Source of the DNA: a virus
Lineage: Duplodnaviria; Caudoviricetes
Strand: one strand, 5' to 3'
Virus record (IMG/VR): IMGVR_UViG_3300036987_000100
Span: 1-64,000 of that record
Length of the DNA: 64,000 bases
Part shown: one piece after another, positions 1 through 64,000 of the stretch
Layout: every line of letters starts with the position of its first letter
Position numbering within the stretch: the first letter of the stretch is position 1
Made by a program: the position numbers and the translations under genes
The notes under the pieces: model-generated
The model's database searches: none
What the model was told of the DNA's origin: nothing
Seen by the model: only the letters and a program-made list of their open reading frames with translations

Positions 1-60
1 AACCTCAAGAGAGTCCACGGGGACGGTCAGTAACTGGTAAGAACTAGGATTTTGGGTCAT
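1..60 (-). CDS. 5' end of a gene running off the window (MTQNPSSYQLLTVPVDSLEV...)
   Basis: ATG at 60 on the minus strand; frame open to position 1; only 20 codons visible. Confidence 0.4.
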   Translation of the reverse strand, partial: MTQNPSSYQLLTVPVDSLEV

Positions 61-103
61 GTACTAGGTGCTATCCGTGAATGCGGGAGTTCAACTTGCG
101 TGC

Positions 104-325
104 TCATGCGGCACCAGATAGCACGTCCGAGAGGCTCTCGCACTTAGAACTCGTCAAAGTCAGCTCCCCGCATAGACACCGCAAGAAGTCCTCTAACTGC
201 TCTGGAGACGAAGGTACGTCCACCATGGGGATGCCCTCTTCCACTTTGGCAATCCAATACTCCAGAATAGACTTTGCGCCCTTCATCTCGGCGAGGAGGG
301 TCTCTGAGGTTACTGGGAGTTGCAT
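104..325 (-). CDS. hypothetical protein, 73 aa
   Basis: Co-oriented ORF filling the gap after 359-1327; AAGGA upstream of the ATG. Confidence 0.5.
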   Translation of the reverse strand: MQLPVTSETLLAEMKGAKSILEYWIAKVEEGIPMVDVPSSPEQLEDFLRCLCGELTLTSSKCESLSDVLSGAA

Positions 326-340
326 GTCGGAGTCCTTGAG

Positions 341-356
341 ACGACCACGTGGTCGC
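341..356. repeat. 16-bp palindrome copy 1 (ACGACCACGTGGTCGC)
   Basis: Read directly; lies between the stop at 359 and the ATG at 325. Confidence 0.95.
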
Positions 357-358
357 GC

Positions 359-1327
359 TTAACTGTTATTGATTTTTTCGAGCACCTTATAACCGTAAAG
401 TATCTCGTGATCCTTCTGGGAGAGAACGACAAGCTTAACCTCAAGTGCAGTTTCAATGCGCTTAAAGAAGCGTTGAGTCTGCTCCAAGGAAGCGGTCTTA
501 AACTCATTTGTCGCGAGAAAGTCCAAGCAAATAAGCGATAGGTTCTGGCCGTCCTTTGAGGACCCAGAAAGTTCGCCTGCACGCTCTAGTGCAGCCTTCA
601 CGGTGTCCATCTGGTCGGGGAAGAGTGAAAAGTGCTTGGGAGTGGCCTTTTCCTCAGGCTCTAGAGACTTACCAGCGGCCTCGTTAACCTGAGAGGTTAC
701 CTCCTCCTTGGTAAGTTGCCACAAGGTCTTGCCTTGCAACACCGGAGACGCTGGAGCTTCCGCAAGAGCGTCTTCGTCTTCCAAGACATCACCATCAGCG
801 TCCACTCGCTCTACTGGGCCAAGAGTGCCCTTCATCACACCCTCACGTCCCATGAGGAACGTATTTACCTCCGCCTCCAGCCCCAAGTAGGTGAGCTTCT
901 CTGCGCGATCGATCCAGGATTTAGCATTGGCTGCGTTCATCACGCCTGCGCGACACAACAACCTGGCCTTCGAGCGCCCAATTTTGGTAAAGCGGTCTAG
1001 GTAGGATTGGTCCAACGCGCAATCAATCTTCACTACAGCCCAGATTCGACGGAGGCGTTCAGCAATTCGACGGTGGATGCCAAGCTCTTTCTCGGCGTAA
1101 TCGCCGATGTTGACGTACTTCCAGCAGGTCAACCAGTTCGTCTTTTTGCGATCGTTGTCCACGGGACGGTCGAACAACTCCCACAAGTTCTCGGCAAGCT
1201 GAAGGTAGTTCCGCTCGATGTTATCGGCCAGGGCCTTGGTCTCCTGCCGAGTCTTGTCCGCCCACTCTTTGGATCCCAACTCAATAACCTCCGGTGACGC
1301 GCTACCCACCAGTGACAAAGAAGCCAT
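359..1327 (-). CDS. hypothetical protein, 322 aa, possible helical DNA-binding segment
   Basis: Long co-oriented ORF; YAEKELGIHRRIAERL resembles HTH-like phage motifs. Confidence 0.7.
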   Translation of the reverse strand: MASLSLVGSASPEVIELGSKEWADKTRQETKALADNIERNYLQLAENLWELFDRPVDNDRKKTNWLTCWKYVNIGDYAEKELGIHRRIAERLRRIWAVVKIDCALDQSYLDRFTKIGRSKARLLCRAGVMNAANAKSWIDRAEKLTYLGLEAEVNTFLMGREGVMKGTLGPVERVDADGDVLEDEDALAEAPASPVLQGKTLWQLTKEEVTSQVNEAAGKSLEPEEKATPKHFSLFPDQMDTVKAALERAGELSGSSKDGQNLSLICLDFLATNEFKTASLEQTQRFFKRIETALEVKLVVLSQKDHEILYGYKVLEKINNS

Positions 1328-1362
1328 ACGCCTCTCCTCGCTAAGAAACGGACCTACCCGTT

Positions 1363-1713
1363 TCAGTTCGTGAAAATGATTTCTTTGGCTCGAACCTCGG
1401 TCACTTCCCCGTGCACACCCTCGCGATTCATCAACTCCCCCTCAACGATGACGTATACGCCCTTCAACAGGCGCGTCCGGCAGATGTCAACCAAAGCGTC
1501 GCTATAAATGTTAATTTTCACGTAAGCAGTGACATTCTCACCGGTCTTACCGCCGCGCCGTTCGCTCACCAAACGAAAGGTAGCACACTTGGCCTTGTTG
1601 CCAGTCTCATGGTACCGGGGAGTCTCAACCACGCTCCCGCTCAAAACTACCCTGTTAATTCCACGTACCATTACGCGCTCCGTAACAATGTCAATGTCTC
1701 GCTGTTCAAACAC
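1363..1713 (-). CDS. ssb: short bacterial-type single-stranded DNA-binding protein (OB fold only)
   Basis: INRVVLSGSV...VKINIY...VIVEGEL matches the SSB pattern; no acidic tail. Confidence 0.75.
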   Translation of the reverse strand: MFEQRDIDIVTERVMVRGINRVVLSGSVVETPRYHETGNKAKCATFRLVSERRGGKTGENVTAYVKINIYSDALVDICRTRLLKGVYVIVEGELMNREGVHGEVTEVRAKEIIFTN

Positions 1714-2222
1714 GCTACGACCGCAGCAAGAGCATCATAAGGGTGCTCTTGGCCGGACGCAGGCACCCCAGCAGCCGTTAGTAACTCGGCAGGTCGCGCA
1801 CCAAAGCGAAGCCTGAGGGCCTTTTGAACGTCGCTCTTTGAGGCGCCTGCGTTCTGGCAAACAGCGTGCTTAAGCTCCTTGGGGGAAGCCATCAGCATCG
1901 CCACACCTTCTGATTCGCAGTAATCCGCCACCACGCCCCAAGTCATCGCCACCTTGGCTGCGGCAGACGAACTACGAGGGAAGCTCATAGCCTCACAGCA
2001 AATAACACGAGGGCGTGGAAGCGCCCGCAAGGCTCTGGAAATCTCACGAGCCCTGCGATAGTTATCATTGGAAGCGAGCACATTCTGCTTCTTTGCGGAC
2101 TTCTCGGTAGTAACAAGGCCCATGTCTAGCAGAACCTCCTTGCCTGCGGCGCCGTCAAGCTCTACTAGAACCCAACCGAGATTTGCGAAGCCTGGATCGA
2201 TTCCAAGGACCAAAAGAGGCAT
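1671..2222 (-). CDS. ruvC: RuvC-like Holliday junction resolvase
   Basis: VLGIDPGFANLG, ICCEAMSF, SKSDV and EHPYDALAA motifs. Confidence 0.9.
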   Translation of the reverse strand: MPLLVLGIDPGFANLGWVLVELDGAAGKEVLLDMGLVTTEKSAKKQNVLASNDNYRRAREISRALRALPRPRVICCEAMSFPRSSSAAAKVAMTWGVVADYCESEGVAMLMASPKELKHAVCQNAGASKSDVQKALRLRFGARPAELLTAAGVPASGQEHPYDALAAVVACLNSETLTLLRSA

Positions 2223-2653
2223 CAGGCCCCCTCTAGCTGCCGGTCTTCGATATCAAACCTACGGTTTGTCAGCGCCAAGATACCTAGAATGAAGTCAGCA
2301 TCATCGTTGCTGGTCAACTCTCCCGCAGGGCCCAGAAGCATCTTGCGCTTGGTTTCCTGCGCCACGACTGCGATGAGGTACTCCTGAAGCTCCTTGGCGC
2401 GGTCCTTCCCCCACTTGCTCTCGTAGAGAAAGCACATAGAACAAATAGGCGCCTTCGTATCCGTGAGGCCGGGTCCCGCAGCGCGGGTTACTAGCTCCCA
2501 TTTAGACTGTCGCTTGTCGCACACAGCGCAAGCAAGATTCCAAGACTCCTTGTCAAGCATCGTAAACAACGTAGTGTCCAGCCGTAGTGGCTTGTTCATG
2601 TGGGCTCCGAGAAACATTGGGTAGCGACTGCGCAAGTCTTGGCTTTGGGGCAA
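2222..2653 (-). CDS. hypothetical protein with two CxxC motifs; likely start at 2599
   Basis: CAVC and CSMC; ATG at 2599 overlaps the upstream stop. Confidence 0.55.
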   Translation of the reverse strand: MPQSQDLRSRYPMFLGAHMNKPLRLDTTLFTMLDKESWNLACAVCDKRQSKWELVTRAAGPGLTDTKAPICSMCFLYESKWGKDRAKELQEYLIAVVAQETKRKMLLGPAGELTSNDDADFILGILALTNRRFDIEDRQLEGA

Positions 2654-3453
2654 TCAACAGCAGCACAAATTCTCTCTGGTAACACCTTTTCGCCCTTAGA
2701 CCTATAGGCTTCGATGCTAGACCACAGCCCATCAAGGCTCTCTAAAATCCCCTCTAGCACGTCATCATCCCGTTCAACGTGGTGCTCGATGAGACCGTTG
2801 ATGCCAAAAGTGCCCTTGTCCCAATATAGAATCTGAGCCCACTGAGTCCCCGTGAACCACATGTACATCTGGGCTTGGATGACATGATCCATCTTAGGAG
2901 TCTTCTTGACCTCCCAAGCGCCTCGCTCCGAAATACTCTTCGCCTCCAATATGCCAAACCCTGCGTACTCCGGTAGTTTTAAGAACCCATCAGGATGTCC
3001 GGTAAGTCGGTATTGGTCGCTACGGAGTGACACCTCCTCGTACAAAAACCCCGCACTCCCGCAAACACACGCCTTGGGCCGGGGAACAATCGTCTCCAGC
3101 AGAGACTTCCCCTCTCGGGGGCCTCCAGTGAGGAGCCCACAGGTCGTACAGCGCCACTGCCCGTACAGGGTGTCCCCCAAGGCAGGCAATACCGCGTTTT
3201 GAAGGTTGTTGTGAAGAGCGTTGCCCAGGCTAAACACGAGGCTCAAATCCACGGTTACATCCATGGTTCGAGAAACATCATGAATCACACAGAGCACCTC
3301 TTCACGAGGGCACATACTGGACAACGCAGAACACCGAAGGAAAGAACTCGCATCAAGAGGCGCTCGCACCTCCTCTGACTTGAAGTGCTCCTTAATCAGT
3401 CCCACTATAGGAGTAGACGTTTTCGCCGCCCGAATAGCCTTTGCGAAAGCCAT
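2596..3453 (-). CDS. Cas4/AddB-like PD-(D/E)XK exonuclease
   Basis: LTGHPDG...ILEAKS...HVIQAQMY; N-terminal CPRE plus C-terminal C-x4-C-x5-C (1+3 Cys Fe-S layout). Confidence 0.7.
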   Translation of the reverse strand: MAFAKAIRAAKTSTPIVGLIKEHFKSEEVRAPLDASSFLRCSALSSMCPREEVLCVIHDVSRTMDVTVDLSLVFSLGNALHNNLQNAVLPALGDTLYGQWRCTTCGLLTGGPREGKSLLETIVPRPKACVCGSAGFLYEEVSLRSDQYRLTGHPDGFLKLPEYAGFGILEAKSISERGAWEVKKTPKMDHVIQAQMYMWFTGTQWAQILYWDKGTFGINGLIEHHVERDDDVLEGILESLDGLWSSIEAYRSKGEKVLPERICAAVDCPKAKTCAVATQCFSEPT

Positions 3454-3731
3454 GTAAAGAACCCCTTGCGCGTCAGTCTTACGTCCGATTTTAGAAGCTT
3501 CAAGCTGAGTTGAAGCTTCTGTAAAATACCACGTGCTTCGTCCGGAGTAAGCTCATACCCGCAATCAGGGCAGTTCCACCAGTACTTTATTGGCTCCCAT
3601 GTCATTTTCTCAGAGCAAGCGACGCATTCAAAATCAGGCACGGAAAACGGATCCTCAAAAACAATACGAAGCTGCCCACCATGACGAAGCTGCAGGCGTC
3701 GCCGCACGCTGTCCATCTCAGATTGGCCCAT
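3405..3731 (-). CDS. zinc-ribbon protein with basic C-terminus
   Basis: CVAC...CPDCG. Confidence 0.6.
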   Translation of the reverse strand: MGQSEMDSVRRRLQLRHGGQLRIVFEDPFSVPDFECVACSEKMTWEPIKYWWNCPDCGYELTPDEARGILQKLQLSLKLLKSDVRLTRKGFFTWLSQRLFGRRKRLLL

Positions 3732-3741
3732 GGGATGCCCG

Positions 3742-3789
3742 ATGAATGAATGAATGAATGAATGAATGAATGAATGAATGAATGAATGA
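3742..3789. repeat. tetranucleotide simple sequence repeat (ATGA)12
   Basis: 48 bp of perfect repeat read directly, in an intergenic gap. Confidence 0.98.
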
Positions 3790-3824
3790 GTAGCAGCACT
3801 AATCCACTGCAGGACTCAGCAGCA

Positions 3825-4124
3825 TCACAAATAGGTTACAAAGTACAGCCTAGGATTGGCGCCAGTCCACTTCGCTAAGGCCGCTAGAGCGTCTCCGGTA
3901 GGAAGACAGCCCCTCGCGCAAGCCGCAACATCTTCCAACAAAGTGATGTACACCTGCATCAAGGTCTCGTTTTGCCGCGCTCGGGCCAAGGCCCGCTCCA
4001 TCTCTGAAAATTCATCGTCAGGACCACCCGGCGGGAGAACCACTTTGTACTGCAAGTTGGGCGATGCACGCCGAATTCGAGCTAAAACGCCAGTCAATAT
4101 CTCGATTTTAGTGTCGACGCTCAT
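3825..4124 (-). CDS. hypothetical protein, 99 aa
   Basis: Co-oriented; start overlaps the upstream stop at 4124. Confidence 0.6.
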   Translation of the reverse strand: MSVDTKIEILTGVLARIRRASPNLQYKVVLPPGGPDDEFSEMERALARARQNETLMQVYITLLEDVAACARGCLPTGDALAALAKWTGANPRLYFVTYL

Positions 4125-4633
4125 CAGGAATCCTCGACCTTCCGCATCAAGCGCTCGTAAACAGCAAGTGGCATGGCCACGTACTCCTTCTGAACGTGAC
4201 CCTGCTGGTCTTGGAAGGTAATGATAAGTCCAGGGTGCTTCATCTTTAGCCGGGCCCCCTGCTCCACCTTGTCAAGCCACTCCAGCTTTACGGAAAGAGA
4301 CTCGTTCCGCGTAAACTTGTGCTCGAAGTGGAAGTTCGGAGTAGCAAGATCTCCGTTGTCTGTACTCTCTACCTCTCGCATTCCAGTGCGAGATCGACCC
4401 CCCTTTAGGACCTTCCGATACGACTTTCGTACGAGAGGTCTATTACCGCTGCCAGGATACCGCTTACCGCCAAGACGCTCCGCTAGACGGTACTCATGCT
4501 TCTTGGCAATCTTGGCGTTCTCATGATTCGTCCCCTGAAGCCACTTCGGGGCAGGAGAGGGCTTCTCCGTGGCATCTAGAAGCCACTTCGGGGACGGCTT
4601 CCTTTCGGTCTCCTCTGGTTTCTTGCTGGCCAC
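4124..4633 (-). CDS. PD-(D/E)XK nuclease, Hjc-like resolvase candidate
   Basis: EYRLAERLGGKRYPGSG...GDL...FEHKFT pattern; directly downstream of recA. Confidence 0.6.
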   Translation of the reverse strand: MASKKPEETERKPSPKWLLDATEKPSPAPKWLQGTNHENAKIAKKHEYRLAERLGGKRYPGSGNRPLVRKSYRKVLKGGRSRTGMREVESTDNGDLATPNFHFEHKFTRNESLSVKLEWLDKVEQGARLKMKHPGLIITFQDQQGHVQKEYVAMPLAVYERLMRKVEDS

Positions 4634-4748
4634 AGATCCGACACTCCCATTTGAAAATCATTGGAAACGACAACAACGTGTCAGGATCCGGAGAGGCAAT
4701 CATATCCTCCCCGCATCCAAGACAGGGCTCTAATCCGCGAGGAGGCAC
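4521..4748 (-). CDS. possible overlapping small zinc-ribbon protein
   Basis: CLGCGEDM...LLSFP...WECRICG; GTG at 4748; overlaps both neighbours. Confidence 0.35.
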   Translation of the reverse strand: MPPRGLEPCLGCGEDMIASPDPDTLLSFPMIFKWECRICGQQETRGDRKEAVPEVASRCHGEALSCPEVASGDES

Positions 4749-7156
4749 TCCATTACTCTCTTCGAGAGCAAGCGCTTGAATCCTTGGTCCTTCACGAGCA
4801 GAGACTCGATTTCCCCCTTGGTTCCGAAGGGAACTCCGGCGCACAGCCACTTGCTACCTTCCTTTTTTAGGATCTCGTAACGTTCCGCTTGATCCATAAT
4901 AACAGACGCATCCAGCACGTCCCCCTTCTTATGGGTCTCCGTGTTTCCAAGAGCAACGCGGTAACCGCCCTCCATCATAGAGTGACCCTGCTTGTTTTTT
5001 TCACACTTGAAAGTGAAAAGAACGGAGAGCGGCTTTACGAGCATGAGATCGATATCGATTGCCTCCTTTTCTTCCTTTTCGCCCTTAACCTTCTCAATCT
5101 CGTACTTAGCCGTCTTAAACTTCACCTCAGTGGTGGCTGCAAACTGCGGAGCCATACCGCCAGGCTGAGTCTCGGGATTGCCGAACATCACACCGATCTT
5201 GAATCGAACTTGATTGGTGAAAAACACAGTGGGCTTGCGACCAGTCGTATTCCCCATGTGATTCAAGGCGGAAACGAACTTACGAATGCCTTTGCCGAGA
5301 ACACGGGATTGTGAACCCATCGTCTCTTTCGAGGCCGACTGTTCGATTTCTTTTTCGGGAGTCATGAACGCAAGAGAGTCCATGGCGAGGATGTCGATAT
5401 TTCCATCTCGGAGTAGCGCTTCAGCGATGTCGAGACTTTGCTCGGCGTACTCCGGTTCCGAAAGCAACAAAGAGTCGGTATTGATGCCTAGACCTCTCGC
5501 CCACTTCTGGTCCCAAGTGTTGTGAACTAGTATGTCGGACACCGTCCAAGAGTGCCCCAGAGGGATTCCGGCATCGTAGGTAGGTGCCTTCCCAGCAGGA
5601 GCAACAGCCTCCACGGTATCCCACCATACATCTGACTTGTTAAGGAACTGCTCTCGGTGCTTGATGTGACGTTTGTCCCGAGGGTTGTACGAGGGAAGAT
5701 AATTCTCTGAGGAGGGCTTGGATTTCAAGGAAGCACGAGAACACCATCTGGATAGCAACTTTCCCTTGTGCCCATACAAAGGAATTGCTGCTTGGAATTT
5801 CTTCAGGTTATCGACCCCGTAAATCCAGAGCACATGCCACGGCTGATGGAGTTCATCTCCGTCGTGCTGGGTATAAATGTGTCCCAAAATCCCAAGACGG
5901 CTCAGGAGCCACTTTACTTGAAGCATCAGACGTCTGGATGTGGAGGTAAAATGTAGCGCGGCGTTAGAAGAAGAGACACCGCCATCGGACATCCACAGGC
6001 CCTGGAGGGCAGCGGCAACCACGTCTTGTGTAGAATTCAGAATCTCTTGCGGTAGAAATTTGTGGTTGGCGGTAGACCCCAGTAGCCCAAGCGCGGCCAT
6101 GCGGCGACGAAGCTCGTTTTTGGACCCAGAGTTACTCACTAAGCGGCCGTGCCTATCGTCATACTTGGTCACTTTACAGCCCCAAGGACGCAGCAGTTCG
6201 GAAACCCTCTTCCAAATGTCGTCATCGGTGTTGGTCAACACCAGGCTGGAATTTGCATCAAAGCTCCCATCGCCGACCATCAACCCGACTAACTCTGCCA
6301 ACCCCACAGATACTCCGGTGTCCGAGCCTGCCATGGTCACCTTCCACGGCCTGGCAATCCTATCGCCCTTTTTTAGCTTACCGGCGTGCACCCATGAAGG
6401 TTTACCTTTACGCCAAGTTAAAATCGGGTGATCCGGAGTGCACTGCAGAGAAGTCGTGGAAGTAGACACCTTAACTGTCTCTTGGACACCAGAAGCTACG
6501 CGTACCACCGCCGGAGCGACAGCCAGTTTCCCCTCGTGCCACGAACAAACATGCCGAGCCTCCTTGGCAGTAATAAAGTCCTCTACGGTTCCAACAAACC
6601 CAGTTCGAGGGTCCATAATCTCTTGTGAGCCCGCGATGCAGCCTTCGTTATTGATGTAACCAACAACGACTTCGCGATATTTCCCACACGGACACGTAGG
6701 GCGCTTCAAAACCTCGCCCGTCGCGCCGTCAAAGAAAGTCACAAAGTTCCAGCAGTTCGCGCACATCTCTTGGGCGTTACCGATGGTCTTGAGAAGAGTA
6801 GATGTCTTTCCAGAAGACTTCGGACCCCAAACAGTATGAATGCCACCGACGCGCCAACCCCCGCCGAGAGCCCAATCCATTGAAAGAGAGCCTGAGGGGA
6901 TGAACTGGGAAACAGCAGAGTGGTGCTCGCTAGCTCGACGAATGATGCTGACGCCATGCTTCTTTGCAATAGCCTTCAGCGTGTCGGAAACCAAAACCTT
7001 GTCCAGGCGAGAGTGCTTAACAACCTTAACGGGAGCAACCTCGGAGGACTCCGAAGAGGATTCCTCTGACGCTCCGGAAGTTGCTGCTTCTGCGGCTTCA
7101 ATCGCATCGTCCTTCTTCTTGGCCATGTGATGCCTCTTAGAGAATGCTGGTGTCAC
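4730..7156 (-). CDS. recA: RecA-like recombinase with an intein (probable start MAKKKDD)
   Basis: SGSLSMDWALGGG, GPKSSGKTS (Walker A), MDSLA (Walker B), FTNQVRFKIGVMFGNPET. Confidence 0.92.
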   Translation of the reverse strand: MTPAFSKRHHMAKKKDDAIEAAEAATSGASEESSSESSEVAPVKVVKHSRLDKVLVSDTLKAIAKKHGVSIIRRASEHHSAVSQFIPSGSLSMDWALGGGWRVGGIHTVWGPKSSGKTSTLLKTIGNAQEMCANCWNFVTFFDGATGEVLKRPTCPCGKYREVVVGYINNEGCIAGSQEIMDPRTGFVGTVEDFITAKEARHVCSWHEGKLAVAPAVVRVASGVQETVKVSTSTTSLQCTPDHPILTWRKGKPSWVHAGKLKKGDRIARPWKVTMAGSDTGVSVGLAELVGLMVGDGSFDANSSLVLTNTDDDIWKRVSELLRPWGCKVTKYDDRHGRLVSNSGSKNELRRRMAALGLLGSTANHKFLPQEILNSTQDVVAAALQGLWMSDGGVSSSNAALHFTSTSRRLMLQVKWLLSRLGILGHIYTQHDGDELHQPWHVLWIYGVDNLKKFQAAIPLYGHKGKLLSRWCSRASLKSKPSSENYLPSYNPRDKRHIKHREQFLNKSDVWWDTVEAVAPAGKAPTYDAGIPLGHSWTVSDILVHNTWDQKWARGLGINTDSLLLSEPEYAEQSLDIAEALLRDGNIDILAMDSLAFMTPEKEIEQSASKETMGSQSRVLGKGIRKFVSALNHMGNTTGRKPTVFFTNQVRFKIGVMFGNPETQPGGMAPQFAATTEVKFKTAKYEIEKVKGEKEEKEAIDIDLMLVKPLSVLFTFKCEKNKQGHSMMEGGYRVALGNTETHKKGDVLDASVIMDQAERYEILKKEGSKWLCAGVPFGTKGEIESLLVKDQGFKRLLSKRVMECLLAD
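5519..6640 (-). mobile_element. intein in RecA, 374 aa, in-frame LAGLIDADG domain
   Basis: NNEG|CIAGSQ...CTPDHP...LMVGDG...LWMSDG...ILVHN|TWD. Confidence 0.95.
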
Positions 7157-7481
7157 TCTTGTTGCGGACGCTGTCTATCTCCGACTTCAATCGTTCGGTC
7201 GCCCAGTCCCTGGCCCAAACAAACGCGTCGTCCATCTCTTCCTTGTAGCAAGGAACCACTACTCCGACGTCAATGCGCGCAAACTCAAAATTACCCAAGT
7301 TAAGGGTAATACCCACACGAGCGTCGATGCGCGTAGGCTCCGTAATGAACCTATGAACGACCAACGTTTGATCCTCAACCTGAGGAACCCCTTCCTTCCT
7401 CTTGAGGACGTACTGCTTCGTCACTTGCGCTTGAGCTGCGACTGCTACTTCCGTGGCTTGTGTAGGAATTTTCTTAGGCAT
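7137..7481 (-). CDS. hypothetical phage protein, 114 aa
   Basis: Co-oriented and tightly packed upstream of recA. Confidence 0.7.
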   Translation of the reverse strand: MPKKIPTQATEVAVAAQAQVTKQYVLKRKEGVPQVEDQTLVVHRFITEPTRIDARVGITLNLGNFEFARIDVGVVVPCYKEEMDDAFVWARDWATERLKSEIDSVRNKSDTSIL

Positions 7482-7508
7482 CTGAACCCTCTGGGAGTAC
7501 GTCGTCCA

Positions 7509-8300
7509 TTACTCAGCTCCGACAACAGGACCCAAAACCTTGGCCCCAACAAGTTTCAACTTCGCCCAATCCGCTAAAATCTCCTGACGTAGCAGACTCT
7601 TGTCTGTATCCACACGCAGATCCCCACCACGTCGGTCAAACGCCTGCTTCACTGCGTCGATTTGCTCAATAGTGAAAACACGGCGGTTAGAGGACAACCG
7701 CAGCGGTGTTGACGGAATGGCCTTACGGCGCTCCATCTGCTCTAGCGTGATGGTCGAGCGTCCGACAGCTTGGGCCATTACGCCTATGCGGAACAAGGGG
7801 ACAATACGCACAGAGCCGTCAGACAACTTGACGCGGCACTGTACAAACTCCGGGACTCCGGCAGGCTTCTTTCGGTCAAGGAGCCCGGAAGCCTCTAACT
7901 GCTTCTTAATCTCAAGAATTCTTGCGGGGGAATACAACCGCTCACCTTGAGGGTTTCGGTAAGGAGTGGCCTCGATGACCCCCTTCTTCTCCAGGAGGCG
8001 AACACCTATTTTGGATCGTCCAAGGATGGCAGCCACAGCCCCAATAGTCAGAAACTGGGTACGGACCCCATCGACATCCATCACGACCTCCTTCCACTGC
8101 CGCACGGTTCGAACCTTCTTGGCCTTCTGCTCCGCAGCACGCTCTACGAGCTGAGCCTCTCGACGACGCCTGCGGCTCTCGCGATTGGCGGCCAGCACCT
8201 GCTGCTTGTAAGCAGGGTCGGTTTTGTATCGGTCACGACGACTCGCATTAAGCTCCTGGCCATGCTCTTTGTACCAAGTCTTGAATTGCCAATCACTCAC
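7509..8300 (-). CDS. protein with two MerR-like winged HTH domains
   Basis: TIGAVAAILGRS...LEKKG...RLYS and RIGVMAQAVGRS...MERRK...RVFT; AGGAG upstream of the GTG. Confidence 0.75.
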   Translation of the reverse strand: MSDWQFKTWYKEHGQELNASRRDRYKTDPAYKQQVLAANRESRRRRREAQLVERAAEQKAKKVRTVRQWKEVVMDVDGVRTQFLTIGAVAAILGRSKIGVRLLEKKGVIEATPYRNPQGERLYSPARILEIKKQLEASGLLDRKKPAGVPEFVQCRVKLSDGSVRIVPLFRIGVMAQAVGRSTITLEQMERRKAIPSTPLRLSSNRRVFTIEQIDAVKQAFDRRGGDLRVDTDKSLLRQEILADWAKLKLVGAKVLGPVVGAE

Positions 8301-8354
8301 GTTATGTAACTCCTGTGCGGGTTCCGGGCACCGTATACTGTCTAATTAAGATGG

Positions 8355-10955
8355 TCAAGGCACCCAGCCTTGCTTCTTATAGAACTTGTCTCGGTACTCG
8401 CCGGATTTTTTGCATAGGTTGATGTGATCATCTCGAAAATCCACAACCACGGGGTCTTTTTTTCCTTCAAAAGGGCGCAGGATGCGTCCTGCAATCTGCT
8501 CAACATCACCCATCGGGCAAGTCAGAAACAGGGTATCCAATGGGGGGATGTCCAAGCCTTCCTGCACGAGCTGACTGGTCGCGAAAATCACCTGAGCCTT
8601 GGAAGCCACATCAAGAGCTTCTTGGGTCTGCCCTCCAATATAGAAGCCGACAGAGGGCTTGGCCCCCGCGTCACCCCATTGCTTGTAGAGCGCCGTTTCA
8701 AGGTCCTGTAGGTGTTGAAGGCGTTCCGAAACAACTAGACACTTCCGCCCAGCCCTTACCGCCAAAAGCACCTGCTCGGTGATGGCTCGATTACGCCCCG
8801 CGCTAACGCACATAAACCGAAGCAATAACCCCTTTTTGATGAGGCTGGAGTTGAAGTTCGGTGCATGCACAATCTTGAAGAGGTCTGGTGTAATCCAGAC
8901 CTTGCGCACCTTGGGCTTCATTCGCACTTCTGTTGAAGCAAAGATCACTTCACCTATATGGTGATGAAAAACCGCATCGGCTCCATCCTTCCTGCGCGGA
9001 GTGGCCGAAAGACCAAGCCACCATCGAGCAGGAAACAGCGGGGGCACCCGGGACCAGGTTGCGGAACCTATACGATGGCAATTGTGAACTAAAATGCCGT
9101 TGGCTACGAAGTTATGGTTACCGTCAACGTCAAGATCGAACACCGGCTCTTCCCCACGCGCAGGGTCGTCTACGATCGCCGTAACCTTCTGGAAACTTGT
9201 ACTCCATCCCGGGGGCGCAGAACTTTTGAAAGCGTTCGAGCCACTTAATGGCGCACCCGGTTCGAAGCCTGAGCGCGTAGTACCCCCTGTAGTTGTAGGG
9301 GCGGGGGCTGAAACCCATCGTCTTGAGTTGGGCAGCGATAAGCCCAACATCTTTTTTACAAAAACCTTCAGTGTGAAAAACAATCCCGCCACGATTGATG
9401 GAGCCATCATCCATGTACCACCAAGCCCACCCTTCCTCGGAAATGCGCCGCAGCCACTCAACGGTAACGCGCTTGGGAGTACCAACAAGGGCGAGAACCG
9501 ATTGAAGCCTTGGGTGGCACATGCTGCTACCACGGCAGGACCACTCCCCGTAGCCGCCATTGAGACAGCGTTTAGTTCGAACCCCGAGCCCGAGGAGCCG
9601 GTTAGATTTGTGGGTTGCCCATTTGTTTTGGTCCCAACCATGATTAAATACGACTCTTGGGTTGGCGGTAGGGTGCGGCTTTCCAATATAGGAGTCTCCA
9701 AGCAAGGTTCCGTAAAGAAGTCCAAGCACCTCTTCAGAAATGGAACCTCGTTGTTCGCCAACGCGATTGTGTCCTGGAAGATGTTTGGCCCATTTATGAA
9801 ATCGCAATCTTTTTCGATCAAAAGAAACGGGAAGCCGGACGTGCTCGCCGCAACCGCACTCGCATAACGGTGCTTGGGCTTCCAGCTCCAATCTTCGAGC
9901 AACTTTATCAACGCAGCTCTTGCCTTTACGGCTATGTCCAATAACGTATTTACGGCTCCGACCCCTAACGTCAAAGGCTGGAGTATCCTGTCCGCAGCCG
10001 CAGCCACAGGGGACAGCAAGCTGTCTCCAACCTTCAGGTTTCGGGCCTGTACCCAACCTGCTGTTGTCAAAAACAAGTGCTCCGGAGTGCAACGGACCGT
10101 TCGACTTTCGACCCGAATGGTCAGCGTTTTTCGGCTTTTCCTTGGTAGCCATCGTAGAACCTTTCGGTACTCCCATTTATGAGTCGACTCATTGAAGGTT
10201 AGCACGCGAATGGAGGGATAGCTACCTAGCTCGGAAATTGGAAGTAAGCCTCGGTCTGTGTGAATAACCGAATCGCCAGAAATGCACTCATCTGTCAGCA
10301 CTAGGCCGAAGTACTTATTGAAGTCCTCCCCGTAATCCTTCTCGCATAGGGAGTGCACCATCCCGAGGACGACGTGCTTTCCCTTGAAGTCGCAATCAGG
10401 CCCTTGAGCGATGCCTACTTGGGCATCAGGAAGGTATTGCCTAATGCGCTCCCGCCACTGGTCCATCAGGAACTCTTTGTGGACTACAACGAGTGTAGGA
10501 ACTTGAAGCTCGGCCATAAGGGCGCAAGAGAGTACCGTTTTCCCAAAACCCGGAACCGCACGGACAATCCCACCCAAACAGCCCGCGCGCAACATGGCAA
10601 CGATGTGTACGCGACCACGAGCCTGTTCTTCGCGTAGGGTACCCGCGAACTTCAAGTCCCCGGGCCACTCGGTCTTATCCCCCTCAATGGTTCGAAACTC
10701 CACTTCGTGCGCAGGCTTCCTGCGGCCGAGGAAGAACTGGCGAGGCATTCCGAAAGCCGCAGCGTTCTCAGTGAACAAGGAGATGGGACTGGGGGCCTCC
10801 CCAGGGTGATCCCCGACTTTGCGCGGAGTAATAGTGAGAGCACGGCGAAGGGCCTCTAGCTGCGCGGCTGATAAGTCCTTCTTGGAAGCCCAAGCCCAAC
10901 TGTCAATGATAACCTTCAAGACCGCCCCCCAGGCAGCACCGACACAGGTATGCAC
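8355..10955 (-). CDS. superfamily 2 (DExH) helicase with an intein
   Basis: LREEQ, GFGKT, DE|CH after splicing, GLSATPRRKDG, QEGLDIP, QIAGRILR. Confidence 0.92.
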   Translation of the reverse strand: MHTCVGAAWGAVLKVIIDSWAWASKKDLSAAQLEALRRALTITPRKVGDHPGEAPSPISLFTENAAAFGMPRQFFLGRRKPAHEVEFRTIEGDKTEWPGDLKFAGTLREEQARGRVHIVAMLRAGCLGGIVRAVPGFGKTVLSCALMAELQVPTLVVVHKEFLMDQWRERIRQYLPDAQVGIAQGPDCDFKGKHVVLGMVHSLCEKDYGEDFNKYFGLVLTDECISGDSVIHTDRGLLPISELGSYPSIRVLTFNESTHKWEYRKVLRWLPRKSRKTLTIRVESRTVRCTPEHLFLTTAGWVQARNLKVGDSLLSPVAAAADRILQPLTLGVGAVNTLLDIAVKARAALIKLLEDWSWKPKHRYASAVAASTSGFPFLLIEKDCDFINGPNIFQDTIALANNEVPFLKRCLDFFTEPCLETPILESRTLPPTQESYLIMVGTKTNGQPTNLTGSSGSGFELNAVSMAATGSGPAVVAACATQGFNRFSPLLVLPSALPLSGCGAFPRKGGLGGTWMMAPSIVAGLFFTLKVFVKKMLGLSLPNSRRWVSAPAPTTTGGTTRSGFEPGAPLSGSNAFKSSAPPGWSTSFQKVTAIVDDPARGEEPVFDLDVDGNHNFVANGILVHNCHRIGSATWSRVPPLFPARWWLGLSATPRRKDGADAVFHHHIGEVIFASTEVRMKPKVRKVWITPDLFKIVHAPNFNSSLIKKGLLLRFMCVSAGRNRAITEQVLLAVRAGRKCLVVSERLQHLQDLETALYKQWGDAGAKPSVGFYIGGQTQEALDVASKAQVIFATSQLVQEGLDIPPLDTLFLTCPMGDVEQIAGRILRPFEGKKDPVVVDFRDDHINLCKKSGEYRDKFYKKQGWVP
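9081..10286 (-). mobile_element. intein in helicase motif II, 402 aa; its endonuclease is in a different frame
   Basis: TDE|CISGDS...CTPEHLF...VFDLDVDGNHNFVANGILVHN|CHR. Confidence 0.95.
9130..10176 (-). CDS. LAGLIDADG homing endonuclease overprinted in the -1 frame inside the intein
   Basis: CGCGCG and CECGCG repeats, LYGTLLGDSYI, WWYMDDGSI, PGMEYKF; 10955-10176=779, not divisible by 3. Confidence 0.85.
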   Translation of the reverse strand: MGVPKGSTMATKEKPKNADHSGRKSNGPLHSGALVFDNSRLGTGPKPEGWRQLAVPCGCGCGQDTPAFDVRGRSRKYVIGHSRKGKSCVDKVARRLELEAQAPLCECGCGEHVRLPVSFDRKRLRFHKWAKHLPGHNRVGEQRGSISEEVLGLLYGTLLGDSYIGKPHPTANPRVVFNHGWDQNKWATHKSNRLLGLGVRTKRCLNGGYGEWSCRGSSMCHPRLQSVLALVGTPKRVTVEWLRRISEEGWAWWYMDDGSINRGGIVFHTEGFCKKDVGLIAAQLKTMGFSPRPYNYRGYYALRLRTGCAIKWLERFQKFCAPGMEYKFPEGYGDRRRPCAWGRAGVRS

Positions 10956-11557
10956 TCCCGGATACGCCGTTGCACCTCGTCATAGGAGCCCATGCCGTCG
11001 ACAACGTCCCAGTTGTTCTGCCGAAAAAGCCTCAAATACTCGGCACGAACTCGCTCCTGCATCCACTCCTGCGCCTCATAACGGTCGAGGTCTCGGGTCC
11101 TTCTTCTGCGAGACTCACTTACTGGGATATCAATGAGAATGCACACGTCAGGCTGAGGAAGAAAAGCGTGAATCTTGTCCAAGAAGGCAGCAGGCACCCC
11201 GTTTACAAGACCGTAGACGCGCCCAGAGGGGATATAGCGGTCAAGCACGACTACCCGCCGCTGAAGCTGCGCAAGAAGCGCGTGTGCCTCTTCGTACCGA
11301 TTCACAGTCATCAAGCACTGCAATACAAGCTCGTCCACAGGGTCTCTCACTGTCGGCGAGCGCTCAGCGCAGGCCGCCCATTCCCGGTTGAGATGACGGG
11401 CGATGGCCTTACCAGTCAGACTCTCGTAATTTGGAAAATGCTGGTAGAAAGCGTCCTGCTGCTGGCTAATAAACCACTCAACCAGTCCCTGGGACTGAGA
11501 GCCCTTCCCAGCGCCGTCTATTCCCTCAATAACGATCAAAGGGTTTTTTCCAAGCAC
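10916..11557 (-). CDS. tmk: thymidylate kinase
   Basis: IVIEGIDGAGKGSQ, LDRY, PDVCILIDIP. Confidence 0.92.
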   Translation of the reverse strand: MLGKNPLIVIEGIDGAGKGSQSQGLVEWFISQQQDAFYQHFPNYESLTGKAIARHLNREWAACAERSPTVRDPVDELVLQCLMTVNRYEEAHALLAQLQRRVVVLDRYIPSGRVYGLVNGVPAAFLDKIHAFLPQPDVCILIDIPVSESRRRRTRDLDRYEAQEWMQERVRAEYLRLFRQNNWDVVDGMGSYDEVQRRIRECIPVSVLPGGRS

Positions 11558-11574
11558 TGTCGGCTCCCCGGGTC

Positions 11575-11590
11575 ACGACCACATGGTCGC
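11575..11590. repeat. 16-bp palindrome copy 2 (ACGACCACATGGTCGC)
   Basis: Read directly; between the terminator and the tmk RBS. Confidence 0.95.
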
Positions 11591-11591
11591 T

Positions 11592-11637
11592 AAAAAACTG
11601 AGTCGGTAGCCCAAGAGGGGGGTTGGGCTACCGACTC
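11592..11637 (-). terminator. Rho-independent terminator after the phage SSB
   Basis: Perfect 15-bp stem 11600-11614/11623-11637, followed by T6 on the minus strand. Confidence 0.9.
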
Positions 11638-11732
11638 GATGCTGCGTCCTAGAAAATCCCCATGCCGCGTCTACGTCCGGTTACCACAAGCCTGCCCCTA
11701 ACCTAGAAGGTCTAGGAAAGCAGACTGTCTGC

Positions 11733-12569
11733 CTAGAAAGGAACATCCTCATCAGCCCCACCGCTACCGGTACCACCAACAGAACCTCCAGTCGCACCGC
11801 CACCACCGAATTCTCCGTCCTCACGCTTGTCAATCTGCTGCCCGTTCAGCGCCGCACGAATGTCCTTGGGGCTAAGCGGGTACAGAATCTTGGCGTAGTT
11901 GAACGGAACAATCTTCGGAACAACCTTCCCGTCAGCAACTTCCACCTTCCAAGTGTTCTTCAGACGGTTGATGTTCTCCTCGTCTACGCCCTTCGCGAAG
12001 AGATCGCTGAGCTTCTTACCCTTGTAGTTCGCAAGGGTAAACAGCTTCGCCATGTCAGCGTCCCGAACCATCTCGAATTCATCCCCGGTCGCTGCGGACT
12101 TGCTGTCAATGCGCGCAATGGAGAAGAGCTTGCCAGCGAAGGGACCCCGGTCCTTTCGTCGCATCTCAAGGCGCTTGAGCGTCTTCAACTTGGCAGGAAA
12201 CAGCTTCAACTCGTACTGGTACTTATTGCCCTTCTTGTCGACCCACTCCGAGCAATCGATTACCGTGTAGAACCCCACGTAGTAGGGCTTGTAGCCGCTC
12301 GGGTTGAGAAGCTCGCAGCAAGCTGCGTCGTCGTAAATCTCCTTGCCGCAGGTGTACCAATTCTTCCACTCTCCATTCATCTTTGGATTGTGCTCATGAA
12401 TCGCGCAAGGCTCGTCATCCACAAAAACAAGCTCGCGCTTGCCTCCGGCCGGAATCCAGATGCGATTCGGTGTATTGGTGTTGTCGATGCGATCCTGCTC
12501 GCGCTTAATACCGGCGTAACCGGTGTCATACCAAGACTTCTGTTCGGTGCTCGCGGCGGTTTCAGACAT
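11733..12569 (-). CDS. phage-type single-stranded DNA-binding protein
   Basis: Aromatic/basic core, Gly-rich linker and acidic DEDVPF tail. Confidence 0.7.
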   Translation of the reverse strand: MSETAASTEQKSWYDTGYAGIKREQDRIDNTNTPNRIWIPAGGKRELVFVDDEPCAIHEHNPKMNGEWKNWYTCGKEIYDDAACCELLNPSGYKPYYVGFYTVIDCSEWVDKKGNKYQYELKLFPAKLKTLKRLEMRRKDRGPFAGKLFSIARIDSKSAATGDEFEMVRDADMAKLFTLANYKGKKLSDLFAKGVDEENINRLKNTWKVEVADGKVVPKIVPFNYAKILYPLSPKDIRAALNGQQIDKREDGEFGGGGATGGSVGGTGSGGADEDVPF

Positions 12570-12632
12570 AGTAATGCTCCTTGAGGGTACTTTCGTGTCA
12601 ATCGTTGTTATCGCTACGTGGAACCACCCGTC

Positions 12633-13109
12633 TTAAAACGGGTGGGATACTGCATCTGCCGCCACAGACTTCGGAAGACTTTCCGAGTCAGGCGAAGGGG
12701 GCTGCGAAGTCGCCGCCTCGGCGGCGGGAGGTTCAAAAGCGGAATCAGCAATCGAACCATGGTCACGGGCATCGGGTGTAGGCTCGAACCTGGAGTCACC
12801 AATCCCAACACCCACCGGTACCGCCTCGGCGAGCTTCTCACTCTTCTTGGACTTCTTGGGTTTGGCCTCGTCAGGCTCTTCCATCCGAATACGCTTAATA
12901 TACCCATCCACGATTCGGTCGCAGTCCCCGCAGAGATCTTCGTAACAGAAGAGAATTTTATCCGCGTTCTCGCCCTTCGGGCCCGTAAAGGTACAGGCAA
13001 CTCGCGTAGACTTGAACTTTGGAAGTTCCTCGCCGTATTTCAGGGAAGAGGTGTCGAAAGGATGCTGGCAACGGTCGCACACTCGGTGCACAGCCACTTT
13101 AATCGCCAT
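12633..13109 (-). CDS. hypothetical protein with CDRC and CGDC motifs
   Basis: Co-oriented ORF; GGAG upstream of the ATG. Confidence 0.65.
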   Translation of the reverse strand: MAIKVAVHRVCDRCQHPFDTSSLKYGEELPKFKSTRVACTFTGPKGENADKILFCYEDLCGDCDRIVDGYIKRIRMEEPDEAKPKKSKKSEKLAEAVPVGVGIGDSRFEPTPDARDHGSIADSAFEPPAAEAATSQPPSPDSESLPKSVAADAVSHPF

Positions 13110-13181
13110 GTAATAACTCCGGCTACGGTCAATGGTTCAGGTGTCCGAGAATTTTCGCTTCTCGACGAGCGCTTTAACCAC

Positions 13182-13211
13182 GTCATATCCCGGGGAAGAA
13201 CAGGGTGTCAA
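13182..13211 (-). promoter_or_regulatory. sigma70-like promoter candidate
   Basis: TTGACA-N18-TATGAC in the intergenic gap. Confidence 0.45.
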
Positions 13212-13232
13212 GCACTAAAGCTCAGTAACAAG

Positions 13233-14288
13233 CTATAGAGCCTTAAGCGCAGCAAGTTCCTCCCAGTTTAAGTCGTCAGGATCCTTCCCTGTAGCCATAG
13301 GTGAAGTAACTACAGACATTCTAGCGCCCAAGCGCGCATGAATACGCTCGGCAGCTTCTTCACCAGGCTCATCCCCGTCGGGAACAATGACAACTCGGGT
13401 AAACATACTCGTACACTTCTCGACCTGTACCCGAGAAAGGTAGGCGCCCATGATGGCGAAAGCATTGATACCTTCCTGCTGGAGAAACATCACGTCAAAA
13501 AAGCCCTCAGTAAGGTAACCGGGAACGTCTCGCTCGTTGAAGCGCTCTCCATACAAGTAGAAGTCCCGACGAAACCCCTTGGAGTGCAGAAACTTGGGGC
13601 GCTGCCCATCAAATGCACGTCCAGAAATACCAACAAGATTGCCTTTGGCGTCTCGAATGGGAATGGCAATCCTTCGAGCACCCTCGTGCCACCTCAGCTC
13701 CCAGCGCTTAATGGTAGCATGAGTAAGCCGACGCTCTTCTCGGAGGTACTTCATCACCTCCGGACTGGGCTCTGTAAACCGAGCCAGTTCCGCCTCGGAT
13801 AAAGGAGGCGGAGCCTCTTCGAGTTGGGCTGCGGCCGTAGCAGTTAAATCGAGCCCTGTAACATCCGCTAAAGCAGTACCGGGCGGATGCTTCCATCCCG
13901 ATACATTCGTAAGCGCCTGTCGCTTCTGCTCTATCTGAGCCGCAGATACCTCGTTTCTGATTGCGGTCCAAAGATACAAGTCCCCACCGCCAACACCGGG
14001 CATGCGGGGTAGAGGGCGCTTAGAGCGACGCGCAATCTGCTGAAGCAGCCCATTATCACCAACAAGAGAGCCGCTGGCGTTACATGTGTAGCATTTGAAC
14101 TTTGACTCCCCCTCGCCTTTGTCGTCTGAATGTACAGAGATTCCGAAGGAGGGGTGCTTATCGATTCCCCCTTTGTGCGCCCACTTCGCGAGAGGGCATG
14201 TAGACCCAACCCAAGTGTTTCCCATGTTGGGCCTAATATTCGAGCAGCCCAAGACCTGAAGGAGCTGCATTGCCTCGTCCGCCTTCAT
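13233..14288 (-). CDS. dnaG: DnaG-type primase (zinc-binding domain plus TOPRIM)
   Basis: CPLA...H...PSF...FKCYTC; IAIPI...GISGR; LTEGFFDV; PDGDEPG. Confidence 0.9.
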   Translation of the reverse strand: MKADEAMQLLQVLGCSNIRPNMGNTWVGSTCPLAKWAHKGGIDKHPSFGISVHSDDKGEGESKFKCYTCNASGSLVGDNGLLQQIARRSKRPLPRMPGVGGGDLYLWTAIRNEVSAAQIEQKRQALTNVSGWKHPPGTALADVTGLDLTATAAAQLEEAPPPLSEAELARFTEPSPEVMKYLREERRLTHATIKRWELRWHEGARRIAIPIRDAKGNLVGISGRAFDGQRPKFLHSKGFRRDFYLYGERFNERDVPGYLTEGFFDVMFLQQEGINAFAIMGAYLSRVQVEKCTSMFTRVVIVPDGDEPGEEAAERIHARLGARMSVVTSPMATGKDPDDLNWEELAALKAL

Positions 14289-14297
14289 AGCCTACCC

Positions 14298-14651
14298 CTA
14301 CTCTTTCTCGCCCTTCTTCTCATTCCGCCCCAAGTAGTGAGCGTCGTTCTTCGGCAACGGAGGAGGCTCTCCGCCGGGAACGCCCTTGTCTGTGCGCTTG
14401 CCCTGGCCAGCAATGTACTGGGCATACATGGAGTCAAAGAGCTTGTTCTTTCTCGCCCCCTCCATACCCTGCTGATCATGCTTTCGGCCCTTGCTGGTGG
14501 CCTCGTTGCCGGAGGTATAGCCGTACTTGGCACACTGCGCCTTAGCGATTTCCAAGGCTGAGGCAAAACGCTCTTTGGTAGGGCCAGGTAGCCCAGTTTT
14601 TTGCATGATTGCGAGCGCCATGTGTTTAACAACCGAGGGAAAGTCAGCCAT
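14298..14651 (-). CDS. hypothetical basic protein, 117 aa
   Basis: Co-oriented; AAGGAG upstream. Confidence 0.65.
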   Translation of the reverse strand: MADFPSVVKHMALAIMQKTGLPGPTKERFASALEIAKAQCAKYGYTSGNEATSKGRKHDQQGMEGARKNKLFDSMYAQYIAGQGKRTDKGVPGGEPPPLPKNDAHYLGRNEKKGEKE

Positions 14652-14695
14652 CAGACGACTCCTTCAAGCATCTAAAAGTGAAGCAGGTGTTCGGC

Positions 14696-15037
14696 TTAGG
14701 GTTTTGCGCCCAAGTAAGCAGCCAAGGTCGCTAAAGTGTGGAAGACGGGCCTATTTAGGGCCTGCATACGCTTAACCTCCCTTTCGGCTCCCGGAGAGAT
14801 TCCGGGCAGACGAAGCAAAGCATCTGAACGATCCAGCCACACAAAGTCATAGTCCATCCACTCCTCGTAGCTACGAGGCCGTAGCAGATGCAAATAATGG
14901 CTGAGATGGGGCACAAACGGAGTTGCCCCGAGGTCCATAATAGCGTGAGCCGCCATCAGCGCAGCCCGCACGTTGTCCTCCGTGTTTCCGCCAGAATAGG
15001 GACCTGCGATGTACACAGTCTTGATGCCAGACATCAT
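14696..15037 (-). CDS. DUF4406 / nucleoside 2-deoxyribosyltransferase-like protein
   Basis: VYIAGPYSG...PFVPH...WLDRSDALLRLPG.SPGAERE; GGAGG before the ATG at 15037. Confidence 0.75.
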   Translation of the reverse strand: MMSGIKTVYIAGPYSGGNTEDNVRAALMAAHAIMDLGATPFVPHLSHYLHLLRPRSYEEWMDYDFVWLDRSDALLRLPGISPGAEREVKRMQALNRPVFHTLATLAAYLGAKP

Positions 15038-15825
15038 ACCTCCGAAGCGACCACATGGTCGCTTGTTGGTTGAAAAGTTTTCAGGGCCAGGCTCTCGTAG
15101 CGACTGCCGCGCGAACCGCCCAGCCACACGCTGCTAGGGAGAATGGAGGTCTCCAACAAAAAGGCTTTCTGGATTTTTGACGCAGCATTCAAAACAACCA
15201 AGAAATGATACTTGGCTTTTCGATTGGTGGTATCGAAATGACAGCGGCCCCGATAGGGTCGAGAAGTCTTCACCTCTACCGGAGCCCCATCCAGCAGAAA
15301 GTCGTGCTCTGCGTACCAGTGCGTAGCCGAAATAGATACCGCAGTAGGGAATAAGCTCCCAAAGTAAGAAAGACCTATCTTGGCTAAGCGTACTCTCGGA
15401 TCGCTTTCGTTTCCAGAGGTGAGCTGTTCTCTGCGAGATAAGCTGATATGGCTGCTTGCGGGAAGCGCCTCTAGATTAAGTATGTGGTTATCGAGCTTGT
15501 CGCCGTTCTTGTGGTGTATGTGCCAACCATCAGGAGTAGACCCATGAGTAGTCTCCCACACCACAATAGGTTCAAAGACGTAGCCATGCCTATCGGCTCT
15601 CCTGTGTCTTGGGGCATAAATTCGTCTGTAGCCTCCGGCGATACTCGACTTGCCTTCCAGTCTTCTTCCGGCCGGACGTCGCGCAACTCCCTCCGCCTTT
15701 AGTAGATTGCTTATAGTAACAGGGGCACACGCATATAGAGCGCCCAATGACGCAGTTGTTTCCCCCGAGACATACGCATAGACAACGCGTGCTCTGTCCT
15801 CGGGAGTAACGAATAATTTTTTCAT
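15034..15825 (-). CDS. HNH endonuclease with N-terminal HTH and C-terminal PD-(D/E)XK-like domain
   Basis: IHHKNGDKLDNHILNL; DFLLDGAPVEVKTS. Confidence 0.8.
   Translation of the reverse strand: MKKLFVTPEDRARVVYAYVSGETTASLGALYACAPVTISNLLKAEGVARRPAGRRLEGKSSIAGGYRRIYAPRHRRADRHGYVFEPIVVWETTHGSTPDGWHIHHKNGDKLDNHILNLEALPASSHISLSRREQLTSGNESDPRVRLAKIGLSYFGSLFPTAVSISATHWYAEHDFLLDGAPVEVKTSRPYRGRCHFDTTNRKAKYHFLVVLNAASKIQKAFLLETSILPSSVWLGGSRGSRYESLALKTFQPTSDHVVASEV
15047..15062. repeat. 16-bp palindrome copy 3 (GCGACCACATGGTCGC)
   Basis: Read directly; just 5' of the GGAGG of the 15037 gene. Confidence 0.95.
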
Positions 15826-18464
15826 CAGAACGGAACGCTCCCCGGGTCACCCGAGCCACCACCAATATCAATCGGCTCAATTACATCCCCGCTGCCCTGC
15901 GCCAAAACCTCACTGAAGTTGCTCGATTCGAAATCCCAATTAAGTTCGAAGTCCCGGCCGTCACCATCTCGAACCTTGAGTTGCTTCACCTGCATTCGCT
16001 TCTCTTTCTTATTGTCGTCGGTCTGTACTAGACCAAAAATCAGGGTCGAGTGCCAGACCGCCGCATCCGTCAAAGCGATGCTTTCGGCAGTAGCAGTGGC
16101 AGCCTGGTTTTTCTTCACTTCACGATTGAACTGAGAAGTCACCACAATAGGCAACTTCTTGGACATCGTTAGTCTCTTCACTTCACTGAAGGCGTTTGCG
16201 GCCTGCTCGATGCGGTCCTTGCCTGGTACCTTGATGAGGTAGATACCGTCAATAATCACCATTTCAGGCTGCGCCTCGTCTATAGCCGCAGCAAGCGTTT
16301 CAACCCGAAAATCAAAATTACCACCAACAACCGTCAGACCCTTCTCATTCAAAACATTCTTGGTAGCCTTCTCCAGCCGCTCTCTCTCAAAAACGGTAAG
16401 CTGACCAGAGCGCACTCGACCAAACGGAAGCTTTTCTTTGAGCGCAAAGAATCGCAGCGCAATTCTCATTTTGCTCATTTCCGTCGTTACGTAGAGCACC
16501 TTGTGCTTCCGAAACACCTCTGTGAGAGGTCCGTAGTTGCCTTGGTCATCGCGGACCTTGGTCCACAGTTTATAGCCAGTCGAGGCGTGCTCCGCGAGCA
16601 TCAGGCTGGCAAAGGTATTGTGAACGATAATGTCGTTGGCGACAAAACAACTGGTAGGCTCGACGGTCAAGTCGTAGATTTTCTGTTGGCCAACGTCCTC
16701 GATGCTCTCAATAACGTCCCAAAAAATATCAGAGGACCAAAGCCACCTGTACTCCGACTCGATTCCAAATACCTCGCAAAAAGCCTTAAAGGGACGAAGC
16801 CAGAGAGAGCCGTTGGCTCCAAACATATCTCGGACACCGAAATAGGAATTCTGCCCAGCCTTGTGCGCCGGATCTCTCCCTAAGAGCTTAGCCACTCGCA
16901 CAAGTGAACCATCGCCAGTCCAGCGCCCAGAGCGCGCCTTCGCAAGTGCTGCTATCTTTGCCTCGAATTCCCTCGACACGCGCGGGTACCCAACGTTGGT
17001 ATTACGCTTCTTTTTAAGAAGAGCAGTAACTCTTTGCGCCTTCTCGCCCCACAAGTGTACTTCGCGTGCGAAATTCTCCAAGGAAGAGGAGTACACTCTT
17101 AAGCGCCACGCATCGAACTTCTTGCCGTCACAGGTCGCCTGTTTGTATCCAACGCTGCTCTGAATACCTAGGCGGAGCAAAAGACTTTGTAGCTGGCGCA
17201 CCATCTTTTCGGAAGCCAGGGTTACACCGGGGCCGGTACTGTCGACGTAACCATCGCACATCCAAAAGGTCGAAATGAACTCAGATAGAGACTTCGTGGG
17301 TAGACGGTAAACAACAGCAGGAATGGTCTTGTGTTTAGCTAAGATGCCATCCATCCCATATTGCCGCAGTAACGCTTTAACTGGTCGGCCTAACCCCTCA
17401 TCCCAAGCGAAAGCATAGTCATAGTTTGCACGGTGGCGCACTTCGACCCCAAAAGCACGAGCCGCCTCATGGGCACGCTCTAGAATCTCAGGATCCGCAG
17501 TACTAAATCCGACAGTGCGACTCGTATAAGAGCCCTCGGCGAGCAACAATGCCAACAAGAATACGGTCTCAGAAGGTAAATCCTCTGGATGTTCAGGAGC
17601 GGGCATTCTGGCTGGAAGTGCAACAGTCATCCCAACCTTAAACTGTTCCGCAGGTTTCCAACCCTCTGCCGTCAAAAGAGGGTGCTCCGGAGTAACCGTT
17701 ACAGAACGTCCTGACGCGTAAGTGAATTTTAGACAACGCTTGTGTCCTGTATCCACCTTGGCAGTAATCGGCGTGGAGTGAATCCCCTTCTCCGGACTCC
17801 AAGTGGTGACCAGCTTGAGAGAGGGGGTCGATACCACTTCTTCAATAGTGTGCTCTTCACCTGTCTCTGGATCGACAATGCGCGTGGAGGCACAAACACA
17901 CTTCCCAATTCCGCTTCGGGCCACAAAGAGAATTAGCTCCTCTTTATTGAATCCAAGCGTGGTGTCATTCATGGTCGCCCACGGCGTCATGATTCCACGC
18001 TCACCCGCCTCCATTCGCAGGTAGTAGTCCCAAACATTGGGACCCTCATCAAACATCGAGGTCACTCTGGAGTCAGCGGCCCCAACCTGAAGACGCTGGA
18101 TGCGATAAACGGCCTGCTGTAACTCTTCAAACGACTCTATGTTTTGCTGGCTCTTAAGAAGATCCAGCGCAGTGTCAACGGAGCGCTTTACCTCGTTGCC
18201 AATAGCATTCTTGAGGATTTCATCTGCCCAAAATCCAGCAGTACAGCCATCCATCGCGGGAGGGAGCGGGATACCGAGCTTAGCCTCAATTACCCCAACA
18301 TCAGGTAGGGCTCCGTACTGCGAATAATGAATCGCGATGTACTCAAGGGCGGGCGCAGCTACCCCCTGGAGAATCTCCGGAGGAATCGCCCGAGAGAGGA
18401 ACTCCCGGTAGGCGGGTTTGCCCCCGTCCAATATGGCTCGAACCAGCGACTGCGTGAAATCCAC
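15825..18464 (-). CDS. dnaB: DnaB-like replicative helicase with an intein
   Basis: ARSGIGK|T after splicing, VTTEMS, IIDGIYL, VTSQFNR. Confidence 0.92.
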   Translation of the reverse strand: MDFTQSLVRAILDGGKPAYREFLSRAIPPEILQGVAAPALEYIAIHYSQYGALPDVGVIEAKLGIPLPPAMDGCTAGFWADEILKNAIGNEVKRSVDTALDLLKSQQNIESFEELQQAVYRIQRLQVGAADSRVTSMFDEGPNVWDYYLRMEAGERGIMTPWATMNDTTLGFNKEELILFVARSGIGKCVCASTRIVDPETGEEHTIEEVVSTPSLKLVTTWSPEKGIHSTPITAKVDTGHKRCLKFTYASGRSVTVTPEHPLLTAEGWKPAEQFKVGMTVALPARMPAPEHPEDLPSETVFLLALLLAEGSYTSRTVGFSTADPEILERAHEAARAFGVEVRHRANYDYAFAWDEGLGRPVKALLRQYGMDGILAKHKTIPAVVYRLPTKSLSEFISTFWMCDGYVDSTGPGVTLASEKMVRQLQSLLLRLGIQSSVGYKQATCDGKKFDAWRLRVYSSSLENFAREVHLWGEKAQRVTALLKKKRNTNVGYPRVSREFEAKIAALAKARSGRWTGDGSLVRVAKLLGRDPAHKAGQNSYFGVRDMFGANGSLWLRPFKAFCEVFGIESEYRWLWSSDIFWDVIESIEDVGQQKIYDLTVEPTSCFVANDIIVHNTFASLMLAEHASTGYKLWTKVRDDQGNYGPLTEVFRKHKVLYVTTEMSKMRIALRFFALKEKLPFGRVRSGQLTVFERERLEKATKNVLNEKGLTVVGGNFDFRVETLAAAIDEAQPEMVIIDGIYLIKVPGKDRIEQAANAFSEVKRLTMSKKLPIVVTSQFNREVKKNQAATATAESIALTDAAVWHSTLIFGLVQTDDNKKEKRMQVKQLKVRDGDGRDFELNWDFESSNFSEVLAQGSGDVIEPIDIGGGSGDPGSVPF
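16617..17900 (-). mobile_element. intein in the DnaB P-loop, 428 aa, in-frame LAGLIDADG domain
   Basis: GIGK|CVCAST...VTPEHP...LLLAEG...FWMCDG...IIVHN|TFA. Confidence 0.95.
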
Positions 18465-18479
18465 CCGCCACCCCTCGTA

Positions 18480-19238
18480 CTATTCAAGAAATTCGTTTTT
18501 AGCTTTAGCGGTAGCTTCGTGTCGATTATCGCCTACAACCTTTTGTACGGCGCAACACTTCTCTGCGGCAGACGCAATGCTTGGAGAGATTTTACTCCAA
18601 GCCATTGGACCCAGCAGAGACGTGATTACGGTCGGGAGGCCCCGATCGTGTCGGCTGACGATTAGGTTCCGAATGTCATTAATGCCGAAAATCTTTTCGG
18701 ACGCATCCTCCTCGCGTAGGTCGTCAAGCAAGAGAAAGTCGACATTTCGCGCTCTATCCATGATGGTGGATTCGCTATCGAATGCTGCATAAGTACGTAC
18801 GGCATCACGCAATTCAGTGACAGAGATGGCGTAGGCAGTGAACCCCCAGGCTCTGGCCTCTTTCAGAACTACACACGCAGCGCCGGTCTTGCCACTACCC
18901 ACCTCCCCATAAAGAAAAAGCCCAACATTCTTCTCTTTGACTTCGAGAATTCGTTCAGAGAATTTAGTAATGGGCGCTCTCACGGTGTCCGTAAGAAGTT
19001 CTTTGGTGGCACACCATAGCTCCAACGGTAAGTGCATCCGAGCGAAGTCCTCGTTATCTAGAGGATTCGGACTACAGTTGCACTTAGAGGCACAATCGAG
19101 TTCACAGTTACCGAGGGGGCGAGTGCAGTCGCAAGGGGTCTTTAACAACACGGGACAGGCTGGTAGCCCGGGGAGTCCGCGACGATTCGGTTGAGCGGCT
19201 CGGTGCTCACCGCGTTTTCTGATTAGGGGGTTCGCCAT
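18480..19238 (-). CDS. DnaC/IstB-like helicase loader ATPase
   Basis: GEVGSGKT, FLLLDDL, LPTVITS; sits between the initiator and dnaB. Confidence 0.85.
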   Translation of the reverse strand: MANPLIRKRGEHRAAQPNRRGLPGLPACPVLLKTPCDCTRPLGNCELDCASKCNCSPNPLDNEDFARMHLPLELWCATKELLTDTVRAPITKFSERILEVKEKNVGLFLYGEVGSGKTGAACVVLKEARAWGFTAYAISVTELRDAVRTYAAFDSESTIMDRARNVDFLLLDDLREEDASEKIFGINDIRNLIVSRHDRGLPTVITSLLGPMAWSKISPSIASAAEKCCAVQKVVGDNRHEATAKAKNEFLE

Positions 19239-19239
19239 A

Positions 19240-20598
19240 TCACATCCCCATGGCTTTTAGATCTTCACGTACCGCATCGTAAGCTGCCTGTAGCTCCTTG
19301 GGCGCCCTGGTCGCGCTTGGGTTGGCATCACACCACTGGTCGTACTCCGTCTTCACCTTGAGCGCAGTGAACATCTTCTTGGCCTCCGGTACCACGGAGG
19401 CGTCAAGCGAGGTGAACAACCCGAGAGTTGGCAGCGTCGCCTTAATCTTCGGATAGCGCGCTCTTTGCCTCTCCCAGTAGCGAATGTAGTACCGCATGGC
19501 GCGCTCAAGGTCCTCATGGCCCCAACGTTCCAGTAGTCGCTTCAGCATTCCACCCTCCTTGGGTCCCCACGATTTCTCCATCGAGTCGTTGGGGAACTTC
19601 TGCTGAAACTCCAGCATCCAAGTTTGCTGCAGGTCATGCAACTTACCGAACAAAGTTTGCTTGGGGACCTTCAGCTTGGGAAGCGCAGGAGTACCTGAGG
19701 AGGCCTCCTGCTTCGCCTTGGCACGCTGCTTGGCCTCCTTTGCCGCCTTGGCCGCGTCGAATCGCTGTGCGCCTATCAGGGCGGCCCGCGCCACAGAGGC
19801 CTTACGAGCCTCAAGCTCTTCGTCCGACATGTGTTCCTCCTGTGTGTCATCCACTACAGCCACAACGGTTACAGGCTCGAAACGAAGCGCCGTCGCCGCG
19901 AAACCGTTTTTAGGTGTGAAATCATCCGTAGGAAAAAATTCCTGATCTTCGGTGAAATCCAGGTTTTTTGAAAATTTCTGATCTTCGGTGAAGCTGTTGG
20001 CGTGTGTCGACGAGCGAAGCGAGACGACTTGAGGTGAGCGAAGCGAACCTCTGCCTTTACTTCTTTCTTGAGTTGTTTCTTGAGTTGTTTCTTTGCTTGT
20101 CTCTTTGTACGCAGTCTGCGACGTTTTTTCCGCAGAAGTTGCCATGGCACCCGCAGGTTCTGCTTGTTGACCCGCAGATTCTGCGGGTAAGCCGGAGAAA
20201 TCTGCGAGCGACCTTACGGTGTCCATCCAGTTCAGTTCTGAACTCTCAGTGCGAGCCTCTGTTTGCGTGCTCCGTTCAAACTTCTTCCACTCAGTGATGT
20301 ATTGTGCCGGGATGAGTACGTAGAACCTGTTCGTGGAAAGCCCTCGCGAAACAATCTTCAGCATGTTCTTGCTTTTGAACTTACTAATGCATTCCTGAAC
20401 CTTTCGGACAGAGCACCCGATCTGTTTAGCGATAGTCTCTTGACTCGCCCACCCATGTCCCTCCTTCAAACAGTATCTGCGCATCCTGCCGTAGCAAACC
20501 TTCTCGATGGCGGTGAAATCGTCGCGATACGCCAACCAATCCGGGATGGCTGTAAAATCATCTGGACTTTTCGCAGAACTCTGGAGTTGTTCACTCAC
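19240..20598 (-). CDS. phage replication initiator with N-terminal winged HTH
   Basis: ASQETIAKQIGCSVRKVQECISKFKSKNML...RGLSTNRFYV; upstream of the loader and helicase genes. Confidence 0.75.
   Translation of the reverse strand: MSEQLQSSAKSPDDFTAIPDWLAYRDDFTAIEKVCYGRMRRYCLKEGHGWASQETIAKQIGCSVRKVQECISKFKSKNMLKIVSRGLSTNRFYVLIPAQYITEWKKFERSTQTEARTESSELNWMDTVRSLADFSGLPAESAGQQAEPAGAMATSAEKTSQTAYKETSKETTQETTQERSKGRGSLRSPQVVSLRSSTHANSFTEDQKFSKNLDFTEDQEFFPTDDFTPKNGFAATALRFEPVTVVAVVDDTQEEHMSDEELEARKASVARAALIGAQRFDAAKAAKEAKQRAKAKQEASSGTPALPKLKVPKQTLFGKLHDLQQTWMLEFQQKFPNDSMEKSWGPKEGGMLKRLLERWGHEDLERAMRYYIRYWERQRARYPKIKATLPTLGLFTSLDASVVPEAKKMFTALKVKTEYDQWCDANPSATRAPKELQAAYDAVREDLKAMGM
19942..20206. repeat. 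iteron-like repeat cluster inside the initiator gene (putative origin)
   Basis: CTGATCTTCGGTGAA x2; GAGCGAAGCGA x2; TTTCTTGAGTTG x2; ACCCGCAGRTTCTGC x2; 9-bp inverted repeat at 20170-20188. Confidence 0.6.
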
Positions 20599-21368
20599 GA
20601 AAGCACCAATTCCGGCAAAGTTCGAAGAGTTTCAACATATTGAAGTAGTTCTGGCGCGGAACGAAACCACTCTCCTCGGATGTGAAACTGTACAAACTTT
20701 TCGTGCAGTTCTTTTTCTGTTTTTCGCCCGCCAGGCACGCAAACCAACAGCTTCAACGGGCTAGTAGTCGAAGTCTGGAGTGCTGCTACACGGTTCGAAA
20801 CATTTTTGGAGAATCCAATCTTGATTGCGTCTGCTTGTACATCCTGTATGAAATACACCCAAGTAGCGCTCTCCTCGATCCGAACTATTTCTTTTTCCAC
20901 TAACATTCTGGCGTCTTTCTCTCTTGCCAGAGACTCGCACTCCTCAAGATACTTAGTCGTTTGGGCCTTCCCGAACGCTTCAAGTTCTTGCTTCGCTCTC
21001 TTGAGCGCGCGTCCGGCTTTTCGGAGATTGGTACCCGGAAGTGTCGTAATTGCCTCAACAAGCTCGATGAAGCCGACCATCACATCGAATTCATTAAGAA
21101 GGTTGCTGGAAACCTCAGGGAGCTGGTAGCCCCAGGCTTCCAGCTCTACTTTCGAGAGTGACGGTGTCGTACTGTCACAACGGCACTCGCAGCAGATCCG
21201 CAACTCGTTGCTAGGACCCTGCCCAGTGTGAATCCCCAAGCTGTGCCACCCCATGAAACCGCCACAGCCCTTGCATGGAGGCAGTGTGTGAGATTCAGAA
21301 AAAGGAATCCCCTCACATTTTGAGCAATAGTGACTTCCGTTAAGTCGAGCGTTCTTAGCGCTAGTCAT
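20595..21368 (-). CDS. T5orf172/Mug113 (GIY-YIG-like) domain protein with Cys-rich N-terminus
   Basis: VYFIQ...IKIGFSKNVSNRVAALQ...ELHEKF...RGEWF. Confidence 0.8.
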   Translation of the reverse strand: MTSAKNARLNGSHYCSKCEGIPFSESHTLPPCKGCGGFMGWHSLGIHTGQGPSNELRICCECRCDSTTPSLSKVELEAWGYQLPEVSSNLLNEFDVMVGFIELVEAITTLPGTNLRKAGRALKRAKQELEAFGKAQTTKYLEECESLAREKDARMLVEKEIVRIEESATWVYFIQDVQADAIKIGFSKNVSNRVAALQTSTTSPLKLLVCVPGGRKTEKELHEKFVQFHIRGEWFRSAPELLQYVETLRTLPELVLS

Positions 21369-21380
21369 GACTACGCTTTC

Positions 21381-21396
21381 GCGACCATGTGGTCGC
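21381..21396. repeat. 16-bp palindrome copy 4 (GCGACCATGTGGTCGC)
   Basis: Read directly; 13 nt upstream of the ATG at 21368. Confidence 0.95.
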
Positions 21397-21412
21397 CAGT
21401 TATGTCGCTTGG

Positions 21413-21635
21413 AAAAAAATAGGGTGACCCTGCTGGTCTCAGATCGGAGTGCCGGGGACTAACTCTCGTTGCGCGAAACAGGGGGAAACGCGCACGGAAC
21501 CCCGACCCCGAATCCAGCAGGGCCACCCTATAAAGGAGTGAGTACCACAAAGGCGTATTCAAGCAAGCTCCCCCTGTTTGAAACCGCAAGGTTTCTCAAA
21601 CAAGGGAGGCTGAGACCCGCCGAAGCTTGAGAACG
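21413..21635 (-). ncRNA. structured leader or ncRNA candidate upstream of the replication operon
   Basis: 18-bp stem 21419-21436/21514-21531 (G-U on the minus strand) followed by a U-tract; second hairpin 21568-21608; promoter upstream; endpoints approximate. Confidence 0.6.
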
Positions 21636-21641
21636 AAGGGG

Positions 21642-21670
21642 CTTGTACGCTTCGCTCACTTACTTAGCAA
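21642..21670 (-). promoter_or_regulatory. sigma70-like promoter candidate
   Basis: TTGCTA-N17-TACAAG. Confidence 0.5.
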
Positions 21671-21703
21671 GGCCCTAGATGTAGTGGGTACCTTTTCTTT
21701 GGA

Positions 21704-22456
21704 CTACTCCTTATCGGAGTCACTGCCTGGTTCAGTTTCTGCAAGGTCCTGCAGGCTTTCCCGTAAGTGCCTCTCGTAATCCCCGACCCAGTCATACGCG
21801 GAGGCTTCTCCTTCCCCCTCCTCCTCTTCGTAATTGAAGTCGAAGTCATCGGCAGTTCCCTTGAGTTGAGCTGCCACAAGCGAATCCACTCGTCGCCTCT
21901 CTCGCCTGGACTCGACGTCGGAGTAGCGCATGCTCTCCGAGATGCCAGAAGCCTTCAGGCGCGCATTTCGGGCCTTACGGCTGGTGTCCAAATCGAGCCC
22001 CAAGTCGCTCTGGTACGCACTCTTAGAGCCCTTGCCCCCGTAGCGGCCATCGTCCGTCTTGTCGTAGCCGAGCCAAGCATTACCTGAGCGGCCCTTGGCC
22101 TCATCTACTTCGAGTCGCCGAAGAGTGTCTTCTGCCGCCTTCATGATGGACCAAACCTGCATATACAAGTTATGCCGGGCATAACCCTGTGTCCGGGAGA
22201 CGCCATTCTTGAAATTGGTGTAGTCGATGGAAAGAACCGCTTTCGACATCGCCTCTGCAAATTCCTTCCGCCACGCCAGCGCGCGGTAGGGGTAGTCGGC
22301 GCCCGTAGGTGTTGCGACGATGTCTCCAAGGTTTGGGAGCCACTTTTGCTGCAACAGCTCCAAGTCCCCCTTCACGCGGGAACGGACGAGCAGCAAGTCC
22401 CTGTCCTGCCGGTGCTCAATTACGCTGAAGTACCCGAATCCCGAGAAAATCCACAA
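21704..22456 (-). CDS. conserved-looking hypothetical protein (WIF..FGYFSV...VRSR...ADYPYRA...IDYTNFK)
   Basis: GAAAGG upstream of the TTG at 22456; the ORF track extends to 22489. Confidence 0.75.
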   Translation of the reverse strand: MWIFSGFGYFSVIEHRQDRDLLLVRSRVKGDLELLQQKWLPNLGDIVATPTGADYPYRALAWRKEFAEAMSKAVLSIDYTNFKNGVSRTQGYARHNLYMQVWSIMKAAEDTLRRLEVDEAKGRSGNAWLGYDKTDDGRYGGKGSKSAYQSDLGLDLDTSRKARNARLKASGISESMRYSDVESRRERRRVDSLVAAQLKGTADDFDFNYEEEEGEGEASAYDWVGDYERHLRESLQDLAETEPGSDSDKE

Positions 22457-22485
22457 TGTAGTAACCAACCTTTCTAGTGTCTCCC

Positions 22486-22514
22486 ACACTAGCAGGTTGT
22501 CAGACGATTGTCAA
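22486..22514 (-). promoter_or_regulatory. sigma70-like promoter candidate
   Basis: TTGACA-N17-TAGTGT. Confidence 0.6.
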
Positions 22515-22897
22515 GCCGCTTGGCTACCGATAACCTCTGGAATTCCATGACGCTTGAACCAGGACCGTTGCTCAACCATCTCCGTCTGCATCCGCAGGGC
22601 GAGGAGTTGTCCGGTCTTGACTTCGTCCACTGACGGGCGGAAGCCTGCGGGGAGGCTAGCTACCGCATCGAGGAAGACGGAAGCGTCCAGAATACGACCT
22701 TTCTTCAGCAGCCCCCTGGCGTCTTGAATTCTACGTTTGAACCACGCGAGATCTGCCTTCTTGATGGTGATTTCTGCCCCAACGGCGTTTTGTAGCCACT
22801 TAGGACTTTTTTTTGGCTTCTTCGGCTTTGGCCAACAGTAGGTCTCTTTCCTCCACCGGAAGTCTAATTTGTAGCCACTTGGGCATCTTCCCGGCAT
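22511..22897 (-). CDS. hypothetical protein; true start uncertain
   Basis: Co-oriented ORF overlapping the upstream gene. Confidence 0.5.
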   Translation of the reverse strand: MPGRCPSGYKLDFRWRKETYCWPKPKKPKKSPKWLQNAVGAEITIKKADLAWFKRRIQDARGLLKKGRILDASVFLDAVASLPAGFRPSVDEVKTGQLLALRMQTEMVEQRSWFKRHGIPEVIGSQAA

Positions 22898-23282
22898 TCA
22901 TGGCCTGGGTGAACATTGCGTGGGCTGCACGCTTGATTTGTTCATCATTTAGTTGACTCTGCTGAATGGGGTTATTGTTCTGTGGCTGGCTTTGTGCCTC
23001 CAATACCAGAGGCGGAGGGCTGGGCATGATGGTCCCAATAAGTCGCAAGGACGGGATGTAACTTACGCACACCCAGCTTCCCTTGAACTGAAGCCAGCCC
23101 TCCCGGTTTCGCTTATCATCCTCTCGAACTCCAAGCGCCTTCCCCTTCTCGAATTGGCTGCAGAGCGTGTCGTAACCCTCGGCATCCAAATCCAATCCGT
23201 ACCGGTGCCTCATCCGCATGATGCAGTGTGCAAGATGGTAAATCCGACGTGCGGCTCGATCCTCGGCGGAACTACGCGACAT
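22800..23282 (-). CDS. hypothetical protein with an HxxxRxxxRY motif
   Basis: Co-oriented; GGAG upstream of the ATG. Confidence 0.6.
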   Translation of the reverse strand: MSRSSAEDRAARRIYHLAHCIMRMRHRYGLDLDAEGYDTLCSQFEKGKALGVREDDKRNREGWLQFKGSWVCVSYIPSLRLIGTIMPSPPPLVLEAQSQPQNNNPIQQSQLNDEQIKRAAHAMFTQAMNAGKMPKWLQIRLPVEERDLLLAKAEEAKKKS

Positions 23283-23621
23283 TCATTTCTCCTCGGGTTT
23301 ACGACGAGAAGGCATTCGGTGATCGCCCTCCCGGGTCGCCGCTTCACACATCTTTCGCAGCTTATCCCTTTCTCGGTTGTATACCTCAGCCGCCGCGTTC
23401 ACGATGCGTGCTTGTGCGTCTGCTTCTGGGCCTTCTACCCAAGCCGCGACACGCTCACGCCAAGCGAGGAGCCAAGCGTAGTCCTCCGGCATCATACCAT
23501 CCGTGCGCATGTCCTTCAGTGGAACCTGAATGTACTGTTTGGCAGGATGCTTGGCGTATTCCGCTTTTTCTTCCTGGGAGATAATTCTGATTGTCATGAC
23601 ATCCTCGCTGGCGGGCTCCAC
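23283..23621 (-). CDS. hypothetical protein
   Basis: Co-oriented and abutting its neighbours. Confidence 0.55.
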   Translation of the reverse strand: MEPASEDVMTIRIISQEEKAEYAKHPAKQYIQVPLKDMRTDGMMPEDYAWLLAWRERVAAWVEGPEADAQARIVNAAAEVYNRERDKLRKMCEAATREGDHRMPSRRKPEEK

Positions 23622-24124
23622 ACAGGCGTCGGTCGTGGCTCGGGTTCCTTCGGAGGAACCGGTGGTGGAAGAACTTCCACGACAGTCGGAACCTCAGACT
23701 CCGTGATGGCCGAAATCCAGAGCCCCAACTTTTTGATGTCTTCGGCCGAGGGGTCTTTTGCGTGCGTCAAGGTGAGGTAAAGCTTTCGCAAGCTGGGCAA
23801 GCAACGAGTCAGCTCCACCTTCGTAGGCCGATTCACCGCCGGGCTCTTTTGGGCAGCCTTCTCAGCCTTCTTGCCCGTCATGGCCCAAGCCTTGGCATTG
23901 CGCCCCGTTACCCTGCAGGCCCGGACGCTCTTCACGTAGAGAACACCCAAGGCCCCGAGCCCAGCAAGGCGCTTATGCGCAGACGAGGAGCGCAAAGCTT
24001 CGTCCAACTCTCGCCCCGTCATGGAATCGTGCCGAGCAACTTCAGTCGCAACCTCCCGCTGCACGTGTTCTAGCGTGCGGTCCTCCAGGACCTCCCAATA
24101 GGCTTCAACAGCCATTGTCTTCAT
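23594..24124 (-). CDS. winged-HTH-like putative regulator with Pro-rich tail
   Basis: MTGRELDEAL..SSAHKRLAGL..LG......R.CRVTGRNAKAW. Confidence 0.65.
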   Translation of the reverse strand: MKTMAVEAYWEVLEDRTLEHVQREVATEVARHDSMTGRELDEALRSSSAHKRLAGLGALGVLYVKSVRACRVTGRNAKAWAMTGKKAEKAAQKSPAVNRPTKVELTRCLPSLRKLYLTLTHAKDPSAEDIKKLGLWISAITESEVPTVVEVLPPPVPPKEPEPRPTPVWSPPARMS

Positions 24125-24132
24125 AGCTGCCC

Positions 24133-24161
24133 ACCCTACACCGCTGGACTGCGATTGTCAA
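24133..24161 (-). promoter_or_regulatory. sigma70-like promoter candidate, probably giving a leaderless mRNA
   Basis: TTGACA-N17-TAGGGT with TG extension; ATG begins 9 nt after the -10 box. Confidence 0.6.
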
Positions 24162-24198
24162 GAACAGCAGGGAGAAGGAAACGCTCGGGTGCTCGTCG

Positions 24199-24242
24199 AA
24201 ACAAAAAGCCCTTTCCGCGCCGAAGCACAGAAAGAGCCTTTT
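24199..24242 (-). terminator. Rho-independent terminator with a C(UUCG)G loop
   Basis: ~17-bp stem with G-U pairs on the minus strand, followed by TTTTTGTTT. Confidence 0.85.
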
Positions 24243-24341
24243 GCCTGTCCTGAGCGATATGCCCCCGGACAGGAGGGGCTAGGGAGTTCTTCGGAAGAAG
24301 GCGGGGATTCCGAAGGGGGTCTCGCCCTGACCCGGGGTACT
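24199..24341 (-). ncRNA. four-hairpin small RNA candidate
   Basis: Stems 24316-21/24329-34, 24289-96/24308-15 and 24244-50/24267-73 plus the terminator; promoter upstream; 5' end approximate. Confidence 0.55.
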
Positions 24342-24347
24342 TCAGCA

Positions 24348-24375
24348 AGGTACTTGGTACCCTAAGGCTTGTCAA
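24348..24375 (-). promoter_or_regulatory. sigma70-like promoter candidate for the sRNA
   Basis: TTGACA-N16-TACCTT. Confidence 0.45.
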
Positions 24376-24724
24376 GCTCCGCGACCACATGGTCGCTGTG
24401 CCCCGAGAGAAAGCGGGCCTCTCGCTCCTGCAGCTCGTGGTCGAAGACCTCAAACACCTGGGCCCGCAACAGATGAGGGCTTACACCCGCGTCTAATGGC
24501 TTTGCGAGCGCGAGATGAATCAGCGCCCGAAAATACCGACGCAAGATATGAATATCGGCCAAGTCTAAATTTCCGGACCTAACAGCGGCATCTAACGCCG
24601 GAGCAAGCAGCAACATAATCCCTGTTCGGGTTGTCGGCGTCTTCTCGGCAGAGCTACCAGTAGTTGTGTCGCTCACGGGACCCCTCTTCGGGAGGCTTTT
24701 ACGCGGTGATAACCACATTGTCAA
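24362..24724 (-). CDS. hypothetical protein; start may be the ATG at 24616
   Basis: Co-oriented ORF. Confidence 0.5.
   Translation of the reverse strand: MTMWLSPRKSLPKRGPVSDTTTGSSAEKTPTTRTGIMLLLAPALDAAVRSGNLDLADIHILRRYFRALIHLALAKPLDAGVSPHLLRAQVFEVFDHELQEREARFLSGHSDHVVAELDKP
24381..24396. repeat. 16-bp palindrome copy 5 (GCGACCACATGGTCGC)
   Basis: Read directly; 5 bp upstream of a -35 box. Confidence 0.95.
24696..24724 (-). promoter_or_regulatory. sigma70-like promoter candidate
   Basis: TTGACA-N17-TAAAAG. Confidence 0.4.
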
Positions 24725-24972
24725 GGGGCATGAGGGCTTTGTTGCTTCTTTGCGGTACGTACGGAAGATTTAAGCTCGTGAAGCCACTGTTGCAAGAATC
24801 GAAACCTTGGAGAGTCGCCACGGCTTCTGGCTGCATTGCTTCTCGTGGTGAGATCTCGAATCAAAGCCTCTGCCTGCGGCAAGGTGTATGTCACCACCGG
24901 CTCCCCCTCGTCCTCAACGACCACAACACCGCGTAACAACTCAAACCGACAAGGACTCACGTGGTACTCCAT
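24721..24972 (-). CDS. hypothetical protein, 83 aa
   Basis: ATG at 24972; divergent from the lipoprotein gene. Confidence 0.5.
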   Translation of the reverse strand: MEYHVSPCRFELLRGVVVVEDEGEPVVTYTLPQAEALIRDLTTRSNAARSRGDSPRFRFLQQWLHELKSSVRTAKKQQSPHAP

Positions 24973-24974
24973 AA

Positions 24975-25006
24975 CTCTTGACAAGAGAAGTGCAATGTAG
25001 TACAAG
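24975..25006 (+). promoter_or_regulatory. sigma70-like promoter with a palindrome over the -35 box
   Basis: TTGACA(24978)-N17-TACAAG; CTCTTG-A-CAAGAG at 24975-24987. Confidence 0.6.
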
Positions 25007-25031
25007 CACACTTACAAAGGGGCAACACACC

Positions 25032-26399
25032 ATGGACTTCATTCGGGTTGCAATTCTGACTTGTGTACTGATGCTGCTGGGTTGCGGGGCTGCCCCGGCA
25101 GAGACGTGCACCCCGGGGCTGTCTGTCGCCTGCATCGGACCTGCTGGCTGCTCAGGGGGGCAGGTCTGCGACAAGGACGGCACCGGCTACCTCGCCTGCC
25201 AGTGCGCCCCCGCCGACAGCGGCGCTGGTGGCGGCACTGCTGCCGGTGGCGGGACTGGCGGCGGCAGCGGAGGGGGCTCAACCAACCCGTGCGAGGGCAT
25301 CACGTGCCCCACGCCTCCGGCTCCTATTTGTCTGACAGCGACGTCCGCGCGGACCTGGTCTCCTTCCGGCACCTGCTCCGGCGGGACGTGCAGTTACGTC
25401 TTCACGGACTCTGCCTGCCCCACTGGTTGCTCCGGAGGTGTCTGCAACCCCAACCCGTGCGGGGGCATCACCTGCAGCACTCCGCCCGCCCCCACCTGCG
25501 CGAGTGCCTCAACCCGGCGCGCCTACTCCTCGACTGGCACTTGCTCCAATGGCACCTGCAGCTACACCTTCACGGACTCCACGTGCCCCTACGGTTGCGC
25601 CGGAGGTACCTGCAACGCCAACCCCTGCACGACTACTACCTGTAACAGTCCTCCCGGTGCTTCGTGCACCACGCCCTCAACTCGGCGCGTCTATTCCTCG
25701 CCGGGGACTTGCACCGGAGGCGCATGCAGCTACTCCTTCACGGAGACGACGTGCCCCTATGGCTGCGCCGGAGGCGTGTGCAAGCCGGACCCCTGCGCCA
25801 GCATCACCTGCACCGCCCTCAGCCAGTGCCACCTGGTGGGGACGTGTAACTCCGCCACGGGCACCTGCTCCAACCCCCTCAAGGCCGCAGGCTCCAGTTG
25901 TGACGATGGAAACCTCTGCACCCTCAGCGACACCTGCAACTCCAGCGGCGTCTGCGTGGGCGGCACGACGAAGACGTGCCCTGCGGTGGATGCCGGGGTC
26001 GGCTTTTGTCAGGTGGGCGCCTGCGTCCCCTCCACCGGCCTCTGCGGCTCGATGCCGGGGCCCGACAACACCGTGTGCGTCGCAGACTTGCAAAACCGTC
26101 TGGGCATGTGCCGCAGCGGCATCTGCCGTCTCGGCGTCCTCGGGGCAATGTGCGGCACTACTTCGGTTCCCTGCTCGGAAGGGACTTGTGACGATGGCCG
26201 CGTTGGCAACCCCGACGGCACCAACGGCTACTGCGTCCCCTGCGGCGCTGCCGGGCAACTGTGCTGCCGGTACAGGGTCTACAGCGGCTACAACGTAGCT
26301 GCCAGCAACTGCTGGGAGGCCCAGAAGGACTATTGCTGCAACGTTGGCGCCACCTGCACCGGCCCCGGGGGGAACAACCCCATCGGCATGTGCCAATAA
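25032..26399 (+). CDS. Cys-rich repeat lipoprotein of myxobacterial style
   Basis: AAAGGGG upstream of ATG 25032; lipobox LLG-C; three 56-aa repeats with 8 Cys each; CDDGNLCT..DTC repeat; visibly GC-rich codons. Confidence 0.85.
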   Translation: MDFIRVAILTCVLMLLGCGAAPAETCTPGLSVACIGPAGCSGGQVCDKDGTGYLACQCAPADSGAGGGTAAGGGTGGGSGGGSTNPCEGITCPTPPAPICLTATSARTWSPSGTCSGGTCSYVFTDSACPTGCSGGVCNPNPCGGITCSTPPAPTCASASTRRAYSSTGTCSNGTCSYTFTDSTCPYGCAGGTCNANPCTTTTCNSPPGASCTTPSTRRVYSSPGTCTGGACSYSFTETTCPYGCAGGVCKPDPCASITCTALSQCHLVGTCNSATGTCSNPLKAAGSSCDDGNLCTLSDTCNSSGVCVGGTTKTCPAVDAGVGFCQVGACVPSTGLCGSMPGPDNTVCVADLQNRLGMCRSGICRLGVLGAMCGTTSVPCSEGTCDDGRVGNPDGTNGYCVPCGAAGQLCCRYRVYSGYNVAASNCWEAQKDYCCNVGATCTGPGGNNPIGMCQ

Positions 26400-26400
26400 C

Positions 26401-26631
26401 TCAGTGGTACACGGGGGGATGGCAGCAGCGGACGGACTCCGTCAGCGCCTCGACAATGGCCTGCGTGGACATCGTCGCCATCGCCTCGGGATGCACCCTC
26501 ACGCAACAGCCGCAACCCAGCGCGAGGACTCCACGACTCTCCTCAAGGTACCTGCGGACTGATGCCAGGGGGTCTTGAGGTACCTCAACTTGGGACACAG
26601 AACAATCAACGGACATCGAACCCCCTCGCAC
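26401..26631 (-). CDS. small hypothetical protein
   Basis: Convergent with the lipoprotein gene, stops abutting. Confidence 0.4.
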   Translation of the reverse strand: MRGGSMSVDCSVSQVEVPQDPLASVRRYLEESRGVLALGCGCCVRVHPEAMATMSTQAIVEALTESVRCCHPPVYH

Positions 26632-26713
26632 GAGTAAGTAGACTGCCCGTTAGTACCGGGTCTTCCTCTGAGTGTCCATCACTACCTGAGGCAGTAGGAG
26701 CGAGCTACGCAGC

Positions 26714-27244
26714 CTACGGGTTTTCGGTCGCCTTGAAGGCGGGCACAACTCCGTAAACTATACCTATGACGGCTGCAATTCCGGTTACCATTCCGAAGGC
26801 TACGCCAATTTCCATGGCATGAAGCTGAAACCAACTAGGCTGCATCCGTTGGATGGTTTCACTGGCGTCCCGGAGGCGGGCCTCATAGAGGGCGCGCTGT
26901 GCAGAGAATACCGCCCTGTCCGCGATGTAGTTGGCTCGAAGTTGAACGTAGCCAAGTTGGAAGAGCTTCAGCCTCGTAATTCTTTCCTCGGAAACAAGGA
27001 GGCCCCCGCGCCCTGGGCACGGCGTAGTGGCGGATGGTGCTATTTCCCCGTCCTTACCAATGCACTCCTCTTCGTCAAGAGGGATTATCCAATCCCCGTC
27101 CCTCGGCTCCACCTTCTCCGTGGATGGATCTACAGGAAGTGGCTGGGCCTCCACCCACTTCGCTTCGGGAATAGTCAATGGGACGGGTGCCAGCGTGGCG
27201 CAGCTCGAAAGCAGCGCCAGCAGGGCTAAGCAACCTCGCCGCAT
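26714..27244 (-). CDS. unimolecular spanin candidate, 176 aa
   Basis: MRRGCLALLALLSS-C lipobox plus C-terminal TM segment IGVAFGMVTGIAAVIGIVYGVV. Confidence 0.65.
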   Translation of the reverse strand: MRRGCLALLALLSSCATLAPVPLTIPEAKWVEAQPLPVDPSTEKVEPRDGDWIIPLDEEECIGKDGEIAPSATTPCPGRGGLLVSEERITRLKLFQLGYVQLRANYIADRAVFSAQRALYEARLRDASETIQRMQPSWFQLHAMEIGVAFGMVTGIAAVIGIVYGVVPAFKATENP

Positions 27245-27245
27245 G

Positions 27246-27647
27246 TTACTGCGCCTTAAGCAGCTTAGCCCGAAGCTTGTCTGCCTTATCGGTGTGGAAG
27301 CCCACTTGAGTGGTGTAGTGATGCAGGTCCCCCGAGCCACGGCCGGGTCCGTATTTACGTCCCGGGGTCTTCGGTTTGGTTGCCTTCTCGACTTCAGCCG
27401 CGCGGTTCCGGTTCGCGTCAGCAGCCGCTCGGTGAAGATCATGAAGCGTCTTCAGATTCTTGGCCTTCTGCTTCGGAGTCAAATTCTTACCCGTATGCAG
27501 CTTATACTTCCCGAAAAGCTCCTTAACCTTCACCTCGCCGGGTCCGGACCTGACGGCGTCCAAGCTAAAAGCCCTTGGGTCCCGTCCCGTCTTCTTCAGT
27601 GACTCGATTTCCGCCAGCACCGCCATTGCTTCCATGAGTGTATTCAT
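27246..27647 (-). CDS. hypothetical basic protein, 133 aa
   Basis: AGGAG upstream of the ATG; abuts the next gene. Confidence 0.65.
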   Translation of the reverse strand: MNTLMEAMAVLAEIESLKKTGRDPRAFSLDAVRSGPGEVKVKELFGKYKLHTGKNLTPKQKAKNLKTLHDLHRAAADANRNRAAEVEKATKPKTPGRKYGPGRGSGDLHHYTTQVGFHTDKADKLRAKLLKAQ

Positions 27648-27791
27648 TCTTTTTCTCCTGTTTGGCCAGAGCCTTCATGCGCTCCAAGCGTTTTAGCAAC
27701 AACTCGTAGCCTTTGTCGTCCCCACCGGGGCACGGTCCAGCAAGTCAGGTCTTTTTAGTACCTGGCGCCATTCCAGGCTTCCAACGAATTT

Positions 27792-27968
27792 TCACGGAGT
27801 CTCTTCGCCTTTTTCGGACACAGAAGCGTCGTCATCTGCCGTCGCTTCTGGAATACCAGCAAGCTTCCGCTGCTCCGCCAAAGACAACGGAGCCTCTGGC
27901 TTCGGAGCAGGGTGAATCAGCGCCAACCGCTCCATCTGCTTCAGCAACTCTTCTTGCAACGAACCCAT
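27792..27968 (-). CDS. small hypothetical protein, 58 aa (MGSLQEELLKQMERLAL...)
   Basis: Translated by hand; below the ORF-track cutoff; GAGG upstream. Confidence 0.5.
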   Translation of the reverse strand: MGSLQEELLKQMERLALIHPAPKPEAPLSLAEQRKLAGIPEATADDDASVSEKGEETP

Positions 27969-28025
27969 CTATGCCTCTTAGGTGTGAACTGCGGGAAAGC
28001 AACTAGAATGCAATATGCCACGGGA

Positions 28026-28253
28026 TTACCTGGGGCGGAAGTACACTTGTAAGTCGTCTCCGGGCCTGGGGGCCTCCATGAGCTGAATTTTACTGGCGCC
28101 GTGCTCCACCCAGCCCCCACTTGAGTCTCGGCGCAATACAAACCCATTCAGAAACACCAAGGTGCTCCCTGGAACGTAGTCTCCACTCGTCCGAAAGTGG
28201 ACGTTGACTCCATCAACTTCGCCAATGGCGGGCGTAACCATACCCTTAAGCAC
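28026..28253 (-). CDS. small virion-type protein, paralog of 53596-54042
   Basis: DGVN..F...Y...T.VF.NG...RRD...GW.E...EAP.PGD. Confidence 0.65.
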   Translation of the reverse strand: MLKGMVTPAIGEVDGVNVHFRTSGDYVPGSTLVFLNGFVLRRDSSGGWVEHGASKIQLMEAPRPGDDLQVYFRPR

Positions 28254-28259
28254 CTGGAG

Positions 28260-28373
28260 CTACCTCGGCCCAAAAAATCCAGTCTGGATGAACTTCATCG
28301 GCGTGGCCGCTCCCGGAGCAGGCCAATACACCGGAGCAAACATTACTCTGGAAAAGTACGCTCTAGGAAACAT
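28260..28373 (-). CDS. 37-aa aromatic-rich peptide (MFPRAYFSRVMFAPVYW...)
   Basis: ATG at 28373 overlapping the upstream gene's 3' end; fills the gap. Confidence 0.45.
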   Translation of the reverse strand: MFPRAYFSRVMFAPVYWPAPGAATPMKFIQTGFFGPR

Positions 28374-29778
28374 CAGTAGTAACTCCCGTGCGGTTGCCGT
28401 CTTCGTCCACGGTAGCAATGATGCGGTCCTTGGTATCCCCCACGTTTCGAATGACAACAGGGCCAGCGGGGGCTCCAGAGAGCTTACCTGCAAGGGCTGC
28501 CGTGACGATACGCATCGCTTCGCGGAGCGACATCCCGGATTCGAGACTATTCTGCTGGTCCCATTCACTGGCACTGCGTGGCTCTGCTGCATTGAGCGTG
28601 AAAATATCGGTGGGGTTGCTGTGAATTGCTGTTCCGGCAAGAACAACCACTTGTGTGGTATTCGCGTCCACCGATACACCGTAGCGGAGGTTATCGTGGA
28701 TATTGACGTCCACGAGCCGGATGATGCGAGTCGAGTTCGTCGGATTGCCGGGGTCGCCGGTCAACTCAATGCCGTCCCTGTTGTTCAAGTAGTAATTCCC
28801 TCCAACAACAGTGATTTCTCTCGGACTGCCGGTGGGGAGTCCTGCGTCTTCCGTCTTGAGCGCCGAGCCGCCCATCTTCTCGGACTCACAACCGTGAAGC
28901 TCGTGGTAGTCGCCGCCCCTGAACAAGAACCCGTTTCCGGTCCCGGCCTGTGTACCCACCAAGTAAAGACGTGTAGCTTCAAAGAACTTACCGTTGGTCA
29001 CTATACAGTCGTCGGAGGTGCTCCCTACGGGCGCGCGGACGATAAACCCCGACATGGAACAGTTGTTACCGTTCACCGTTAGTACTGCTCCTTGGTCGGG
29101 CGTCGTCGGCTGAAACTGGAATCCACGCCCAGGCCCCCGTAGGTGAACGTCCTCTTTATTGATGACAACACGTTCGGTGATCGTCGTAGTCCCAGAGTCC
29201 TGTGACACGAGGTAAATCACGTCTCCGCGTCCGCTAACGACGACGTCCAGAGCGTGCGTTAATGTGGCGAAAGCCTGCGGTACCGTATCGCCGCTGTTCA
29301 AGTCAGACCCATATACTGGGTCTACGTAAAAGGCCGCACCGACACCTTGATGTGTGTGCCTCAGAGTCTCTACGCCCCACCGTACTTGTTCGACCCCCGC
29401 TTCCAGTTCACGAGCATGCACAAGTCCGGCGGAGTTCGCGGTACGGATGGACACAGAGTTAAGATTCGTGACGTCCGCGATGTTAGAGTTACCTCCAGCG
29501 ATATTTACGATGTAAATACCGTCTTCAAATGTAATAGTGTACCCGTTGATGAGTTCGATGACGCGCGCCAGTGTAACGCCGCCGATGCTGACGGGCGGAT
29601 TGTGTACGTGCGTCGTTGGGAACGGTATGCCGGCGTCGTCGTCTTCGAGATCCTTAAGGCGAAGGCGGAGAACGTCTACGTCGAGTTCCCGTATCTCCGA
29701 CGGGCTAGCTTGTACAAGTACGGTGTCTGCCTTCGGCACGTAGATGACGCGCGTGCCCCAATCAATCGTAATCGCCAT
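28363..29778 (-). CDS. virion protein with a right-handed beta-helix-like middle domain
   Basis: FYVDPVYGSD.N.G...AFATLTHAL...GDVIYL followed by Asn/Gly ladder-like segments. Confidence 0.75.
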   Translation of the reverse strand: MAITIDWGTRVIYVPKADTVLVQASPSEIRELDVDVLRLRLKDLEDDDAGIPFPTTHVHNPPVSIGGVTLARVIELINGYTITFEDGIYIVNIAGGNSNIADVTNLNSVSIRTANSAGLVHARELEAGVEQVRWGVETLRHTHQGVGAAFYVDPVYGSDLNSGDTVPQAFATLTHALDVVVSGRGDVIYLVSQDSGTTTITERVVINKEDVHLRGPGRGFQFQPTTPDQGAVLTVNGNNCSMSGFIVRAPVGSTSDDCIVTNGKFFEATRLYLVGTQAGTGNGFLFRGGDYHELHGCESEKMGGSALKTEDAGLPTGSPREITVVGGNYYLNNRDGIELTGDPGNPTNSTRIIRLVDVNIHDNLRYGVSVDANTTQVVVLAGTAIHSNPTDIFTLNAAEPRSASEWDQQNSLESGMSLREAMRIVTAALAGKLSGAPAGPVVIRNVGDTKDRIIATVDEDGNRTGVTTDVS

Positions 29779-29781
29779 GGA

Positions 29782-29982
29782 TTAGCCCTTCGACGTAGGG
29801 CCGGTACCCCGCAATGAAATCCGCTGGACCAGGGCTTGGCGCTCCAGCTCTCCTACGCGGTTAACCAGCATGGCGTTAGTTTCGGACATCGCGTTGACCT
29901 GCTTTTGCAGCTCGCGATGCGCTGTTTCGAGCGTCTTCAAAACGTCTGCGACCGCCTTCAAGTTTCGCTCATTCAGATTCAT
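29782..29982 (-). CDS. small coiled-coil protein
   Basis: Heptad-like sequence; packed in the operon. Confidence 0.6.
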   Translation of the reverse strand: MNLNERNLKAVADVLKTLETAHRELQKQVNAMSETNAMLVNRVGELERQALVQRISLRGTGPTSKG

Positions 29983-30139
29983 CGGACTCTTCCGGTTGGG
30001 GAGGCACGGGTGGTGGAGGGATTACCACAGAACTACCTCCGAGGCCAAAACGACGAGGTATCGGCCTCCGGATTTCACGGTCGCACTGCACACAACCCGG
30101 CACCGGGTTGGTCGCGGAATCGTGTGTGGTGTGGTCCAT
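29969..30139 (-). CDS. 56-aa protein with CVQC and poly-Pro
   Basis: Translated by hand; TGATG overlap with the upstream stop. Confidence 0.45.
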   Translation of the reverse strand: MDHTTHDSATNPVPGCVQCDREIRRPIPRRFGLGGSSVVIPPPPVPPQPEESDESE

Positions 30140-32763
30140 CACTCATCCCGAATCAATTGCACCGTTAGGCTCAACCCCGCTGTACTACTGATTGTACCGG
30201 CCACTGGGGCTGTCTTGTAAAGAACCCCTGTAGGGGCGTAGGGGTTGTCTTCATCGAACGGGCCGTCGGTGTCCGTAGACCAAGAGCCTGCGCCTGTCGT
30301 ATTCAGGTTAGTCCCGGTAGCGGCTGTGAGCTTGGTCGTATCGTCCACCAAGGGATACCGGCCCGTGAGGTTTACCGTGTTAGCCGGGGTGCGCCAGCCA
30401 TCACGTTCAGCCTCAATCTGCGTCGAGTTGAGTTCCGTGTTCCAGATACGGACTTCCGTGAGAGAGCCCAGGTGCTGATCGCCGAAGACGTTACCGCCGC
30501 CGATGAAGATGTTCGTGATGGCATCAGTATCGTCAACTGATGTAGCTACTTGAGAGGTAATGGTACCCGCCTGCGCTCCGCCGACGTACCCAGTAAGCTG
30601 GCGCGTTGCCCCGGACTGCGTCATGGCAAAAAAGTACCAAGTATCCAAGGACACCGTTGCAATGGATGAGGACGAGCCGAGGTTCGACCCCACCCGGACC
30701 TCGCCGCTGGTGTTGACGAAGATGGTATTGTACGCGTTGGCAGCGGTAGTCGGCGTGAGAAGTAAACTCTGCGCCGCATTACTGCTCCGTTTGAACCAGC
30801 CACAAATCGTGTAAGCCGTCTTCAGGTTTGTAGGGACGTCGGTCTGTTGTGTGAGCTTGTCCGTGTTGGTGTCGAAGTCACCGAGCGCCGTCGTCTCAAT
30901 TGGTGACGGAGGCGGGGGAGCACTGGCGCGACGAACGCGGCCTACAACAGGCTGCGCTGAGGCCCACGAACGTGTTTCGTCGAGAAGCCCGGCCGCACTC
31001 GTTAACCCTTGAAGTACCACACCAGTAGCGAGAATGGTCCCTGTAGCGGGTGTCGCAGGGGCTCCGGTAACTATGTAGCTGTAGCTGTTGGCATTGATGT
31101 AGGTAGTCGTAAAGACGCCGTTGTACTCCGGCTGGTTGGCTCCCTTAATCATCACCTTCGTACCATCAGGGATGCCGTGAGCGGTGTGCGAAACAGTTGC
31201 TACAGAGCTTGCCCTGGTAATTGTCACGGACTCGTTCGACGGTAGCGGTCCCGTGTTGTCCGACGCATAAAGAAGGACTCTGGCATTCTCTATGGGCTCG
31301 CTATTAACGATGTCCCGCACCGTGATAGCGGTAGTGACTGGGTCGATTACCAGTGTAGTGGAGGATCCGCCGCCGATGTCCTCGTACGTCGGCGTAGTGC
31401 TATCTACCACGTTAATGGTGATGGCCCCGCCAGACTCGTTCCGCACGTCGAAAGTGTTACTGCCGAAGGTGAGGCTAGTGAATGCGAACGGTGATCCTGT
31501 GGCGCTTTCGAACACAATGGCCCGGCTGTTGTTAACGAAGAGGCACTCTTGGAGGTTTGTAGTGCTCTCCCAGAGGTAGGCTCCGTCGTCCACAGCGGCG
31601 ACGCTGTTGAGAATGTTGCAAGTACGCATCTCCATATTGGAGCGCAGCCGACCACAGCCGTCGAAGGTACACGCAAACAGGTCGTCGTCGTCGATCCCCG
31701 TTCCGTAGAGATCCACGCCACCCTCAAACCCTACGAAGCTGCTGGCGTAGAGACTCAACGCCATCGTCGCGTCGCTCGCAGCCACCCCTGCTAGTGAGCG
31801 ACCTGGTGTTGTGAGGTCCGGGTTGCTCGCACAGATGAACAGCGAGCCCGAGCGCCCCGAGTTAGACCCGGCGAGTACCCCGAAATCGATAGCAGTAGTA
31901 CCGGTGCCGCCCTGGACGGCAACTCCATTGTACGTCGTGAGGCCGTCTGCACCTGCCGTAGCCCCTACCGACGCATCGGGGATAGCCTTCACCTTAGAGG
32001 CCGCCGCGTTGCGGTAGAATGGGGTCTCCCACACCACCGTCTCACCCCGGCTACTGAAGGCTGTGTTGGAGGTGGCGTGCCCAAGGATGATTTTCCCTTT
32101 GACGTAGTACACACCAGCACGCACGGTGATAATGCCCCAGCGGTTGGTGCGCGCCGAATCGTAAGCAACGGCAGCGATTTCCTTGAAGCCCTCGCCAGTC
32201 GCTGTGTTGGTGCCAGAGACGTAAATCTCCCCGCGACCGTAGGAGATTTGATCGATGCCAAAGTTCTGACCCTTCGCGTTGGCGGTCGTCTTAATGGTGC
32301 CGCCGAAGTACTGTACCGAGGCAGCATTGTAAGTACCCGTGTCCGCTGTACCTGCGCTCTGGGGATCGATGACGTAACAGACCCAACCATCCGTTGCGAC
32401 GACGGTATCATTCCCGCCGACAATCCAAGTCCGGTAGTTCGTGGTATTCGTCCCCAGCCAGACCTTTACGCCGCCGTTCGCGAGCGTATCCGTGAGGCCG
32501 GGGGTCGTCACGTACATCCAGATGTAGACCAGCTTGTCCTGGTGCGTGCCAGTCGTGAAGTTGATGCCGGTCCCGTTATTGAACCACATCCCCTTCTCTG
32601 TGGCCGCACCGGACACACCACGAGAGATGCTGTTGGAGCCTTGGACGTAGTAGTCGGGCTCCAACGCCATCGCGCCCGCGCCACCAGCGCCGATGCTCAC
32701 CCAGTTGGTGAGCACTTCGGCGGTGGAAAGCACCGTCAAGTCTGTGGTGACGGTGAGCGGCAC
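30139..32763 (-). CDS. virion/tail protein with a LamG-like domain near the C-terminus
   Basis: YTICGWFK...WYFFAMT...SLTEVRIWNTELNSTQI; HGIPDGTKVMIKGA...YNGVF module. Confidence 0.8.
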   Translation of the reverse strand: MPLTVTTDLTVLSTAEVLTNWVSIGAGGAGAMALEPDYYVQGSNSISRGVSGAATEKGMWFNNGTGINFTTGTHQDKLVYIWMYVTTPGLTDTLANGGVKVWLGTNTTNYRTWIVGGNDTVVATDGWVCYVIDPQSAGTADTGTYNAASVQYFGGTIKTTANAKGQNFGIDQISYGRGEIYVSGTNTATGEGFKEIAAVAYDSARTNRWGIITVRAGVYYVKGKIILGHATSNTAFSSRGETVVWETPFYRNAAASKVKAIPDASVGATAGADGLTTYNGVAVQGGTGTTAIDFGVLAGSNSGRSGSLFICASNPDLTTPGRSLAGVAASDATMALSLYASSFVGFEGGVDLYGTGIDDDDLFACTFDGCGRLRSNMEMRTCNILNSVAAVDDGAYLWESTTNLQECLFVNNSRAIVFESATGSPFAFTSLTFGSNTFDVRNESGGAITINVVDSTTPTYEDIGGGSSTTLVIDPVTTAITVRDIVNSEPIENARVLLYASDNTGPLPSNESVTITRASSVATVSHTAHGIPDGTKVMIKGANQPEYNGVFTTTYINANSYSYIVTGAPATPATGTILATGVVLQGLTSAAGLLDETRSWASAQPVVGRVRRASAPPPPSPIETTALGDFDTNTDKLTQQTDVPTNLKTAYTICGWFKRSSNAAQSLLLTPTTAANAYNTIFVNTSGEVRVGSNLGSSSSIATVSLDTWYFFAMTQSGATRQLTGYVGGAQAGTITSQVATSVDDTDAITNIFIGGGNVFGDQHLGSLTEVRIWNTELNSTQIEAERDGWRTPANTVNLTGRYPLVDDTTKLTAATGTNLNTTGAGSWSTDTDGPFDEDNPYAPTGVLYKTAPVAGTISSTAGLSLTVQLIRDE

Positions 32764-32772
32764 CGTGTATCC

Positions 32773-34893
32773 TTACGCGTCCGTAGTACGAATCGCTGTA
32801 GCCGAACCGCCTGCCGAACCGATGGTACCAGTGGTCTCGAAGGTCTTGATGGGCGACCCACCACCGTCGCGGACGCGCACGAAGAGTGAGCGATCCGACA
32901 AGTACACGACCGTGAAGCTCTCGGAGGTAGCTCCGGCGAGCTTGTCGATATAGCTGATGAACGTGTTGTTTCCCGCCGTAGCAAAGTCGCCAGAGAAGTC
33001 CGTGGCCCCGATGGTGAACGTACTGCCGGTGTAGCTGGAGTACGCCACGCGCCTGTAGATGCCGCTGTCCAGCTCTACCCGGATTGTACCAGACGCAGGG
33101 GTATCGCTGGGGATAGCAGTGGTAACGACTACCGCTGTCTCAGCGACGCCGTCCAAAGTGACGTCAAGCGCGAACTGATTGAGTTGTAGGAAGCCGCCAG
33201 ACTCTGGACCCACCAGCACGCGGTCCTCGCCGTTCACTAGTCCAGCCACGGTAAAGGTGACGTTGTTGGGAGGGGTACGCTGAGTGTTTGTTAGGTCGAA
33301 CAGCTTGTCGCTCGCCGTGAGATCCGCGTACTCGACACCTACGCCGTAGGCGCCGATGATGGCTGAGCCTGTGGAAGCGCCAAGGAACGGGTAGGACAAG
33401 CCGCGCTCAAGAGGCGCGCCAGTAGTAGTCCCTGTCGCGCTCGACGTCACGCCTGTAATCAGCGTTCCCGTCGTAGGCGCCACACCAGTCAACACCTGAA
33501 TCCACATCTTTGTGGATGTAGCTGGCACATCGACGGCCAGGAGCGCGCCCGTGCCGCCCGGCCAAGAGACTCGTTCGACGGCGTCGAACGTGCCTGAGCG
33601 CGGCGTCGTCATCGTCAGTTCATGCGTAGGGCCACGGAACAGTTCGCCAGGGACGGTGTACAGCATGTGTGACGTCTCAACCGAGAAGTTGAGATCATCG
33701 CCCGCTGTCGCAGCCCAGCTACCGGTGTCCTCTGAGCGGTTACCTGCGTGGGTGCCTGACGCAGCAAGGCCGCGTACGTGAACGTAATTCGAACCGTCGT
33801 TAACGGCGGGCTCTACCGCTAGCACGTAGTTAGTAGTGGCCGACAACGTAACAGGCGTCGGGAAGTGGAACTCAATCGTCTGGTATGACGTAGTCAGCGA
33901 CGTCATTGACACGTTGCTGCTCGTGGCCAGGGCTGCGCCCGTCGGTACTGAGGACGTACCAAACGTTCCCGAGTGGGCGTAGAGCTTAGCAACCACGTTG
34001 CCCGTGGGGGCACCGACGACTTTGAGCTGGAAGAAGGCACGGGCCAACGTCTGGGCGTTTGAGCCAACGTCGAAGGACTGCGCTTGTGCAACGATGGTAC
34101 CGTTACCGGCGATGAAGTTGCTCCCGGTGTCCGAGCAAAAAGACTCAACCGTGCCGCGACGAGACAGGTACTTCGCGCGCTCATACAGTTGGTTGATGGT
34201 AAGAGCGGCGCGATTCCACTCCGAGTAGTACGGCTCGGGCGTGGTGTCGTTGTTTACGTCGATGAGCCGGTAGCCTTCCTGATTTGTAATCGACGTCCAG
34301 CCCTTGATTACGCTCTCCGCCGTGGCGTTGTTGAGGTCATCAGAGAACTGGAGGGCGAGAACGTTGTTACCGCGAGACGTACCGTTGATGCGGAACTCGC
34401 TGAACGTCTTCCCTACTTCACGTGTCTGCCCGAGGATACGTCGACCGTCGATGTCTGCGGCGGAGGCACGCACCTTAACCATGAAACGGTGCTGAATACC
34501 TTGCGCGGTATCCGAGTTGTAGCCATCGGTCCAGAAGTTGGGCGAGAGGATCTGCCCGTTCTGGACGATTTGAAGAAAGGTGTTGGGCGGAGCGAAGCAG
34601 ACGATACCGTCGTAGATGGTATCACCGCCATCTTGGACGATGGAGCCGTCGTACAGAAAGCGCGCGGCGTAGTCGTTGATGTTGTACGGCGTGTTCAGGG
34701 TAATAAGGTTGTCCGTGGCGCGCTCAGAGGCCGTGGCATCCGTGATATCGAGGATGTCGTTGCCGCTTGCCTGGGCGTCGTCCATCAGGTCGCCAAGCCA
34801 ACGGTGGAACGCAATTACCGTATGCGTGTCTCCGGTGCCCACGTACCGAATATCGCCACTCGCCGAAATGCTGAAGTCGTCGCCGATTGCCAT
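32773..34893 (-). CDS. virion/tail protein, 706 aa
   Basis: Thr/Gly/Ser-rich beta protein in the structural operon; GAGGAG upstream. Confidence 0.8.
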   Translation of the reverse strand: MAIGDDFSISASGDIRYVGTGDTHTVIAFHRWLGDLMDDAQASGNDILDITDATASERATDNLITLNTPYNINDYAARFLYDGSIVQDGGDTIYDGIVCFAPPNTFLQIVQNGQILSPNFWTDGYNSDTAQGIQHRFMVKVRASAADIDGRRILGQTREVGKTFSEFRINGTSRGNNVLALQFSDDLNNATAESVIKGWTSITNQEGYRLIDVNNDTTPEPYYSEWNRAALTINQLYERAKYLSRRGTVESFCSDTGSNFIAGNGTIVAQAQSFDVGSNAQTLARAFFQLKVVGAPTGNVVAKLYAHSGTFGTSSVPTGAALATSSNVSMTSLTTSYQTIEFHFPTPVTLSATTNYVLAVEPAVNDGSNYVHVRGLAASGTHAGNRSEDTGSWAATAGDDLNFSVETSHMLYTVPGELFRGPTHELTMTTPRSGTFDAVERVSWPGGTGALLAVDVPATSTKMWIQVLTGVAPTTGTLITGVTSSATGTTTGAPLERGLSYPFLGASTGSAIIGAYGVGVEYADLTASDKLFDLTNTQRTPPNNVTFTVAGLVNGEDRVLVGPESGGFLQLNQFALDVTLDGVAETAVVVTTAIPSDTPASGTIRVELDSGIYRRVAYSSYTGSTFTIGATDFSGDFATAGNNTFISYIDKLAGATSESFTVVYLSDRSLFVRVRDGGGSPIKTFETTGTIGSAGGSATAIRTTDA

Positions 34894-35025
34894 GGTCTAC
34901 TCCTCGTTAATCCAAAGCTTGTTGATAGTGACTTGTGGCGGATAGTCGCTGTCCGCTGATTATGGCTCGGGATGTTAGTAGTAATCCCAGCTAAGCGCGA
35001 CAATTTAGTATGAATTCTGTGTCCG

Positions 35026-35400
35026 CTAGACAGCGTCGTCGTCCCAATAGGTAACAAACCCGACGACTCCAATGTTACCCGAAAGGTGTAACACTAACGA
35101 ATTTCCTGGGCTGGTACCCAGGGCGAAGGTAGCTGCGGGTACCGCCACCGTCAGCCCTTCCCTGGCCCTAAACGAGAAGGCTCCCGTCAAGTCCGTGGCG
35201 GTTCCGTCTTTCCACTTAACTGCCACGTTACCGAGAGCCTGTATTACAAAAGCCGAGACTTTCAGTCTTGCTCCGAGAACTGCGGCCACGATTTCATTAT
35301 CCCCGGCAGTTGAGCAGTTTATAACTGCGGTTTTGATGACCTTCCCAGAGGTCACCTCCACCGAGTTAGTCACACTGACTTCTCCTACCACGAATGGCAT
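35026..35400 (-). CDS. small structural-type protein, 124 aa
   Basis: Co-oriented; abuts the upstream gene. Confidence 0.65.
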   Translation of the reverse strand: MPFVVGEVSVTNSVEVTSGKVIKTAVINCSTAGDNEIVAAVLGARLKVSAFVIQALGNVAVKWKDGTATDLTGAFSFRAREGLTVAVPAATFALGTSPGNSLVLHLSGNIGVVGFVTYWDDDAV

Positions 35401-36144
35401 TTAGATGGTCCTCACGTAGGCGGCACCCGTCACCTCGCCGCCAGTGCGAGCGTAAGTCACCACGAGCTGTGCAACAACCACCAACCCATCCGGCCCGTAA
35501 ACACTTCGAGTTTCTGAGGCAACCAAATCCCCGACCCTGAAATAGGCTATCGTTTTGACTAAGTTGCCTGTAGCCACGCTGGTCCAGCTTTCGTTAGTTA
35601 CGAGCCCCCCAACCCGGGTGATTGTGTAGTTATGGTCTGAATCGGCGGGCTCACAGTCCAGCAGGAAGTCGGCTACAGAGACATAGTCTCCGATGGGGGC
35701 TACTGCCGTTGGCTCCAATCCGAAGCCCGCGCGCAGCAGTAGCCGAGCGGAATCCAAGCCCAACCCGATTACTTGCTTCACTGCGGGCGAGGCAGGAGCT
35801 ACGGGCGAGGGGTAAGAGTCCGTTCCGACATAGTACCAAACGCCTGCGGTGACTGGTGTAAATGACAGTATTTGTCCAGTCACTTGCACCAAGCAGGTAG
35901 TTGCGGTTGGCTTTTGTACGATGACGCCTACTGCGGGCATCCGAAGCTCGTCCAAGGGTTCCGCACGTGTTACGTCTGGAACCCCCAAGGTATTACCGGT
36001 GACCCGGACGAAGTGATTAATCTCGTCGGAAGTCAAGCAGTTAGCCTCGAAGTACCGTCCTTCCGCGTATGCAGCCTCCGACTCCTGAACGTCTACCGTT
36101 CCGAGTCTTCGAATCTGCGACTGCCGTAAGAGGCTTCGTGGCAT
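35401..36144 (-). CDS. structural-type protein, 247 aa
   Basis: Co-oriented; downstream of baseplate J. Confidence 0.65.
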   Translation of the reverse strand: MPRSLLRQSQIRRLGTVDVQESEAAYAEGRYFEANCLTSDEINHFVRVTGNTLGVPDVTRAEPLDELRMPAVGVIVQKPTATTCLVQVTGQILSFTPVTAGVWYYVGTDSYPSPVAPASPAVKQVIGLGLDSARLLLRAGFGLEPTAVAPIGDYVSVADFLLDCEPADSDHNYTITRVGGLVTNESWTSVATGNLVKTIAYFRVGDLVASETRSVYGPDGLVVVAQLVVTYARTGGEVTGAAYVRTI

Positions 36145-36159
36145 GAGAGCGCTTTGGCT

Positions 36160-38856
36160 TTAGCGGACGGTTACTGTTTCCGTGGTAATCGTAACCTGGC
36201 CCTTTGTAATAATTTCGTCTGTGTTGATTATGAGGTTTCCGTTGGGGTTGACGCTGCCCACTCCAGTATCTAGCCGATTCTGCGGACCCATAATTTGTAT
36301 GTTCGCGAAGACCACCCCGGCCAACGGCGCCACTACCGCCTGTAGGTCAGACAAGTACAAGTCGTCCCCGAATAACCGCCCGCGAAGTACGCTGTCGATG
36401 GCGGATTCCACCGAAGTCTTCGTAATAGACTCCGAAAAGCTTGGGTTTACACCGACGCGAACCCGTATTACCGCAGGCACCAGTGCATTCGCTCCGGAAG
36501 TCACCTGCACGGTCTGGGTTACTTCCTTTCTGGCGTTCAAGTAACCCTGAAGCGCGTGAATGAGTCCGTTTGATGGTGCCGTGAAGAACCCGGCCTTGTC
36601 CTTTGCCAAGATGGGGACCGTCACGAGGTTGGCCTTGCAGTCCGCAGAAAGCAAAGCGTCCACGTGGTCGTAGATTTGGTCCAGCGCCTCTTGAATTGTC
36701 GCCTTGTTTGAAAGTACCGACGCATCCATGTTGGCAAGGCTGGTTGCCACGTCGTCCAAGAAAGACAAGGAATCGAAGGCGTCCAGGACTACCGCAGGCC
36801 CGATGCGATTCCGTATGGTATTGGCATACGTATTGAGTTCTTCCATACGCCCCATGGCCACGGTCGTCCCAATATCCGCGACCTGCTGCCTTGTGGGGTC
36901 TAGCGTAGCGGTGACGATGGCCTCCAGTCCGCTAACTACTCCCGAGGCGGTTGTACTGGCGGCACCTACCTTATCTGCAGCGGTATCGAGTGTTGCGAGT
37001 AGGTCGGTTCGGGTGCTGGCTGGCACATAAACCGGGATGGTTGCCGCCAGTGCGGGCACTACCGGTCCCGCGCCGTCCCCCGTGTACGCGGCCAAGACCA
37101 TGGTTGACGCTTGCGCGTGTGCATTAACTGCTTCCGCTACCTGCCGCGCAGTGGTGACGCCGGTATTTACGCTCACGGTGATGAGGCTCCCTGTCACCGC
37201 GACAGCGAGTGCAACGTCTGCGGAGTGGAGCACCATAAGGGGCGCGAGTGTCGGTGCGACCTTCGGCGCGTACACTACGCTGAAGTTTCCACCAGTCCCG
37301 ACTTGTGTGGGTGAGGTTGCAAACGCAGTCACGGTGACTTGAGCTGCGTTGGTGCTAACCAACGCCGAGTCTACATCTAACTTGGCGGAGTTTGCCTGGC
37401 TCCTTTGCGTGCGCACTTCTGCCGTTGCTGTTACCAGGCTCGCGTCTACGTCCGCGACCTCGCTAGCCGTCTCAGAAATTTCAGCAACCAAGTCCTCAAG
37501 CTGCTCGCTGACGTCCCGTAGGGAGGACCTCGCCCTCGCCATGTCCTTGCCGTAGCGAACAATCGTCCCTACCGGTATTGCCACCAAGGGGATGGGCGTA
37601 ACCGTACACTGCAAATCGTCCGTCAGGGCAGTTACACGGTAGGCACCGGGGTCCACCCCGAACTTCACGATGCTACCCACCACCAGGTCCGACAGGAACT
37701 TGGTACCCGCCCCTGTCACTACCCCGGTTCCCGAGGCTACGCTCGCCGTGCCATTCAGCGTAAAGGGCCCCGCAGTAGTAAGTAGGGGGGCGTCTGCCGC
37801 CCCCTCGATGATGGCGATGTTCGTGTTCAGATGCGCATCGGCATCCGCAGAGCGGCTGGAGACGGCCTGAGCCACGGCCACGCGCCCAAAGAGCGGGTCC
37901 GCAAAGGAGCCGGAAAGCGCCTCGTAGTCAGGCCGAGTCACCGCAACAAAGCGGGACTTGTAGACTAACGGAGCGAATGCCTTGGCATGACTTAGCGTTT
38001 CCGGATTGTCGCCTCCCACTGATCCAAGAGGGTTATCCACAGTCATCGCCACGGGCTGGAACGCCACCACAAGCGGGTTTTTCTCAGCAGTAATAGTATG
38101 GCTGTTGACGAGCCCACTGAGGCCGCGTGAAGCGACGTACGTCACCACAATGGTGGCGCCAGCCATGGGGATGTTCCCCGCTATCCCATCGCCAAAGCGC
38201 ACAGTCGGGGGGTCGTCGTTGTACCCCAGCTCAAACTGGTTGGTAGCGTCAAAAGACAGAAACTCACTCTCGACGAAGGGGGTACCATTCACCACTACCG
38301 TCACCGAGCCAGATACGCAGAAGCTCTGGTCTGGTACCTGCCTGAGCTGAAAGACCTGGTTCGCGGAGCCATCAGAGACAAAATTCTCTACGACAGTTAC
38401 CCCCTCGTAGCAGGCTACGGATTTCGTTCTAATGGAGTCCGTGGCCAGCCAGGTCACGGGCTGCGCACACTCGTAAATCAAGCCGTCTGGACCCGAGAAC
38501 TGGAAGCCCTTGGGCATGGGCACGTTGAAACCGGGGCTGGCTATGGTGATGGAAAGATCCACCGACGAAGCCACTGCTGCCCGCATTTTGTAACCGAGCT
38601 GCCGAGTAAGTCGCGCGACAGACTTCCTGGTCCTTGCGGTCGACAGGTAGTTGTCTGTAGCACGTCTGTCCAAATAGAAGGAGAGCGTAGAAAGGCCAAA
38701 CGCGACAGAGTCCAACAGCATCATGCCCAAGGCAGAGGCTGCGAAGTCCGAATACTCCAATGCGTACTTTACTTGTACGCGAGCACGTAAATCATCTAAG
38801 TGAGTATTGAAATCCATCCCACTTAGCTGCGCCCTTACTAGATCTGCTGAACTCAT
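36160..38856 (-). CDS. baseplate J-like wedge protein, expanded to 898 aa
   Basis: SVARLTRQLGY, SDGSANQVF, VRFGDGIAGNIP, GGDNPET, RFVAVTRPDYE. Confidence 0.88.
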   Translation of the reverse strand: MSSADLVRAQLSGMDFNTHLDDLRARVQVKYALEYSDFAASALGMMLLDSVAFGLSTLSFYLDRRATDNYLSTARTRKSVARLTRQLGYKMRAAVASSVDLSITIASPGFNVPMPKGFQFSGPDGLIYECAQPVTWLATDSIRTKSVACYEGVTVVENFVSDGSANQVFQLRQVPDQSFCVSGSVTVVVNGTPFVESEFLSFDATNQFELGYNDDPPTVRFGDGIAGNIPMAGATIVVTYVASRGLSGLVNSHTITAEKNPLVVAFQPVAMTVDNPLGSVGGDNPETLSHAKAFAPLVYKSRFVAVTRPDYEALSGSFADPLFGRVAVAQAVSSRSADADAHLNTNIAIIEGAADAPLLTTAGPFTLNGTASVASGTGVVTGAGTKFLSDLVVGSIVKFGVDPGAYRVTALTDDLQCTVTPIPLVAIPVGTIVRYGKDMARARSSLRDVSEQLEDLVAEISETASEVADVDASLVTATAEVRTQRSQANSAKLDVDSALVSTNAAQVTVTAFATSPTQVGTGGNFSVVYAPKVAPTLAPLMVLHSADVALAVAVTGSLITVSVNTGVTTARQVAEAVNAHAQASTMVLAAYTGDGAGPVVPALAATIPVYVPASTRTDLLATLDTAADKVGAASTTASGVVSGLEAIVTATLDPTRQQVADIGTTVAMGRMEELNTYANTIRNRIGPAVVLDAFDSLSFLDDVATSLANMDASVLSNKATIQEALDQIYDHVDALLSADCKANLVTVPILAKDKAGFFTAPSNGLIHALQGYLNARKEVTQTVQVTSGANALVPAVIRVRVGVNPSFSESITKTSVESAIDSVLRGRLFGDDLYLSDLQAVVAPLAGVVFANIQIMGPQNRLDTGVGSVNPNGNLIINTDEIITKGQVTITTETVTVR

Positions 38857-39098
38857 CGGAGACTCCTTACACTACTGGCGCAGTTAATGCTTTTTGTCGA
38901 CCAGCCCAAGGCGAGCCTAGAAGATAGTGTTTTGTACTGGATTGCAGTCCGCCTTGGCCCCCCTGGAAGACCCTTGGTCGCCCCGTCAGCGGAGATACAC
39001 CCCACCAGCCGACTTGTACTCCTGTCCACGCCAGGTGCTGCCGCCACGACTACTAGCCGCCCGAAGCGTTGTCCCGTGACATTTAGTTTCGGCGACAT
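38853..39098 (-). pseudogene. internally deleted homing-endonuclease remnant
   Basis: NVTGQRFGRLVV joined to IQYKTLSSRLALGWS in 81 aa, with no nuclease core; GAGGAGGAGG RBS. Confidence 0.55.
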
Positions 39099-39108
39099 GT
39101 CCTCCTCC

Positions 39109-39489
39109 TCACTGCGGCGTCGAGAGCACCAGCTCAACAGAGTCCGGCTGCTGCGTAGCAATTACTACGTAGCCGACCGTAACCGTAACGGTGCTGTCTT
39201 CCCGGACTACGTCTACCCCACGAATAATGGCGCGGGGCTCCCAACGACCCACCGCAGAGTAAACTTCTGCCTGGATTAGCGACTCAAACATAGCGTCGTT
39301 GTTGTCAAACACCCTCGCCGTCAACCCGCTTCCAAATGTGGGCATCATCAACCGCTCGCCCGGCTCTGTCAGTAGAATTTGAATAATAGACTGTCGAATG
39401 AGCGCGGAGTCCGTGGACCCTTCCGGAAACGATTCCGACCCCTTCCGATAAGGGAATGAAATTCCTTGAAAAGTGGGTTTAGCCGCCAT
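39109..39489 (-). CDS. baseplate wedge gp25/GPW-like protein
   Basis: IRQSIIQILLTEPGERLMMPTFGSGL...VGRWEPR. Confidence 0.92.
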   Translation of the reverse strand: MAAKPTFQGISFPYRKGSESFPEGSTDSALIRQSIIQILLTEPGERLMMPTFGSGLTARVFDNNDAMFESLIQAEVYSAVGRWEPRAIIRGVDVVREDSTVTVTVGYVVIATQQPDSVELVLSTPQ

Positions 39490-39503
39490 CGCAACCTCGC
39501 CTT

Positions 39504-39519
39504 GCGACCACGTGGTCGC
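39504..39519. repeat. 16-bp palindrome copy 6 (GCGACCACGTGGTCGC)
   Basis: Read directly; 15 nt upstream of the ATG at 39489. Confidence 0.95.
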
Positions 39520-39559
39520 GCCCCTGCGTTATAGCAGGCAAACCGCTCAGAGTACCACT

Positions 39560-40042
39560 CTAGATGAGCGTTGTTGGGTGCGGCAACGGCACCGGCATGA
39601 AGACAATCACAGTCCTGGTCGCGGCATCCAGTGTAGATGCCATCGATGCGGCGGCAATTTCGGGGGTCGTCCTGCTATTGAGGAACGAAGCAGTCAACAG
39701 CGGGAGAATGACGGGCATCGCCAAAGAGGCAGTCACTACGGTACCTGGGCCGAAAAAAACCGGTGGGGCGTTCCAAAAACTGACAATTCCGGCGGCCCAT
39801 GCTGCCGCCATGGTGGCGGGCGTTGCAGTCTTCGGGGAGGACAGCACCGCGTACAGCGTATTCTCCAGCATGAAGGCTTCCGCCCCCGTCAGGAGCGGTG
39901 GAATCCCATCAGCCTGTGCCATCTGGGCGTAGTCCGCATAGGCCCGTGCCCACTTGTTGGCAGCATCCTTCGCGCTCAGGCCCTTCTGCTGCTTGAACAT
40001 CTGCAGAATGCTGAGTTCGAGTAGCTTTGAAACCAGCGCCAT
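39560..40042 (-). CDS. hypothetical baseplate-region protein (MALVSKLL...)
   Basis: TGATG coupling to the spike gene at 40042. Confidence 0.65.
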   Translation of the reverse strand: MALVSKLLELSILQMFKQQKGLSAKDAANKWARAYADYAQMAQADGIPPLLTGAEAFMLENTLYAVLSSPKTATPATMAAAWAAGIVSFWNAPPVFFGPGTVVTASLAMPVILPLLTASFLNSRTTPEIAAASMASTLDAATRTVIVFMPVPLPHPTTLI

Positions 40043-40944
40043 CAGCCCAACTTTGCTTTGGTTGAAAGAATTGACGGTGGCGGTGGAATCAAAGGCTGGG
40101 TACTGGGTCCGGTGCCCGTCCCATGCACATGATTCTCTAGCCAATTCTTCAAGTTGTCCCCCAATACCGCCGCCTGCCCCGAAGCGCTGGTTAGCGTCAC
40201 CTTGCTGCTGTCGATGTCTACCTTGGGGGCCTTCACCGTCACTCCCCCCTCTGCCGTCACCTTCACGTCCTTCTTTGTGGTGATGGTGACGCCCTTGTCG
40301 TTAAGAAGAATGGTGTTCTCGTTTTCATCGATGATTTTGACGCTCTTCCCGTCCTTGTCGATGGTAACGCTCGACTTGCCGGTGATGAGGGTGACAGTGG
40401 CCTTTTTGTCGATGGTAAGCTTCGCGGAACTGTCTTTCCACGAAAGCTCGACAGCCTCTTCCCCCTCCTTGTCGTTGAAGACGAGCGCGTGGCCCGCCTT
40501 TGTCACCATGCCCCGCTTGATGGGGGCGGTACCTTTCTTAGTGTCTCCACCCTCATCATGCCCGAGCTTCTCTGGCACTCCGCCTTCGATGTACCAACCA
40601 CCCCAGTAGATGTTGGGGTAAGAAGGGTCACCATTCAAATAGGCGACACGGACAAAGTCCCCAATCTCTGGAGGCCAGAAGGTTCCGTGCTTGGGGCGTG
40701 GTGTTTTGGCGCTGGTTTCTTCTTCAGTTCTACCGCAGGCATAGTCAAAGGCGGGGTCGACCCAGCGATCCAAGGTGTCTGAGATTTTCTGATTCAAGTC
40801 GGGGCTGTAGACCTTGATGCGCCCGCGCTTCTCGGGGTCTTTGTTATCCGCCACAACGGCACGGTAGTGCCCATAGTACTTATTGAAGTGCTCCAGACCG
40901 TGGAAGGTGAGGGTGTCTAGAAAAACGTCTAAGTCCGTAGCCAT
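40042..40944 (-). CDS. baseplate spike, gp5/gpV-like (OB fold plus beta-helix)
   Basis: YYGHYRAVVADNKDPEKRGRI, FWPPEIGDFVRV, C-terminal HVH. Confidence 0.88.
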   Translation of the reverse strand: MATDLDVFLDTLTFHGLEHFNKYYGHYRAVVADNKDPEKRGRIKVYSPDLNQKISDTLDRWVDPAFDYACGRTEEETSAKTPRPKHGTFWPPEIGDFVRVAYLNGDPSYPNIYWGGWYIEGGVPEKLGHDEGGDTKKGTAPIKRGMVTKAGHALVFNDKEGEEAVELSWKDSSAKLTIDKKATVTLITGKSSVTIDKDGKSVKIIDENENTILLNDKGVTITTKKDVKVTAEGGVTVKAPKVDIDSSKVTLTSASGQAAVLGDNLKNWLENHVHGTGTGPSTQPLIPPPPSILSTKAKLG

Positions 40945-40957
40945 GGCTAGCTCCCTG

Positions 40958-42598
40958 CTAGAACCCTTCGGGATTGAGGTCGGAGACGCGACCGAGAGTA
41001 CCACCATGGTCCTCTACCACCTCTGCTACAACCTCTTTGCTGGCGGTTACACCCAGCTTGTTATTTATGTCCGCCTTAGCCTTGCTAACCGAGGACAGGA
41101 GCGCCGAAGTGTTGCTTACTAGTTCCAGCTCCGTAGTGAAGCCGGTCGGTCCCAAAGAGTGTCTTACAGTGAAGACACCGTAGTTGAAGTCAAACCTGCT
41201 CCCCACGCCTCGAACTGCCACGGTGTTTCCCGGAAAAATATCCGGAATACCCAAGGTAAGCACGCGAAGCGCTATGCCCATTGAAAAATCTGTAACGAAC
41301 CTACTCTTGGCGGTTTCCACTGTCGTGGATTCGCTCACATCAGTTCCCGGCGCGGGGGCCCCGCCTTTGCCCTCCGGACTGACGCCAGAGATGCGCCCAT
41401 CCGGTTCTGGAAGCGCCCCACCGCCCCCTGTGACCGCGCCAGGGCTTGCATTCTCCGGCGTCCACACGTGATTGACTGATTTCCCGGTTCGGCTGTCAAT
41501 TCCATTGGCCACCAACGCCTTGGTAGACCCCGGCAACCACACCTGCTTGCTTTGCGTAGAGACACTCAAAATAGGGAAGTCTCCTTCCGCGCGATCCTGC
41601 CACGGGGTACCGTTGTTCGTGCGGTGCGCCGGACCTAGCTTCCCCTGCACAAAGTCGAAGAGTCGAAGGTTGTATTTAGGGGCCTCCGCCAAATGAGTCT
41701 CAATCGGGACGACCTGGACTGAGTTTTTCCCCGCGTCGTCTTTACCGCCTTTGTGGACGCCCATGGTCAGCCAACAGCCCGCTTCGTTGGCGAGTTGCAA
41801 CATGAACATCCAGTCGGTCTTCCACCCCTGGGCCGTAGTTATCTTACGCTCCAAAGCCAAATCTGCATTAGAGCCTTTTTCTATTGCTGAAAAATCCAGA
41901 TGTAGATCCCGACGTACGGTCCTCGGCTTGGGCTTCTCGTTTACCCGGACCTCCTCCTTCAACTCGGAGTTAAATTCGGAGACGCTCCCCAAGATGCCCC
42001 CACGAATGCTAACGGGAGCCTCTGGTTCAAATGGCGATTCTGGCGCAACTTCTGGATCCGAAACGTCAACCCCTCCGCCAACCAGATACTGCAGGATGGC
42101 CTTCCGAGACTGGTTGCTAAACGACCTTGAGGCCTGCGTCACTGATGCGTCGTAACCCGCGACACCGAAGCCGTTCAGGGTGATGGTGCTATTCATCCCG
42201 ATGGAGATGTCTGGCTCCAAGATGAGTGCTTGAAATGGGGCAGACAGCACAGGTCCGCCCGAGGTGCCCGCCGAGTACCCGACGATTACCTCCAGCATTG
42301 CTTTTCCGTTCTCAACAAGCGTGCTGTCGAGAAACCTCCGAACATCCTGAAAAGGAGGGGTAAGCACTGCCGTTATTCTCGGGAAGTATCCCAGCCCCAT
42401 CTCAACAGTTACGCTCTCCAAGAATGGGAAAGACACCAAACCGTTGGAAACTGCAGCGTTGTCCTCCTTTGAGAACTCTTCCGCAGCGGCGTTTTTTATT
42501 CCATCGGAGCTGTTGGTCCACAACGGGACTCTGACGTTGTTGTGCGTGATGATGGCCGCCGAAAAGAATGGCGAGTAGAAGTCATATTCTCTGGCCAT
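40958..42598 (-). CDS. baseplate hub (gpD/gp27-like)
   Basis: LGIPDIFPGNTVAVRGVG...VRHSLG..GFTTELEL; lies between the LysM and spike genes. Confidence 0.75.
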   Translation of the reverse strand: MAREYDFYSPFFSAAIITHNNVRVPLWTNSSDGIKNAAAEEFSKEDNAAVSNGLVSFPFLESVTVEMGLGYFPRITAVLTPPFQDVRRFLDSTLVENGKAMLEVIVGYSAGTSGGPVLSAPFQALILEPDISIGMNSTITLNGFGVAGYDASVTQASRSFSNQSRKAILQYLVGGGVDVSDPEVAPESPFEPEAPVSIRGGILGSVSEFNSELKEEVRVNEKPKPRTVRRDLHLDFSAIEKGSNADLALERKITTAQGWKTDWMFMLQLANEAGCWLTMGVHKGGKDDAGKNSVQVVPIETHLAEAPKYNLRLFDFVQGKLGPAHRTNNGTPWQDRAEGDFPILSVSTQSKQVWLPGSTKALVANGIDSRTGKSVNHVWTPENASPGAVTGGGGALPEPDGRISGVSPEGKGGAPAPGTDVSESTTVETAKSRFVTDFSMGIALRVLTLGIPDIFPGNTVAVRGVGSRFDFNYGVFTVRHSLGPTGFTTELELVSNTSALLSSVSKAKADINNKLGVTASKEVVAEVVEDHGGTLGRVSDLNPEGF

Positions 42599-42915
42599 TA
42601 GCGAACCTTGGCGCCCTTAAACAGCTCCTGCAAGACGTAGCGAGAAGAAGGGACCCGAAGCAATTGTCCGCTATACAACTCCGTAGGGAGCAGTTCCAAG
42701 TCGTTAGCTGCGGCGAGGACCCACCACAGCACGGGGTCGCCGTAGAATTTATGAGCGAGTAAATCGATTCTGTCGTTACGTTGGACTGTGTATTGTTGAT
42801 CATCCCCCTGGACTACAATTTCTGGTAAGTCCAACACATCCCAGAATACGACGCCCTCGGCCCGTACCAGGTCTGCGAAACGAAGGCAACTATGCGTGGT
42901 TAATGAGATTCCCAT
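42598..42915 (-). CDS. LysM/gpX-like tail protein
   Basis: YTVQRNDRIDLLAHKFYGDPVLWWVLAAAN. Confidence 0.88.
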   Translation of the reverse strand: MGISLTTHSCLRFADLVRAEGVVFWDVLDLPEIVVQGDDQQYTVQRNDRIDLLAHKFYGDPVLWWVLAAANDLELLPTELYSGQLLRVPSSRYVLQELFKGAKVR

Positions 42916-42921
42916 GTTTTG

Positions 42922-45393
42922 TTACCGCTGTTGTGTGCTTGTCGTAGGAATTCCGGTTGTCGGCCCAGTACTCACTTGGGGTTTCGGGTTGCTAATTGTG
43001 TGGCTGACTGCAGGCTTTGCCAGCGGAGCACGCATCCCATTTTTCTGAGGACTCAAAACTTCCACCAAGTTTTTAACCACTCCAACCAGCTCTTCGTGCT
43101 GTTTTGCGGTTGTTGTTTTTTGGTCCGAATACCAGTCCGGCCGGTTCACCGCATCTCCTAGAAGTTCCACAGAGGCCGCAGCGGACTTATCAACCCTCGG
43201 GGTTCGATCTACTAGTTTAATTTTGGTGGTGCTTGCAGGGCTTGGCGCGTCATCCGCGTCCACGGGCGCAGGCTTCTCCTTGAAGTAGGAGGCCACCTTT
43301 GTGGCTCCAGCCAGTGCAACCTGCTCCGGGAACTGAAGGATTGCCTTGGCCGTTGCCTTCACCAAGGTTGCGAATAGCCGCATAAGCATGTCAGGTAGGG
43401 CGTTTGTTGCCATCTCAACTGCCTTGGAGAACGCGCTATTAATCCAAATACCGATGGACTCCCCAGTACTCCCTGACTTGTTGTTAGGGTCTATACTCAG
43501 GTCCTTAGTAAGCCCCTCCCAAAAGTCCATTCCGAATTTCTTAATTGGGTTATCTTTGGCCTCCCACCACTTCACCACTACCTGCCATTGCCGGTAAATC
43601 CACTTGCCAATAGCCTTGCCAGCCTCGTCAGAGTCGTTTGGGTTTGAACCCAAGTCCCCCGTAAGTCCAGACCAAAAGTCTCCGACAAATTTCTTCAAGT
43701 CTGCCCAGAGGGGGCCAAGCGTCGTCTGCATGGCCGTCCACACATTCCCGGCCAGTGTTTTGAAGCGCGACATCACCGGACCCATCGCGGTGAAAGTATC
43801 CAGAATGCGATCCCACCATTTCCTGAAAATTCCGCCCCATTTGCCGTCTCTACCTCCTCCAGAGAGGGCCTTATTCAAGGCGACTGACGCCGAGTTAATC
43901 CATCCCAAGATTTTCTTGGGCAGCTCCTCGAACCACTTTACGGCCCTATCCCCAACCCGCTTAAAGGCAATACCCATCCTGTCAAAAAACGGCAAGGAAG
44001 CCTTTGTGTTCTTAAAGGCGTTTCGCATCGCGACAGTGAATAGGGTGAACAGGCTTTCGATGCCGCTCAGGGGGTTGAGGATGCCCTTGAGAGTCTCGCC
44101 GAGCATCTTGAACATCCCGCCCATGGCGACAGCATCGCCCTGGAGGTCGTCAGGGAATAGCCCTACGAGCCCTTTTTGATTCAGGTCGATGAGGCTACGG
44201 GTCAAGTCACCGACCCCGCCTTCGCTCTTCGCGAGCCCTTGGATGTCCTTGCCGAGGGAGCTAAAGCTCTTGGAGGCGTCCGAAGCAAACTTAGAGGCGG
44301 TGTGGTTGGCGGCGCGGATTCCGGTGACAAACAGATCTTCCGACAACTTCAGGGACTCTGCAGCGGTACGGCCACTCTTCCACGCCTCTTCTCCGTACTT
44401 CTTGAGGGCTCCGGTGGCATTTTTGACTTTCTTGCCCGCCTCGTCGCTAGCTTCTGATGTCAACATTAGCATGTTGACGATTTCCTTGGAACGCTCTGGC
44501 CCGAAGGATTTCTGACTCTGGCCTTCAATCCAGGTCATCAGGTCCCCAATTTTTTTCTTATCCCCTTTCATGCCCTTCGTCAGGTTCTTCATGGTGTCCA
44601 TGAAGGCCTCGGGACCGTCACCCATGTTATTGAAGGCCGTTTGCACGTCCCCGGTTGTTAGTGCCAACCCCTTAAGGGACTCCGGGAGTTCGCTACCAAC
44701 GCCCACGGTGAGGTGCTTGAAAGCCTGGGCGGACTCCTGGAGTGTCGCAGCCAACCCGGTACCGAAGGCTCGGGCTGTGGCTGCGCTAGCCCCCGTTGCC
44801 TTCTGGAAGCTCACAGAAACTGAGTCTATTTGTTTAGAGAATTCCTCAATCCCCGTAACCGCCATACCCTGAGACAACAACGCCGAGCGCCTCTGAAGTA
44901 GCGCGGTACGTTCAGCGGCCTCCTTGAGAGAGCCAGATACGTCCCCCATGGCCTGACCGGCGGCGGTCATGGTGTCGAGGATGCTGGCACCTGCCTTTTT
45001 TGACATGCCCTGCATATTCGCGAGCTGCATTGAGCTGTCCGCAAATACCTGAGCCTGAACACCAGAAGCCTCTGAAATCTTCAGTAACGTCTTCTCTGAA
45101 TCGATTCCCGTAGCAACCATAACGGTCTTCATACGGTTGAATTGACCCGTGGCTTCTCCGGCCTGTTCAGCCGAGCGATTCATCGCTATTGCCATGTTTT
45201 GGGACTTCGCCGTGAAGTCCTTCAGGTCCTTACCAGTCTTGCCAAGGTTGGCCCCAAGGTTGGTAAGACTGACGTTGTCTTGTATGAGCTTGTGCTCAAA
45301 GGCCGTGGTGGGGTTACGGCCCTGCTCGGCCAACTGGCCAAGCTCTGTAGACACGCCCGCAATCCCCGCCGTGAACTTGGAGACGGAGGACAT
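42922..45393 (-). CDS. tape measure protein; may start at 45468
   Basis: Long Ala/Lys/Gly-rich helical ORF with W/F periodicity, upstream of the LysM and hub genes. Confidence 0.8.
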   Translation of the reverse strand: MSSVSKFTAGIAGVSTELGQLAEQGRNPTTAFEHKLIQDNVSLTNLGANLGKTGKDLKDFTAKSQNMAIAMNRSAEQAGEATGQFNRMKTVMVATGIDSEKTLLKISEASGVQAQVFADSSMQLANMQGMSKKAGASILDTMTAAGQAMGDVSGSLKEAAERTALLQRRSALLSQGMAVTGIEEFSKQIDSVSVSFQKATGASAATARAFGTGLAATLQESAQAFKHLTVGVGSELPESLKGLALTTGDVQTAFNNMGDGPEAFMDTMKNLTKGMKGDKKKIGDLMTWIEGQSQKSFGPERSKEIVNMLMLTSEASDEAGKKVKNATGALKKYGEEAWKSGRTAAESLKLSEDLFVTGIRAANHTASKFASDASKSFSSLGKDIQGLAKSEGGVGDLTRSLIDLNQKGLVGLFPDDLQGDAVAMGGMFKMLGETLKGILNPLSGIESLFTLFTVAMRNAFKNTKASLPFFDRMGIAFKRVGDRAVKWFEELPKKILGWINSASVALNKALSGGGRDGKWGGIFRKWWDRILDTFTAMGPVMSRFKTLAGNVWTAMQTTLGPLWADLKKFVGDFWSGLTGDLGSNPNDSDEAGKAIGKWIYRQWQVVVKWWEAKDNPIKKFGMDFWEGLTKDLSIDPNNKSGSTGESIGIWINSAFSKAVEMATNALPDMLMRLFATLVKATAKAILQFPEQVALAGATKVASYFKEKPAPVDADDAPSPASTTKIKLVDRTPRVDKSAAASVELLGDAVNRPDWYSDQKTTTAKQHEELVGVVKNLVEVLSPQKNGMRAPLAKPAVSHTISNPKPQVSTGPTTGIPTTSTQQR

Positions 45394-45482
45394 AGCGCTG
45401 TCAATAGCCTTAGTTAGGCCCGCGTCTTTACCACCGAAGCTAAATCCGAGGCCAAGAAAGTTTAACGTATACCCTGCCCTTG

Positions 45483-46520
45483 TTAAGCGCCCGTAGGCGA
45501 TTCCGTTACAAAGTCTTCCGTTCCCAAGGCGATCCTAAACTTTCGCAGGCATCGTAGCTCGATAGTTGTACCTTCGTAAACCCACTTCGCGAGTTCGCGC
45601 GAGTCCTCCGCCCGTAACCGCAATTGGTTACAGGAAAACAATTTTCCGTTTAACGGAGTCTGGTAGTGACTAAGCCGTGGCAACCATCCCTTCACCTCAA
45701 GTACCTCTTTGAAGTCTTGGGTGAAGCCGTCGCTAGCGCTGGCGTACCTCGCGTCTAGGTGCTCCCCCTTGCGGGTCCAGCCGCCATCGGAGTCCCACAA
45801 ACCCCTCACGAAGTGAGGGAGCATCTCCTCCGTGATTCCTTCGGGCCACCGCATCGTCCGCGCCTTGTTTCCGCCAGCCAGTCCGAACTTGGCCAAGTCC
45901 TCAATCATCGTCTTCGAGTACCAAGCCAGCTTCCAGCAGTTAAGCAGCTTGCCCTTCTGCTTCATCTGCTTTGGCTCTCGGTTGTGTCCTAGGTGCTGGG
46001 CCACCGCTTCAAGCACTTGCTTCGAGCCCGCCAAGTGGATGCCGTAGGAGTGCCCCTCAATAATCTGAACGTGTCCGTCTCCGAAGAGGAGACCAAGGAC
46101 CCAAGCGGATGCGGGCGTGAGCGTTTTGAAGAAGCGTGCGTTCAGCGTAGTAGCGCGGATCTTCCCTTCGTTGGCCGCCCGACGTACTGCAACAGCCTTC
46201 GGCCGCATTACCCCTGCCTGCGTAAGGTGAGTACGAACCAGCCTACCGGCTCTCCCGAACTTTGCACCCACCTCGTCCGACGATAATCCCTGCGCGTACA
46301 ACTCCACCATCTGCTGCGCTTCTGTCGGTGTCACCGCCCTTGCCGTGAGCTTCCGCGACTCCGTGACGCTGCGCGTGGGAATTTGGTACTTCTGAAACCA
46401 GTGATGAATGGTTCCCGGAGCCTTTCCATAGCGCTGTCCCAAAGTCACGAGGGTTTCCCCTTCGTTCCAGTAGGCGTTGTGCAAGGTCTGGGCGTCGACT
46501 TGAAGCATGGACCGCAGCAT
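45483..46520 (-). CDS. free-standing LAGLIDADG homing endonuclease with N-terminal HTH repeats
   Basis: WVLGLLFGDGHV and FVRGLWDSDGG. Confidence 0.9.
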   Translation of the reverse strand: MLRSMLQVDAQTLHNAYWNEGETLVTLGQRYGKAPGTIHHWFQKYQIPTRSVTESRKLTARAVTPTEAQQMVELYAQGLSSDEVGAKFGRAGRLVRTHLTQAGVMRPKAVAVRRAANEGKIRATTLNARFFKTLTPASAWVLGLLFGDGHVQIIEGHSYGIHLAGSKQVLEAVAQHLGHNREPKQMKQKGKLLNCWKLAWYSKTMIEDLAKFGLAGGNKARTMRWPEGITEEMLPHFVRGLWDSDGGWTRKGEHLDARYASASDGFTQDFKEVLEVKGWLPRLSHYQTPLNGKLFSCNQLRLRAEDSRELAKWVYEGTTIELRCLRKFRIALGTEDFVTESPTGA

Positions 46521-46544
46521 ACTTAACTTCTAACGTAGAAGCTA

Positions 46545-46560
46545 CCGACCATGTGGTCGC
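46545..46560. repeat. 16-bp palindrome copy 7 (CCGACCATGTGGTCGC)
   Basis: Read directly; 25 nt upstream of the ATG at 46520. Confidence 0.95.
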
Positions 46561-46562
46561 TT

Positions 46563-46970
46563 TTAGTCTCCGACTCCAATCACTACGACCTCCATGTCCA
46601 CAGTACCTGCATTTGTCACGAAAAGTGCCGTGAGGCCCGTGGTGCTCAGGAGCAAATGACCCTCCTTCGCGTCGCCCAATGGCGATACGACGATTGCCTC
46701 GCCGCCAGTGGTTTCGCGCTTAAATGTCAGCGCCACGGGCACTTGTGTTGGATCCTTGGCCGTTGTACGAATAATAATCAGCTTTGCGGTGGTAAGGTTC
46801 CCCAAGCCTACCGGCACATCTGTGGACGAGGCGGCAATCGTGCTTTTCCACGAGCCCCCCTCGCCTTGGGTGTCGGTCATCACTTCCCACACCTGACTGC
46901 CCAGGTCCTTCTCCTCCGCAGTGGTAGAAGAAACGTAGGCTGTAATCTTGTAGCGGATTCGAACGGCCAT
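46563..46970 (-). CDS. small structural-type protein
   Basis: AAGGAG upstream of ATG 46970. Confidence 0.7.
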   Translation of the reverse strand: MAVRIRYKITAYVSSTTAEEKDLGSQVWEVMTDTQGEGGSWKSTIAASSTDVPVGLGNLTTAKLIIIRTTAKDPTQVPVALTFKRETTGGEAIVVSPLGDAKEGHLLLSTTGLTALFVTNAGTVDMEVVVIGVGD

Positions 46971-47000
46971 CTGGAACTCCTTGGTTAGCCCAAACAAAAG

Positions 47001-47552
47001 TCAGAACGTGACACGAACGTACAGGAGAACCTGTTTTGTCGCGTCTTTTATGGTTTTGGGGAAAGTACCATACGCAACCATTAAGCGCGTACCACTGGCT
47101 CGGGTAAACTCGGGGTGGTCCGAAAACAGACCAATCTCCCAAATCTCTGGAGAACTGGTCCCATCGCTGTTGAAGTCGCCGAAGTCCAGCTCACAGCGGG
47201 CCTGCACCGTGTTTGTAGCGCTGTAGGTGAGGTCCCCGGGGTTGAAGGCTTTTTCAAAGGAGGGGATGCCTATCACGGGGTATCGTTGATCGAGGGGCAG
47301 CCGTGTCGGGTCGACCAGGATGTCTAAGTCCTGGGTGTCGTTTGGGGCAACAGCTACTTTCCGGAGGGTGGCATCCGGGGTGCGGGGGACAGTACCCACA
47401 TAGCCGCCCACGCCTACTCTGAAGTGGGTCAGCACCGGATTCCACACGGGCGTGGCGGGGTTTGTGGTGTCACTGATTCCCAGCAACCCGCCGAAAAATT
47501 GTGGGTAGTACTTCCGTGCGTCTTCCGTCACTGTGGCGATAATGATGGCCAT
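47001..47552 (-). CDS. tail collar / fibre-attachment-like protein
   Basis: EIWEIGLF...MVAYGTFPKTIKD...VRVTF C-terminal pattern. Confidence 0.6.
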   Translation of the reverse strand: MAIIIATVTEDARKYYPQFFGGLLGISDTTNPATPVWNPVLTHFRVGVGGYVGTVPRTPDATLRKVAVAPNDTQDLDILVDPTRLPLDQRYPVIGIPSFEKAFNPGDLTYSATNTVQARCELDFGDFNSDGTSSPEIWEIGLFSDHPEFTRASGTRLMVAYGTFPKTIKDATKQVLLYVRVTF

Positions 47553-47560
47553 ATTAGTTC

Positions 47561-50500
47561 CTAGGGCGTTGTAGTGGCGAGGATGCTGCCGTTATTGGCG
47601 TCACCGGCTACGGCAGCCCCATTAGTGTACTCGATGGTAGTAGCACTATACCCGGTAATTGGGAACGTACCGTTGTTTGCTGGCGTAGCTGCACCCGTTA
47701 TGACGATGTTCTGGCCGGTTACGTCAGTTGTTAAATCTGTGAAGCCCGACAGCGTCGCCGTGGGTCCGACGACCGGACCGATGGCTCCCGTGCTGAACGA
47801 GTAGTACGGCCCCTCGACGGCGGACAGGATTATATGGGAATCAATGGGGAATACGTCCCCCTCAACCATGTCATAGTAAGCTTGGAATGGGGCAACCAGC
47901 GGTAGTACTGATGTGGCTCCAGTCTCCACGCGCGCTTGAAGATTGAAACCAGCGCTGAGCGTAGAGACGAACAGCGGTATAGCCTGAACGTGAGCCGGAG
48001 TCACTTGTGCGACCCGACTAATCATTCGATTCAAAATAAGTTCGAGCGCCAAGAGGTCTTGGGCGTCGTTGAGGATGGTTGTAGGCTCAATCGTCAGCAG
48101 CACCTTGCTGGCGGCGCAGTAGTCACAACTGAAAATCGGGGTGCAGTCGTACGTCAGGACTATGGGTCCTTCGATTGGGGCAACAGCGGAGAATGCAGTT
48201 ACCGTCCAGTCGGATCCGGAGGCTACGGGGGCGCTCTCCAAGAAGAAGTCTACGCCGTTATCGTCAGTAATCCTCCAGTTGCCTCCTTGTGTGTCTAGCA
48301 CTGCGTTTAACGCACCGCTGACTGTAATGCCCCAGAGGTTCTCTGCGACTTGAGTTACGTTCGTGATGTTGAGGATTGCGTTGGTTTCTGTGACTGGCGC
48401 GAAAATACCGGTACCCGTGCCCTGCGGTGTTGCCACCACCAGCGCGAGGGCTGCGGGGTTACTCAGGAAGGCGGCCCTAACCTCGTTGGCCGTGGCTATG
48501 ATTGCGTCGTATTGCACCGTCACGTGATTTCCCGCGACAGTCACAAGTACCGGGCTGCCCGTAACGTCGCGGTGTGTGATGCGGACGCCGTAACCGCCGT
48601 CGGGTCCTGCGGTGTACTGGACCCTACCGTCCGGATCCGGGCTGTCTGCGCGGAAGGGGAGGAGCCCGTCCACGCTACTGTCGAAAGTGTCCTCCCAGCA
48701 GAATCTATCCAGGGCGAAGTGATCCTCCCCGCCCGCCAAGCTTGTAAACGCGTGGGCGCTTATCGGCCCCGACGCTCCGTTTTGAGGGATTGCAGCAATC
48801 AGTACGTTTGCGGCCGGGGTAGCCGCGAGCGCCAACTCCACCGCTGCCGCAGTAGCGCCTGCCTCATAGCTTATGGTGATGTCGAGGCCGGAAACCGTGA
48901 TGACGGGTAGTGCTAGCGGCCCCGGGACTTCCACGTGGGCTACTCGGATGTCGTTGCCGAGGACACCTCGAATGACAGAGGCGTAGAGAATGTCACCGTC
49001 AGCGGCGGCCCCGCTGAGGTAGGCGGTAGCCGTCGGGTTGATGAGTTGCCCGAGTAACTCCGGATCCAGGTCGTCGAACCGGGCTCGAAGCGGTGGTTTC
49101 GTCGTGTAGAGCCGCGTGAGGTTCCACTGCAGGCTGTCATTATTTGCCTCAGGAAGCGTTGCGGAGTCTACAACGCGGAACCTCACAGTTGTCGGAGAAA
49201 CGTACTGATCCACCGTGTACAACTTGTTGTTTTCGGCTACCGCCGCCCACTGGATGCGGACTTGAAGGCCAACATCTGCCGGACGGAACAACGCGGTGGG
49301 AGAGTAGAACTCAACCCTACCGCCGGAACCCAAGCTTAAGCGGCCGTCCCGCGTGCTGGGGTTTTCAGGATTGGGGCTGCTGCGCCCCAACGCATACTCC
49401 CCGGTTTCGTGGACGTACTCCCGGGGTATGGCAAGAGAGAAATCTTGCGAAATCCTGTAAAGCGCTTCTGGGGTGATGCCGAATCCAGAGATGGCTCCGA
49501 GGATGGAGTAGGCTTCTCCAATCCCCTTAATTCCAATCCACCTGGAGTTGTTCTTCACCCAACTGCGTTGGCGGTCCTCTGATTCCCGGATATCAATGTC
49601 AACTCCGTAGTCCCTTGCTAGGTACTGGAGCAACGAGGGTGCGCGTACCTGCACCTGTTGGTACGCAGGGCTTTCTACGTCTCCAGCAAGTCCCGTGGCA
49701 GGACGAAGTTCCCAAGCCAAAGGGCCTGCGTCTACCGCAAAGGGCTCCGGTATGTCTGCCAGCGCTGGATTTGCTATTTGGGGGACAACCCGCTGGGCTG
49801 CGGTGATGGAGGTGGTAGTGGAAGAGACTCCAACGATTTCTACGGTGCCATTGTTGGTGCCAGGTCCGCGAAGCGTCAGCAGCTTCCCTCGGTCCGGAGA
49901 CTCGTAGACCCACCGAATAGCGCCGTTGTTGGCGTCGGACGCCACGCCGTTGTTGTTGGTGTACTCCACCGAGGTGGCATTTATGTACTTGGTAATAGTA
50001 AATGGCGTAGCGCTGTTGTTGGGGGTGGTGGCACCTGAAATCTGTAGCCGGTGTCCAACGCAGCTCGGCTCCATTCCGGCCAGCCCCACAATAGTCATAG
50101 TCCGCACCGCATCCACTGTGACTGCGGTGGTGATGCTGGCCAAGCTCCCGGATAAGTCCGGAGAGAACTTACCCGATGGCATCCTAAGCTCTACTTGGTC
50201 CTCGGTGAGTGTAATCCACGAGATGGCGCCGTTGTTTGCGTCAGGCGCAACCGCGAGCGCATTGGTGTATTTGACTGAACTTGCAGAGATTAAAGCGGAG
50301 ATTCGAAAGGTACCGTTGTTGCTCGCCGTGGCAGCGCCAGAAATGGTGATGAAGCGGCCTACGTCGTCCAGGGACATGTCGTACAAACCAGTGACAGTCG
50401 CCTGCCCTCCGGCCACCGCAGTGATGCTTGCTGGTTTCGGGAGTGCCAGTGGGAGAGTTGGCGTCCCCTGTCTCGGCCCTACGGCGGTAATCTCTGCGTC

Positions 50501-51970
50501 GTACCCATGCTGCTCCAAGACGCCTCGAAGCCCTTGAACGCGACCCCGCAGCACAAGCTGGGGTCGAGGGAGCAGTGCCCAAGTCAGGGGGCCGGAATCC
50601 TCCTTAATTGGAGTGCCCGCGACCATGTGGTCGCTAGGCCCGACTCGCCGAATGACTGCGAGGCGGTACTCTAGCTCTACGGTGTATTGCCCGGCGCTCG
50701 ACCCCGAGGCCCCTCCGTACCCCGTCTCCAGCGTTAATGCAGTATCTGTAGTTACAGTGCGAATTCGTGCGTATGCGGTGTTCCCCTGAGAAGCCAGTTT
50801 GATGTACCCACCAGGGGCCACTTCTGACAAGAACAGGGTTCCCACGCCAGTTACCGCAGTGAGTCCGTTTGATACGCTAATAGTCCCCGTCAGCGCGACC
50901 GTGGCTCCGGAATACGAGACGTCTGCCGGACCCAGCCTCAGCACATTCTCTATTTCGTACTTGTCGTTGTTGGACTCCACCGCCGAGCCAGCAACAGTCA
51001 GTCGCTTCCCGATGTCACCAAGCGTGAATGAATCCGAAGCGAGCACGAATTGGTGGAACTCGTAGTGGGCGCTCCAAGCCTCAGAACTTCCACGGTAGCC
51101 CCCAGACAGCACCAAGGAAGTGTCAGACAGCACCTTCGCCACCTTGGTGTATGACGTGTCCGGCTGAGTGGAAATACGGAGGTACCCTCCGGGTGTCACT
51201 TCCGTCAGGAAGGCAGTGCCCGCACCAGTTACTGTCGTTTCCCCCGCAGTAACGGTAACAACACCCGTCAGGGCTCGGCTCGCGCCCGTAAGTATGCCTT
51301 CAGTCCCTTCCTTTTCAGTACGAGTCCCTAGTTGCGTGCGCGCAAGCACCTCGAACTCTGAGGAGCCGTCAAACAACGTCCAGCCCGGAGAAATGTTCGA
51401 TGCGTCTCCAAAGGTCGTCTCAACGACAGTCCTATCCCGGGGTTCAATAACCGCGTCCTGCAACTCCCACGTCAATGGCCCCGCGTCCACGCTCAATGGC
51501 GGCGAAATAACTGCCCTTGTCGGTACGGCCGGATCCACCTGCGCGATAGTGACGGTCAGGTTGTGTGCAGGATTAACCGAGCGGCGAATTTCCAGCACTT
51601 TGCCAGAATGCGATGGGCCAAACCGCGCCGAGGGGTCGATGAACTCCCCAAATGCAGTAATGCTTCCGTTTGTTCCCCGCTGGTGTACGCGCCCCTTGGC
51701 GACTACGCGCTTCCCGAGAGTAAGAAGCGTCTTTTCGTCGTACTGGCTGCGCGCGGCGCTTGGATCTCGCAACTCACCAAACTTTTGAATCTTGTGTCGT
51801 AACTTCTCCAGCGAAGGCCGCTCACCCTCTACCAGCTTGGCTAGTGGATAGCCTTGCTCGGCATCTTTCCTCTGATGCAGCTCCGGAAGCATTCGGTACA
51901 AGACTGTCCTGGACCAGTCAAAATGGCCCATGGGGAACCGACCAAACCGATTATGCCCGAAGCCACTCAA
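47561..51970 (-). CDS. large baseplate/tail protein (P2 gpI-like core plus repeats), 1469 aa
   Basis: LLQYLARDYGVDID...RQRSWV...IKG; VTPAHV; repeated G..I.I.GA....NNG.F.I modules. Confidence 0.75.
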   Translation of the reverse strand: MSGFGHNRFGRFPMGHFDWSRTVLYRMLPELHQRKDAEQGYPLAKLVEGERPSLEKLRHKIQKFGELRDPSAARSQYDEKTLLTLGKRVVAKGRVHQRGTNGSITAFGEFIDPSARFGPSHSGKVLEIRRSVNPAHNLTVTIAQVDPAVPTRAVISPPLSVDAGPLTWELQDAVIEPRDRTVVETTFGDASNISPGWTLFDGSSEFEVLARTQLGTRTEKEGTEGILTGASRALTGVVTVTAGETTVTGAGTAFLTEVTPGGYLRISTQPDTSYTKVAKVLSDTSLVLSGGYRGSSEAWSAHYEFHQFVLASDSFTLGDIGKRLTVAGSAVESNNDKYEIENVLRLGPADVSYSGATVALTGTISVSNGLTAVTGVGTLFLSEVAPGGYIKLASQGNTAYARIRTVTTDTALTLETGYGGASGSSAGQYTVELEYRLAVIRRVGPSDHMVAGTPIKEDSGPLTWALLPRPQLVLRGRVQGLRGVLEQHGYDAEITAVGPRQGTPTLPLALPKPASITAVAGGQATVTGLYDMSLDDVGRFITISGAATASNNGTFRISALISASSVKYTNALAVAPDANNGAISWITLTEDQVELRMPSGKFSPDLSGSLASITTAVTVDAVRTMTIVGLAGMEPSCVGHRLQISGATTPNNSATPFTITKYINATSVEYTNNNGVASDANNGAIRWVYESPDRGKLLTLRGPGTNNGTVEIVGVSSTTTSITAAQRVVPQIANPALADIPEPFAVDAGPLAWELRPATGLAGDVESPAYQQVQVRAPSLLQYLARDYGVDIDIRESEDRQRSWVKNNSRWIGIKGIGEAYSILGAISGFGITPEALYRISQDFSLAIPREYVHETGEYALGRSSPNPENPSTRDGRLSLGSGGRVEFYSPTALFRPADVGLQVRIQWAAVAENNKLYTVDQYVSPTTVRFRVVDSATLPEANNDSLQWNLTRLYTTKPPLRARFDDLDPELLGQLINPTATAYLSGAAADGDILYASVIRGVLGNDIRVAHVEVPGPLALPVITVSGLDITISYEAGATAAAVELALAATPAANVLIAAIPQNGASGPISAHAFTSLAGGEDHFALDRFCWEDTFDSSVDGLLPFRADSPDPDGRVQYTAGPDGGYGVRITHRDVTGSPVLVTVAGNHVTVQYDAIIATANEVRAAFLSNPAALALVVATPQGTGTGIFAPVTETNAILNITNVTQVAENLWGITVSGALNAVLDTQGGNWRITDDNGVDFFLESAPVASGSDWTVTAFSAVAPIEGPIVLTYDCTPIFSCDYCAASKVLLTIEPTTILNDAQDLLALELILNRMISRVAQVTPAHVQAIPLFVSTLSAGFNLQARVETGATSVLPLVAPFQAYYDMVEGDVFPIDSHIILSAVEGPYYSFSTGAIGPVVGPTATLSGFTDLTTDVTGQNIVITGAATPANNGTFPITGYSATTIEYTNGAAVAGDANNGSILATTTP
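50619..50634. repeat. 16-bp palindrome copy 8 (GCGACCATGTGGTCGC), intragenic
   Basis: Read directly; encodes SDHMVA. Confidence 0.95.
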
Positions 51971-51978
51971 GACCGCTC

Positions 51979-53199
51979 CTAGAAGGTATTCAGGACTTCA
52001 ATTCCAGCCCACTGACAAAGCAAAGTACCCGCCCCGGCCGTAACGCCCATGCGCACCTCGTACATACGCGCCGCTGTGTTGAGCGTGACTGGCACCACCT
52101 GCTCCGTAGGCGCCGCAGCGCTGACCACCACCGTTGAGCCCACCACAGCAGCGGCGGAAGTCAGGTCATACAAATACACAGTTCCGGTAGCTCCGCCCGT
52201 AATGTAGGCGGTCACCTTGAATACCGTAGAGACAGTAGTCCCTGTCACCGTGTAGTCGCTTCTGGCGAAGGAATAGTTACCCGCCACAACCGGTGGCGCC
52301 AACGCCGTGGCTACTCCCATCCCGATTGCGATGTTGTCTCTCAGCGCCTGCCCGGTCGTTCCCAGTGCGTTTGTAACCGTAAACGCCAAGGGGGTTGTAT
52401 CCAGCGTGATGGGGTTGTCCGTCGCCAACTGAAACATCTTGTCAGCCGCAGCGCCTTCAGCCACGACGATGACAAATCCTGCCATCACCAACGCATCGGT
52501 ATTCGCATCGGAGGATCGAACCCAGGTTCCGTCTGAGCCAGTGCCCACGGTTTGCACGATGTAGATGCCGTTTTCGGCCGCAGCGCTTTGCTGCCAAACC
52601 AGGATACGATCATTCACGTTCAGGGTGATGCCACTCAATGTGTCTGGCGCCCCGCCAACCAGCGTCACGGGACCCGTGGTGGCTAGTCTTGCTGGAGATT
52701 TGAAATCCGGGGAACCCCCGCCACTCCCGCCGCTAGATATTTCCAGTACACTAATGGTCTCTCCGGTCCCAATGCTGTGTCCATTCCGGAAGTAGAAACG
52801 GTTACCCTTACGGATGCCCACAAGCATGTCCGCATTCGACGAAGGCACCTGTGCACCCTGTTGCGCAGTAACCGCAACATTTGCAAGCGGGGCTCTTGGG
52901 AGGTTGACGTAGAAGACCTCGCCCTCAAGCAGGGCGAGACTTCCTGCGTTGATGAACCATTGGAACCCGGTGATGGGGGCGGCGATAGTGATGTTTGCGT
53001 CCCAAGTAAGTGTGCCCAGCCCCGTTCCCGGGTCTACGTTAAAGGTGAAGACCCCGCCGTCCATGAGGACTATTTGGCGGTCTTCACGCCCTGCGTAGAG
53101 GGCAGCGTCAACCGCCTCAATCATCCCCACGAATTGGTCGTAAAACGGGTCCTGGTGCTCATTCGGGTAAGGTATGTTCAGCCTGGGGGTAGTGGCCAC
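51979..53199 (-). CDS. tail fibre-related protein
   Basis: KSPARLATT...LSGITLNVNDRILVWQQ...ENGIY...WVRSSDA. Confidence 0.8.
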   Translation of the reverse strand: MATTPRLNIPYPNEHQDPFYDQFVGMIEAVDAALYAGREDRQIVLMDGGVFTFNVDPGTGLGTLTWDANITIAAPITGFQWFINAGSLALLEGEVFYVNLPRAPLANVAVTAQQGAQVPSSNADMLVGIRKGNRFYFRNGHSIGTGETISVLEISSGGSGGGSPDFKSPARLATTGPVTLVGGAPDTLSGITLNVNDRILVWQQSAAAENGIYIVQTVGTGSDGTWVRSSDANTDALVMAGFVIVVAEGAAADKMFQLATDNPITLDTTPLAFTVTNALGTTGQALRDNIAIGMGVATALAPPVVAGNYSFARSDYTVTGTTVSTVFKVTAYITGGATGTVYLYDLTSAAAVVGSTVVVSAAAPTEQVVPVTLNTAARMYEVRMGVTAGAGTLLCQWAGIEVLNTF

Positions 53200-53209
53200 G
53201 GGTCATCTC

Positions 53210-53605
53210 CTATAGTGCCAGCAGCGTGACGCCAGCCTGAACCTCGAAGGCACTTGGCGGTACTACGGCAAATCGTTTACCGCTAGCAAGTACAAGCCAT
53301 ACGTCAAAAACGTACGATTTTACTGCCAAGGTTTGCGTATCGGCGGGCACGAGGTAGATGCGAGCCTTGCCCTCACGGGGAACCGTCACTTCGGCTTGCG
53401 TTATGCTATCCGACGACTTCTGAATGAGCGGAGCAGCGTCTGTTGCCGCGACCTTCACCGACATTACGATTTTTGCTCCGGTAATATCCACCGCCTTTCC
53501 GTCAGCATCCGTAATGATTAGTTCCAGTGTCTTTGATGTACCCCGAACGAGCACAAGCGCGTTTTCCGGGAGAATCGTAATAGGCTGAATGGGCATTAGG
53601 AGCAA
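53210..53605 (-). CDS. BppU-like structural protein
   Basis: RGTSKTLELIITDADGKAVDITGA...YVFDVWL. Confidence 0.7.
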   Translation of the reverse strand: MLLMPIQPITILPENALVLVRGTSKTLELIITDADGKAVDITGAKIVMSVKVAATDAAPLIQKSSDSITQAEVTVPREGKARIYLVPADTQTLAVKSYVFDVWLVLASGKRFAVVPPSAFEVQAGVTLLAL

Positions 53606-54042
53606 ACCTCATGGAGCTGCGCGCGAAGTATTTCTGTGTCCTTAAGGAGGCCCAGCACCAGTTGGTGATTGACCAGCCTGCCATCCAGGCCATCTAGCTC
53701 GTAGACACGTCCAAGCCGCATCTCCGCCTCAGAGAGTTTACCGCGAAACTGGTCCACCTCCACCAAACATCCAGAGATGATGGTGACTTCTTCTTCGGGC
53801 TGAGGGCTCGCGGTGTCCGTGAAGAAGATTTGAACCACATCTCCAGGGAGCGGAGCTTCTTTAAGTTCCACCACTCCGTGGGAAGGACTAGTTTCTAGCC
53901 AGCCATCGTCCCAGTCCCGGCGGTACATCTTACCGTTGACGAAAACAGCGGTAGTGTTGGCAACATAAGGCACACTGACGGCGAAGGTCCTATTGACCCC
54001 GTCAATGACACCTAAAGCAACCTCGAACCGTGGGGATGGCAC
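53596..54042 (-). CDS. small virion-type protein, paralog of 28026-28253
   Basis: Shared N-terminal ~75-aa motif. Confidence 0.7.
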   Translation of the reverse strand: MPSPRFEVALGVIDGVNRTFAVSVPYVANTTAVFVNGKMYRRDWDDGWLETSPSHGVVELKEAPLPGDVVQIFFTDTASPQPEEEVTIISGCLVEVDQFRGKLSEAEMRLGRVYELDGLDGRLVNHQLVLGLLKDTEILRAQLHEVCS

Positions 54043-54049
54043 GACAAAG

Positions 54050-54078
54050 CTTATAGCTTACGTCGTCCGCTACATCAA
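54050..54078 (-). promoter_or_regulatory. sigma70-like promoter candidate (leaderless GTG)
   Basis: TTGATG-N17-TATAAG, with 7 nt between the -10 box and the GTG at 54042. Confidence 0.45.
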
Positions 54079-54096
54079 ACGCTAAGTATTACAATA

Positions 54097-54732
54097 TCAG
54101 CCCGACAGTCTGCCGTAGGTAGCTGCGAGCACGTAATGGCGTTGCGACCGCTCCAGGCAGCCCAAGGTTGCGGCGCGCTCCCCCGCCTGTTGATGGTGCC
54201 GCACTTTCCACTCCAGCCCCTCAGTGAGGGCGGCCCGCTTGGAATGGGTCAGATACTGCGCGTCCTTAGTGGTGGATTCCTCGGGCAGATCCAGCAAAGC
54301 CTCGTTGAGGGCTACAATGGCCCGCAGTACTGCTTCGGTTGGGGGAGAAGCCCCCGGAGCCACCTGTGCCGCCTCAGGCCCACCTTGCGCAGTTCTAGCT
54401 TGGATTCCTGCCTTCACTGCGGTGTTGTTGCGCTTGTTCGCGCCAGCCATGTACTGCTTGCGAACTGAGGCAATCTTTTTTGCCAAGTTGACGCGTGCTG
54501 GTTTGATTTTGGGGCCAAAAATAGTTCTCGGTTCCACCGGCTTCGGGGGGCCAACCTTGGGCTTGGAACCAAAGGCTACCTTGGGCCGTGGAGGCGCCTT
54601 GGGCTTCGGCGCAGGCCTTGCTGCTGTTTTAGGCTTTGGCGCGGGGTCAAATAGGCGCCGCCCCTTGGTCTGCCCCTGTGGCTTGATTTGAGGCTTCGGC
54701 GCTTTCTGCTGTGTTGAGAGGGGTGGGGTCAT
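54097..54732 (-). CDS. hypothetical protein with a Lys/Pro-rich N-terminus
   Basis: Co-oriented ORF. Confidence 0.65.
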   Translation of the reverse strand: MTPPLSTQQKAPKPQIKPQGQTKGRRLFDPAPKPKTAARPAPKPKAPPRPKVAFGSKPKVGPPKPVEPRTIFGPKIKPARVNLAKKIASVRKQYMAGANKRNNTAVKAGIQARTAQGGPEAAQVAPGASPPTEAVLRAIVALNEALLDLPEESTTKDAQYLTHSKRAALTEGLEWKVRHHQQAGERAATLGCLERSQRHYVLAATYGRLSG

Positions 54733-54751
54733 GATGATTCTTTCGGCACCT

Positions 54752-54769
54752 TGCGACCACGTGGTCGCA
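54752..54769. repeat. palindrome copy 9 (TGCGACCACGTGGTCGCA, 18 bp perfect)
   Basis: Read directly; about 20 nt upstream of the ATG at 54732. Confidence 0.95.
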
Positions 54770-54774
54770 GCATG

Positions 54775-54981
54775 TCACGCCGACACCTCTTGTGGGTATT
54801 CGTACGCGATGACGATGTCGAGCAAGTCTACCGCTGGAAACGGTGCCAGTAACCCCAGGGGGTCCGGTACCTCTTCCACCTCCCAGTAGACGTACCCGAT
54901 GGGCACCTCCGTGTGGTAGGCGCGCATGAGAATTCGAATCGGTGCGGTGGTAGGCCCGAGGCCCAACGTTACGAGGCTCAT
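54775..54981 (-). CDS. small hypothetical protein, 68 aa
   Basis: ATGA coupling to the upstream gene. Confidence 0.55.
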   Translation of the reverse strand: MSLVTLGLGPTTAPIRILMRAYHTEVPIGYVYWEVEEVPDPLGLLAPFPAVDLLDIVIAYEYPQEVSA

Positions 54982-55574
54982 AGCGGTATTTTCTGAAAGA
55001 TTTTAGTGGCGCTGGCCACACCAGCATCATCTTTCAAGTCGAAAGAGAATACCACTACTGCGCCAGTGTCGTCATAGATGTCCAGCTTCTTCGTGGTTTT
55101 ATTGATGATGCCCTTGTTTTTCACTACCCGGAACACGTCGTTGAGGAACAAGCCCATTGAACCGGCGCCTTGATGACTGGCAATGAGTTCATCCCATACC
55201 GCGTCGGCAATGCTTCCCGGGGACGTGGCGTTAACCAACCCCTCAAGCATGTCACCCTTTGTACCCGGAGCCCGGTCCACGACGTCGTTCCAGACGTCGT
55301 CTTTCACTTGGGAGGTTGGTTCATCCAGGAATAGGTCCTTCGGACCAATCACATCCGAGATGTACTGTACCTCCTCTGTGGGAATTGACGCCCCTCCGTC
55401 CACTTCAAATACGACATCAAATGTTGGGGTGTAGTCGAAGTAGTACGTTCCATTGGCAACTTCGACGATGGACGGGGGCGTTTCGTCTAGGAGATCAGAA
55501 GCCTTCTTGAAGAAGGTAAACGTCGGAGTCAGTCCCGTGTCGGAGTGGCGGAAGCGTAAAAAGTATCGGGACAT
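54978..55574 (-). CDS. structural-type protein, 198 aa
   Basis: IADAVWDE motif; co-oriented. Confidence 0.65.
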   Translation of the reverse strand: MSRYFLRFRHSDTGLTPTFTFFKKASDLLDETPPSIVEVANGTYYFDYTPTFDVVFEVDGGASIPTEEVQYISDVIGPKDLFLDEPTSQVKDDVWNDVVDRAPGTKGDMLEGLVNATSPGSIADAVWDELIASHQGAGSMGLFLNDVFRVVKNKGIINKTTKKLDIYDDTGAVVVFSFDLKDDAGVASATKIFQKIPL

Positions 55575-55638
55575 TGAGTACCCCTGGTTGAGAATCTCGC
55601 TACATACTAGAGGAGCGCGCCCTTCGTGCCAATGTCAG

Positions 55639-56415
55639 TTAGAAGGGGTAAGAAAGCCCATCGCCACCATCGTACAAATTCGCTATTTCCTCTACCGATA
55701 ATGCGCGGCTCCAAATACCAACTTCGTCGATAGTTCCTGCTTGAAAGTACTGCGCTGGGTTGGCTCCGCCGTGGTTTTGCGCCCACGCCCCGATGGCCAG
55801 CCGATGGGTACTCAAAGGATTCGTCGTTACCGTATTAGAATTGGCTAGCACCCCATTAGCCCAAAGTTCATGCGTTGAGCCCCGCCTGATGGAGATGATG
55901 TGGTTCCAGTTCCCATTAGGGTTGAACTCTGCAAAGATACCGTAAGGCCCAGAGGTCTCGCACACCCCTCCACCCCATTGTGTTGCGTTGGACGCGTTGC
56001 GTCCGAGCCAGAACCCAACGTCGTAGGCCTTGTCAAGCACACGCTGGTAATTAATGGTTGTGTTGCAAATGAACCATGCACAGGCGGTAAAATCGCCGAA
56101 GGCGCTAGAAACTGGCGTGTCAATCTTAGACGTCGTTCCAGCGAATACTGCGCCTGAACTCAGTTTCCCCGCCGCGTAAGTAATTCCGGTTGGGGTAGCG
56201 TGGGCCGTACCGGCGGCGTCGTCGCTGTTCCCATCGAGCCTCCAGTAACCCTCCAACCCGGTAAGGAGCGTGGACCTCCCCGACCCCGCCACAGCCCGCT
56301 CCGCCCAGATACCGTCCTTCATACCGGGCGAGATGCCGGGGACCCGTTGTACGCCTTCAACACCTTTACTCCTGATTGTCTGTACACTTAGAAGCGTCGT
56401 AATTAAATCCGCCAT
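55639..56415 (-). CDS. LamG / concanavalin-A-like domain protein
   Basis: LEGYWRLDGN..D, FTACAWF, WNHII, GTIDEVGIWSRALSVEEI. Confidence 0.88.
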   Translation of the reverse strand: MADLITTLLSVQTIRSKGVEGVQRVPGISPGMKDGIWAERAVAGSGRSTLLTGLEGYWRLDGNSDDAAGTAHATPTGITYAAGKLSSGAVFAGTTSKIDTPVSSAFGDFTACAWFICNTTINYQRVLDKAYDVGFWLGRNASNATQWGGGVCETSGPYGIFAEFNPNGNWNHIISIRRGSTHELWANGVLANSNTVTTNPLSTHRLAIGAWAQNHGGANPAQYFQAGTIDEVGIWSRALSVEEIANLYDGGDGLSYPF

Positions 56416-58238
56416 TACAGGACCCCCCTCGCGTCAATCACCCACACCCGTCCTTCGGTGCCCATGTTCCCCCCAGCCACGCCAACCGCATAAACTCTCT
56501 TGGTGCCTTCATCCACCGCTACATCCGTCACTACACCGTCCGTCAATCCCTGCGCGACCCAAGTGACAGTTCCGTCGGATACGTTACCGGAGGAAGTCCA
56601 CCGTGGCTCAGCATTACTTGCTGTGCCGCCAACTGTTGCCTTGAAGTAGTATCGCGCCGGAGCAAACTCGTGGGTAGCTCTAGGTCTAATCAGCGTATTG
56701 ATTGAGTACGCCGTACCAGGCACCCAAGTGTTTACCACCAGCCCGGACACCTTCGTCATCGCCTTGAGTCGAAGCTCTTCGTCGTACACCGCCACGCCAC
56801 CGTTCCCCAGCGGCACTACGAGCTTGCCGCTAGGCGTGCGAACGACTTTGAACGACTGGGCACCGTACAGAGCCATAGTAGGTGTTACTGCGTCGTGCAG
56901 GATTACGGGGGCGCCAGCGCCGAAGTAGTCGTACACACCGACTCTATCGACCATCGATACAATCAGGCGCACTGCTGTCGCATTTGTTGGGTGGGCTGTA
57001 GCAAGAACACCGTTTACCCTTGCAGGCAGCGGAACGTTGCTCAGTAGCGTGGGGCTGGTCCCATTCTCATCGTAAACGCGTAGCCGATTCACACTGCTTT
57101 CAAATGTCGCAACGAATACTCTCGGCGTAGCCAAGAAGTTGGCGACACTTACGGCACGTACCGCCCCTATGCCCGAGAGCGCCGAGGTCGGCGTCATCGT
57201 GCTGAGGGTTACGACGACCAGCTCCCCTGCTGTACCGCTGCTGTCCGCGTAGAGAGCCGCGTACCCGTAGGTCGCCGAGACATCAAAGTCTACGAGAACC
57301 CCAGTGCTGCCGGGCATCTCACTGGCACTCACGAACGCCGGTACGAGCGTATAGGCAGCTACGTCATCTCCATTTCCGTTTGGACCGGCGGACGCACTGA
57401 CGGTTAGCGTGTCATTCGCAAGAGTCAGGAGAGCTACGGCGTTGATGCCGTCAGACGTTCCGGCTACGACACCGTCCGTGTGGTACAGCACGGAGTTGTC
57501 TGTAGAGAGTGTGAGTCGGCCACGTAAGTAGTCGGTGACGGTCGTGTCGTTCAACCGTGAAGGCTCCGCCACGAATAGCTTCGTGGCGTCTGAGGGGTGT
57601 CGAAGAATACTGCTGAGTGGACGAGTTCTTTTGAACGTCGTTAGCTCCTGGAGCGGCCTGGCCTCTACCCCGAGCTGCGCTACAGATACGCGACTGTCGT
57701 CGTACGGCACCACCTCAACCGCCTGTGTCCCGCTCACCTTGCCTGTGATGAGGGGGTAGGCGGACTCCCAGACAGCACCGCCAGTGTCGGAGACACGCCC
57801 GTAGACTCCGTAAGAGCGCGGGGTCCTGTAGTACAGAAGGAAGCGCTGGTCGATGGTACGCGTCAGGTAGCCCAGCCGTGGGTTGGTTCCAGGAAACAAC
57901 GGCGCGGGTTCGACGGTGTACTCACCGGTCAGCACGTTGAATCTCGCTGAATAGAGTGTCCCGTTTCTTACACCGTCTTCTCCGAGTCCGTCATCCCAGA
58001 TGGCTAAGAGATCATCAGCTACAGGATCATAGATGACAGTCACGTTTCTAAACGTGGCTGCCTGCGTGAACACCTCGGTGAAGTCTAGCGCGTTGTGCGG
58101 CTTCCAGTTGAGGCGACGCAGGCTAGGAGCTGGGATGAGCGAATTCCACACGACGTAGACAACGCCGTTACGGATGAAGGAGCCCAGCTCAACAGGAGCC
58201 CCCTCAATCGTAACCCCAGCAATAGCCGACAGCGCCAT
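56415..58238 (-). CDS. virion protein, beta-propeller-like, 607 aa
   Basis: Repeated beta-strand/DV patterns; coupled to both neighbours. Confidence 0.7.
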   Translation of the reverse strand: MALSAIAGVTIEGAPVELGSFIRNGVVYVVWNSLIPAPSLRRLNWKPHNALDFTEVFTQAATFRNVTVIYDPVADDLLAIWDDGLGEDGVRNGTLYSARFNVLTGEYTVEPAPLFPGTNPRLGYLTRTIDQRFLLYYRTPRSYGVYGRVSDTGGAVWESAYPLITGKVSGTQAVEVVPYDDSRVSVAQLGVEARPLQELTTFKRTRPLSSILRHPSDATKLFVAEPSRLNDTTVTDYLRGRLTLSTDNSVLYHTDGVVAGTSDGINAVALLTLANDTLTVSASAGPNGNGDDVAAYTLVPAFVSASEMPGSTGVLVDFDVSATYGYAALYADSSGTAGELVVVTLSTMTPTSALSGIGAVRAVSVANFLATPRVFVATFESSVNRLRVYDENGTSPTLLSNVPLPARVNGVLATAHPTNATAVRLIVSMVDRVGVYDYFGAGAPVILHDAVTPTMALYGAQSFKVVRTPSGKLVVPLGNGGVAVYDEELRLKAMTKVSGLVVNTWVPGTAYSINTLIRPRATHEFAPARYYFKATVGGTASNAEPRWTSSGNVSDGTVTWVAQGLTDGVVTDVAVDEGTKRVYAVGVAGGNMGTEGRVWVIDARGVL

Positions 58239-58239
58239 G

Positions 58240-61200
58240 TTATTGCCTCAGGACGATGACGTGTTTCGCCCACTGGAAGCGCCTGTCTCCGATGACCTGG
58301 TACGTCACAGGCCCCGCGTCGGCTGTCAACGTAACGGCGGCCCCGGTGTAGTGATTCTTGACTGCGATGACGTCTGAGGCGACGTAGAAATAGATTTCGT
58401 AGATGCCTACGTTAACGCCAGTGGTGATGTAGAGCAGTCGGCCCACGTCGTCTGGACTGAACTGCTCCCCCGCGAATATATCGGTGCCTCCGGGTACTGT
58501 TCCGTTAGTGCGTTGGTACCCTGGCCCGATGTCCTCGGAGAAGAAGGTGTAACAGCCCTTGTAGTCGTCGTAGCAGTCACCCGACTGTACCGGGATGGTG
58601 TTCTGCACGAGGCGAGCGGCCTTGCTGCCCTCCGTAGTCGCCGACGCGGTACGGAAGCCGGGGCGGCGGATAGTCCACGGCTGGCTAGAGAGCGCCCGTT
58701 CTCCGAGAGCTGCAAGGGTAAGCGTCTTACCGTCATTGCTGATGGCAGCGAGAGAGTACTCAGCGCCAGCCGTCTCGAAATAGATACGGTCTGGCGTTGT
58801 CCCGCCCACGTTGATTCCCTCGTGAACGTTAAATGAAATGCTGCTCTCCGTGGCACCCCACACTACAGCCCCACCGCTCAACGTGACGAGCGTGAGCTGC
58901 GTCGCGGATGGACGAGAAGCTACGCGGTAAAGTTCCCCGCTGTGCGTGCCCGACAAGAAGCGGACGACTCGGCCCACTACAGCACTCAGAGGGAACGCTG
59001 ATGACGCAGAGTCCAGGGTGTTGACTCCCGAAGTAACCACGCCGTCGGTGCGCGTAACGCCCAGCTTGAACCCGAGGAAGGTGTTGCCACCAGCGAGCGT
59101 GACTTGGCCGGTATTCGCAGCGAGGACCGCGTTACCGTTGTACCCCGCTTCACCTACGCCCGTGCTCTTGGCTTGAATGAAGTCGATTCGTCCCATGTTG
59201 GATGCGAGGAAGTCCGCGTTGGTACGAGCTTCGTCCAAGATTTGGTAGTTGCTCAGCGCGAGGCGTTCTCCAGAAGGGCTGTAGAACTCCCACGTACACA
59301 GGTCGTGTACCCCAGGACCTCCTGCCCCAGCAAAACGGGGCTGGGCTGACCATTTCCAATAACGACCAGTCCTGTCTCCGGCCGCGAGGTCCGTAAAATC
59401 AGCGTAGACTATGAAGTCTTGCTGGTTTGATCCATTGTCTCGCCCATTCGGCGTAACAAACGTCTTGTTGTCTTTTACGTCGGGAGGTTCGGCCTCCGTG
59501 TTGAAAGAGATTCGCTTTACCTTGGTCCACGTCGGGGCCACTACCGCGAAGCTCTGATTCGTTAGCGTTGTATTGGGCCCGGTACGAATTTGGACCGAAG
59601 TGGTAGAGAGCAGCCGCTCGACCGCTAGCTTGTGCGTCGGCGTTCCGAGGCTTGGGCTCGCCAACATGTCGTCTTCTTGCACGCCGTCGCGCACTTCATA
59701 GGTCACGCCAGTGGCGCTAGCGGTCCATGCCTTAGCGGTCTGATCCAAGTTCCGAATCGTAACTGATGCGCCTCCACCGGCTACAGACACGATGCGGTAG
59801 CTCCCGTTGTCTGAGCCCGCCCCGGCGGTGATTTTGAGAATCTTCCCCCGGTCCCCGGCTACGAATGTCCCGCCCGTAGCCGTGAACGTGGACGCTTCCG
59901 CTACAATCGCTCCGTCTGTGTTAGGTCCGGTTGTAATCGGGCCCAGGAAGTCTCCAGAACTCAACGTCAACGTGGTCGCGTTTGTAGCCCCGTTTAGCGT
60001 CGAGGTCCCGCTGAAGCGCGTAGTCGAGGAGGCTACTGGCGCCGCACCTTCGGCCCTGTAGATGTTCCCAATTAGCCCACTGTTCGTATTGGTCGCAGCG
60101 AGGTTCGCCGAGGCTGCGCCGCATCGAACTCGTAAAAGAATGTACCCAACCTCGACGTTGGTACCGAAGTCAACCATCGTGGAGTAGCCCAGTACGCCGG
60201 TATTAGCGACGATCCCTGACCAAATGTTACTGTTACTAGGGGACGAGTTTATACTTGGGAACCCACCGGAGCCGTTCAACTGGTGTTGGATGCAAAAATC
60301 CATGAGCGTCCTGGCACCGCTTGTCTCAGCGCCGGGAAGAGCGCGGTGGTTGGACACGGCGGCTTCGTACTGAGGTGTAGCTCGTGCATACGCCTCGAAA
60401 TACACCTTCGTCTCAGTGGCTCCCAGAACAGCGATTGGCGAAGGCACTGTGCACTTAACCGCCTCGTCCCATTCATAGAGCCGCGTCTTTAGTGTGTGCC
60501 CTTCGTACGACAGTCCCGTAATGTCCTGGGTATTGTCCTTGCCGAAACCGTCGGCGAGCATGAAGGTGTAGCTCTCAGGACCAGCGTTCGCCCCAATCGA
60601 ACCCACCGACCAAACAGTATATGTAAGAGTGCCCGCCGTTGCACTAGCGGAGAAGGCCGCGTTGCTGACCCGCGTAAGAGTCACCTGAGTGGGACTGGTG
60701 TATGCTGAAACCTTGTAGATGCCCGCGTCAGCTCCGGATTCGATGCGGAGGTAGTTGCCAACATCTCCGGCTACGAAACCAGAGCCGGTGAATGTTCCTA
60801 CGCCGCTTGTGGTAGCTCCATCAGTGTTGGTCGCCCGAACCAGGCCCGCGCGCCCAAGGAACTCATTGTTCGGCGGTGTCGCCCCGCCTTGGCGAGTCCA
60901 TTGGATTTTTGCCCCGAAGCAAAGCTCTTCGGCGGTAGAGTGGATGGGCCGTGCCTTTGCGTAGGGCGCGGTGGTGTCGCTGACACTCTTATTCGGCACG
61001 CCCCCGGGGGTCCACTCAAGAGGGACCCAACGGCTGTTGGCGTTGTCCCACTGGTAATCGACTTCGATTTTACCGATGATAAACTGTCGACTAGGCCACG
61101 TCGAGGCGCCAGATACCTGTGTGCGCGGGCCAATGACATAAATACACCCGTAAGGGTCTGTGACGGCTGCGTGCGCGAATGTCCCGACAACAGATGCGAG

Positions 61201-63552
61201 GAAGCCTTTGGGCGCCCAAACATCAAGGTGCCTGGCGTACAACAGGAAGTCCGTATTCCCAGATGATCCGCGTATCATTGAAATCATGCGCCCGTCCGGG
61301 GCCTCCAAGTACCACCGAACATTCATCGAGTTAGATACGTCCGCTCTGGCGCCCGCTGTGCGTAGAAACCCTGTCGGGTTTACGTATGTCGCGGTATCCG
61401 TGCCGTAATACCGCTTGTAGCTAGACCCCGTAAAGTCGCTACGGATCAGCTTGAAGTGCCCTGCGTCTGAGCCCACCCAGAGTTCATCGAACTTCGAGTT
61501 CGCGTGAATCGCATTGAGTACCGTAGGCGTGCCTGGATTGGACGGAGACCCGCCGGAAGGTGATTGGATGTCCGCAATAGTCCGTCGCGAGTGTGCGTTT
61601 GTGGCTACGGTGTACTTATTGACTTGAATCTGCGTGTCATTCGAAATCCAGTAGAGGTTTCCGTCTGGATCAATCGTCGCATGCTGCGGTGAGCTGGTCG
61701 CCGTGGCAGGGCGAATGGTGCACTGAGCGCCGTTCGTCATCGAGACTGAGCGGGTATGGAAGGTCCCTTGCGCGAGAGACTCCATGTAGTTGATGACCCC
61801 CGCGCCAGTCGAAGCGTCGTTGAATAGGAGATAGATGCGATCTCCGATTTCAAACGTACCACCGCTCTGCGACGTAAAGGTTACACCCGCGCCAGCGAGC
61901 GTGGTCACTGTTACTTCCGTACCGCTTACCCGTGTAGCGATTTTGTACGTGCCGCTGTCAGCGCCAAGCCCGGTAAGCTTGATGGCGCGTCCGATGTCGG
62001 AGTCGGTGAACGCCCCGGAAGCCGACGTGACTTGATCCGCGCCGTTGGTAGACGCGTCCGAAGCGGTGCCAGTACGGTTTCTGGACTTGTCCACCACCGC
62101 AGCCGCGAGCTTCGACGCGGCGGGGAACCCGTCTACAGTAGTGAACTTAGCCGTAGTCAGATTCTCGTAAATGCAGAGCAAGCCTGTCCCGCCCCCAGAG
62201 GCATGCGAGATAGCGAAGTAGACGGTGCTATCTGTCCCGACGCCGCCGCCAAGCACACGATCTCCCGATGCAAGTGTCGGAGCCGGAGTGAGGAGGTTCC
62301 CGTGCAGCGCAGTGCCTAGGTAGTTGGCGATCTCGCGCGTTCCCTCCGCCGTCTTCCACCGCCAGTGCAACAGGGACGAGTTGTCCGATGCGTCGGTGCA
62401 AGCACCCCACAGGCGCTGATTCTTCCAGTCAAGGAGGAGCGCGCCGCATCCACCAGCCCAGAACTGAACGTTAGACAATAATTCGGTCGAGGTGGCGGAG
62501 TTGTCGTTAAATCCAAGAGAGATAAAGTCTCCGTAGTCGTTGTCACTACCTTGAGCCCCATCTCCGTGGGTGAATTCCTTGAGGGTAAAATAGTAGCTTC
62601 CTTGCTGTTCCGTACCAGTAGCGGCTTCTGTCGACCCAGACTTATCTACACATACGCGCACGATGAAGCTGCCGCGTAACGCTGGGTCTCCAAGCATGCC
62701 CGCCCCTCTAGGAGCGTAGCGACCTGACGTTGATACAGAGCCTACGGAGAGCGCGATGATACTTGTCTCGTTGAAGTACGCTCGCCGACCTGGGCCAGTA
62801 GTGACTAGCAGCCCGCTCGCCGTAGCAGCGGCAGAGAACATTGTCCCATCGAGATGCCGGAGATAGAGCCGGTTATTTGAGTAGTTCTTGTGCTCGATGA
62901 AATAGACACCCGCGTCCGCTCCCGATTCGATACGTAGGTACCAAAACCCCATCGTTGAGGCGCCAGAAGTGTGGAAGTCCCAGAACTGGTTATCTGTGTA
63001 GGTTACGTAGCTAAGGCCGACGGACGTAGCTACCGTCTGTGCGTCACGATGCGCTGGGTGGGGGTAAACTTGATGCCCGATTTGGGTGTACTCCAGAGGA
63101 ACGTCATTGAGGGCCAGGAGGTTGTTACCGCTAGCCAGTCCAAGATTAGCGGGTACCGCCAATGATCGCGCATCGAATAGTCCGACGGCCCCGATGACTC
63201 TTGGGGTGGTCGCCGCCGCCACCGTACCGAGGGTCGCAGACTGACGAAGTCTGGCCCAATCATCAGAGGCCAAGTTGCCGCCGCCAGTATGCGTGTTCGG
63301 GTATGTCGTGACGTACGCCGCGTCTACCCGGGCATGCGCAACATTTGGATCGTTGTCATCCAGCAGAAACGCGTTCTTCCACGGATAGATGTGGATCGTC
63401 TTATTGTACGTGGTGTTGTTGTTCCACTGGGCAATAGCGCGCAGCCGAGCAAGCTCCTTAAAAGAGATGTTCCCCGCCTGCACTTCGGTCTGAACCACGT
63501 CACCGGGCTGGGGCTCGATGGTGAGGAATCCGTGAATGTCGCGCTTAGCCAT
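58240..63552 (-). CDS. very large tail fibre/adhesin-like protein, 1770 aa
   Basis: Thr/Ser/Gly-rich; six D.G..L.I.SG...G.Y.I modules. Confidence 0.8.
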   Translation of the reverse strand: MAKRDIHGFLTIEPQPGDVVQTEVQAGNISFKELARLRAIAQWNNNTTYNKTIHIYPWKNAFLLDDNDPNVAHARVDAAYVTTYPNTHTGGGNLASDDWARLRQSATLGTVAAATTPRVIGAVGLFDARSLAVPANLGLASGNNLLALNDVPLEYTQIGHQVYPHPAHRDAQTVATSVGLSYVTYTDNQFWDFHTSGASTMGFWYLRIESGADAGVYFIEHKNYSNNRLYLRHLDGTMFSAAATASGLLVTTGPGRRAYFNETSIIALSVGSVSTSGRYAPRGAGMLGDPALRGSFIVRVCVDKSGSTEAATGTEQQGSYYFTLKEFTHGDGAQGSDNDYGDFISLGFNDNSATSTELLSNVQFWAGGCGALLLDWKNQRLWGACTDASDNSSLLHWRWKTAEGTREIANYLGTALHGNLLTPAPTLASGDRVLGGGVGTDSTVYFAISHASGGGTGLLCIYENLTTAKFTTVDGFPAASKLAAAVVDKSRNRTGTASDASTNGADQVTSASGAFTDSDIGRAIKLTGLGADSGTYKIATRVSGTEVTVTTLAGAGVTFTSQSGGTFEIGDRIYLLFNDASTGAGVINYMESLAQGTFHTRSVSMTNGAQCTIRPATATSSPQHATIDPDGNLYWISNDTQIQVNKYTVATNAHSRRTIADIQSPSGGSPSNPGTPTVLNAIHANSKFDELWVGSDAGHFKLIRSDFTGSSYKRYYGTDTATYVNPTGFLRTAGARADVSNSMNVRWYLEAPDGRMISMIRGSSGNTDFLLYARHLDVWAPKGFLASVVGTFAHAAVTDPYGCIYVIGPRTQVSGASTWPSRQFIIGKIEVDYQWDNANSRWVPLEWTPGGVPNKSVSDTTAPYAKARPIHSTAEELCFGAKIQWTRQGGATPPNNEFLGRAGLVRATNTDGATTSGVGTFTGSGFVAGDVGNYLRIESGADAGIYKVSAYTSPTQVTLTRVSNAAFSASATAGTLTYTVWSVGSIGANAGPESYTFMLADGFGKDNTQDITGLSYEGHTLKTRLYEWDEAVKCTVPSPIAVLGATETKVYFEAYARATPQYEAAVSNHRALPGAETSGARTLMDFCIQHQLNGSGGFPSINSSPSNSNIWSGIVANTGVLGYSTMVDFGTNVEVGYILLRVRCGAASANLAATNTNSGLIGNIYRAEGAAPVASSTTRFSGTSTLNGATNATTLTLSSGDFLGPITTGPNTDGAIVAEASTFTATGGTFVAGDRGKILKITAGAGSDNGSYRIVSVAGGGASVTIRNLDQTAKAWTASATGVTYEVRDGVQEDDMLASPSLGTPTHKLAVERLLSTTSVQIRTGPNTTLTNQSFAVVAPTWTKVKRISFNTEAEPPDVKDNKTFVTPNGRDNGSNQQDFIVYADFTDLAAGDRTGRYWKWSAQPRFAGAGGPGVHDLCTWEFYSPSGERLALSNYQILDEARTNADFLASNMGRIDFIQAKSTGVGEAGYNGNAVLAANTGQVTLAGGNTFLGFKLGVTRTDGVVTSGVNTLDSASSAFPLSAVVGRVVRFLSGTHSGELYRVASRPSATQLTLVTLSGGAVVWGATESSISFNVHEGINVGGTTPDRIYFETAGAEYSLAAISNDGKTLTLAALGERALSSQPWTIRRPGFRTASATTEGSKAARLVQNTIPVQSGDCYDDYKGCYTFFSEDIGPGYQRTNGTVPGGTDIFAGEQFSPDDVGRLLYITTGVNVGIYEIYFYVASDVIAVKNHYTGAAVTLTADAGPVTYQVIGDRRFQWAKHVIVLRQ

Positions 63553-63563
63553 TGGAGTCTTTC

Positions 63564-64000
63564 TTACAGTACCGGCGTGACGGAGATGCGGTAAACGACC
63601 TCAATGGTCTGCGTCGTAGCCTGTGTTCGAAACGGAGTTAGGAGGGAGTACGCCAGCATGTTCCACGGCCCAGAGTTTAAGTCCAACCCAATTTGGGAAA
63701 CCGAGATGTACACTGAACCTAGTGTCCTTGGAGATGCAGGCGTCGTGAAGGTGGTGCTCATCTGTTTTGTATAGGTGGATGGCGTTACCACCCAGCTCAC
63801 GTTGCCGCTCTGCCAAACTTGTGGGTAGTCCGTCGACATCCCCGAGCGAACGGCCAGCGGCTGTTCCTTAGACGGCGTAAACCCAATCCTAGCGTTACCG
63901 CCAAACCCGGTGAACGCAAAGTACTGGAGACCGTAGGTGGTCATGATGTTCTTCTGCGTGGCCTCCCACGCAACGTCTCCGGTGGTTACGTCACGACAGA
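63564..64000 (-). CDS. structural-type protein truncated by the window edge
   Basis: Frame open from 64000 (CRDVTTGDVAWEATQKNIMTTYG...). Confidence 0.6.
   Translation of the reverse strand, partial: CRDVTTGDVAWEATQKNIMTTYGLQYFAFTGFGGNARIGFTPSKEQPLAVRSGMSTDYPQVWQSGNVSWVVTPSTYTKQMSTTFTTPASPRTLGSVYISVSQIGLDLNSGPWNMLAYSLLTPFRTQATTQTIEVVYRISVTPVL

Follow-up and report, generated by a model that had tools for sequence, protein, structure and literature searches.

The helicase gene on the minus strand of the window (the whole 64,000-nucleotide stretch of uncultivated-phage DNA that was analysed) is interrupted by an intein, and the same DNA encodes a predicted homing endonuclease in the -1 frame. 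We read this locus as a working, non-canonical intein of the cyanobacterial DnaX family, seated in motif II of a phage SF2 helicase and carrying a dual-coded endonuclease that is translated from an internal start. We give this reading a probability of about 0.8.

Under this reading, ribosomes would read the helicase mRNA through all 402 intein codons. Intein residues 1-96 and the final 45 would form the HINT splicing domain, with the 261 residues between them serving as a disordered tether unconstrained in sequence, and cis-splicing would then yield a 464-residue DECH helicase. Read one base earlier, the same DNA would give an endonuclease of the free-standing LAGLIDADG type with two N-terminal CxCGCG...GH modules, which are presumed to bind zinc and DNA. 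We infer that this protein is translated separately, from a ribosome-binding site within the coding region of the N-terminal splicing subdomain, IntN (GAAAGG-N7-ATG 10152). It would presumably cut the intein-free helicase alleles of co-infecting phages, leading to the copying of the whole element by homing. The features are located in Table 1.

Table 1. Positions of the helicase, intein and endonuclease features in the window.
Feature	Position	Strand	Remarks
Helicase precursor ORF (SF2/ResIII, intein-interrupted)	8355..10955	minus	Continuous; 866 codons + stop
N-extein, ending ...LTDE (Walker B / motif II)	10287..10955	minus	
Intein, 402 codons, helicase frame (Cys1 ... His-Asn402)	9081..10286	minus	Intein_splicing; alignment A2
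N-terminal splicing subdomain (IntN), intein residues 1-96, blocks A and B (TPEH)	9999..10286	minus	pLDDT ~90; host frame better conserved
Shine-Dalgarno-like GAAAGG	10160..10165	minus	7 nt upstream of ATG 10152; inside IntN codons for E-Y-R-K
Host-frame linker, intein residues 97-357	9216..9998	minus	Open, unconserved, predicted disordered
C-terminal splicing subdomain (IntC), intein residues 358-402, ...NHNFVANGILVHN	9081..9215	minus	pLDDT ~90; host-frame conservation
C-extein from Cys+1 (CHRIGS...), including stop codon	8355..9080	minus	
Endonuclease ORF, -1 frame, LAGLIDADG_2 homing endonuclease (predicted)	9130..10176	minus	348 codons from first ATG; TAA immediately upstream
Likeliest translated endonuclease, 340 codons from ATG 10152	9130..10152	minus	Start aligned with relatives' starts
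First CxCGCG motif (CGCGCG), endonuclease residues 57-62	9991..10008	minus	C57, C59, G60, C61 invariant (A1)
Second CxCGCG motif (CECGCG), endonuclease residues 105-110	9847..9864	minus	C105, C107, G108, C109 invariant (A1)
First LAGLIDADG motif (LLYGTLLGDS), endonuclease residues 153-162	9691..9720	minus	D161 invariant (A1)
Second LAGLIDADG motif (WWYMDDGS), endonuclease residues 252-259	9400..9423	minus	D256, D257 invariant (A1)

The first-pass annotation of this DNA had described a continuous helicase frame (866 aa) with intact splicing blocks, and each of these elements was found. No stop separates IntN from IntC, and the intein lies within helicase motif II at DE/CH (the slash marks the splice junction), so helicase function should require splicing. 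Cys1 (TGC, 10286-10284) directly follows the ...TDE that ends the N-extein and provides the class 1 HINT nucleophile; block B reads TPEH; and the intein ends in Asn402 (AAT, 9083-9081) followed by Cys+1, giving VHN/C at 9086-9078. T67, H70, H401, and N402 are invariant in the intein alignment. Pfam recovered both ResIII and Intein_splicing on the helicase ORF, the latter (PF14890) at 56.9 bits against a cut-off of 35.8. AlphaFold2 modeled the host-frame intein with pLDDT ~90 at residues 1-96 and 358-402, where the splicing parts are beta-rich as in a HINT fold, vs ~29 at residues 97-357. By sequence, profile, and predicted fold, both splicing subdomains thus fit a class 1 HINT intein. The unconserved, predicted-disordered linker also bears out the earlier descriptions of the central codons as unlike protein and of splicing around a long disordered loop. 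The GTG at 10955 is merely the first possible helicase start; alignment to P0026, a homolog without the intein, begins at residue 13.

The -1-frame ORF contains every endonuclease-like motif that had been read from it (CGCGCG, CECGCG, LYGTLLGDS, WWYMDDGS, and PGMEYKF) and matches LAGLIDADG_2 (PF03161) at 51.9 bits against a cut-off of 25. It is offset from the host frame by 779 nt, so that the host frame is the endonuclease frame +1. Two acid-ended LAGLIDADG motifs lie within one chain, as in monomeric I-SceI-like enzymes. The endonuclease model had pLDDT >90 at residues ~150-330 and <50 at residues 1-48, and its best PDB matches in Foldseek were I-WcaI (6x1j; E = 5.7e-12, TMt 0.68) and I-SceI (1r7m; 7.5e-11). 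We therefore predict an I-SceI/I-WcaI-like enzyme of the LAGLIDADG_2 type. An exact-sequence look-up of the endonuclease across public assemblies returned no record, and a blastn comparison of the gene with cultured phages gave no match. The RecA (4730..7156) and DnaB (15825..18464) genes of the window have canonical inteins with LAGLIDADG_3 endonucleases in frame, as had been noted.

The same architecture recurs in homologous inteins, for which both frames were checked. We examined the 90 embedded loci that passed our parsing filters: 80 were cyanobacterial dnaX genes (the best 80 of 133 tblastn hits in genome_contigs), and the others were phage-like helicases. The frame offset was identical in all 90. 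Offset and junctions are both shared with the complete genome of Leptolyngbya NIES-3755, whose homolog (P0008) matches the window endonuclease at 39% identity (E = 1.4e-47), and with the viral or metagenomic helicase loci L001/L002, L004, L005, L006, L008-L011, and L017. L001 and L002 are one arrangement recovered in two independent assemblies (ENA and JGI), and this homolog is present in Logan as well. In a quick tree, which did not resolve the branching order of the helicase and dnaX lineages, the window endonuclease joined the dnaX clade and further copies from helicases (SH-aLRT 81). Relatives of the window endonuclease also occur at truly split loci, namely L007 (a clamp loader), L012 (a helicase), and L016/L019/L023. 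The host gene is divided into separate ORFs, each with one intein half, at L007 and L012 and not in the window. Two proteins that resembled fusions joining the endonuclease in frame to intein or extein, P0024 and P0025, proved to be frame-hybrid products: one runs from the endonuclease into IntC and the C-extein, the other from the host frame into the endonuclease frame.

Selection acts on the two frames in different ways. The endonuclease frame is selected for its amino acid sequence, while the host frame across the same region is selected solely against stops, through avoidance of NTA and NTG codons. Conservation passes from the host to the endonuclease frame near 10010, at the first CxCGCG motif, and returns near 9190, in keeping with the proposal that the endonuclease-like stretch fits between the splicing domains. 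Across the linker, identity was 0.06-0.37 in the host frame vs 0.13-0.62 in the endonuclease frame. With the closest homolog at just 52% protein identity and synonymous sites saturated, we compared nucleotide identity by codon position instead of computing pairwise dN/dS. This identity tracks the endonuclease frame in the core (e.g. 0.63/0.71/0.38 vs L001) and, in both splicing subdomains, the host frame. The host frame had 0 stops in each of the 90 embedded homologous loci vs ~11 expected per locus, and the NTR share of Leu/Val/Ile codons was 0.265 in the endonuclease core vs 0.52 in the exteins (Wilcoxon, 1.7e-16). The suggestion that both frames are under selection is thus upheld. About one quarter of the homologous loci combine a broken endonuclease frame with an intact host frame; endonuclease activity is therefore not guaranteed in any single copy.

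How improbable the open host frame would be by chance depends on the null model. Resampling synonymous codons with window usage gave 7.1 expected stops across the endonuclease region against 0 observed (P = 1.7e-4), and the naive stop density of the +1 frame (0.0387) gave ~2e-5 for 275 stop-free codons. When the region's own codons were permuted, the stop-free probability rose to 0.057, which merely reflects the NTA/NTG depletion that these codons carry from the outset. The effect first proposed is real, and the accompanying chance estimate of 1e-5 to 1e-6 was somewhat optimistic.

The endonuclease frame has the two ATGs originally described, one at 10176 and one at 10152 preceded by GAAAGG. 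The former lacks a Shine-Dalgarno (SD) sequence, and a 7-nt spacer separates GAAAGG from the latter. The latter aligns with the Met starts of the relatives P0002, P0003, P0005, and P0006 and with SD-preceded starts at L001, L004, L005, and L006. In these four loci and the window, the SD and start codon lie 47-49 codons ahead of the first CxCGCG motif. A further in-frame start, a TTG, lies 16 codons before the motif, where the cyanobacterial ATG sits. Judged from these alignments, ATG 10152 is most likely the start, with ATG 10176 and the TTG as alternatives. Two routes had been proposed for uncoupling the endonuclease from its host protein, and the conservation of the SD and start position in five helicase lineages supports internal initiation. 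The other, a -1 frameshift near CTG TCC CCT, found no support. Programmed slippage at the junction of IntN and endonuclease would fuse N-extein, IntN and endonuclease into one product, whether or not the ribosome later shifted back, in place of independent initiation. Such slippage would agree with the -1 offset of the endonuclease from the host frame and with an exchange of frame roles that takes place no more than a few codons from the conserved SP(V/A) / PC(x)C junction. However, no X_XXY_YYZ heptamer was present in the host frame near this junction in the window, and none was conserved among 10 loci, while the conserved upstream SD and start codon offer a simpler route. In the split relatives L007, L012, L016, L019, and L023, moreover, the host frame ends before or early in the endonuclease gene and the endonuclease ORF stays intact, so the endonuclease can stand alone as a gene. 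We consider frameshifting very unlikely.

Two other explanations were considered. Because the source is a metagenome assembly of an uncultivated virus, two compensating indels, near 10010 and 9190, might have displaced the endonuclease of a canonical intein from its true position in frame. The recurrence of the same offset and junctions in 90 independent loci, complete cyanobacterial genomes and L001/L002 among them, excludes two compensating sequencing errors even without recourse to reads. Among the homologs, we found none whose endonuclease lies in frame, P0024 and P0025 being frame hybrids. The open host frame would also be a 2e-4 coincidence, and the depletion of NTA/NTG and the conserved internal SD and start would stay unexplained. 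An artefact of assembly or sequencing is therefore barely credible. A less remote explanation, still improbable in our judgment, takes the endonuclease ORF for a non-functional relic and the element for what is in effect a fixed mini-intein whose long loop is neutral, leaving selection on the host frame alone. Decay after fixation is what the homing-cycle model predicts, and the fraction of homologous loci with an interrupted endonuclease frame and open host frame agrees with it. Against this, the 348-codon ORF in the window is intact and retains all invariant family residues, including the acidic residues of both LAGLIDADG motifs. Its confident structural model, the internal SD and ATG, and the existence of close relatives without the intein, which implies an unfixed element for which homing is still useful, likewise favor a functional endonuclease.

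Intein-free helicase alleles are 83-89% identical in their exteins (e.g. P0026, 452 aa), so the element appears not to be fixed, and homing would still be of use to it. The closest of these alleles have DEVH rather than DECH, so they offer no simple matching empty site, and none identical to the spliced junction was seen among the nearest alleles; DECH occurs in 16 of 62 alleles. From these sequences, homing would depend either on co-conversion of the +1 codon or on targets drawn from the DECH alleles.

The first-pass annotation implied that the architecture might be new, which does not stand. As two preprints, of 2025 and 2026, describe it, an out-of-frame endonuclease layout was proposed for the cyanobacterial DnaX intein by Gorbalenya (1998; NAR 26:1741), and both preprints themselves treat this architecture. 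Phillips, DeSimone, and Gogarten (2026; bioRxiv 10.64898/2026.09.14.751524) describe the same architecture and selection pattern in the cyanobacterial dnaX intein; their text does not mention helicases (0 occurrences), and the origin of its endonuclease was not found. This preprint and the 2025 one (bioRxiv 10.1101/2025.01.02.630785) differ over the strand of the Ssp DnaX endonuclease in Gorbalenya's account, antisense in one and same-strand in the other. It is same-strand in the dnaX loci examined here.

The window element shares with the cyanobacterial DnaX intein homologous splicing blocks (27-30% identity over the whole intein, A2) and a homologous endonuclease (33-39% identity, E down to 1e-58) with both CxCGCG motifs. 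The two also agree in strand, frame offset (host = endonuclease +1), junctions, disordered host-frame linker, and insertion between Walker B Asp-Glu and Cys-His, and in both the endonuclease frame is under purifying selection and the host-frame linker is free apart from stops. They differ in their hosts, a phage SF2/ResIII helicase here and the dnaX clamp-loader subunit there, which have only the DE/CH motif in common. The window intein is shorter (402 vs 430 aa), its likely endonuclease start is farther ahead of the zinc motif (~48 vs 16 codons), and it resides in an uncultivated phage with two canonical inteins besides. A 150-aa version of the Ssp DnaX intein, engineered to lack the central region, can splice, and its split halves trans-splice (PMC3443213).

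In fractured genes, the intein is split, and a homing endonuclease is encoded by a free-standing gene that lies between its two halves (Dassa et al. 2009; PMC2677866). They resemble the window locus in placing a stand-alone endonuclease gene between the IntN and IntC regions and in occurring mainly in phages. There the endonuclease separates the halves, whereas in the window it overlaps a contiguous intein with a stop-free host frame, which should cis-splice; those endonucleases are VSR-like, and this one is LAGLIDADG. Non-canonical actinobacteriophage inteins (bioRxiv 10.1101/2025.01.02.630785) and the out-of-frame HNH insertion of ShiLan (PMC11855218) likewise place the endonuclease in a separate frame or strand within an open host ORF. 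Their endonucleases are antisense LAGLIDADG, antisense VSR-like, EndoVII-like in frame 3, or HNH without a splicing domain; unlike the window, no case is a same-strand LAGLIDADG_2 in a helicase. They are proposed to have arisen when a free-standing endonuclease invaded a mini-intein (bioRxiv 10.1101/2025.01.02.630785; PMC11855218), and the former source also proposes jumps between genes via a shared nucleotide-binding motif. Another comparable case is gp40 of the cultured Xanthomonas phage FoX3 (MT161383 / NC_055837), a contiguous helicase ORF with an intein at DE/C...HN/CH and a LAGLIDADG ORF (252 aa) in another frame. Its endonuclease is shorter than that of the window, lacks the CxCGCG modules, and is only 33% identical over the core. 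The record names gp40 'putative DNA helicase' and leaves the intein unannotated.

What is new is that a phage helicase carries a contiguous intein of the dnaX family, with close relatives (83-89% identical) lacking the intein, together with split "fractured" relatives that have the same endonuclease family. This rare overlapping-gene layout is thus extended beyond cyanobacterial dnaX to a replication helicase of a phage and linked to the endonucleases of split inteins; it is also a clear natural case of a frame held open merely for translation through it. We tentatively suggest, without favoring it over other histories, that the contiguous dual-coded helicase inteins may belong to one phage-borne family moving among unrelated P-loop NTPase genes (SF2 helicases and phage and cyanobacterial clamp loaders) via their Walker B DE/CH codons. 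Phages would then be the reservoir of the cyanobacterial dnaX intein, and the contiguous form an intermediate that splits once the host frame gains a stop. If so, phages supply the source that the 2026 preprint could not identify, and the window element is a candidate for it. The contiguous and split relatives could also yield new cis- and trans-splicing inteins. Gene callers mis-annotate such loci: the one in Leptolyngbya NIES-3755 is recorded as a hypothetical protein and a truncated DnaX.

The window, part of a 75.7-kb uncultivated virus record with an estimated completeness of 59%, carries two overlapping open frames on the same strand, and we conclude that both are real and under selection. 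The helicase ORF (table below) matched the ResIII profile at residues 107-224 and Intein_splicing at residues 239-625, and its intein starts at Cys1 (TDE↓CISGDS; arrows mark splice junctions), has TPEH as block B, and ends at ILVHN↓CHRIG. From the position at which the endonuclease ORF starts within the helicase ORF, it follows that the host frame is the endonuclease frame +1. The endonuclease ORF scored 51.9 bits against Pfam LAGLIDADG_2 (cut-off 25) and contains every endonuclease motif listed in the first-pass annotation; the third sense frame is dense with stops. As had been claimed, the RecA gene (4730-7156, minus) and a DnaB-like helicase gene (15825-18464, minus) contain one canonical intein apiece, both with the LAGLIDADG_3 domain in frame; the three inteins of this phage lie within 14 kb, all in replication/recombination genes.

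Overlapping reading frames of the window and open host frames in the +2 offset
Feature	Location	Strand	Remarks
Helicase ORF	8355..10955	minus	continuous, 866 codons
Intein	10286..9081	minus	402 codons, read from DNA
Endonuclease ORF	9130..10176	minus	348 codons; starts 779 nt into helicase ORF
GpA_ATPase ORF	L013:1588-4866		host frame = endonuclease frame +2
GpA_ATPase ORF	L015:1546-5202		host frame = endonuclease frame +2
GpA_ATPase ORF	L024:1681-5424		host frame = endonuclease frame +2
Radical-SAM ORF	L025:2146-4458		open across distant endonuclease relative; host frame = endonuclease frame +2
Radical-SAM ORF	L031:1876-4323		open across distant endonuclease relative; host frame = endonuclease frame +2

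We compared the open host frame with several chance expectations. Holding the endonuclease protein fixed over the 275 overlapping codons and redrawing synonymous codons from window gene usage gave a mean of 7.1 host-frame stops, and the frame was stop-free in 17 of 100,000 trials. A naive estimate from the +1-frame stop density in the window's other genes (0.039 per codon) was ~2e-5. Permuting the codons of the overlap itself gave P = 0.057, because this region is already strongly poor in the only codons from which +1-frame stops can arise: GTT accounts for 13 of 18 Val codons, and CTT or CTC for 18 of 24 Leu codons.

Conservation switches frame along the intein. Against six helicase-site homologs, host-frame amino acid identity was 0.3-0.6 up to ~10010, 0.06-0.37 across the overlap, and 0.57-0.66 past ~9190, and endonuclease-frame identity showed the opposite trend. 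Identity by codon position tracked the host frame in the splicing domains (IntN and IntC) and the exteins, and the endonuclease frame in the core, where nucleotide identity to the phage-like homolog L001 was 0.63/0.71/0.38 by endonuclease codon position and the third position was the lowest in 8/8 comparisons. At the two ends of the endonuclease ORF, residues 1 to 48-55 and the last ~20 share their DNA with the splicing blocks and are not conserved as endonuclease sequence. Together with the lack of stops in 90 homologous loci, the exchange near 10010 and 9190 bears out the earlier proposal of selection on both frames.

The endonuclease query retrieved stand-alone gene calls of ~330-350 aa at 31-53% identity. 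All three contigs first examined had the window's layout, with a long host ORF through the intein and the endonuclease in another frame: a phage-like contig that shares the helicase site and for which ENA and JGI have independent assemblies (L001/L002), a further phage-like contig (L004), and the Leptolyngbya sp. NIES-3755 chromosome, where the host gene is dnaX (L003). A wider scan covered 29 viral loci and 80 bacterial loci (the best 80 of 133 tblastn matches). All 80 of these bacterial loci were cyanobacterial-type dnaX, two of them in MAGs with non-cyanobacterial labels, and in all 80 the host frame lay at +1 relative to the endonuclease frame and ran through the endonuclease without a stop; the same held for viral helicase loci L005, L006, L008-L011, and L017. 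Among the 90 embedded loci that passed parsing filters, which are phylogenetically related and thus not independent trials, no host-frame stop was found against ~11 expected per locus, and a stop-free frame arose in only 42 of 27,000 resamplings. Of the Leu/Val/Ile codons, 26.5% in the endonuclease core were NTA/NTG, the forms avoided when the host frame is kept stop-free, versus 52% in those genes' exteins, with the deficit in one direction in 90/90 of these related loci (Wilcoxon 1.7e-16). Two compensating sequencing errors could in principle have shifted an in-frame endonuclease, but they cannot explain an open host frame and a codon deficit that recur over 90 loci diverged to 30-50% protein identity.

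In cyanobacterial dnaX loci L053, L072, L076, L080, L088, L090, L093, L095, L107, and others, the endonuclease frame is interrupted and the dnaX frame open. Such interruptions were flagged in 24/90 loci, some flags reflecting only a tblastn match that overran a stop codon, and fit a picture in which the endonuclease decays while selection continues to keep the host frame readable. Two metagenome proteins are frame hybrids: P0024 continues from the endonuclease into IntC and the C-extein of a clamp loader, and P0025 runs through the N-extein of dnaX, its IntN, and the linker before switching to the endonuclease frame where the first LAGLIDADG motif lies. Both are either genuine frameshift variants or products of misassembly.

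In an AlphaFold2 model built with a 15-sequence alignment, endonuclease pLDDT was >90 at residues ~150-330, 55-84 in the region of the paired CxCGCG motifs, and <50 at 1-48 and 339-348. Its top PDB matches were I-WcaI (6x1j, E 5.7e-12, TMt 0.68) and I-SceI, monomeric enzymes of intron or free-standing type that ranked above the intein-type PI-PfuI. The host-frame intein model was beta-rich with pLDDT ~90 at residues 1-96 and 358-402, and ~29 at 97-357.

Two routes to the endonuclease had been suggested, internal initiation and a -1 frameshift. A TAA directly upstream of ATG 10176 means that ribosomes could not enter the endonuclease frame from further upstream. GAAAGG lies 7 bases 5' of ATG 10152, and an equivalent start, 47-49 codons before the first CxCGCG, occurs in L001 (GTG), L004, L005, and L006 behind GAAGG, AGGAGG, GGAGG, or AGGAG; several homologous gene calls begin at this position. 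These Shine-Dalgarno-like sequences are formed by Arg/Lys codons of the IntN E-Y-R-(K/R) segment. A second start, 14-16 codons ahead of the motif, also recurs; the three cyanobacterial loci examined have ATG there, and the window has TTG. An X_XXY_YYZ slippery site was absent from the window junction, and none was conserved among ten loci. Since the Shine-Dalgarno-like sequence and start are conserved and no slippery site is present, internal initiation is the favoured route, and frameshifting is unsupported.

We consider it most likely that the window intein works by read-through and cis-splicing with a separately initiated endonuclease: the helicase would be translated straight through the intein and then spliced, and the endonuclease would be made from its own start. 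The conserved start and low-pLDDT linker (~29) agree with the first-pass annotation in this respect. That annotation could not say whether the architecture had been described before; exactly the same layout was reported for cyanobacterial dnaX (Phillips, DeSimone and Gogarten 2026, bioRxiv 10.64898/2026.09.14.751524), with a disordered in-frame linker, Shine-Dalgarno motifs, low omega in the endonuclease frame, and, for the "+2 ORF", a LAGLIDADG structure modelled with confidence and matched to I-WcaI. That preprint attributes the original proposal to Gorbalenya 1998. Its authors did not find the source of the endonuclease, and helicases go unmentioned. The host gene there is dnaX and here a phage helicase; the window element adds to a known, rare layout, and the architecture itself is not new. 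A 2025 actinobacteriophage preprint (bioRxiv 10.1101/2025.01.02.630785) described inteins whose endonucleases lie in another frame or on another strand, and proposed that free-standing endonucleases invaded mini-inteins, with gene-to-gene jumps via shared nucleotide-binding motifs. Dassa et al. 2009 (PMC2677866) reported a split version with another endonuclease family.

The intein distribution is sporadic, because close intein-free helicases exist. We found 62 of them (~445-475 aa; P0026-P0090), the closest, P0026, having 83% identity in the N-extein, 89% in the C-extein, and TDEVHRIG at the site. Directly after DE, 28 of these alleles have V, 16 have C, 9 have T, and 9 have A. The nearest empty alleles read DEVH, without the Cys required by splicing; the spliced product would be DECH. 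All occupied sites are (V/I/T/A)-D-E↓C-(H/N/Q), the Walker B motif, in at least three helicase lineages and dnaX.

Relatives also occur in other layouts. A phage DnaX-like clamp loader (L007, IMGVR_UViG_3300037264_000327, 1795-4772) is truly split at DE↓C...HN↓CH into an N-half that carries IntN and is closed by a stop, a 409-aa endonuclease in which the CxCGCG motif occurs four times, and a separate IntC and C-extein ORF; it is a LAGLIDADG version of the 'fractured gene'. With the same endonuclease family, the L012 helicase (1507-4195) forms three non-overlapping ORFs, and L016, L019, L022, and L023 are split but partly overlapping, the endonuclease gene sharing its first ~180 nt with IntN and its last ~90 nt with the IntC ORF. 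Terminase large-subunit (GpA_ATPase) ORFs L013-L015 and L024 are open across a distant endonuclease relative in the other offset; with the radical-SAM ORFs, they look like a second dual-coding configuration. In cultured phages, a protein search gave matches in T1/Rtp-like coliphages and Pectobacterium phages, and Xanthomonas phage FoX3 gp40 (MT161383, L115:1716-4250), annotated only as 'putative DNA helicase', has a contiguous DE↓C...HN↓CH intein and a 252-aa LAGLIDADG ORF (2315..3073) in another frame, without CxCGCG modules. A quick tree, which gives no direction of transfer, united the dnaX endonucleases in a single clade (SH-aLRT 99) that falls, together with three helicase lineages and L007, in an unresolved group, and paired the window endonuclease with L001 inside a four-member helicase clade (support 96).

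Two plus-strand ORFs of the window were also recorded. The 257-codon ORF at 9094-9867 (+) spans the dual-coding region and is probably a shadow of the two sense frames. The sole long plus-strand ORF, at 24978-26399 (+; 473 codons), has a +1 frame that is stop-free for 320 codons, the longest such stretch among window genes, intein excepted, and contains an overlapping ORF at 25438..26298.

Follow-up and report, generated by a model that had tools for sequence, protein, structure and literature searches.

Genomic context of the leader RNA

The window, that is the whole 64-kb stretch of DNA that was analysed, covers positions 1-64,000 of an IMG/VR virus record that is 75.7 kb long, and nearly all of its genes are carried on the minus strand. 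The longest non-coding gap on this strand (21369-21703; 335 nt) houses a leader RNA, the features of which are given in Table 1. An earlier note on this DNA had described a promoter and two hairpins, A and B, in front of the replication operon, and every coordinate that it gave was found to be correct when re-read in the sequence. The leader is preceded by a gene for a protein to which no function was assigned, and the window sequence between this gene and the leader contains no terminator. It is followed by a gene encoding a nuclease-like protein, for which the ATG at 21368 is backed as the start codon by an N-terminal CxxC-N13-CxxC motif; a search for a full-length homologue of this protein found none. 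Beyond this gene lie those for an initiator-like protein, a 252 amino acid protein and an intein-bearing DnaB.

Table 1. Features of the leader region and its flanking genes in the 64-kb window.
Feature	Position	Strand	Description
Upstream gene	21704-22489		261 amino acid product; function not assigned
Promoter-like site P1	21642-21670	-	TTGCTA (21670-21665), 17-nt spacer, TACAAG (21647-21642)
5′ segment and small hairpin	21608-21634	-	GUUCUCAAGC (21634-21625); hairpin 21622-21608, loop CUCAGCC
Hairpin A	21568-21608	-	C/U-rich 5′ arm (anti-Shine-Dalgarno) with G-rich 3′ arm; UUGC loop
G-rich target	21569-21579	-	AAACAGGGGGA; pairs with the apical loop of B; contains Shine-Dalgarno-like GGGGGAG
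Possible internal promoter P2	21539-21566	-	TTGCTT, 16-nt spacer, TG-g-TACTCA; read by eye
Leader ORF	21371-21562	-	TTG start, 63 codons, TAG (21373-21371); spans B, the U-run and the palindrome
Hairpin B	21531-21419	-	113 nt: 18-bp closing stem, invariant middle helix with G-U pairs and bulges, apical stem-loop
Apical loop of B	21476-21488	-	UUUCCCCCUGUUU; C-rich, anti-Shine-Dalgarno
U-run	21412-21418	-	Seven T directly after the stem of B; resembles an intrinsic terminator
Phage-wide palindrome copy	21381-21396	-	GCGACCACRTGGTCGC; inside the leader ORF, past the U-run and ahead of the next start codon
Nuclease-like gene	20595-21368	-	257 amino acid T5orf172/MUG113 (GIY-YIG-like) protein; Pfam matches
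Initiator-like gene	19240-20598		452 amino acid HTH protein

Distribution of the element among phages

Four metagenomic relatives that carry the element (L005, L006, L009 and L007) share the same upstream gene on one side and the initiator-loader-DnaB genes on the other. They were found by aligning homologues of the upstream protein, using this alignment for one scan of metagenome contigs, and subsequently comparing the intergenic DNA by blastn. Homologues of the upstream protein in the metagenomes share 42-73% identity, and ~12 further contigs, which fall outside the five-sequence comparison, encode close homologues. The blastn matches of the intergenic element reach 86% over 347 nt in L005, 83% over hairpin B in L006 and 75% in L009, and in L007 the architecture is shared with very different letters. 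The comparison hence comprises five sequences, three of which are close.

The gene order in all four relatives is the upstream gene, the RNA, the initiator gene (~420-430 amino acids), the gene for the 252 amino acid protein and dnaB (~453 amino acids), with one extra ORF between the RNA and the initiator gene in L007 only. The replication modules of the relatives lack both the nuclease-like gene and the DnaB intein, which as such are insertions peculiar to the phage of the window. The earlier statement that the element precedes the replication genes is borne out, as it lies directly ahead of them in all five phages, and it belongs with the replication module. The accompanying statement that a nuclease gene follows is true of the window, but not as a general order, since this gene is a window-specific insertion and the initiator gene, or the extra ORF in L007, comes next in the relatives.

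Several searches extended beyond these loci. Neither the gap nor 7.9 kb of DNA surrounding it gave anything useful by blastn against cultured phages, and tblastn of both flanking proteins against cultured phages gave distant domain matches only. Searching IMG/VR for related loci with single proteins yielded no match, a degenerate two-part pattern had no match in this database, and the exact stem pattern matched once, by chance, in a coding sequence. A 16-mer from the core of B had 23 matches in IMG/VR and >120 in GTDB genomes, all by chance and with the 3′ half missing, and a near-match at 4977 in the window was rejected as a second copy, being a chance match within a coding sequence. Model R1 detected no extra copy on the remainder of the phage record or on two more distant viral records. 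In the distant relatives of the upstream gene (L003, L008 and L011), different genes follow and the leader is not present. The Rfam 15 comparison of the 64-kb window identified no family at the gathering threshold, C4 antisense RNA, IsrK, known leaders and riboswitches included; with E-values up to 10, the 500-nt region gave two chance-level matches only (a nematode snoRNA and a miRNA), and the four relatives gave no match. The element thus appears so far to be confined to a small clade of environmental phages.

Structure and conservation of hairpin B

Folding of both strands, which the earlier note had put forward, distinguished them: the minus-strand RNA from 21650 to 21400 reached -108.6 kcal/mol versus -82.4 ± 4.8 kcal/mol in 200 shuffles (z -5.45; none as good), and the plus strand reached a z of -3.1. 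A covariance model was built, the homologues covary, and no Rfam family corresponds to them. The claim of a structured RNA in front of the replication operon withstands these comparisons, and the structure is real, conserved and strand-specific, in that hairpin B covaries and the sense strand greatly outscores the antisense strand with model R1 (91-133 versus 30-49 bits; 127 versus 43 is cited for one comparison).

The closing stem of B pairs 21531-21514 with 21436-21419, and the hairpin, its 18 bp with a single G-U pair and the seven U residues are all situated where they had first been placed, the first T of the U-run also closing the stem. RNAalifold applied to the five-sequence alignment A4 predicted 43 pairs in B, and 93.5% of the B cells are paired, a proportion that falls to 36-49% if partners are displaced by 1-3 columns. 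Fifteen of these pairs are changed on both sides, a number reached in 0/500 shuffles, and L007 replaces most letters of the 18-bp stem with the pairing intact. Several G-U pairs are furthermore conserved across all or most of the sequences, which argues that the structure exists on the gene strand only and not as an antisense RNA or a DNA element. Twenty-six core nucleotides are invariant, wobble positions included, next to a flanking protein that is merely 42-73% identical, which puts the constraint on the RNA. The middle helix of B (~26 + 20 nt) is invariant in four phages, which points to a possible sequence-specific partner, either a protein or an RNase; this invariance is a feature for which the attenuator model set out below does not account.

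With its G+C-rich stem and adjoining U-run, B is predicted to be an intrinsic terminator in the window. It was not called by a consensus terminator scanner because it is too long for the terminator rule. B is likewise trailed by a U-rich run in L005, L006 and L007. L009 has AGUUGUAU in its place, and termination therefore cannot be a universal output of the element.

Pairing between the apical loop of B and a G-rich target

The earlier note had reported that 10 nt of the apical loop of B (CCCCCUGUUU; 21485-21476) are exactly complementary to the 3′ arm of hairpin A (AAACAGGGGG; 21579-21570). The complementarity is indeed exact, and the perfect match in fact covers 11 nt, extending to 21569. 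Across the gene strand of the 64-kb window, nothing but this 11-mer matches the loop complement over 10 nt or more, and the loop-target duplex (-20.6 kcal/mol) is better than that of all 12,636 other 24-nt windows of the gene strand. Twelve stretches of 8-9 nt that could be trans targets of the loop elsewhere in the window were rejected, their number being about that expected by chance and none of them being located at a start codon.

In the window, L005, L006 and L009 the target is located 88-91 nt upstream of the loop, with perfect matches of 11 nt (AAACAGGGGGA), 10 nt (AACAGGGGAA), 9 nt (ACGCUAGGA) and 8 nt (GAAAGGUG), respectively. In L007, 16 bp, some of them G-U, can form between loop and target with a single bulge (-23.4 kcal/mol). 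By energy, the loop-target duplex surpasses every background window in four of the five phages, and 96% of them in L009. As the target columns are out of register in the MAFFT alignment, the loop-target pairs were counted by script. The pairing of the loop with the upstream site is kept by covariation in all five phages with differing letters, and this covarying pairing, by which the central observation of the earlier note is borne out phylogenetically, is the firmest new result of the comparison.

The loop is hence complementary to a site in its own unit, as in same-strand antisense systems, with an upstream target only: in the window, L005, L006 and L009, neither the part of the leader beyond B nor the beginning of the next gene contains a complementary stretch of at least 8 nt. 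Since the pairing leaves the terminator stem closed, any effect that it has on termination would be indirect.

A conserved open reading frame through hairpin B

Absent from the earlier account is a conserved TTG-initiated frame that runs through B. The TTG is invariant in all five sequences, and the target ends 6-8 nt ahead of it. In the window, the last base of GGGGGAG (21574-21568) is found 5 nt before the TTG at 21562 and the paired stretch ends 6 nt before it; the 3′ parts of the targets in the relatives are the imperfect Shine-Dalgarno-like sequences GGGGAAG, UAGGAC, AAGGUG and UGGGGU. TTG is a weak start codon.

It extends without a stop over 63, 65, 65, 64 and 81 codons in the window, L005, L006, L009 and L007, respectively, when read in the TTG-initiated frame, and the remaining two frames contain 1-5 stops. 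Its stop is found at or near the next start codon in each case. It ends 2 nt before the ATG at 21368 in the window, 3 nt past the first base of the next start in L005 (GTGA overlap), exactly at the first base of the next start in L006 (TGATG overlap), 15 nt before the GTG in L009 and, in L007, 15 nt past the first base of the ATG. This placement, a stop at or overlapping the next start as seen in translational coupling, is kept though the next gene is the nuclease gene, the initiator gene or the extra ORF. An open frame with such a stop occurred in 3.5-7.3% of shuffles per sequence, or ~1e-4 over three independent lineages, a statistic that is only suggestive with five sequences, three of them close, and that is to be discounted in that the stop-distance window was chosen after the data had been seen. 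In the lineage of the window, a +1 indel in the loop is followed 30 nt later by a -1 indel and the frame stays open. The 3′ half in L009 and the loop region in L005 are read in different frames, the substitutions in the leader show no third-position bias, and the peptide is not conserved between phages; it is therefore the openness of the frame that is kept, and not a protein. We predict that the leader ORF is translated.

The palindrome within the leader ORF is one of 10 copies, versus 0.7 expected. Behind B, this palindrome is retained in L005, L009 and L007 and missing from L006.

Promoter-like sites and the 5′ domain

The promoter-like site P1, from which an RNA start is predicted near 21635, is located where it had first been reported and recurs at the corresponding position in each of the five phages, as TTGMNN, 17-18 nt and TAnnn[G/T] with a diverging spacer. 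The P1 site of L007 is near-consensus (TTGACA-N18-TAGGGT), and other promoter-like sites in the phage of the window (TTGACA-N17-TACCTT and TTGACA-N17-TAGGGT) resemble it. In four of the five phages the -10 box is TACAAG or TAGAAG and the final T is missing, on account of which P1 of the window was not called by a consensus promoter scanner. No promoter-like site is visible between B and the next gene.

A possible internal promoter, P2, has a TGnTA motif that is kept in four of the five phages, at a constant 7 nt from the first paired base of B in all five. Its -10 boxes also lack the final T, and only that of L006 passes a loose promoter pattern. The conserved letters CTTG and TGTGGTA may be read as a start codon, or as P2 starting an RNA at the foot of B, and both readings may hold. 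On the opposite strand, no antisense promoter-like site was found in any of the five leaders with the pattern TTGNNN, 16-18 nt and TAnnn[T/G], which unusual promoters would escape.

Hairpin A is strong in the window (-21.6 kcal/mol; 0/300 shuffles as good) and in L005 (-17.2 kcal/mol; shuffle fraction 0.010). Its pairing is no better than that of shuffles in L006 and L009, where other local helices hold the target. Hairpin A, to which the role of competing partner for the loop had been given, is thus restricted to the window and L005 and is not supported as a conserved partner. The further claim, that competition between A and the loop switches termination, is not supported, as neither pairing touches the 18-bp terminator stem; since the competing pairings spare this stem, the switch as it had been drawn could not by itself decide termination. 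Likewise, no mutually exclusive antiterminator and terminator helices were found, helix P1, hairpin A and the loop-target pairing all being located outside the terminator stem.

The loop letters CTCAGCC of the small 5′ hairpin are invariant in four of the five sequences. Helix P1, formed by the 5′ segment with the 5′ arm of A, was predicted by RNAalifold from four sequences with four pairs changed on both sides, and its duplex is significant against shuffles in the window alone (0.003, versus 0.14 in L005, 0.37 in L006 and 0.10 in L009). A helix between the -10 region (CAAGC) and GCUUG was rejected, as L006 alters one side with no compensation, and a classical antiterminator pairing with the 5′ arm of B was likewise rejected, no conserved one being found. 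The 5′ domain looks changeable, and perhaps bistable, its fold not being settled by five sequences.

Comparison with characterized systems

As in the P4 CI, IsrK (Gifsy-1) and P1/P7 c4 systems, a stable hairpin RNA is located in the leader of a phage operon, which in P4 is the replication operon, and as in P4 CI and c4 the hairpin loop finds its complement further upstream, in the same transcript and on the same strand. The outcome in these systems is premature termination or blocked downstream translation, with the short terminated form able to act on the read-through form, as terminated IsrK does on its own read-through mRNA, and P4 CI RNA pairs with seqA and seqC, which results in termination ahead of the replication genes (PMC4825925). 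In contrast, the element described here has no sequence or Rfam similarity to P4 CI, IsrK or c4, and has an upstream target only, with no downstream one comparable to seqC or a2/b2. Unlike in P4 CI and c4, the regulatory hairpin is itself the predicted terminator and is located inside a leader ORF, and the phage belongs to a different lineage, presumably with a different host.

In the pyrBI operon, the leader ORF (pyrL) extends through an intrinsic terminator hairpin, which is suppressed by ribosomes in that a close ribosome prevents its formation (PMC5021804, PMC4824070). A leader ORF with a putative ribosome-binding site likewise extends through the predicted terminator hairpin in all five phages. 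The hairpin is, however, no small terminator but 113 nt long, nothing resembling a nucleotide-sensing pause tract is seen, and the operon is a phage replication operon rather than a biosynthetic one. Control would furthermore be exerted at ribosome loading, through the masked Shine-Dalgarno sequence and the TTG, and not through coupling speed.

In the IncI-alpha, IncB and IncFII plasmids (repY-repZ, repB-repA and tap-repA), expression of the initiator requires translation of a leader ORF that ends at the initiator start, and repZ is controlled by both leader-peptide coupling and a loop pseudoknot (PMC8053102). There, as here, the partner of a hairpin loop is a remote sequence close to a ribosome-binding site, and in the plasmids the system sets the replicon copy number (PMC8053102). 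The pseudoknot in these plasmids activates translation of rep and a countertranscript from the opposite strand inhibits it, whereas no antisense promoter-like site is found here, the loop pairs with the Shine-Dalgarno sequence of the leader ORF itself and should inhibit, and a predicted terminator is also present.

The element also resembles pT181 and pIP501 in having a terminator in the leader of an initiator gene, and in that expression would depend on pairing between RNAs (PMC5703833, PMC4981023). In pT181 and pIP501 a countertranscript is required, as is a choice between antiterminator and terminator. An antisense promoter-like site was found by the pattern search in none of the five leaders, the structure is sense-specific and no pairing competes with the terminator stem, and antisense attenuation of the pT181/pIP501 type, which the earlier note had brought forward, is accordingly not supported.

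Proposed function and alternative explanations

The conserved leader RNA spans ~225 nt and most likely represents a new element by which phage replication is controlled at the RNA level. Read more cautiously, it still adds a conserved RNA motif that is new and that marks the replication module in a clade of large environmental phages. The earlier suggestion of an attenuator or copy-number control element stands as regards a conserved leader RNA with a covarying pairing, but not as regards the switch based on hairpin A or an antisense RNA. The interpretation that we favor, tentatively, is that of a translation-gated attenuator and coupling device, in which the loop of the terminator serves as an anti-Shine-Dalgarno sequence in cis or in trans.

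According to this interpretation, the leader would be transcribed from a weak sigma-70-like promoter or by read-through out of the upstream gene. It would offer ribosomes a G-rich binding site and, from a TTG codon, a frame 63-81 codons long, in which the identity of the peptide would be irrelevant. The 18-bp base of B and the U-run would constitute the predicted intrinsic terminator. As no other promoter-like site is visible ahead of the replication genes, these would be expressed only if B is passed; with an 18-bp stem and a U-run in front of genes for which no separate promoter is seen, B is taken as a conditional barrier. A ribosome on the leader frame would block formation of the base of B and so permit read-through, as in pyrBI, and the ribosomes on this frame would be delivered to the next start codon, as in the translational coupling of tap/repA, repY/repZ and orf45/anrP (PMC8053102, PMC4825925). 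The leader frame appears to be the sole conserved feature able to defeat B.

Ribosome loading would be subject to two brakes. Firstly, a local helix would hide the ribosome-binding site, namely hairpin A in the window and L005 and other helices elsewhere. Secondly, the C-rich loop of B would act as an anti-Shine-Dalgarno sequence to the same site, either in cis after folding or in trans from a terminated or separately started B RNA. A trans-acting B RNA would accumulate with genome copy number and so provide negative feedback on the expression of the replication genes. The translational part may be universal and termination an addition, because L009, which lacks the U-run, keeps both the frame and the pairing. 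The comparison demonstrates the structure with its covariation, the strand, the conserved placement before the replication genes, the covarying complementarity of loop and target, and the conserved open frame with the placement of its stop; the transcripts, the translation of the frame, the termination at B and the action in cis or in trans are inferred. A stronger version, in which a single hairpin is at once the terminator, part of the leader frame that has to be translated and the repressor of the ribosome-binding site of that frame, with terminated copies acting in trans, is somewhat unlikely.

The alternatives may be ranked by weight as a trans-acting small RNA, a plain terminator or RNase III site, a small protein and, finally, an antisense RNA or DNA element. 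The first of these, which we consider rather unlikely, holds that B is a stand-alone small RNA of ~120 nt, a same-strand antisense RNA like P4 CI or P1 c4, and that the frame is accidental. Such an RNA would arise by termination of the leader transcript or from the internal extended -10 promoter exactly at the foot of B, and would act on its target by another route, such as processing, Rho loading or the folding of the nascent leader. A closed hairpin with a U tail is the usual shape of stable antisense RNAs, the TGnTA motif keeps its constant distance to the first pair of B, another small RNA with a promoter and a terminator is present 3 kb away in the same phage, and the leader's own target is the only match to the loop complement of at least 10 nt on the gene strand of the window. 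P4 CI RNA, moreover, has its pairing partner upstream on its own strand and halts transcription before the replication genes (PMC4825925). However, the internal -10 boxes are without the final T and L005 is without a -35 box, nothing like seqC or a2/b2 was found as a second target beyond B, C4 and IsrK/CI are related to the element neither by sequence nor through Rfam, and the open frame through B with its stop at the next start in all five phages is left without explanation.

It is improbable that the locus is an ordinary operon boundary, with B a large terminator or an RNase III-type processing or stability hairpin and the loop-target pairing a stabilising pseudoknot, with no regulation involved. 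The perfect 18-bp stem and ~20 further pairs amount to a long duplex of the RNase III type. Long duplexes of this kind are cut by RNase III, as in the processing sites of T7 and lambda. The U-run that adjoins the stem, the lack of a terminator between the upstream gene and the leader, and a terminator at 11575 in the window that likewise has the palindrome and then a gene behind it, are also consistent with a boundary. A plain terminator, on the other hand, needs no covarying long-range pairing with a sequence that precedes a conserved start codon by 6-8 nt, and the conserved promoter-like site just upstream and the conserved open frame would be superfluous. An efficient, unregulated terminator with no later promoter-like site would furthermore silence the replication genes, and L009 retains everything but the U-run.

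That the frame from 21562 to 21371 encodes a real small protein of ~63 amino acids, to which the RNA structure is incidental, is very improbable. The frame is open in all five phages, and the window and L009 share PLWYS through different codons, including TCA versus AGC for serine, but this motif is not kept in L006 and L007, and the frame differences in L009 and L005, the lack of third-position bias and the 26 nt that are invariant even at wobble positions speak against a conserved protein. The changes, moreover, arise as compensating pairs, and the R/S/P/G-rich composition resembles that of a translated structured RNA. Least probable of all is a plus-strand antisense RNA of the pT181/pIP501 type, which the earlier note had raised, or a DNA element such as a cruciform, origin or operator: the plus strand does fold better than shuffles (z -3.1) and hairpin A has a GCAA loop on that strand in the window, but this loop is absent from L005, L006 and L009, the opposite strand would have a C-A mismatch wherever a G-U pair is conserved, the antisense scores of 30-49 bits fall far below those of the sense strand (91-133), and none of the five leaders has an antisense promoter-like site. 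Frame shifts, pairwise substitutions, conserved G-U pairs and strand asymmetry thus contradict both the small protein and the antisense or DNA explanations.

Implications for the control of phage replication

RNA control of replication is textbook knowledge for plasmids and for the phages P4 and P1, and to our knowledge almost no case has been described among uncultivated environmental phages. The parts of the element are of known kinds, and the element itself is absent from Rfam. A terminator, a leader ORF and an anti-Shine-Dalgarno loop are usually separate parts that are here combined, and no description of this combination was found in the literature. Should a single hairpin indeed combine these roles, with terminated copies acting in trans, the element would be an RNA-only counter of genome copies, operating with neither an antisense gene nor a protein repressor. 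If the model of a translation-gated attenuator and coupling device holds, it would represent a compact new design for the control of copy number or timing in phage replication, and a portable terminator-and-translation switch.

A nuclease-like gene inserted behind the leader RNA

The T5orf172/MUG113 nuclease-like gene (20595-21368, minus strand) is found only in the window phage and is absent from its four metagenomic relatives (L005, L006, L009 and L007), sitting as an insertion with the leader RNA on one side and the replication initiator gene on the other. Its product carries an N-terminal CxxC-N13-CxxC motif, which is lost from the database gene call (219 aa). The stop codon of the leader frame, the TTG-initiated open reading frame running through hairpin B, lies 2 nt upstream of the nuclease-like gene ATG, where a clear Shine-Dalgarno sequence was not seen, suggesting that translation of what is probably a mobile homing-type gene is now reliant on the leader frame. 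In L007 (region 1843-2244), an additional 151 amino acid ORF (1773-2228) is located between the leader and the initiator gene. Hairpin B of L009 is not followed by a U-run (L009:3553-3606).

The window DnaB (15825-18464, minus strand; 879 aa) contains an intein and a LAGLIDADG domain, and its gene is followed by an HNH endonuclease gene. The DnaB proteins of the relatives are ~453 aa in length or truncated by the contig end.

The gene upstream of the leader (21704-22489, minus strand) encodes a member of a phage protein family that is uncharacterised and matches nothing in Pfam; an ADYPYRALAW block is invariant in it (alignment A1, of homologues of this protein). The true start is probably MWIF, giving a 250 aa product. 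More distant family members are found in phages of Pseudomonas, Aeromonas and Morganella and in an actinomycete phage.

Promoter-like sites and a repeated palindrome

A candidate internal extended -10 promoter, TTGCTT-N16-TGgTACTCA (21539-21566, minus strand), may be present within the leader; a transcript from it is predicted to start at the base where pairing of hairpin B begins. Of the five phages compared, the window phage among them, four retain the TGnTA.

Coordinates of repeated and neighbouring features in the window
Feature	Position	Strand	Remarks
HNH endonuclease gene	15034-15825		next after DnaB gene
Palindrome GCGACCACRTGGTCGC	341, 11575, 15047, 21381, 24381, 36656, 39504, 46545, 50619, 54753		16 nt each
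Promoter-like TTGACA-N17-TACCTT and TTGACA-N17-TAGGGT	24130-24400	-	near-consensus; either side of neighbouring small-RNA gene

The -35 box of the TTGACA-N17-TACCTT site adjoins a copy of the palindrome, which occurs ten times in the window against an expected 0.7, and also in L005, L007, L009, L010 and L012. The L007 palindrome carries a symmetric change (GAGACC...GGTCTC). Most copies have a start codon 10-30 nt downstream on the gene strand, and those at 11575 and 21381 each directly follow a predicted intrinsic terminator. The palindrome is similar to the start-associated sequences described in mycobacteriophages of Cluster K (PMC3203893). It could represent an operator, or a hairpin at the 5′ end of mRNAs.
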